Part shown: piece by piece, positions 1 through 34,811 of the stretch | Layout: every line of letters starts with the position of its first letter | How positions within the stretch are numbered: the first letter of the stretch is position 1 | From: Trichosphaerium sp. ATCC 40318 | Taxonomy: Eukaryota > Protista > Tubulinea | Reading direction: 5' to 3' | Assembly: GCA_038496445.1 (NCBI GenBank) | Contig: JALMLS010000032.1 | Coordinates: 1-34,811, forward strand | DNA: 34,811 nt | Made by a program: the position numbers and the translations under genes | The notes under the pieces: generated by a model | Seen by the model: the letters and a program-made list of their open reading frames with translations, nothing else | The model's database searches: none | What the model was told of the DNA's origin: nothing

Positions 1-302
1 AAAGTGGTTCCACTGAATCTATCAATTACTAAGGCCTACGGAGGTCGGTTAATGTATATCAAACGAAAATAAAATAAAACTTTGTCTGGTACCCACGAAC
101 GTCTGTATAATACCTGCAATATAGTTTCCTCAATGTTGGTACTGGAATCAGGTCCTGCGGTCCGAATGAGCTTGGTTTGGTTAGATTCTATGATATACTA
201 AGGTCCCTACGCACCGTTCAATGTATGACGTCCATGATCGTTCAACAAGAAAACCCATTACCAAAAAGCTCCTTAATGACCTTCTTGAAGCATACCATAA
301 AA

Positions 303-550
303 GTGGTATATACCAATAAAAAGGTGGTATATACCACATACCATAAAAAAGTGGTATATACCACTTTATATACCATTTTTAGAAGGTCTCATTATGTGAA
401 TGAAAAGTGGTATATACCACTTCTATATACCACTTTTTTATTCACTTAATTTTTAAAAAAAGTGGTATTTCAAAATGGTATATACCAGTTCATATACCAT
501 TTTGTTGAAAAAAGTGGTATATACCATAAAAAAACTGGTATATACCACTT
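303..550. repeat. Array of ~7 copies of the palindrome TGGTATATACCA plus several half-sites (TATACCA), separated by A/T runs
   Basis: Full copies near 304, 325, 352, 408, 476, 515 and 536, with extra TATACCA half-sites between them. The 177..449 ORF (KVVYT repeats) is a by-product of this array. Confidence 0.85.
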
Positions 551-572
551 TAATTTTTAGACCTGAGGAGCA

Positions 573-1171
573 ATGGCAACAAGGTTTGATTATGATGTTA
601 AAAAACATGGCAAATGGACACAGCGTTATAAATCAAGGATTTTAGTTCAAGAGAATTGGAAACATGGTAAACTTCATGGTCTTCAGAAGGTAGGTATCGT
701 TGTATTGATAAAATATGTGAGCAATGTCATTATGTGGATGACAAACGTGATGGAGAGTACAAGTCATGGTATGAGAATGGTCAATTAATGGAGCTTACTC
801 AATATGCCAATGGTGAATTTGAAGGAGAGCGTACCAAGTGGCATTATAATGGTGAAATAAGTCTTAACTGTTTCTATGTCAATGGTAGACTAGAAGGAGA
901 ATACGGAGAGTGGTATAATAATGGACAGCTGAGAGAACAATGTCATTTTGTGAATGGTAAACAAGTAGGTGAGTACAATAAGTGGTGTAAGAGTGGCATC
1001 CTGGTTAAGAAGAATCACTATGTTAATGAAAAATTAGAAGAAGAGGTTACACCCCAGTGTACTGGTAACACAATGATAGAGAAAGATGATACAGATATAC
1101 TTAATGATGATGCACTATTTTCTTACCATCACAGCAACTGTAAAATTCATCAACACGACTATTCGTTTTAG
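573..1171 (+). pseudogene. Intronless MORN-variant (YwqK-like beta-hairpin) repeat protein, split by one frameshift near 685-688
   Basis: Repeated 'G.Y..WY.NGQL.....Y.NG..EG' units in 734..1171. The N-terminal 'HGKWTQRY...ENWKHGKLHGLQ' lies in the other frame. Adding 1 nt at CTTCAG^AAGGT joins both frames (LQ-EGRYRCIDKICEQCHYVDD). This may be an assembly error rather than a true pseudogene. Confidence 0.7.
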
Positions 1172-1741
1172 CTGTTCATAAAAAAGTAACTTACAGTTTA
1201 ACGCAATTTATTCATGCTTGTTTAGCACTTAAACTAAACATTAATCCAGCACCAACAATATTGTTAACATATATACTAGTGTTGAGTCTGTAATTTGAGC
1301 CTCACTAGGAACTAGTGATATAGACAACTAATATGTCAGTTCTTTGCCATTTTTGTGTGAGTAAGGTTGCTGCTTTAACATTATGAACTATTAACAATCG
1401 AGATTTTGTAGTCAGCTATGCCAGGCTTTGAAAAGACATGCAACGATGTACACTCTTACACGCTGTCATGTTTCAACTGACTAATAGAGGTAGGTCACGG
1501 GAGTTGCTGTCCGTATTAGTAGGAACTTTTGCTATTAATAGGAGGAAACACCTAACATCTGGCCAATACTCTCAGTCAAGAACTACAATCTAGATCGAAC
1601 AACAGAGGTAAAGCAAGTATGGAATTCACATCGGAGACTAAACATGTGGCATTATTCACATTTATCCTATTTATCCGCTTGTTTAAGCTCGTGGTAAGTT
1701 AAGTGCACGAATTAGCATTGATTGGTAACTGCTAGCGGAAA

Positions 1742-4700
1742 ATGAAACAAAGTCGTATTTTAATACTGATAATCTCATTTACGTACATACTTTCCACGTG
1801 GTCCCAAAAGCCTACTTTACGTATTGGTACTGTTTTTGTAAATGATGGGTTTGTTGCTGCTATTCAGAACCGTATAGTACAAGGACAACAGATGTGGCAA
1901 GAAGAGGTACCAAGGAATATTCTTATTACAATAATCTGACTTTATTTTATTCAGGTCAATGATCGCGGAGGTATCGTCATAAATGGCACCGAACATCTTG
2001 TCGAAATAATCAAAGTTGGAGTTCGTACGCCGCGGAGTTCGTACAGTTTTTTTAATAATACCAACAACCTGTAGCACAATTTCCTTGGAGTGCATCTATA
2101 AACGGTACAATGGAAATTATAAATCAAGGTGTTGATTTTATATTGCTGGTACGAATATTGCGCAACAACACGTGGTACAGCAAATTCACTAATGAAGTTT
2201 AGCCTTTTTCATCTGAAAGGGGAGAATTGGGTGCTATTGTGGCGAACGAGCATAAAATCAACTCAATAATACGCACGTGATTAATTTATTTTTAATTTTT
2301 GCGCTAGTTGTTTTTTATTAATATTCGAAAATAGCATCCGCCGGTACACCGTCTGTATTTATCTGTGACAAAGTATTAAGACCGCCGTGTGCTGTTCCTT
2401 TTGGGAGAAGGTTTAAATACTCTGTTGGATTGACTCTACCAAGTGTAAAGCACTACACCGAATCTCTTAATCTGTTAGCTAGTCATGGTGCTCGTACTGT
2501 AGCCGTCATTTGGGAAGGTATGTTCAAACTCTTTTCTACAATTAAAGAGTTTACCAGATACTTAGATTTGTTGATTTCGAATGCCGTGATAGAAGGAACG
2601 TTGAGATCTATTTCATTTCTAAATCTACAAATTGTGTACCAAAAACAAATACCATATACTGCGATCCCAGCTCTTCGAAGAAGTACAATGCGACCGATTG
2701 TCGAAGAAGTCAAGGAAAAGAATCCAGGCGCGCATAAAAACAAAAACAAAAACTTACACATTGAGAGAGTCTAACATGAGGAGCACCTTTAGATATCATA
2801 GTGATGGCAACAATTTTCGCTTGTGAAGATTTTATTGTTCTTGCAAAAGAACTTGATTTTAATGCAAACGTACGTACTGAATGACGGACTCTTCAGTTGC
2901 TGGAAGTTGCAAATCATTTTTAGTTCGTTTTTTGCACTTCTCGAAACACTATTCTTCAACGAGCTATTTTGGTCTAACTTTGTTAAAAGGCATATTTATT
3001 TTCGGCTCAATGTATTGGACTACTCATAAAGAATACTGGTGAAGACTCAAAGCATGTCTTGGCTGGTGGATTTATAGTAAGATATCTATCGTACACTGTG
3101 ATGTATTGTTTAACTTATTTATGTAGTGGGATGAAAGGTTGAGAACTGATTTATACGATGAAACTGACAACAACACAGCATTCCATCATTTTGTAAGCAA
3201 TGGCACAATTGCGTCACCAATGATATTCAATGACAAGTATACACAACGGTTTGGAGAAGCACCAGGTACTGCTGGCGCTGAAGGATATGTTTCTGGATAT
3301 GTCATTCAATATGCTTATGAAACTGCAAAGTACGATACATACTCCTTCACTTTTCACGTGAAACATCACAATCGCGATTAAGCGCCACCCTTTTTGGAAG
3401 TAATGTTTTGATTTTAGCACCTTCGACAGCGATAAACTTCAAATGACAATTGATGCTATGGATATCACTGGGTTTTATGGAGAGGTTGCGTTTGATAGGT
3501 TTGGTCAGAATCTTGGAAGGAATGGATTGACGTACCAAGTCGGAGATGATCTCAGTTTTGATATTGTTGCTCCTCTTTTCGCTGCAACCACACAGTTGGT
3601 TTATCCAGTTCCAAAATGGAATGAACGTCAAACAACTTTTGGATGGTACAGTACGTACTTTGTTTGTTGTCTCATTTTGGATATTGATTGTTCTGATTCA
3701 TTATTTTCAAGAACAAACAAGTGAGCATGTGATGCTTTGTTTGGTCAGTGCTGTAATATTAATCACTTGCGGTCTCATTATCTGGGTGTTAATATGTCGC
3801 CACAATCGAGTGATACGTGCTTCACAACCACTGTTTGTTGTGCTTACTCTTGTACGTGTATCTAACTCAATGTAATACCTATCACGTGATGAATTACGAG
3901 TTTAATATGCTGTGAAAAAGTCTGCGCGATTTGATTTCTCAAAATCACGTGATAGGCTGCGTTTCCGAAATGTACTCATAGTTCTGTTTAGATTGGAACA
4001 ATATTCATGTATGCGGCAGTGTTTTTTTGGACACTTCATACAGATGACGTTCATTGTAATGTTGTCAGATGGCTTCTAGGAGTTGGCTTTGGAGTAAGTA
4101 GAATTTATAAAGTTTGTTGAATAATGCCTGACACGTGATTAGTTGACTTATGGAGCAATGTTTGCTCGTATTTACAGAATTGGTCAGATATTTCTTGAAA
4201 AAAGTTTGGAAGTCTTCAAAGTCACAAACATGATGATCATTCCAATTGTTACTGGTATTGTCACCACCGAAGTATTAATATTAGCTGTGTGGACAGGCGT
4301 GAGTCCATCAAGAGCTGAACGAGAAGAAGTGGCACCATACATTCTATCTGATGACTACTTTGATTGTACCAATACAACAATAGATACAGTCTTCATATCA
4401 GTGCTCCTTGTATTCAATGCATCAGTGCTGCTGTACGGTATTTATTGGGTTTATAGAATATGGAGATTGAAGGCAGTTCTGTACAACGAATCAAAGTACG
4501 ACAGTAGCAATATATTTTAAACACTTCTGACTGTTTAATAGAGCGATTGGTTTTGCCGTTTACACTCTTACGTTCTTCATCATTATCTTGATCATCATTC
4601 AGGTACCTTACCCCAAGTCTAACACTAAGAGTCATGTACGGCGTTAATAGCCTGTTAGGTGTTTGGCAGTAGTAATCGTTCAGTTGCGTTTATTCTTCGT

Positions 4701-5000
4701 TCATTGTGTCTTATTCTTGGACCTTTCATCTCCATCTTATCAATTCTTATTCCGAGAATGTACTACATGACACTGTCGAATGAAGAGATTGATAGAAGTG
4801 ATACACGCAGTAACAGTGTAAACAGGAACACGGTTACCTCAGAACATTCAAAGCCGAACGCACACCTTTCAAAGACAAGTGTAAATGTAGAAGAGCTTCA
4901 AGCGACCATAGAAGTGCTTCAACATGAAGTAAAGAAACTGAAGAAAAACCTTGCGAAAGCATTACAATCAAGTAATGACACAAAAAATGAAGAACTCTAG
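1742..5000 (+). CDS. Class C GPCR (GABA-B/Grl-like): signal peptide, periplasmic-binding/Venus-flytrap domain, 7TM, short coiled-coil tail; 15 exons; copy 1
   Basis: Hand-spliced exons join in frame: MKQSRILILII.. / VNDRGGIVINGTEHLVEII / NPDIIVMA / GFYGEVAFDRFGQN / LVYPVPKWNER / VIRASQPLF / LTYGAMFARIYRI / YNESKAIGFAVY / ILIPRMY. The 7TM motifs are typical of family 3 receptors. 14 introns, two with GC donors. Confidence 0.85.
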
Positions 5001-5173
5001 TTTGTAAATAATTTTATGTTTGTAATAATTAGTTGTGGCGAACTATTTTTCCGTCATGTCACAACTTTTCTCTGAACAATCCAATCCATAAATACACCTC
5101 CTTTTTCACAAAGAACTCTAAGTGATATGCTCAATGAAGACTTTTCGATTCGGGAATAGTGAAGAAATATGTA

Positions 5174-5300
5174 GCATACTTTGCAGTTTCATAGGCGTAT
5201 CCAGAAACATATCCTTAAGCACCAGCATACCCGGTTCTTCTCCAAAGCTTTGCGTATACGTGTTGAATATCATTGGTGACACAATTGTGCCATTGCTTAC
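5174..5300 (-). pseudogene. Inverted, decayed fragment of the GPCR 'VSNGTIASP...YAYETAK' exon
   Basis: The reverse complement aligns to 3193-3334 (and the equivalent exon of copy 2) with a GAA->TAA stop, a 12-nt deletion and small indels. Confidence 0.85.
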
Positions 5301-5860
5301 GCTGGAACTCTGCTATTGTATTTTAACACTAAGCCTACTTTTTAAAAGCGGCCTGATTTATCACGCATGTGACTTACTGCTCTTATGCTTGTAAATGACT
5401 CCAGGATAATAGCTTGCAAGGTTGCACCAGGCTACCTATGTTCACAAACTGCACCAGTGCTAACACAACAACACATGGTGCCTCTGGTACGTAAAGATTA
5501 GATGAATGCTCCTTAGCCCTACAAAACATAATGTAGATCTCACTAACAGTGCACCGACGTACCGTCTAAGGACCATTTTACGTCTATGTAGTCGAAGAGG
5601 TGAAGATAAAATTCTTGTAAAGAATATTAACAATGGTAAATTACCAAACGCAGATAGACAAACACTATCTTCGTTACAATCAAACTTTGATTTCTCACTG
5701 AAATCAGCTGCACTAAATGAACCAACTCGGACAGTTTAATGACTAATAAGCGATATCTCAGGACTGGACTCGTATCGGTGTTTGCCACTCTAACAAGTTT
5801 TACTATTTTGCAAACTAAAATTGATAAATTTTATACTTGTTCAACAATACTTCAAACGCA

Positions 5861-6202
5861 ATGACAGAAGCAAACAATGTCGAACCTCAAGTAAAGAAGC
5901 TCCTAGAAGAATGGACAGAACACTGTGAGATCGTTACTAAAAGGAGGTCAAGCACTCATAGTCGTACAAACCATGAAACGTTCAAAACAATAGTAGAGAT
6001 TGGTAAACCCGCTCTACCAACAATATTCAAGTCATACGAACAAGAAGAACACAATTTGCTCTATTTCTTCCTTTTAGAAGCAATCATAGCTGGAGACATT
6101 TATAGGGATGTCCCAGGTGTACGACAACAGAATAAAGAAGATTGGATGGCCTATGCAAGGGAAAATGGGTATTTGCAAACTTACACAGAATGTAAAGAAT
6201 AA
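5861..6202 (+). CDS. Intronless hypothetical protein (113 aa), helical/HEAT-like core
   Basis: Open frame from ATG 5861 with protein-like composition: 'W..HC....SS....NHETFKTIVEIGKPALPTIF....LYFFLLEAII....W..YARENGY'. Confidence 0.65.
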   Translation: MTEANNVEPQVKKLLEEWTEHCEIVTKRRSSTHSRTNHETFKTIVEIGKPALPTIFKSYEQEEHNLLYFFLLEAIIAGDIYRDVPGVRQQNKEDWMAYARENGYLQTYTECKE

Positions 6203-6546
6203 ACTCCATAAATAGACAAGACATTTACTATTTTGTAATCAAGCTCATTTCTTTCACTCAAAATCATTTGCAGTAAAACAATATCTCAAACATAGACGCT
6301 AGATATTCACCAATGATTTGATGCCATCATCTGTTAATTGAGACAGTTTTAACATGCACATACGTACGTGAGCCAAGACTCCTTTGACATAGCTAAAAGA
6401 ACTGATCTGTATTCAAATTGACCTTGTCTATCCCATTTTCTGAAACCATCTCTCCTCTGAACCAGTGGTAAATCATCACTAGCGCATAGTTTAAGCTCGA
6501 AGTAAGTTAAGTTCTGTTGAATCAGAATAACGGTTAACGGCTGACA

Positions 6547-9500
6547 ATGAAGCGAAGTAGAATTTTAATACTAGTACTCTCATTTACGTACATACTTACC
6601 ACGTGGTCCCAAAAGCCAACTTTACGTATTGGTACTGTGTTTTTAAATGACGGGTTCAGTGCTGCGATTCAAAACCGCGTAGTACAAGGACAACAGATGT
6701 GGCAAGAAGAGGTAATTTGGGAGATATCTTTGTAACAATTATCTGACGTATTTTTAATTCAGGTCAATGATCGCGGAGGTATAGTTATAAACGGTACAGA
6801 ACACCTTGTTGAAATAATCAAAGTTGGAGTTCGTACGCCGCGGAGTTCGAACCGTTTTTTAACTACCTGTAGCACAATTTCCTTTGAGTGCATCTACGAA
6901 CGGTACAATGGAACTGATAAACCAGGGAGTTGATTTTTTATTGCTGGTACGAATATTGCGCAACAACACGTGGTACAGCAAATTCACGAATGAAGTTTAG
7001 CCTTTTTCATCTGAAAGGGGAGAATTAGGTGCTATTGTGGCGAACGAGCATAATATCAACTCAATAATACGCACGTGATTTTCGAGTTAAGTTTTTCTGG
7101 TTTTAGTCTTTGACGTACACTTTTGTTGATAGTCTACAATAGCATTCGCTGGTACACCTTCTGTATATATCTGTGATAAAGTATTGAGATCGCCATGTGC
7201 TGTTCCTTTTGGAAGACGGTTTAAATACTCTGTTGGATTGACTCTACCAAGTGTAAAGCACTACACCGAATCTCTTAATCTATTAGCTAGTCATGGTGCT
7301 CGTACTGTAGCCATTATTTGGGAAGGTATGTCAACGAAGCGAACTGTTTGGGTAATTGCAATATGTAGATATGTTGATTTCGAATGCTGTGATTGAAGGA
7401 GCGTTGAGATCTATTTCGTTTCAAAATCTAAACATTATATACAAAAAACAAATACCTTTTATTGCGATCCCAGCCCTTCGAAGAAATACAATGCGACCGA
7501 TTGTTGAAGAAGTCAAGGAAAAGAATCCAGGCACGCATAAAAACAAAACCTAAACTTTGAGAAAGTCTAACATGAGGAGCGATTTTAGATATCATAGTGA
7601 TGGCAACATTTTTCGCTTGTGAAGATTTTATTGTTCTTGCAAAAGAACTTGACTTTAATGCAAACGTACGTTTGTTTTTCGTCCTTATTTTTGCTATTCT
7701 TCGTAGTATTCTTTGCAATTTTGGCAATAACTCGTTCTGGTTTGATATAGCCATTAAGTGACCTCTCTAATCTCAAATCACTAATTTCGATTTAAGGCAT
7801 ATTTATTTTCGGCTCAATGTATTACTACACTGGTTAAGAAAACTGTAGAAGACTCAAAGTATATCTTGGCTGGTGGATTTATAGTAATATATCTATCGTA
7901 CACTTTGATGTATTGTTTAACTTATTATGTAGTGGGATGAGAGGTTGAGAACTGATTTATACGATGAGACCGACAACAACACAGATTATCATCATTTTGT
8001 GAGCAATGGCACAATTGCATCACCAATGATATTCTACAACAAGTATATACAGCGCTTTGGAGAAGCACCACGCACTGCTGGCGCTGAAGGATATGTTTCT
8101 GGATATGTCATTCAATACGCTTATGAAACTGCAAAGTACGATAAATATAGATTTACGCACATGATAAATCACATGATTTAATGTTTTGAGTTTAGCACCT
8201 TCGACAGCGATAAACTTCAAATGACAATTGATGCTATGGATATCACTGGGTTTTATGGAGAGGTTGCGTTTGATAGGTTTGGTCAGAATCTTGGAAGGAA
8301 TGGATTGACGTACCAAGTCGGAGATGATCTCAGTTTTGATATTGTTGCTCCTCTTTTCGCTGCAACCACACAGCTGGTGTATCCAGTTCCAAAATGGAAT
8401 GAGCGTCAACCAACTTTTGGATGGTACAGTACGTACTTTATCCTTTTTTTTGATCTCTTTTCGCATTGATTCTTCTGATTTATTGTTTTCAAGAGCAAAC
8501 GAGTGAGCATGTGATGCTTTGTTTGGTCAGTATTGTCATATTAATCACTTTTGGTATGATCGTCTGGGTGTTAATATGTCGCCACAATCGAGTGATACGT
8601 GCCTCACAACCACTGTTCGTTGTGCTTACTCTTGTACGTATATTCAACTATTGATGGCCCTCAGGCTGTATACTAAAAAACGCCTAAAATACAACAACTC
8701 ACTTTTCTGTAGTTTGGAACAATCTTTATGTATGCGACGGTCTTTTTTTGGACACTTCACACAGATGACGTTCATTGTAATGTTGTCAGATGGCTTCTAG
8801 GAGTTGGCTTTGGAGTAAGTTGAATTTATAAAACTCGTTTGTTGTATATATGCCTGACACGTGATTAGTTGACTTATGGAGCAATGTTTGCTCGTATTTA
8901 CAGAATTGGTCAGATATTTCTTGAAAAAAGTTTGGAAGTCTTCAAAGTCACAAACATGATGATCATTCCAATTGTTACTGGTATTGTCACCACTGAAGTA
9001 TTAATATTAGCTGTGTGGACAGGCGTGAGTCCATCAAGAGCTGAACGAGAAGAAGTCGCACCATACATTCTATCTGATGACTACTTTGATTGTACCAACA
9101 CAACAATAGATACAGTCTTCTTGTCGATTCTCCTTGTATTCAATGCTTGTGTACTGTTGTACGGTATTTATTGGGTGTACAGAATATGGAGATTGAAAGC
9201 AGTTCTGTACAACGAATCAAAGTACAACAGTAATATATAGGTACAGTTCTGACCATTCAATAGAGCGATTGGTTTTGCCGTTTACACTCTTACGTTCTTC
9301 ATCATTATCTTGATCATCATTCAGGTACTTAACCCGGAGTCTAACACTAAGATTCATGTTGTCCTTAATGTGCTGCTAGGTGTTTGGAAGTAGTAATCGT
9401 TCAGTTGCGTTTATTCTTCGTTCATTGTGTCTTATTCTTGGCCCTTTCATCTCCATCTTATCAATTCTTATTCCAAGAATGTACTACATGACACTGTCGA

Positions 9501-9691
9501 ATGAAGAGATTGATAGAAGTGATACACGCAGTAACAGTGTAAACAGAAAAACACCATCAGAACAATCAAAGCCGAATAATTCAAAGACAAGTGTAAATGT
9601 AGAAGAGCTTCTAGCGACCATTGAAACGCTTAGAAAAGAACTAAAGAAAGCGAGGAAAGGCCAATCATTAATCTCAAGTGACACAAATTAG
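6547..9691 (+). CDS. Class C GPCR (GABA-B/Grl-like), tandem paralogue; copy 2
   Basis: Same 15-exon structure and near-identical exons to 1742..5000, with the same two GC donors. The C-terminal tail has diverged. A shared upstream motif GTTTAAGCTCG..GTAAGTTAAGT occurs at ~1681 and ~6489. Confidence 0.85.
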
Positions 9692-10296
9692 TTTACTTCT
9701 AGGGATATGGTCACTATGTAACTCAACTGTCTACCATGGTTGGTTATTGTACACCACAAATGAGATCTGTACATTAAATTATAAGAAGTTACGTAACCAT
9801 TGTAGCAACAAAGGAAATGCATTGCCTTGTTATGTTGTATTTCAGAGAAATCACGTGTTTATCCATGTACTCACTATCATATAGTTCGAAAGCATGCACG
9901 TAACAGTAAGGTAAATGTATGTGTCAGCAATTTTAATCATGACATGTGTCATGAAACCAGTCAAGTTTGATTTTTGTTGACCATTCTTTTTTTGTTCAAT
10001 CGAGTGTCACAGACTGCAAACCTTAAATCATGAATTTCTCTTGTATATCGGTAGAAAACGCACTTGACTACTATCACAAGCACCGTGGGGAAGCGTTTAG
10101 TAAAATTAAGGCAAAACAGGAGCCTATATTCATTAAACAGCTTGAGCGTATTGTCAACGCCATGAATTCAAGCTGTATAGCACAGCTTGATGAGTTCCTG
10201 GTAAAACAATCGGATTCAATCGTAAATACAGAGAACAAGCGCTCAGCGCAATCATACGATCACGAATTGCGTAAACAAAAAGAGACGTACGTCACA

Positions 10297-12791
10297 TGTT
10301 ACAGTTAATCAAAGGGTTAGTTAATGAATGGAATAACTAGTTAATAAACAAATAACTAGTTATTAGGCAGATTACGATGGAACTTTATTTAAGTCATACA
10401 TTAATAACAGTCCAGTCATCTGTAAAGACAAGGTGAGTTGGCTGTTTGTTACAGTCAATAAACACAATCTTTACTTTGTGATTGGCAGAAAACTGACGGG
10501 AGAAGCCATTCACTTTTACATTGTACCAGGTTTTTCTTTTTTTCTGTACAATGGGAACACTCCAAAGGGATCCATCTACCAAACGCTCATCAAGATCATA
10601 TGCATCAATCTCTTCAGTTGTCATGGCTTGTTTAGTAGCAGCTAAGCAGATATGACGTTAACAATAAACCAAAGAAAAACAAACTACCTTTTTTTTTCTT
10701 GTGCTTAATCCGTATCACTGTACGAGTCCTTTTCTTCACAGGCACATTGACATCTTCACTAGCGCCAACAAGCTCTCCATATGAAGAATCTTCATCCTGA
10801 GTATGACCAGGAGAGTGCGTAACAAGCTAAAAAAATTGTGAAAAAAAAAACTCCAAAAGCATAAAGTATAAATGCACCTGTCGAAAGGGAGTAAAAGGAT
10901 GTCCCAATGGTGCTCTGTGCATCTTGGAGTCTTTGAATTGTTCTCTTCGACCGTCCTCTCCTGCAATCTCAACAAGGTACATACCATCTTCTCCTTGGCT
11001 AACAATTTTGCCCACACGATCATATGGAGATTCATGTGGCATTCTTTTTTTGCGAGTATTGGCACGAGCAAGAAACACAATTGTTTCAGGCTCATATTGA
11101 ACCTCATCACCAAAACGTGACTTCATACGTTCTGCCATTTGTCCTTGGCGAACATTTACCTGTAACAGTCACGTTACCAAAGAATTAAAAAATATTTACA
11201 TAAATTAACAATAAACGTACCACAGAACTCAAACGATCTTGATATGCTGATTGTTCTTCAACACCTTCAAGTACTGTTTTTGGAGTAGTAGCTCCTTCTA
11301 ATACTCCGAATGCTGAAATAATTAGTGAAAAATAAAAAGGTAAATCTTACGCGTAATATCCCAAGGGCGCCCAAAAGTAACTTCAAATGGGCTAACTCCT
11401 GTCACTGATTGACGTGTCTTATTGTACATGGCAGAAATCTCAAAGTGGAAGTCAATCCACCTAAAAAGAGCGTAAATAAAAACAAAACACATGAAAAAAA
11501 AAAAGGTACGTACCTGTAGCAAACTTCCGGAGGAGCACCCTCTGCCTTCAATTGTTCCATTTTCTTACCAAACCATTCCGCTTGAGTACGATTAAATCTT
11601 TCAATTTTTCCTTAACGTTGAATGAGCGTCTCTATGCTGTAGATCATTTATATAGTGCTTACCTTGTACATTAGGTGTTCGTGCTTTGCCATGAACCCAT
11701 TTCATGTCATGAGCAGCGAAATAATCCTGTACGCCCTAAAACCATGTTTTTAACGTTAAAAAAGGAAAAGCGTACCTTATCTATAAATTCTCCTCCATTA
11801 TCTGTGTGGACGATAATATATGTCCCAAATAATGAAAAAAACTCTTTAAAGGCAAGTAAAGTCTCCTCACCCCGTTTACTCGTCAAAGGTTTACACCAAA
11901 CTAGATTGGAGTGGTGGTCAATAAAGTTAAGCGCATACCGATAACGATCATTATATACAAGGTAGCATCCATAGTCTTTAATATCTAGTAAAGGTACGTA
12001 AGTAGCAATTTTTAAACAACAAAATGGTACCAGCAAGCACTCGCTCTCCTCTTTGGCGTGATCGTATTGGATGGCATCGTTGGGGCTTTACTGCAGCATG
12101 TCGGGAGCAACAAATCGCACAATTCCGAATAGCCTCTTGTACGTCTTTTTGACGCACATTGAGGTACTTTGTTGTAATCTACACATGAAATAAGCACGTT
12201 TTAATATAAAAAAATTAGTACTACCAAATCGTAAGTTCGATTCCATCCAACATGGTTATTTTTGCCATGAATGCGCATTATAAACTAAAAAACAATTTTA
12301 GTTTTTATTGTTTGTAGCTTTTCCGTTTGGTACCTTTTCCGTGTCAGCACAGTCCACCCATATTCGCTGCCAATCTACAATGTCTGAATTATTGTGATAC
12401 TTTCTTATGGCATAATGTTCACCAGGATAATCGCTGGCATCTGTACAGTGCACCAAGTAACCTTCAAATCCATTTCTAATAGATTTAAAAAAAGAGGCGG
12501 CAAAAAAGTAAAACGTACACACAAGTTACTCGGTTTTTAAATGTAGCAGCTTGTTTTCCAGATAAATTGAGCTCTTGAATTGCATTACACACAGTATCCT
12601 CTTTTTTTAAAACAGCTTTCAAATAGGGGATCCATAATGCCGGCAATTTGAAGGTTGGAGTTTTGGGTTTGCGGTCTCCACCTCGTTTCCGCTTTTTAGA
12701 TGCTTGCTCAGACATCCCGAGTTGATAACTAGTTAAGATGAAGATAACTAGTTAAGTGCATCCATTAACTTTTCAGTGGAAAACTGTAACA
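10297..12791 (-). mobile_element. Complete Ginger2/TDD-like DNA transposon (retroviral-type DDE integrase as transposase)
   Basis: Termini TGTTACAGTT...AACTGTAACA (10-bp perfect inverted repeat, imperfect to ~70 bp). 5-bp TSD TCACA at 10292-10296 and 12792-12796. One integrase gene, with no RT, gag or LTRs. Confidence 0.9.
10394..12715 (-). CDS. rve-type integrase/transposase with HHCC zinc finger, DDE core, GPY/F-like region and C-terminal extension; 12 exons
   Basis: Spliced translation: IHGKNNHVG...NCAIC (HHCC); RVLADIKD (D1); FIDHHS; VHTDNGGEF (D2); HGKARTPNVQGKIERFNRT (E); YNKTRQSVTGVSPFEVTFGR; ESPYDRVGKIV. All 11 GT-AG introns join in frame. Confidence 0.9.
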
Positions 12792-13088
12792 TCACAAACA
12801 CGCAATATCGTTTCATCAGTTTTTACTTTTCTTCTTTTTTGTTCGGACCCACGTTATGGCCCCTTTTTGTTTACAATGGAATACCCTAGCTTGTGCCATC
12901 TTTCCTTTGAACGCCAAGCATTTGAGTAGTATTTTAACCAATTCGCAGTATGCGCAAGTGTTACAGTGTGAAAAAATGAGGTCATTGCTTTATTTGTAAC
13001 AGCTTGTAACACTTGAGATGCTAATTGAGAATCTATTGAGAATGAACATTTTTTTGATGATAAACTTAACATTTCATATAGGAAACTG

Positions 13089-14405
13089 ATGACTCCACGT
13101 GAAGAAGAAGAGAAGAACATCATTTTTTTTCCTCCTGAAATCATTACAAATATATTACATCACGTGGACGCCAAGGATTTATTTTCTGTTGCTCAATCAT
13201 GTACACTTATGGCTGATATAATTCATGATATAGTTGGTTATAAAGAAGTTTATCTCAAACAATACACAGATATAATAAAGATAAGACAGTATAAGGGTAT
13301 AATGAACAACAGCATAGTCCAACTAGCAATTAAAAAAGATAGAGCCAACACATTATTTTCATGGCTTGTTGGTTGTCGTAAAATCAAATCACATAAAACT
13401 GTACCTATCAAGGATTGTGATCTCAAAGCAATAACAGAGTTTGGAAAACCTGATTATGTTGACCTTACTTATTGTGATAAAGTGACAGATGAAGGCATTA
13501 AATTACTTGCTGGAGTACATACTGTTGACCTTCATGGGTGTTCAAATATTACAGATGAAGGCATCAAAGCACTTGCTGGAGCTCACACTATCGGGATAAA
13601 TTACTGTGAAAATGTGACAGATGAAGGCATCAAGGCACTTGCTGGAGCTCATGCTGTCTATCTTGATGGATGTATAAATATTACAGATGAAGGCATCAAA
13701 GCACTTGCTGGAGCTCACACTATCGGGATAAATTACTGTGATAATGTGACAGATGAAGGCATCAAGGCACTTGCTGGAGCTCATGCTGTCTATCTTAATG
13801 GATGTATAAATATTACAGATGAAGGCATCAAAGCACTTGCTGGAGTTCATACTGTCTACCTTCGTCGTTCAAAGGTTACAGATGAAGGTGTCAAAGCGCT
13901 CAAAGGTGTTCACACTATTAGCCTTACAAAGACTCAAGTGACAGATGAAGGCATCAAGGCGCTCGCTGGAGTCTATACTATCTACCTTAGTGGTTGTGAA
14001 AAGGTTACAGATGAAGGCATTAAAGCACTTGCTGGAGCTCATACTATATACATTAACAATTGCTCAAACATTACAGATGAAGGTGTTAAAGCACTCAAAG
14101 GTGTTCACACTATTAGCCTCATAAAGACTCAAGTGACAGATGAAGGCATTAAAGCACTTGCTGGCGTTCATGAAATTAATCTTTTAGACTGCTCTATCTC
14201 TAGTGAATCAATCATGGCACTCGCAGGTGTCCATACTATTACAATCAGCAATATTACATTAACAGATACGCTGATAGATGTACTACTGCAAGGGGGCCTT
14301 TGTTACCTTAGAATCTATGGAAGCCAATATTCACAACCAGCTGAGTTAGTTGAAAGGTTAAAAGCAGCAGGAGTGCAGGTTGTATTCCGTTGTTTTTCTT
14401 GTTAA
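13089..14405 (+). CDS. Intronless F-box + leucine-rich repeat protein (cysteine-containing-type LRRs, 21-22 aa)
   Basis: N-terminal 'FPPEIITNILHHVDAKDLFSVAQSC' F-box followed by ~12 'VTDEGIKALAGxHTxxLxxC' repeats in a 438-aa open frame. Confidence 0.9.
   Translation: MTPREEEEKNIIFFPPEIITNILHHVDAKDLFSVAQSCTLMADIIHDIVGYKEVYLKQYTDIIKIRQYKGIMNNSIVQLAIKKDRANTLFSWLVGCRKIKSHKTVPIKDCDLKAITEFGKPDYVDLTYCDKVTDEGIKLLAGVHTVDLHGCSNITDEGIKALAGAHTIGINYCENVTDEGIKALAGAHAVYLDGCINITDEGIKALAGAHTIGINYCDNVTDEGIKALAGAHAVYLNGCINITDEGIKALAGVHTVYLRRSKVTDEGVKALKGVHTISLTKTQVTDEGIKALAGVYTIYLSGCEKVTDEGIKALAGAHTIYINNCSNITDEGVKALKGVHTISLIKTQVTDEGIKALAGVHEINLLDCSISSESIMALAGVHTITISNITLTDTLIDVLLQGGLCYLRIYGSQYSQPAELVERLKAAGVQVVFRCFSC
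13545..13845 (+). repeat. 132-bp tandem duplication (two LRRs per unit) inside the F-box/LRR gene
   Basis: Units start at 13545 and 13677, with a partial third at 13809. The first two differ at only two positions (GAA/GAT, GAT/AAT). Confidence 0.85.
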
Positions 14406-14775
14406 TAAATGAGTTTAAAGCTTCTAGCGGGCCTTGTCTTCAGCATGGCAACCTTTGATTAGAAACGTTTATGTAAACATCTCTTAAATAGTGTCACTAG
14501 AATGTCTGAAGCCACTCCTCATGTAGTTCTGTTCTACAAAATTGTTGAAGTCACAGAATATAGAGGAGCTCTATAAGGCTAAAACAGCGACTGCAATAGT
14601 TACTGAAAACTCGAAAGCTATTCCAGATTGTGAAGCTGCCACCTCTAACAAAACAATACATACGTGAGATGTATCACAAAGCATTCTTGAATAGTACAAG
14701 GAAAGAAAAAGCATGTTGAGTTTGGTTTTTTTAATTACTGTTACAAGTTTTGTTTGCTGCCACGAAAGGAGGTTT

Positions 14776-17700
14776 TTACAAAGTTTCTGTTGGATACTGT
14801 GCAAGTGTATTCATGGATTTGTTAAATTCTTTTATCTGCTTGTCGCTGATCGTCTTACCAATACGATGAGTACGAAGTAGTGATGTAACAGATTCAGAAA
14901 GGTTTTGAAGTTCTTCTTCTCTTCCTTTTTTAAGTCTCCCTAAAAACAAACATTAGTTGACATACTTTGTTTAATCCTTCACCATAAGGTTATCAGATTC
15001 AAAGTCTCCGGTATTAATACAATCACATATGTATTTGTATTCATACAATACAGGGTAATGGAGGACTTCAAAGTCATAGGTAGTGACAACAGAAAAAAAA
15101 ATTCATCTAGTTTAAAAAAGAAAAAAGCTTGGTTCTTTTTACCTTTGTATGCAATACAATTGTTATCAGTGATGCTAGTGATAGTTCCTACAGCCGGAGT
15201 AGATGGTACGCTTATTTCATGAAGTTGTGCTTGTAGTGTTCGTAATTTTTCGGGTCTATTAAAAATAAACTTAAGAGTGATTCATTTCGTCATTTTGACA
15301 TACGATGTTGTGAATATAGTAAGGAATTTTGGAATAAACAAGAAGCCCATAGTGAAACCAATAATCAGAAGTATACCCTAAAATAACAAATCAATTATTT
15401 TACAGAAAATCACGTGCATAATTTGAACACGAAACGACATATTCAATAAAACAGCAAATTTGTTTCCCAAAAATGGTGGAATAAAAGAGTTTTTGCTTAC
15501 CATTGAACGTATTATAAATACTACAGTAGGTTGGAAGTCTAGAGTGAATTGGATAGCAAGGCAAATAGATCCAGTTATGCCAACGTTCCACATCTTTAAA
15601 CAGAAAGAACATTAAAAACAAAATAAAAAAGAAACAGAAAACTTCTCAAAAGAAAAGCACTTCGAAGTTATTTGATGCGATTGTACGTACAATCCTTCCT
15701 ATCCACTCTGACTCATTAAAAAGCGTAAACACGTTCCTCGTTTTCCATGCTAGAAAAACCCCAGCCAGAAGAAAAGAACCCTAGAACACAAAGAGGTAAG
15801 CGAAGTTCAATCAGCAATAATTTATTTCCTTGATAAACTAGCCGGTACGTGAATGACCTTGAGTGTCATGATCGAAATTAAAAAGTAGTACGTTTTTGAA
15901 TATAAAGCATAGCGTACGTTGATGATAAGTATGATGACAGTGAAAACTACTTGAAGCCTTCCACTACAAGCATAAAAAAACTTGAAATTCTCAACTTCGT
16001 TGAATACTTTGGATCTCTTTGGTTGGACTACAGCTGTCCAAATACTCAACACAATCTATACAAACGTTGAAAATGGCAAACTAATCTTAGTATATTTATA
16101 AACAAGAGCTATTCCAACGTACTATTTCTACAGCCAAAATACAAGACAACCACTTTAACAGTTCAATATCCTTAATTACACGAACTTTTAACTTAGGATT
16201 ACCTAGAAACCAAACCTTAGTTACTCATCGTAATCAAATATAAATTATACTATCATACCAAATATACGAAATATACGCCATGTTTTAACCCATAAAGCGC
16301 TATAATGGTGAAAAAGTATGAGAGATGTTTAACGGCAAGAAAAGAAAAGAAAGAAAAGAAAAAAGGATGGTACCCAAATATGAGGCAATATGCAATTCCA
16401 AGTAACCATATACGTAGCGGACATATAATAGCTGATTGATACGCAAACATAGGTACACTTGCAAGACCAAATAAAGATCCAAGAAGAACAATAAAACAGA
16501 AAGTCGGACTTGAATACCTAAAAAAAAAAGAAAATAATAAGTTTCGTCTACAGCTCAACAACAAAAAAAAACGATATCACGTGATAAATGAAATATTGAT
16601 TAATGACATTTCTTTAATCTCGTGTGATTTTTTTTAAACAAAAAGCTCACGTCATGATGTAAAAAAACAACAAACAAGTTCATGGCGACCTGCTTTCGAG
16701 GTTTTTTTTTTTTTCAAAAATACTGTTGAAAGCGCAGTTGAGTGACAGTAAATGCCCTTACCTTATAATTGGATGCTTCCAGTAACATACAAGTAGTATG
16801 AGCAGTACCAAAGCAAAAAGAGATGTAGCTGCAGTTAACGCTAATACAGTGTACTTGGCAACATTTTCAAGTTTCCTCTCTTCAGCTATAATAAAACAAT
16901 AAGCTTAAAAATAAGCGTTCACGTGTAACATACTTGCTTGTGCTACCACAACTTCAAGTACTCCTATAGCGAAATCATATTGGATCTCTGGAGATCCACC
17001 AATAATAACAGAAGCGTGAGCTATTACCTGTTGAAGTTTTTTTGTTAATCACATTTTTGTCAAAACGAGGTAACACTTTAACAAATACGTACAGTCCATC
17101 TTCCTGCTCTCAAGGAAAATTCTGTTGTATTGTACCAAGCCGTATTATTCGAATCAAGATCAGACCATTCCTCTGGTGTATGTGTTACTAAGTCAGGCAT
17201 CTCCATGATATCAGGGGAGCAGACAGCTGCTTTGAAAAAACAACATAAGAATACAATTTTTAATTATAAAACAACCGCTCGTACATGATTCGGAGCGACA
17301 TGCATGTACGTTCATATGGTCAACTTGGTACTTCTAAATAACTATCAATTTTGCACGCTATAAACAATATGGAGAACAAGAGAGCGAGAGAATGTAGCTG
17401 TGTTCAAACAAAAGCAAAAAACTCACCGTTGTGAAATTTGTATAGCCAACATGTGTTTTGAACGCGATGAGATACTCCATGCCTTCAACCATTCCAACTT
17501 TAGAGGGCGGTACAGTCCATTCAATAAACAATAATGGTGTTCCGTTTTCGTCTTTATGACAACCGTCTGTGAGCATCACCTACGCCATAATAATGAGATC
17601 CTTGGGTAAGCTAGCGAAAAGAAAACAATAAAGGAAAAAAAATCCAAAATCACGTGATTATTGAGCAAAGTTCGTTTTTGTTTGATAAAAAACTGACAGA

Positions 17701-17995
17701 AAAATATTCAATAGAGGAGCTTAGAGCGTACAGTTATGTTTGAATCAATACGTTTCTCCCAGCACTCCGTTCCTGTTCCGCCTAGAAAGTATCCTATAGC
17801 TAGTCAACGACCACACAAACCGTGAGAACGCGAAAATTTGGTTTTAGGTAAAAAATGCTGAACTCCATTTTAATTTCTTCATATATACTACCGCTTTGGT
17901 TCTTAGACTTCCTTACCTTTTTGGCCTGATACAGTCAATACAAACATCAGCATAAGAGCAAGAAAACCAGTAATAAACGTAGTATGTCGTATCAT
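14776..17995 (-). CDS. Class C-type 7TM receptor with a short non-VFT extracellular domain; multi-exon
   Basis: Signal peptide MIRHTTFITGFLALMLMFVLTVSG. 7TM motifs KHPIIRYSSPTFC, ICPLRIWLLGIAYCLIFGALWVKTWRIFRIF, LAWKTRNVFTLFNESEWIG, FLFIPKF. The tail exons at 14966-15110 are not cleanly resolved, so the 3' end is approximate. Confidence 0.8.
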
Positions 17996-18170
17996 TGTTT
18001 TAATTAAGACAAACCCAACGTGTTGATCTAAAATGACGCAATCTCGTTGTTTACTAGCGTTAAAATGATGGCGTTTTTTGACGTCAAAGGATTTATTTAC
18101 GAAAAAAACACGTGATTATTCTGGCTTGTGAACAAAAATGAGGTTTCTCGTTAAAACAACAAAAAAAAGG

Positions 18171-19640
18171 TTAGGCCGTCGGAGATTCAACAGCGACTGG
18201 TTCTACAGGGTTTCTATCTGCTTGCGAGATCCAATTGCCAAGTGTTGATATTATTTTATCTGCTGAGAATCCAAGAGCATGATAACTCTCACCGGAAGGT
18301 AGAGTGTAGAATGCTCTATAAAAATCGTCTTTTCTTTTCTTCGCTGCAAGAAGTAACTCCGATTCCATCAACCTCTTCTTAATACCTGCCATGTCGGGAT
18401 GTTCTTTGTAAGCATCTTCCATTACACGCATTTCAGTTTGGCGATAACCAAATAAGTATCCCATAACGGTACATGGTGTAACAGCAGCTAAAAGTAAAAG
18501 TTATTTATTTGGATAATTTTTTTTGAATGATGAGCTTGTTGGTTGATTATACGTGCTTGTAGAAGAAAATAAATTGTTCAAAGCATTGTAATATAAATAT
18601 GTTTAACTGGTTGCAAACCCAAAAGGAAAAAATAGTTGAAAGAGAGGCCATAGGTGGAGTTTTTTCGGAATTTTTGTTTGAAGTTTTCTGTTGACTTACC
18701 AAAGTACATTGGTCTTCGTGTTAGGGCTCCAACCATGTATGGTGTTATAAATAACAAGCATGTGATAAAAGCAATTCTTGCTGATTCGCGTAATTTCATA
18801 CGAACAGATGTCTCATAAAGCAGCATTTGTTCTTAGAAACAAGAGAGTCAGTCGAAGAAGGATACAAAAAAATATTCAAAAGTTGACTTGTCAGTTGAGA
18901 CACTTAGTTCTCTTGACTCACGTTCTGCTTGTGTTGTTACAAGAACACCTTCTTCTTCAATAATCTTATCTCTGTTACCGTTAATAGACGCATTAATATC
19001 CTTAACAGTGAGGTCACTAAAGAAGAAAGAAGCCGTTAACAAAAAAAACGTGTTTGAAGCGGAAAAACTTTTGTTCTTGGTTTTCCAAGCTTGGTGTTGG
19101 GTTTTAAACGCACCCGTATTTACTGTTCTCACTCAGTTCATACATAGATTTAAGTGGGAGTGATGCTGGAGCCAAATAAGCTCGTGGAAGTATGAGCAAG
19201 TGTGTACGAAGCCCATAGAGCGCAATATCTTATTGTATGGCTTAGTTTAGTTGTTTTACGTTGTTTAGACGCACTTTGGTGTGGTGCACGGTACAGAGTA
19301 ACGTTTTTGTCTGGTTCTTCTATACCAAGGCCCTCTAGGCATTTATTTATTACTTTGGGCGTGTTTTTACCAACTGGCAATGAAGGCTCTAGAAAATGCA
19401 GTAGCATAGTTGGAGCACTATTTTACGCGTAGTTAAATACGGAGAGAACGTTAATAGCGTTTTTAGACGTACTTATTGAATACTGTGTAACAAATCAATG
19501 ACATGCCACATAGTGCTGCAGGAACGCGATGCTGAAGCCCTCGCGAGCTTGTAGAAACATAAGCTGTCAAAATAAAACGTCTTGTCTGTTTTAACACGAA
19601 CGTACGATGCTTTTGTTACATTCTTAATGGCCGACAACAT
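18171..19640 (-). CDS. Hypothetical multi-exon membrane protein, possibly organelle-targeted
   Basis: Exon fragments flanked by GT/AG: MLSAIKNVTKAS.., LLHFLEPSLPVG.., NIALYGLRTHLLILPRAYLAP.., ARIAFITCLLFITPYMVGAL (hydrophobic), MGYLFGYRQTEMRVMEDAYKEHPD..PTA*. The phase of the 5' exons is not fully consistent. Confidence 0.5.
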
Positions 19641-19741
19641 GTTGTATTCTGTGGGTTGCTCGAGACAGGCGCGTTGACTTTAAGTCAACTTTTCGGGTTT
19701 TTTGGAATAATTCATCACAAACCTTCTCTAGCTACACACTG

Positions 19742-20903
19742 ATGTTCCAATATCTTCGTAAGACGATAGGCGGTCGCGATGGCGCAGATTACGTCGATCC
19801 TATTCTACAAGCTAAAATTGAAGAGCTAGACCTTTACACTATTTCTCTTATGGCTCCAGCACAACAATTACAGATTTTCCTTAATCTGTTGGAAATAGTT
19901 GAATACGAGCCAAGCTTCGTTGCCAATAACGTGTACACCATAGATCAGATAGGCGAATTAAATACCAAATCGCTTGATATTATGGGAATAACCGACGCAA
20001 CGCATCGGCGACATATATTACAAGCTGCAAAGCATATAAAAGAGAACAAGGTATGCGACATGTCATTTTAACGGCTTTTGTTTCCAAATCTAATTTAGAA
20101 GTAGAAACCAGCTGTAGCACCACCTCCTGTTAATCCTTACTACGTATCATCACCAGTGGTAGCACAACAAGCTCCACAACAATCGCCTGTTCCTTCAGCT
20201 CCGCCACAAAATCAAACAGTTCCTCCAGAGCCTCAAACAAACCAATCAGGTATCTCTGCTGCGATAGGAAGAGGGTAAGCTCTTTTTCAAATAAACAAAC
20301 AAGTCGATCGTCAAACTCAAGCGCTTACTCTCTTTGAAGGATAGGAAACTCCATATCTTGGTTAGTATCAAACGACAAGGTACAAAAACAAGTTGGAGCG
20401 AGTGTCAGCGAAGCTGCAAAGGATCCCAGGAACCAACAAATGGTCTGCGAAGCAGCAGGTTAGGAGAAAACTGAAACATTTTCATTTTCATCGAAATCGA
20501 TTTTTCTTATTTACAGACTTCCTGACTTGTTTTCTGTATAGCTCAGCAAAGCAATGATGGGTTCTTTAGTAACTTGATGAGGTCTAAGAGCGTTCAAGGC
20601 GCAGTACGTCTCTTTTTTTGAGGAAAACAAAAAAAGTTCTTTTTGTTCCATTTTTCCGCATCTTATACGCTTTAAAAGGTCGGTTCGGCAATATCAAAGG
20701 CTGCTAGTGATGAAAGAGTACAAAAGGAAGCTGGAGCTATGCTTTCAAGGGCAGCTAATGATCCTGAAGTCAGGAAGAAGTTTTTTTCTGTTGTTGGTAC
20801 TGTTGCGCGTGCAGGTGCATCTATGGGTGCTGCTGCTTTTTCTATGGCTGCAAATGAAGTTGTTGCGAATAATCAAAACAGTAGAGAGAATCAGAGAAAC
20901 TAA
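19742..20903 (+). CDS. SAM-domain protein with Pro/Gln-rich linker and Ala-rich repeated amphipathic C-terminus
   Basis: 'FLNLLEIVEYEPSFVANNVYTIDQIGELNTKSLDIMGITDATHRRHILQAA' fits the SAM consensus. Later exons give APPPVNPYY..QQAPQQSPVPSAPPQ and the repeats 'NDKVQKQVGASVSEAAKDP' / 'SDERVQKEAGAMLSRAANDP'. Confidence 0.7.
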
Positions 20904-21009
20904 GAAATCGAATCCATCCAGAAACAGGATTTTTTTTCTTTTTTTTTTCTTCAAGTTTCTTGGCGCTTTGATGCCCGTGGGAGCTGAAGAAATTGGGTGT
21001 TTGGTTTCT

Positions 21010-24000
21010 TTAATTTGTATTTGATAGAGCTATAGTATAGTCTGATGGTTGACGAGGAGTCATTAGTTTTAAAGGAGTTTCTACGCTCGAGAGTTAAATC
21101 AAAGAAAAAAAAAGATGAAAAAAAAAAAGAACATACTAAAGACGCTTGCGTTGTACGCCACAAGTGGTTTCGCATGTGGCTGTAATGTAATAGATAAACT
21201 TGGTTTATATTTTTTAATAGTAGCAGCTATTGATTCTGAGTCTCCTTGCCACCAGTACGGAATTAGAATCAATGTGATGCCTAATATAAAAACGTGAGAA
21301 AGTATAAAAAAAAATTAACACAATTTCTCTAAAAACACAGCCGTTCACTTGAGTACACGTGTACTGAATCGGATGCCAAATGAAATTTTTTGTTGGAAAG
21401 TTTGAAAAATGGACATTGTCAGAAAAATAAAACAAAGGGTTGCCACCCTTTGGCAATGAGGTGGGTGTTTTCTCCTTTTCTTTTTTTTTTTTTTTTTGGT
21501 GCATTTTTTTCAAAATCAGATTAAAGTCTTTTAGTTGTACCGATATCAATACACAGTTGTTGTTTCTCCTCATCATGTGCTTCACGTGTACCCACATTAA
21601 GGCCTTCAGGAAATACTTCATTATAATGTTGTTGTCCTTATCAGAGAGTAAATGGTTTTAAGAGTTTAAATGGGCTTGTTTTTACCTTGGTATTCGAATG
21701 CTAAGTTCAAGTCTGCTACAAATATGTCTAAGGTAAATGAGGACGTTTGACCATGACCAATAAGAAACTCTTCCTCAACATGACTATCAGGTAAAATGGT
21801 CTTAACACACTCAAGCAATCGCCTTGGGAAGAAGTGTTTGTAACGAAAAGAAAAAATAAGAAAAAAAGAGGAAAATACCATTGAGCAGCTCGTGCGTTTC
21901 TTTTATAAAATTTACTCCAATCCCATTTGAAATAAGGATCAATAAGTTCTAGAGAATGTGGAAATGATTTAACAAAAGAACTAGATCCCCATGTTGCCAA
22001 TTCATCCTTTGACACTCTGTACCTATAAAAAACTTTATAAAAAACAAACAAAAATCTGTTCCTTGCAATTTCTCTTTGTAGTAGTTTGATTAAGGGGTCA
22101 CGCCCCTTAAATAACGATTTTGTATTATGTACATTATAGTACATTTGTACCACAACTTTCAAGCCTTACAAGCAAAATTTTTGTTGAGGGATAAGAAAAT
22201 AAAAGTTTTTTCTTGCAGAAAAAAAATAGCAGCTTACCAACTCTCTGATGTAGTTATCCCCAAGAAGTTTTTAATTTTCTTCAAGTAACCAAAATCAGTT
22301 ATTGGTACTGTATATCCTTTGAATACCCTTGATATAGCATTTGCAATAGATTTATACCTAAGGTACAAGTGATTAAACACTGACTTAAAAAATAATTCGG
22401 AAAAACAGTTTCAAAGTGTCGTTTCACTGACAAACCGCAAAGCGTTGTTTAGATGAACATAAATAAAAGTACACAGTGTTGATAAATGTATTAGGTTCAA
22501 CCTACTGCGTTTTGTTTTGTGTGATACGCGTGGTTGTACTTTTTTTTGGAATCCAAAGTTAAGTTACCTTCTTATTATTAAGCCGCCTCCAGTTTTTCTG
22601 ATAACATCGCTATTAGTCAATGCTAATTGTTCTAAATCTTTTATATTCAGTTTCTTTGCAATATCATTTAGCCGGTCAACTTGTGTATCAATGTCATTCC
22701 AATTTTTATTAACACCAATGCGTCTTTTAATAAAGCAGTTAAAAAACTAAAATTAAAGAAAAAAAATCTGATCATGATTTTTTGGTTGATTTGTAGTACG
22801 TTATCTTGGAAGTATTCCATTTTTCATTTGGAAATAGTCTAGATAATGCCGTGTGAAAAGATCCGTTATAATACCTAGATAAGAAGATGATAAATACGTA
22901 AAAAAAAACACATTTGAATTTAGCTGAAATGTCAAAAAATGTGTCAAAGTTTGTTCTTGGCTGAATCACTTTAATATTTGGCTCCACGTTTCATACTTGG
23001 TCTTAAGACGAAGAAAATTACACTTTTCTGGGAGTTTCTTGTTGTCTAAGACACGAAAAGTTTCTACAGATGAATCTTTGGAAGTGGGAGCAAAAAACTT
23101 CGTAAAAGAATACGCACTTTTTGATAATGTTTTGAGTATCCCGTGTTAGTATCTCGTCTTGGACTTCATGCCTTTTTTATAGTGCGGTAAGTATTTTCTT
23201 GCATTTAAATGTTTTGGTTTTACCAATGAGTTATATTTGTTGCTCCACAATCACTAGCCAATTTTTTAATGTACTCTCGTTGATGAGAAAAATCATCCCA
23301 ATAATTTCGTAAAGCCAACCTTTTCTTTTGTAAGAAAAAACAAAGAATAGTCAAAAACAATGCGTTCAAAGGGATGTCTGATTAGAAGAAATATTCAAGG
23401 GCGCGTATATGGAAAAAAGACAGCAACGGCAAGTGACGTCCAGATGAGCTTTTCATCAAAACTTTTTGACTGTGACGATTTTACTTATTTTTTTTTTAAT
23501 GACCATTTTCTTGACAATTGCACATCTTTGACGTACTTGAACTTCCAATCTTCCCAATAAAATTCAGCGTATATATGCTTAAGTGCGTTTTCAATTGACC
23601 CTTTATATCTAGGAACATAAGAAACTACAGTAGAAAAAAAAGAGAAAAGGTAGGTACATCTTAAGCACTGAGCTCGCTAAATCCCTGATTTCCCAGTGTG
23701 CTGTAATGTACCAATCTGAATATAACTTTATACCAAGACGTATAGCTATAGAATCGAACAACTGACGCTGTGTTGACAGATCTCTCCGTTGTTTGCTTGG
23801 AATCCAACTAAAGGACGAATTAAATACAAAATTGAAAACAAACCCAAAAAAAAGAAAAAAAAAAGAAAAAACTAATACGATAATAGAGAGGACTCTAAGA
23901 TTCCACTATAATTATATTTCATAGCTATATATATATATATAGGAAAGAGTCGATTCTATCATATAATTGAAAATAGAGAGCGAGTGTAACAAAGTATTTG

Positions 24001-24726
24001 ACTTGGGAACAGAAAAGCCAATTGAAGCAAAAACAAAATCTGAAGAACAAAAAAAAAGGTACTCAGTCCACATACTCTAAACGAAGGTCATCCCAATTAT
24101 GCTGAGGGTAAAGACTACTAAGAGTCTTTGCCATAGAACCATCATACGACCTAGAAGTTGGCTTAGACAGCTGTTTTTCTGCTGTCACTTACTTCCTAAC
24201 GATAGAGCTACCTCCGTTAATATGTACATCGTAGCTAGAGACGAAGTTCCATTCGTCAAGAAGTTTTACGTTCAACTTTTGGCCAATCTCATCAAATCTA
24301 TTTCTTTGATGGTCTATTCGACTCCAATATTGCTTTGGCACGCGTCTGGACAAGAGATTAGTTGATTTCTGGGGTTTAGGGGTTTTTTGGCTGTACGTGA
24401 AGTTTAGCGAACGCCATGGATATTCTGGAAAGGTGGCGCTCAGGGTTCGAGATAGAGAACCATTGTAGCTGCTTCTGTTTGAGTGTCAATTCGAAAAAGT
24501 AATCTGTACCGTTGCAAAGCACTCACACCAGCGCTTGATGTGATATCGTTTGCTGATTTAGTGTACCAAACATCCAGAACGTGTACACGTTCTTTTTGTC
24601 CAATTTCGTTAAATACTACTCTATGTTGCGCTCTTACGCCTACAAAGCGTTACAACAACTTTACACAATCTGAAATGCTACAAATTTGTTAAATGACATT
24701 CTCTTACTTGCTGAATATGCTCTCAT
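21010..24726 (-). CDS. Tandem ~70-aa Trp/Tyr-patterned repeat protein (~6 units) with a C-terminal PD-(D/E)xK/Vsr/RAP-like nuclease-fold domain
   Basis: Spliced repeats of the form 'YW...QR..FD.I...L.....DW......I...GG...Y.GS...AL...FP...W....F'. C-terminal 'VEEEF...FTLDIFVADLNLAFEYQGQQHY...DEEKQQLCIDIGITLILIPYWW'. The start codon is tentative. Confidence 0.75.
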
Positions 24727-24952
24727 CTAGAACTAAGCACAACTACACTATTCAAATCCATTGTAGTTTAAATACAACTCGACAGAACGTAACGGTATTA
24801 TTAATGGGTTCCACGAGCTCTTATTCCCTTCAGATTAAATGTGAAACACAGTGTATTGCTGTGGCGCTCTTTTTAGCACCCGACAAACTCTCGGGTGAAA
24901 AACGAACAATTTGAGTCAACCTCTATCACCATTTCATCTGACGTGTGACACC

Positions 24953-26445
24953 ATGGACCCACTGTATGTGGTAAAGATGATAGGCGTGTATATCATGGCC
25001 GTACTATTCTTTATAATGATTTGTGCCATGCCTACGATCCTAACAGTCTCTACTATCCTTATATCGCCTCTGCTGTTAATTGCGTTAAACCAAAGGCAGC
25101 TACAGATCGTGTACTGCCGCGTAGCAGAGTTTTATTTCCCTGTCATGGACTGGCTCCTTGAAGAATGGGGTGGTAGCCGTCTACACTTCTCTGGTGATGA
25201 TATACCGGAACAAGAGGATGCTCTGATCTTCAGCAACCATTTAGTTGGCATAGATTGGCTTTTGATGCCTATACCTTTAGGACTGGTATGTCTTATTACA
25301 TTTAGAGCGTGTAGGCTAATTCGGGACCAGCGTAAAGGAAGAGTTGGCAGTCTCAAGTTTTGTGCTGCTGATTACATATTCTACATCCCTGGGTTCGGAT
25401 TGTGCATATACATGATGGGTACAGTATTTTTAAGCCGAAACTGGACTAAAGTACGTCACTTGCTTTGAATTGCCGCGTCTACGCTATGAACGCATTACAG
25501 AACCACTGCTAAGAGGTTTAGGATAAAGCTACAATGGATAAAACATTTGCCCGCCTTAAAAACAAGAAGGTACACATCACAGCCTTATAACTAAGCGTTT
25601 TGAAGCCATTTAAAGAATTTTGTGGTAAAAAAGATCATTCGTTTTTGTATTTTGTTGAAACAAGCCCATTTGTACTCTATCGCACGTATATTACTATGGA
25701 GGGCATCGGGAGGTGGGTGTTTTTGTATTTCCCAACTTTGGTAAAGTGGGGTGGGTTTTTCTCGAGTTTTACTTTATTAATTAATGCTTTTTATTAGTTG
25801 CCTTTCTGGCTTGTTTCCTACCCAGAAGGAACTCGTAAGACAGAAAAAAAGTTAAAACTAAGCCAAGATTGGGCAAAGAAAAATGATAAACACGTTTTTA
25901 ATCACGTGCTTTATCCTAGATTCAAAGGATTTGTTGGAACAGTTAAAACGATGAGGTTTGATGATTTTAATAATGATTGAAGTGTCTGACTGTTTCTTTT
26001 CAGAGATAGTGTTGATGCGCTCTATGATATAACTATTGCGTACCAAGGAGGACCATGGCATACAATGCAGTTTGTTTTAGGCATCTTGATGCGCCAGTAA
26101 GTGTTTAATTCATGAAAAGCTTTCCGCGTTTTTTTTTACTTCAACTTTGTTCACTTCATCTGTTTCTCAGCTAATGTTTCTTTAGTCCTTTTGATATACA
26201 TATAAATATCAAGAGGTACCCTATTAATGAGGTACCTAACGATACAGAAGGACTAAGAAAGTTCTTACTTGATAGATGGATTGCAAAAGAAAAACTTTTG
26301 CAGGTACAAACAACAATCTTCTTATTTTCCTTTTTTGACTTTATTCTGAACCTCTCTTTAGGATTATCATGACAATGGATGTAAATTCGAAGGCGCTCAC
26401 CCAATACCAAGAAAATTTATTGCAATGAAAACAAACTGGAACTAG
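24953..26445 (+). CDS. Lysophospholipid acyltransferase (LPLAT; AGPAT3/4/5-LCLAT1-like)
   Basis: Catalytic NH(x4)D motif 'SNHLVGIDW', plus 'FLSRNWTKD', 'YPEGTR', 'HVLYPRFKGF', 'ALYDITIAY' and 'DRWIAKEKLL'. N-terminal transmembrane segment; 7 exons. Confidence 0.9.
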
Positions 26446-26718
26446 TACATGACGGTATCTCCACAACCTCACGTAAATCGTTTTTTTTTATCTGAAAAAA
26501 AAAACAAAACCGAGGACAGAACACAAAAAGAAGGTCACCGTCACAACCCCAAAAGGTTTATGTCAAAAATATATTTAATTTTATGATCACGTGACATTGT
26601 TTTTGTAGTATTTCTTTCTTGTACACGTGTGTGGAATCAAACAACAAAAAAAAACTTGCAACACGTTTTTTTTTCTTTCAATCTTTTTTTTCTTTTCCTT
26701 CTTCTTTTTCTACTTTAT

Positions 26719-29449
26719 TTAAAGTTTATGCCTTGTATTTGATCTCTTACTCTTGGTTCTACGGTAAGGTTTATCTGATACAGGTACTGCAAGCGTAGTG
26801 GCGGATTTCTGCTTTTTTGTTTTCTTCCAAAATTTATTCTTTGATTTTCTTGTTTCCTCTCTTGAGCTCGCAGCTGCCTCCATTAAGCTTGGTGCCTCGC
26901 TAGCACTTCTGTTACGATTCTCTGAACTTGTTCGTGACTCTACAGTGGCAAAAGTAGATGCTCTAGACCTTGTAGTCTCCTCTGTTTGTCGTGGTAAGTT
27001 ATCTATTGAGGTCGTTAGTATCCAAAATCCAAGTAATCAGACCTCTACTTTTAGTGTCCTGGGCAGTCCACTTTATCCATCTACGCCATGATTCAACACC
27101 GCGAGCGATATTATTTGTTATTTGCATTCTTGCGTATCCATCTAAAACAACCACACGTGAGAAACACGTGAAAAGAGAAACAAGCTTTTTGAAACTTCTT
27201 TTTCGCTTCCAAAATTGTTTTTTTGACTTGCCTGAACGAGAGGCCATTAAAGAATTATCAGAAGTTATCCTATGTATTTAATAAATATTTAAGATTACTA
27301 TGTTAATTTCAACACTTACCAATGTCGAATATCTTTACTTGTCTTTGATTCAATGCCCTTTTTTTAAAATCTATTAATAACAACATATCAAAAAAAAAAA
27401 AAAACTGCACTATGTCTGTTACCTCAAAAAGTCGGAGTGAGAAATAAAGTAACATGCTTGAATTTCGTTTTAGTATAACCAAAGCCTCAGCACATAATGA
27501 TACGAAAATCTTCCATATTTTAAGAGATACCATCGCCTCTTTAAGCTCTAAAAAAACCCATAAGATTTGTATCTTCAAAAAAAAAAAGTTGTGTCTAACC
27601 TGGAGGAATTGCAAACCTTGGACCAATCACATTTTTCGTCTACAAAAGCGTTAATTACAGAATTAAACAACAAACATTATTAATAATTACCCTCTGTTCA
27701 AAATTATGGCCTAGATCCACGTGATATATGTAGTGCTTAGTCTAATAAACAATGAATAAATCCAATTTTTTTTACTCCAATCGTCGTACAGTAGAAACCA
27801 AAATATTATCTGGATGGCTATCACGAATACCCAGAACCTTGTGTTCAGTAAGCCACGAATACCAATATTATATCCATTTATACTACTATAAACCGTACCC
27901 ATCTGGCGGTATATCCACCGGCTGCTGAAGCAATGAATGTATCACGCTGTTCGGGTGAAAGAGTTGCCAAAAATTGTTTCCAATTTACTTTCATCACAGG
28001 TAAGCAATCAGGAATAAACTCAATCCAACCAGAGTTTACGCTTAATAAAAAGCGTTAATCAACGCAACGGATTGTAAATTTTTTTAACACGTGGGAATCA
28101 CGTGAGTTTCACAAAAACCCCGAAAATGCAGCTAAAATATTTTTTTGTACCTCGCCGGCATTACTCTGTATTGTTGTACAAATGGTTTTAAAGGCATATT
28201 AGAGTTCTCCCACATACGATTCATTATGAATTGTAGACTATGCATTAAGAAATCCTGGCTTAGTTTATCATCAGTTTTCCAAACAAGTTTCGAAATAGTC
28301 TTATTCTTTCTCCTAACAAAAAAAAAAGTTAACAAACAATACCAGAAATTCTACAAGTTATTCACGTGTTATGAAAAAAAACTACAAAACTGCATATGTG
28401 ATGGTTAGTTGAACTATATTTATAGGTACCTGAATTCCACTAGAAGAGGTTTAGTACTGCTTTTGATTACTTGAAGTATAACTGCTTCTTCAACAGAATA
28501 TCCAGTGAATGGTTCAACAATAGGATCTGTTAACTCGATGACATCTCCTTTAGAGCATTGTGCAAGATGACTCTCGAATTCTCTTAGGTTTCTTAGACCA
28601 TCACTTATGATCCACGTCAGGTGCGTGTTTTGAAAACCGTAGCCAATCATCTTGAGCCTGTGTTGTTCATCAAAAATCTGTTATCACGTTTTGTCTTTTT
28701 TTTGCGAAATGTTTGTATGTATGTACCAATATATCTGACATCCTAGGAGAGGTTCTTCTCCTACACGAACAGCCAAGTTCTTAAGAATGGTATCGTATAC
28801 TTTATCATCTTCTGTAGCTTCCAGGAATCGGATAATGAGAGGCTAAGTAAAAAAACAGTAAGTCGTTTTACTCAAATTTTTTTTGATTGAGTTTTTTATC
28901 GTACCATGTACCAATACAATTGGTTTGTTGTCATACCGAGTATAGCCTTAGGTTCTTAAACAAGGGTAAGTTAAAATCCAAAAAGGAAAAAACTGCGCAA
29001 GCACAACTAGCGACGAAAGAAAAAAAAAAAAAAAAAATCAAAAAAACTAACTGCTTACAACAAAAAAATTGAAAGAGCGTTTCTTTGGCTCACCTAGAAT
29101 ATCGTTCGTATACTGAAACATAAATAACCCATCTTTTACCTTCCCTCTACGTCTCTTCTTCCTAACACATACTGATTTATCCCATCCACATAGTACTACA
29201 CCAGTAGAAAGTTCTTTAAGCGCCTTAACAAAAAAAAAATAAATAACTAATTTCAAACTTCTTTTTTTGAGTTTAAAACACGTGATATCAGATAAAAATA
29301 TAACAATTCGGCGTATTTAAGAATTAATTAAAGGCGTTTTTACGTACTTGTTGTACTTTATTTCTAACTTGTTCGTTATCGTGATCAAGTAATGTAATAA
29401 GTTCTAATATTGGTTTAGGTATTTTTTTAGCTCCTTCCGTTGCTTCCAT
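26719..29449 (-). CDS. Small phosphatidylinositol 3-/4-kinase-family protein with a divergent catalytic loop
   Basis: Helical-like 'NQLYWYM', 'IKSSTKPLLVEF', 'LVWKTDDKLSQD', 'SGWIEFIPD', 'FIASAAGGYTARWVLGIRDSHPDNILV' and 'YHVDLGHNF', then a basic low-complexity tail. One homopolymer frameshift near 27360. Confidence 0.8.
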
Positions 29450-29857
29450 TGTTGTAATTTCTCAAAACGAATGAAAACGTGATAAATCACATGGTTTACA
29501 AATACAGACGTGCTCAGAGGTTTTGAGCGCTATTGATTAGGCGCAACTATAAGCTGTACTTACTTACAGGCGTTTAAAGGCTAAAAACTACGAAAGCTGC
29601 ATGTTGCGGTTTAATTTTCTCAATTCACATTGTGTCCCAATCCTACTCGAAACAAAAAATACCTTCTGAAGCTTCTCGCATATCATTGATGTAAATGAAA
29701 GTTAAGTATCAGCACGTGCAATAGAATGGCTGGATGGAGTGAACCAATGAACGTTTTTTACACTCACAACCACTTGATGGTGTTATGAGAGTAACTCTGA
29801 GTATTACAGATAAAGTTGATGTTCTGATATCTTAGGAATTTTTCGATGGCAAGTTCT

Positions 29858-31384
29858 TTATTTTTTAAGCTTTGCAAGCTCTTTAATATGACTTGGTCCA
29901 ATACCACAGCATCCACCGATTATAGTAAAACCTCTTTCATCATTCCATCCTTTGGACACAGACAAATAATCTTCCTACAAAAGAAAAACAATATGAGATT
30001 TTTTTTAAAGAAAAAAATCCCAAAAACCATAAACCCCCTCCAATTGTGCTGACGTATAAAAGTATACAAACATAATATATCATTGAAAATACTTGTGTGT
30101 ATAATCTCTATCATTTAAAAACACCACGAAACCCTCATATGTCCAAGCAACCTTGTGCAAATCCAAAAAAAAAGAAAGAAAAAATTAAGAAAAAAAAAGC
30201 AGGATAAAAATATCGTACAGGAGAAATATCTCTCATTGCTCTGAAGCCGGATCCTTCGTATTCGGTTTTCTCAGGCATAGGTTCGAAAGCGTTTGCGTAA
30301 GCACCTAAGTGACAATTCTTTCCTTTAATGGCTTCTTTGAGCATAGGAACAGCACTTGTTATTGATGCGATTGAACAGCAATTGACAAGCAACCCTGAGA
30401 TCCTATCAAACCCAAATTCTTTCTCAATTTTATCCAAGGCTTCTTTAAGACTCTGACCTTTCTGGGAGAGAAATTCTAAAAGGTTTAAGAAGAAAGGTAA
30501 AATCTTAGCTTTTTGGGTTTTTTCCACTTTTTTTCGTCTTTTCAAACGAACCTGGATTGGTGTCATCAAGAGTGATGCTCAGAAGTATAGGTTTCCCTTG
30601 AGCGTGATTGTAACCAGCTTTGAGTGCTTCCAGCATCTCAGTACTATGAGACATGGTTTCGGCAATGAAGATATCAACATCTTTTGCTAAGTTCTTTGCG
30701 ATCTGTTCATTTGTAAGTAGGGTTTTTGTGTTTTCTATTTTTTGAGTTGCATGTACCAGATCGTATGTCACAACCATCTCTGATACAGGTATCATCTTAT
30801 CGGGCCTATAAGATGCTGATAGAGGTGGTAAACTACCTAAAACAAGAAAGGTAAGGCGACTTTATGGATTTTTTTTGGGAAGAAAAGTTGTTAAACTTGC
30901 CTGCGATAAGGACACCTTCTTTCTTGGCGTTTGTGCGTGCTTTTACAGCACATGTAGCAGAAAGAGCAGTAAGATCTCCAACACGATCTTGTTTGTTCAC
31001 TTTCGACAGATAGAAAGGAGTAGCTGCGTAATTCGAAGTAGTAATGATATCGGCTAATCAAAACAAAAACAAAATTAGAAAGTGGCGTTCTACGCCACGT
31101 GACTTTTTTGAATTTTGTTGAAAAGAACCTCCAGCTGCTATGTAGTCTTCATGTACTTTAGTTACAGCGCTTGGTTGCTTTAGAAGAGCTGCAGATGACC
31201 ATATCTCAGTGTCGCAAAGAGAAGGATCTCTACCCTAAAGAAAAGCGAAAAACTTGTGAAAAACTAGAAAGGCCAAGAAATAAACGCGAGAAACGTCTTT
31301 ATTAGGTTGGAATTACTCTATTCTGATACATACCTTGAGTTCGCGACCCATACCACCGTCTAGAACGTAGAAAGCTTTATTCAT
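29858..31384 (-). CDS. Homocysteine S-methyltransferase family protein (MmuM/BHMT-like, Zn-dependent)
   Basis: 'VLDGGMGRELK', 'WSSAAL', 'VHEDYIAAGADIITTSNY', 'IAGSLPPL', 'FIAETMS', 'LLVNC', 'GAYAN' and 'IIGGCCGIGPSHIKEL'. Confidence 0.92.
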
Positions 31385-31863
31385 TTGTCAAACTTGATTA
31401 AAATAGTGTTAAGCGGTTGATTACGCTTGTATTTGATGATTTATGGTTAGGGATGGGTATACCGTCAACGTTGAGTCTTGGGAACGCTAAGTAGTACACG
31501 CGACTCCGTTTTTCCGTTTTAGTATCCTTAAGTGACTATAAACAACTCCGAGATTGTTGATGTGTCACTAGAACTCGAGGGATCAACTTCTGTTCGTGTG
31601 ACAGCGAATTCTAGCAAAATTTTTTGCTTTGGAAACAAGTGTCAACAAACTTCTCCTCACTACACGGCTCGCAATGTTTTTTGTCAGCAAACACGTGATT
31701 GTGCAATTATGATGTGTTTTCCCGAAGTTCATAACAAAGCTATCTGTGGTTATTGTGTGGAGCTCTGGGAGGCAGCAATTTACCTTCGGCACAGTGAAGA
31801 AAAAACGAGACCAAAGGCTTTCTGCTCTTCGCCTCAAAGTTCGACTTAGCAGCAGTCTTCATC

Positions 31864-34286
31864 ATGGACAGACCACCTATGCTCGCGTCATTAAAGCTAG
31901 GACCCTCTGGCATGATATACCCCAGGCAAAACTTCACAAAACGCGTTACAGATGTATACGAGTTAGGAGACGTTGTTGGAGAAGGCACATTTGCTGAAGT
32001 GCGGTAAGCATTCCCCTTTCAGATTGAATAAAATCATACAATTCCAAAATACGCACAAAACCGCTTCCTTCGCGTCCGGAGACATAGTAGTACCTGTCCG
32101 TTTAATACAAATGGCATTTGGTTCCCTAAAAATTATATGTTTATTTAATCATATTCTCTTCGATGTTGGTGCCTCGGAAACGTGTTTTTAACGCTTATTT
32201 TTAGGCTTGCTAAGGAAAAAAAGACTGGTGAACAATATGCTGTTAAAGTAATTGATAAAGATTATACTGGATCTCTTGATATGCTTGAAGAGACGCGGAT
32301 TTTAGTACGTTTTAACAGAAAAAGATCTTTTTTGCACACAAAATCACGTGATAAACACGGGGTTGTTGTATAAGGTTCTACAAGCTCGCAAGAGCGATAA
32401 CCTTGACTTGATGACATTTTTTTATGGGTTTCTCGTTGACACGTTAAAACTAACACGTGATTATACTTACTATGTTTTAAGGCTAAACTAAACCATAAAA
32501 ATATTGTTGCATACAAAGAGATGTTTAGTTCTGATGACAAGTACTTTGTAATATTGGAGGTGCATAAGAAATTAAATGAATTATTTATTTTGCGATCTAC
32601 TATCGTGTCACGTGGTAGTGATACGTGCCTGTAGGCGTGGAGCGAGTAGAATATTTAGCGATTTCGCTTTTTTTTTTGTTTGTTTTTTTTGTTAATCACG
32701 TGTTAGTATGTCTGTGGTGGAGAGCTGTTAGATAGAATTATAAAATTGAATAGATACACAGAAAAGCATGCTGCAGATGTAATAAAACAAGCGTTACTAG
32801 GTATAAGACATATGCATGATAAACACTATACGCATAATGATTTAAAGTATCCAATACTTTTTGTTTCTTTTTTCTTTTTTTTTGAAAATCTTTTCTTTGC
32901 GCCTTAACTCCTCTATACCTGAAAATCTTCTATTGGGTTCTAAAGAATGGGATGCGGAATTAAAAATAGCAGATTTTGGGTATGCAAGACATCACACTGA
33001 TGATATCAAGGTAACGCTTCAACAAAAACAGAAAAGAGTTTAATAGTCAATTTCTTAATGAACTTTTAGGAAGTTATTGGAACGTAAGTGTTGGTGTTTT
33101 TGTGATCGTGTTGTCAATGATTTAATTGTTTTACAGACTTCCGTATATGGCACCGGAAACAGTCATGGAGTTACCTCATGGCAAGGAGGTAGACATATGG
33201 TATTAAAAGTTTTTAAAATGTAAAATCTCATTCTGATGACTTTTTTTTAAGGTCGCTTGGAGTAGTCATGTATGTACTTCTGAGTGGATTTCATCCTTTT
33301 CAAAGCGATGATGATCATTCGGTTGTAGCATCAATAATAGCGTGGGGGAAAGAAATAACGTGGTAGGCACCTTACATCTAAAACAAACAAACAAAAAAAA
33401 GTGAATGCATCCAACTGTTTATGATTTTGACCCTAGGTATGGCAAGGTATGGCATAAAATCAGCGATAATGCAAAGATCTACTACGTAAGATGTTGGTAC
33501 GGCTACTAATACATCCACAAGTCACTATCTTTTTAGTCGGTTGCAAAGCATTTTTTTTTTTGGAATTTAGAAAAAATCTAAGTTAAAATCGTTTGTTACA
33601 TCGCATGTCTCACGTGACTTTAGTGTTTTGATAGAACAAAAAGAATCTCAGCAAAAGATGCTCTTAAGCATCCATGGATATTAGATCTATGTAGTGATAC
33701 ATCTGACGTTGCAGGTACTTCTTCTATTACTTTTTGGAAAAACCACTAACAATGCATTAGAGTGTCCAGAGTTACCTGAAGAAGTTGCTCAAGGCATACG
33801 CAAATTACAGGTAGGTTACCACTGCATTATTAATGTTTTATGTTCATTGTTGTCACGTGATTTTTAAAAGCACGTGCTGCGTGTACAGCTGTATAAACAA
33901 TCGTCTTTTTCTACAACTTTTTTTTAAATGTTTGTATTGAACAGGCAAGGCGAAGACTTAAAGCTGCAATGTTTGCTGTAAGGGCTACAAAGAGATTAGA
34001 AATTCTTAATAGAACAAGAAAGAGAAAGCTAGCGACAAGCAGATATATGGACTACTTAACGCTAACAACACTACCTCTACCAAAAGGTCAGTAAACAAAG
34101 TTCACTTAATGAAAATCATTGTTAAATTCTTTTTAATGTTTTAGGTTTAGGTATTAATATAAAGAAGAGGGAGTCTTATCTTTCACCTGAAGACTTTAAA
34201 GTAGTTCTAGGATGTGAGAGAGAAAAGTTTTATAGTTACCTTTATGGAAACAAGACTCATTAAAAAGATCTGTTGGTTTGTTTTAA
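31864..34286 (+). CDS. CaMK-like Ser/Thr kinase with a calmodulin-binding-like segment and a C-terminal villin headpiece
   Basis: GEGTFAEV, YAVKVI, GGELLDRI, HNDLKPEN, IADFG, GTLPYMAPE, DIWSLGV, LKHPWI, then 'ARRRLKAAMFAV' and 'ESYLSPEDFKVVLGCEREKFY(K)LPLWKQDSLKRSVGLF*'. Two 1-nt indels (~33475, ~34234) are needed. The true start may lie further upstream (Cys-rich frame from 31532). Confidence 0.85.
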
Positions 34287-34369
34287 AAAAAATTCAAACA
34301 AAAAATGAAACGTTGAGTACGAGTTGGTGGAAGTGCAAGAGTAAACACTCTGTGCTATGCAATTCTTTC

Positions 34370-34811
34370 TTTCATTGCAAACGGTTGATCATTGCAGTTT
34401 CTTCAAATAGTGCAGCAAGGAAACCTGCTATGATCGCTTCCTGAAAAAAAGAAAAAAAACTGTTTCGTTTATCAACAAAAAGAAAAAATAAAATGTTTAG
34501 ATATCACTTCATGCATGTCACCATTCTATACTCAATGTACGCAATCTTTAGGCATTGATATCATCACATAATGTTACATAAAGAGGGTGCCTTTTTTTTA
34601 CTTTTTTCATCGTTGCAACTCCTCTTCCAGGCTTGAAGTCGTTTGTAAACCGGCACTGTGTACCTCAGGCAGCCAAAATATTAAACATGAGGGAGTGTGA
34701 ACTGCTGTGGTGTTCCCTGGATTTATCCACAGAAACCATCAATGAATTTGGTGGCATCTGTTACTTCACCTTTCGTGGAATGAGCGGTATGATAATGGAC
34801 ACTTATGGTAC
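34370..34811 (-). CDS. Possible 3' end of a gene running off the window edge (unidentified)
   Basis: A polypyrimidine acceptor at ~34442 is followed by 'EAIIAGFLAALFEETAMINRLQ*', with higher-GC sequence towards the window end. No family recognised and frames not resolved. Confidence 0.3.

What the first reader, a model, noticed from the sequence alone, without database searches (positions are those of the whole stretch)
21010..24726. Modular ~70-aa repeat array fused to a PD-(D/E)xK-like nuclease: candidate repeat-guided nucleic-acid processing enzyme
Seen: about six divergent repeats, largely invisible in the ORF track because introns split them, e.g. 'RVPKQYWSRIDHQRNRFDEIGQKLNVKLLDEWNFVSSYDVHINGGSSIVRKSYDGSMAKTLSSLYPQHNW' and 'TQRQLFDSIAIRLGIKLYSDWYITAHWEIRDLASSVLK.YKGSIENALKHIYAEFYWEDWKF'. 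They end in 'LDIFVADLNLAFEYQGQQHY..DEEK..C...GITLILIPYWW'. Introns recur at equivalent repeat positions (before Y.GS and after the final W..F), implying exon-module duplication. Known: D-x(8-10)-E-x-x-G-x-x-H followed by G-hydrophobic-IPYW is the Vsr/DUF559/RAP-type nuclease fold, and helical-repeat+RAP proteins (FASTK, OPR, HPR) process organellar RNA. Inference: the repeat does not resemble PPR (35 aa), OPR (38 aa) or TALE (34 aa), so this may be an uncharacterised modular binder+nuclease system with variable specificity residues.
Basis: partly seen in the sequence, partly recalled or inferred. Interest (0 to 1): 0.78.

Follow-up and report, generated by a model that had tools for sequence, protein, structure and literature searches.

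The report
Repeat array fused to Vsr-type nuclease
This is an intact, intron-rich gene for a protein of six 75-residue helical repeats ending in a DNA-repair/homing-type nuclease; it is one of at least 150 copies in this amoeba and belongs to a huge, unstudied protist family that most likely cuts DNA rather than RNA.

Summary
On the minus strand, 24726-21099, I built a self-consistent model: 15 exons, 14 GT-AG introns, 595 codons. It encodes six tryptophan-rich repeats of about 75 residues and a C-terminal nuclease domain. All introns in the repeat region are phase 2 and recur at equivalent repeat positions.

An intron-free paralogue of the nuclease folds (pLDDT 90) as a Vsr/DUF559/EDxHD-type PD-(D/E)xK domain. 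The window gene keeps every near-invariant residue. The repeat array folds confidently as five short helices per unit and has no convincing match among solved structures. Pfam does not cover it; DUF4046 gives only faint hits.

The gene belongs to a very large family. This genome holds at least 150 nuclease exons, and 14,307 protein clusters match worldwide (Amoebozoa, Heterolobosea sp. BB2, giant viruses, a few bacteria). This scan has already flagged the family on other DNA of this genome.

The organellar-RNA reading is not supported. The nuclease matches phage homing-endonuclease families, and relatives fuse repeat plus nuclease to ATP-dependent DNA ligase or polymerase X, which points to DNA.

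N-terminal extensions in relatives look like mitochondrial presequences. Function, target and localisation remain inferred.

I did not search or fold the joined spliced protein. I used single exons and intron-free paralogues instead.

The parts
21099..24726 (-). Whole coding region: 15 exons, 14 GT-AG introns (35-268 nt), 595 codons plus TGA
   Evidence: Exon-by-exon phase, splice-site and stop check; open segments. No transcript evidence for this locus was available.
24708..24726 (-). Exon 1: ATG plus 6 codons. Only about 8 residues precede the first (truncated) repeat.
   Evidence: Donor is GTAAGA, acceptor TTGTAG at 24640. The start codon is inferred.
24399..24639 (-). Repeat 1 (N-terminally truncated), split by a 35-nt phase-2 intron (24509-24475)
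24078..24347 (-). Repeat 2, split by a 42-nt phase-2 intron (24192-24151)
   Evidence: (z up to 14.6)
23537..23807 (-). Repeat 3, split by a 49-nt phase-2 intron (23657-23609)
22800..23319 (-). Repeat 4, in three exons (introns 23223-23172 and 23117-22875)
   Evidence: The split Trp codon is rebuilt at the first junction.
22291..22723 (-). Repeat 5 (intron 22567-22358)
21879..22290 (-). Repeat 6, divergent (intron 22237-22023); ends in the W-D-W..F boundary
   Evidence: weak z; family proteins align here
21153..21822 (-). Vsr/EDxHD-type PD-(D/E)xK nuclease domain in exons 13-15 (21822-21686, 21636-21541, 21280-21153, with the tail running to 21102)
   Evidence: Alignment to 36 family proteins keeps the near-invariant residues (A1 numbering): D41, P45, E52, Y53, G55, H58, D75, K78, P93 and W96. 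A paralogue model has the alpha-beta-beta-beta-alpha-beta-alpha fold, with DUF559 Z 11.5, I-Bth0305I 11.1 and Vsr 10.1. The window exons alone give only weak matches, but to some of the same phage families and profile positions as the paralogues.

Best explanation
The locus encodes a protein of about 595 residues. A basic, rigid array of six 75-residue five-helix modules is joined to a catalytically intact Vsr/EDxHD-type PD-(D/E)xK endonuclease.

The most likely mode of action is that the array holds the protein on a particular DNA sequence or structure, and the nuclease then nicks or cuts DNA there. Each paralogue would carry a different array. This would be a natural 'modular binder plus nuclease'.

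The likeliest site of action is mitochondrial DNA, in repair, recombination or maintenance. Fusions in relatives suggest a cut, fill and seal short-patch pathway.

Shown: the gene structure, the repeats, the fold, conservation of the active-site residues, the family's size and range, and the domain fusions.

Inferred: DNA as substrate, sequence- or structure-specific binding by the array, and mitochondrial localisation.
For: Fold and active site:
- The nuclease paralogue model has pLDDT 90.2 with alpha-beta-beta-beta-alpha-beta-alpha topology.
- The top structural matches are DNA enzymes: DUF559 3hrl (Z 11.5, rmsd 2.1 over 93 residues), homing endonuclease I-Bth0305I (Z 11.1) and Vsr (Z 10.1). 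PvuRts1I/AbaSI match at E about 1e-4.
- D41, E52, H58, D75 and K78 are at least 90% conserved and present in the window exons.
- This fits the Asp/His/Asp catalytic set that Vsr and I-Bth0305I share (PMC3239194).

Sequence homology:
- The nuclease of P0001 and of four own-genome paralogues matches PHROG families annotated as HNH, homing or intron-encoded endonuclease, down to E = 6.7e-17.

Fusions:
- P0232, P0264 and P0265 carry repeat(s), then nuclease, then an ATP-dependent DNA ligase domain that scores above Pfam's cut-off. P0263 aligns to P0232 across both the nuclease and the ligase region, although Pfam itself did not call a ligase domain in it.
- P0242 of Cavostelium carries four repeats, the nuclease, then Pol X fingers and palm (E = 4e-25).
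- A giant-virus relative, P0004, joins the same repeats to a true Vsr-type nuclease.

Array:
- The model of 3.5 repeats has pLDDT 90.7 and pTM 0.75.
- Net charge is +24 over 449 repeat residues in the window gene, against -9 for the nuclease.

Mitochondria:
- N-terminal extensions in 80 relatives are acid-poor (4.9% D+E against 11.1%) and basic. Many look like textbook presequences.

Architecture:
- 139 of 159 sequences scanned carry the nuclease, 128 of them at the C-terminus.
Against: - There is no direct evidence for any substrate.
- RAP-domain proteins of mitoribosomes and FASTKD4 match the fold almost as well (Z 10.1 and 9.4, effectively tied).
- An ESM Atlas neighbour cluster is auto-named 'RAP domain-containing'.
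- The window protein has only about 8 residues before its first repeat, so it has no clear presequence of its own.
- Variable repeat positions are scattered rather than forming an obvious code.
- The repeat's best structural matches are weak (Z 4.4 TetR helix-turn-helix, Z 4.0 Slx4 CCD), so nucleic-acid binding by the array is itself inferred.
- The structure models are of paralogues, not of this gene.
- The second haplotype copy carries a premature stop, so this particular locus may be dispensable.
Confidence: 0.5

Rival explanations
1. Organellar RNA processor. The array would read mitochondrial transcripts and the RAP-like domain would cleave or simply hold RNA, as in FASTK, OPR-RAP or HPR-RAP proteins.
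For: - The architecture is analogous to those families.
- RAP domains of Toxoplasma mitoribosomal proteins (Z 10.1) and FASTKD4 (Z 9.4) match the fold. Foldseek also hits mitoribosome chains.
- The N-terminal extensions look like presequences.
- An Atlas neighbour cluster is named RAP domain-containing.
- The host has heavily edited mitochondrial RNA, according to scan notes that I did not test.
Against: - No RAP, FAST, OPR or HPR model matches at E up to 1 in the window exons, four open frames of own-genome paralogues and 45 family members.
- The only significant sequence homology is to DNA homing endonucleases.
- The fusions are to DNA ligase and Pol X, not to RNA enzymes.
- The same repeats occur in giant viruses and bacteria.
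- FASTKD4's site is degenerate (Asn in place of His; PMC11879112), whereas this family keeps the His.
Confidence: 0.2
2. Selfish or defensive nuclear-acting nucleases. The family would be domesticated or free-standing homing-endonuclease-like genes, or an innate anti-giant-virus arsenal whose varied arrays recognise foreign DNA.
For: - The nuclease is homologous to phage homing endonucleases.
- The family is hugely expanded and fast-diverging: at least 150 nuclease exons here and 976-1631 candidate repeat matches.
- Giant viruses carry the repeats.
- One haplotype copy is broken.
- Earlier notes report tandem clusters.
Against: - The genes carry many host-type introns at conserved positions and are not inside introns or inteins.
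- No PADLOC defence family matches.
- The N-termini look mitochondrial rather than nuclear in many members.
- The ligase and Pol X fusions suggest repair rather than destruction.
Confidence: 0.15
3. The array is a protein-protein or scaffold module with no nucleic-acid specificity, and merely tethers a general nuclease (or ligase or polymerase) to a complex.
For: - The same array is attached to several different enzymes.
- Repeat-only proteins exist.
- The best structural hits include Slx4 CCD, a nuclease-binding helical domain.
- No clear code positions were found.
Against: - The array has a strong positive charge.
- The N-Q-R and Lys positions on helix 1 are conserved.
- Extreme paralogue diversification is more typical of sequence readers.
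Confidence: 0.1

Closest known systems
EDxHD homing endonucleases (I-Bth0305I) and Vsr / DUF559 nucleases
   Same: - Same nuclease fold (Z 10.1-11.5).
- Conserved Asp/His/Asp set.
- Significant sequence matches to phage homing-endonuclease families.
- Same overall layout: N-terminal modular helical binding region plus C-terminal nuclease (PMC3239194).
   Different: - The binding region here is 2-25 copies of a 75-residue five-helix module, not two NUMOD/helix-turn-helix motifs.
- The genes are nuclear, intron-rich and massively paralogous, not embedded in introns or inteins.
- There is no zinc site of the Vsr type.
- Pfam DUF559, Vsr and DUF2726 models are not reached at their curated cut-offs.
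Helical-repeat plus RAP proteins (FASTK family, OPR-RAP, HPR-RAP)
   Same: - Helical array followed by a C-terminal Vsr-like domain.
- Fold match to RAP domains (Z 9.4-10.1).
- Probable mitochondrial targeting (inferred).
   Different: - No RAP/FAST/OPR/HPR sequence match.
- Repeat period is 75 residues, not 37-40, and the repeat fold is unmatched.
- The catalytic His is retained, unlike in FASTKD4.
- Fusion partners point to DNA.
Pfam DUF4046 (PF13255)
   Same: - The 90-position model aligns to one repeat in a few relatives (P0246: 21.7 bits, profile positions 12-87).
- Precomputed PF13255.12 marks sit on about 15 of 120 homologues.
   Different: - The curated cut-off (22.8 bits) is not reached by any sequence I scanned.
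- Only 3 of 45 members score at E up to 1.
- The one mark I could inspect was 'faint'.
- No paper mentions the family.
TALE / PPR / PUF code-reading repeat arrays
   Same: Tandem helical modules of fixed period, basic, highly diversified among paralogues, and sometimes joined to a nuclease.
   Different: - Module length (75 residues) and five-helix fold differ.
- No defined hypervariable code positions were found.
- No binding data exist.

Membership tests
Vsr-like / EDxHD PD-(D/E)xK nucleases | Alpha-beta-beta-beta-alpha-beta core fold of restriction-endonuclease type | tested here: met
   Model of paralogue L009:1660-2034 has pLDDT 90.2 and the expected topology. Z is 11.5, 11.1 and 10.1 to DUF559, I-Bth0305I and Vsr. 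This was tested on a paralogue, not on the split window gene.
Vsr-like / EDxHD PD-(D/E)xK nucleases | Conserved catalytic Asp, His and second Asp (Vsr D51, H69, D97; I-Bth0305I D196, H213, D222) | tested here: met
   D41, H58 and D75 (plus E52 and K78) are at least 90% conserved in 41 sequences and present in window exons 13-14. Their one-to-one equivalence with the Vsr residues is inferred from motif order, not from a superposition.
Vsr-like / EDxHD PD-(D/E)xK nucleases | Significant match to a family profile | tested here: inconclusive
   PHROG homing-endonuclease families match paralogues and homologues at E = 6.7e-17 to 2.6e-6. The window exons alone give only E = 0.019-0.11. Pfam DUF2726 matches 14 of 45 members, all below cut-off. 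DUF559 gives E = 0.11 and only in the viral relative. A PDB sequence profile search found nothing.
RAP-domain organellar RNA-binding proteins (FASTK, OPR-RAP, HPR-RAP) | Match to the RAP domain model, preceded by FAST/OPR/HPR repeats | tested here: not met
   No PF08373, FAST_1/2 or other such hit at E up to 1 in any scan. The repeat model has no match to HPR/OPR/FAST structures. Only fold-level similarity of the nuclease was found.
RAP-domain organellar RNA-binding proteins (FASTK, OPR-RAP, HPR-RAP) | Organellar localisation and RNA binding | not testable with these tools
   Only the composition of N-terminal extensions in relatives is suggestive.
DUF4046 (PF13255) | Score at or above the curated cut-off of 22.8 bits | tested here: not met
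   No hit on the window exons or on the paralogue open frames scanned. A six-frame search of the genome found none. 3 of 45 members match, best E = 0.068. The best score seen was 21.7 bits in P0246.
Homing endonuclease genes (mobile) | Located in a self-splicing intron or intein, or free-standing in a phage or organelle genome, with a homing site | tested here: not met
   This is a nuclear-type gene with 14 spliceosomal-type introns between ordinary genes. A haplotig shares the same flanks.
Code-reading repeat arrays (TALE/PPR/PUF-like) | A few hypervariable positions per repeat that specify the base | tested here: inconclusive
   Entropy was computed over 1257 repeats. The high-entropy positions (17, 20, 32, 35, 36, 39, 44, 45, 48, 55) are spread over all five helices. 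No coordinates were available to test whether they share one face.

The most novel reading that the evidence does not exclude
The family could supply the long-sought site-recognition factors for insertional mitochondrial RNA editing.

Heterolobosea sp. BB2 has about 500 insertions that each duplicate a neighbouring base, with no sequence motif at the sites and an unknown mechanism (PMC5421314). Physarum is the classic organism for insertional mitochondrial editing, and this genome is said by scan notes to be edited in the same way as BB2. All three carry the family.

On this reading, hundreds of different arrays would each mark a template site on mitochondrial DNA by binding or nicking it, making the polymerase stutter there.
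Probability: 0.05. Interest if true: 0.95.

Novelty: new variant of a known kind. Interest (0 to 1): 0.6.

Why it matters
If the arrays read DNA in a modular way, this would be a natural, massively diversified 'programmable binder plus nuclease' system in eukaryotes. Its repeat fold is absent from the Protein Data Bank. That would interest both organelle-genome biology and genome engineering.

The family is very large: 14,307 clusters at 50% identity, and at least 150 copies in this 70-Mb genome. I found no paper that names it, so tens of thousands of proteins lack any functional handle.

The ligase and Pol X fusions suggest a specific experiment: testing for a nick, fill and seal DNA pathway.

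The family occurs in three lineages with insertional mitochondrial editing. That makes an old open question, how editing sites are chosen, at least approachable, although the link is weak at present.

Tried and rejected
- Pfam scans of all 14 open exon segments found nothing.
- A six-frame search of the genome with PF13255 found nothing, and the tool's controls were silent too.
- Pfam scans of four intron-free open frames from own-genome paralogues found nothing.
- PDB sequence searches, by single sequence and by profile, found nothing.
- Foldseek of the repeat model against PDB and the BFVD viral library gave no hit below E = 0.39.
- VIA-wide on the repeat model gave a best Z of 4.4, which is not meaningful for a helical module.
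- NCBIfam and PADLOC gave nothing for the eukaryotic members. Only the giant-virus relative touches Vsr models.
With P0001 it found no viral locus.
- A search of the genome with the Pol X fusion protein was swamped by repeat matches and says nothing about fusions here.
- The first reference syntax (larger coordinate first) and the first frames chosen were slips, and I corrected them.
I redid the step from coordinates only.
- I did not search or fold the joined spliced protein.
- The ciliate-code idea, raised by an in-frame stop between two exons, was rejected: a 42-nt GT-AG intron explains it.
- P0001 is not this species' transcript (33-43% identity), so it gives no expression evidence for this locus.
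Full report
**What is there**

The window is eukaryotic, at about 36% G+C. Notes of this scan describe the genome as an amoeba. The assembly is 70.3 Mb in 642 contigs.

On the minus strand between 24726 and 21099, the open segments link into 15 exons through 14 GT-AG introns of 35-268 nt. A coordinate-only script confirmed three things: every exon is open in its phase, the total is 1785 nt (595 codons), and a TGA follows. Three junction codons rebuild the conserved Trp and two rebuild a conserved Gly.

I did not search or fold the joined protein. All searches used single exons by reference, or intron-free paralogues and homologues. No transcript of this locus was available, so the splicing is inferred.

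**The repeats**

Pairwise comparison of the half-repeats against 300 shuffles gives z up to 14.6. R1-R5 are solid and R6 is degenerate.

I built a repeat profile iteratively from one paralogue repeat. It finds 1257 repeats in 159 sequences scanned (157 family proteins plus two own-genome frames), with a modal period of 75 residues and 2-25 repeats per protein, median 7. The consensus runs P-x-x-(Y/F)-W ... N-Q-R-x-F ... D-W-Y ... G-G-x-x-L-L-x-x-Y ... L-x-x-x-Y-P-x-x-x-W-x-F.

Five of the six repeats are cut by a phase-2 intron just before the Y-x-G-S half. Three repeat boundaries and two D-W positions also carry phase-2 introns. Exons 3-12 are therefore all symmetric. Many paralogues match the 94-residue exon end to end, which suggests that this exon structure is shared across the family.

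**The nuclease**

Window exons 13-15 align with 36 family proteins and two own-genome paralogues. They keep all near-invariant residues: D41, P45, E52, Y53, G55, H58, D75, K78, P93 and W96 in A1 numbering.

The domain is intron-free in paralogue L009. Its model has pLDDT 90.2 and alpha-beta-beta-beta-alpha-beta-alpha topology. Comparing that model with about 48,000 representative solved PDB chains gives:

| Match | Z |
|---|---|
| DUF559 protein 3hrl (rmsd 2.1 over 93 residues) | 11.5 |
| Homing endonuclease I-Bth0305I | 11.1 |
| Vsr | 10.1 |
| RAP protein of the Toxoplasma mitoribosome | 10.1 |
| FASTKD4 RAP | 9.4 |

Foldseek agrees, with PvuRts1I/AbaSI at about 1e-4. The conserved residues fit the Asp/His/Asp set shared by Vsr and the EDxHD homing endonucleases (PMC3239194). 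FASTKD4, by contrast, has Asn at the His position and is reported to be inactive (PMC11879112).

By sequence, the nuclease of P0001 and of four paralogues from this genome matches phage families annotated as HNH, homing or intron-encoded endonucleases, with E from 6.7e-17 to 2.6e-6. The short window exons give weak matches (E = 0.019-0.11) to some of the same families and profile positions.

**The array fold**

A 269-residue stretch of 3.5 repeats from paralogue L002 folds with pLDDT 90.7 and pTM 0.75, with five short helices per repeat.

- Foldseek against PDB and the BFVD viral library gives nothing below E = 0.39.
- The wide structural search peaks at Z 4.4 (TetR helix-turn-helix region) and Z 4.0 (Slx4 CCD), which is not meaningful.
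- Pfam does not cover the repeat. DUF4046 appears in 3 of 45 members (best E = 0.068), and at 21.7 bits against a cut-off of 22.8 in one NCBI protein. The one precomputed mark I could inspect was 'faint'.
- No paper mentions DUF4046 or PF13255.

I can confirm only a faint relation.

**Family size and range**

- In this genome, the nuclease exon finds 150 scored matches out of 270 candidates. The repeat exon finds 150 of 976. P0001 raises 1631 first-look candidates.
- phmmer with P0001 against 1.84 billion representative proteins gives 14,307 hits at E up to 1e-3 and 1,903 at E up to 1e-30.
- 139 of the 159 sequences scanned carry the nuclease, 128 of them at the C-terminus.
- Named sources are Heterolobosea sp. 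BB2, Cavostelium, Physarum, Echinamoeba, Nematostelium and MMETSP transcripts, several of them recorded as complete ORFs.
- Atlas neighbours add Tubulinea and Nucleocytoviricota.
- A giant-virus-like contig encodes the repeats joined to a true Vsr-type nuclease.
- A planctomycete-like contig encodes a repeat-only protein.

**DNA or RNA**

The fold alone cannot decide this. Three lines favour DNA:

1. The significant sequence homology is to DNA homing endonucleases.
2. The catalytic set is retained.
3. The domain fusions involve DNA enzymes. P0232, P0264 and P0265 carry repeat(s), then nuclease, then an ATP-dependent DNA ligase domain that scores above Pfam's cut-off. They share 35-36% identity across both parts. 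P0263 aligns to P0232 over the same span, although Pfam did not call a ligase domain in it. Cavostelium P0242 carries repeats, nuclease and Pol X fingers and palm. A Physarum protein has a faint match (E = 0.0094, below cut-off) to the end of a ligase domain before seven repeats.

Nuclease, gap-filling polymerase and ligase together are the parts list of short-patch DNA repair. That is what Vsr itself initiates (established knowledge).

**Localisation**

In 80 relatives, the residues before the first repeat are acid-poor (4.9% D+E against 11.1% overall) and basic. Many look like mitochondrial presequences. This is suggestive only. The window protein itself has barely eight residues before its first repeat.

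The repeat part of the window protein is strongly basic (+24), while the nuclease is acidic (-9).

**Other points**

- Contig C345 is a 97.5%-identical haplotig of window 21851-30862.
- Its copy differs by 14 synonymous and 9 non-synonymous codons, and carries a TAG in the R1-R2 linker. One allele may therefore be broken.
- The family occurs in BB2, in Physarum and in this genome, which are three lineages with insertional mitochondrial RNA editing. In BB2, site choice is unexplained (PMC5421314).
- The family also occurs in amoebae for which I found no report of such editing, so I rate the link as a long shot.

**Verdict**

The fold and novelty parts of the interpretation are supported. The RNA-processing part is not supported, and DNA is the more likely substrate.

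The family is undescribed in the literature I could search. This scan had already found it on other DNA of the same genome (notes s1-372462, s1-372597, s1-378517, s1-390591).

Noticed in passing
L005 (G000:C345:1-9000) = window 21851-30862: A second contig is 97.5% identical over 9 kb, so it is probably the other haplotype. Its copy of this gene has a TTG-to-TAG change in the linker between repeats 1 and 2, plus 14 synonymous and 9 non-synonymous codon differences. The contig ends inside the gene, so its nuclease part is not assembled.
   Followed up: partly
P0232, P0263, P0264, P0265 (MMETSP, EukProt, JGI); P0242 (Cavostelium); P0241 (Physarum): Relatives fuse the repeat-nuclease unit to an ATP-dependent DNA ligase (three proteins with a Pfam-called ligase domain, plus P0263 which aligns over the same span) or to DNA polymerase X fingers and palm. 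A Physarum protein has a faint, below-cut-off match to the end of a ligase domain before seven repeats.
   Followed up: partly
L010 / L011 (metagenome contigs carrying P0004); L014 (IMG/VR): A giant-virus-like contig (AEP_C962R primase, UvrD-like helicase) encodes four of the same repeats joined to a classical Vsr-type nuclease instead of the family's own nuclease. A 46%-identical relative lies on an IMG/VR contig.
   Followed up: partly
L012 (JGI contig, 484 kb) 8001-9200: A bacterial, planctomycete-like contig encodes a repeat-only protein of five repeats. It lies between a Cas3/GSU0053/GSU0054-type CRISPR-Cas cluster with a small HNH gene and a TraG-like coupling protein.
   Followed up: no
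P0155 (2513 aa), P0007 (1641 aa): Some predicted proteins hold up to three nuclease domains, each preceded by repeats. These are most likely tandem family genes merged by gene callers, which fits the tandem clusters noted elsewhere in this genome.
   Followed up: no
window 24911-25468 (+) and onward: The divergently oriented neighbour looks, by my own reading, like an intron-split acyltransferase with the N-H-x4-D motif. It is also present on the haplotig.
   Followed up: no
window 24800-24727 (-): A short upstream ATG opens a 12-codon frame ending in a TGA that overlaps the proposed start codon. This could be an upstream ORF, or a sign that the true 5' exon differs.
   Followed up: no
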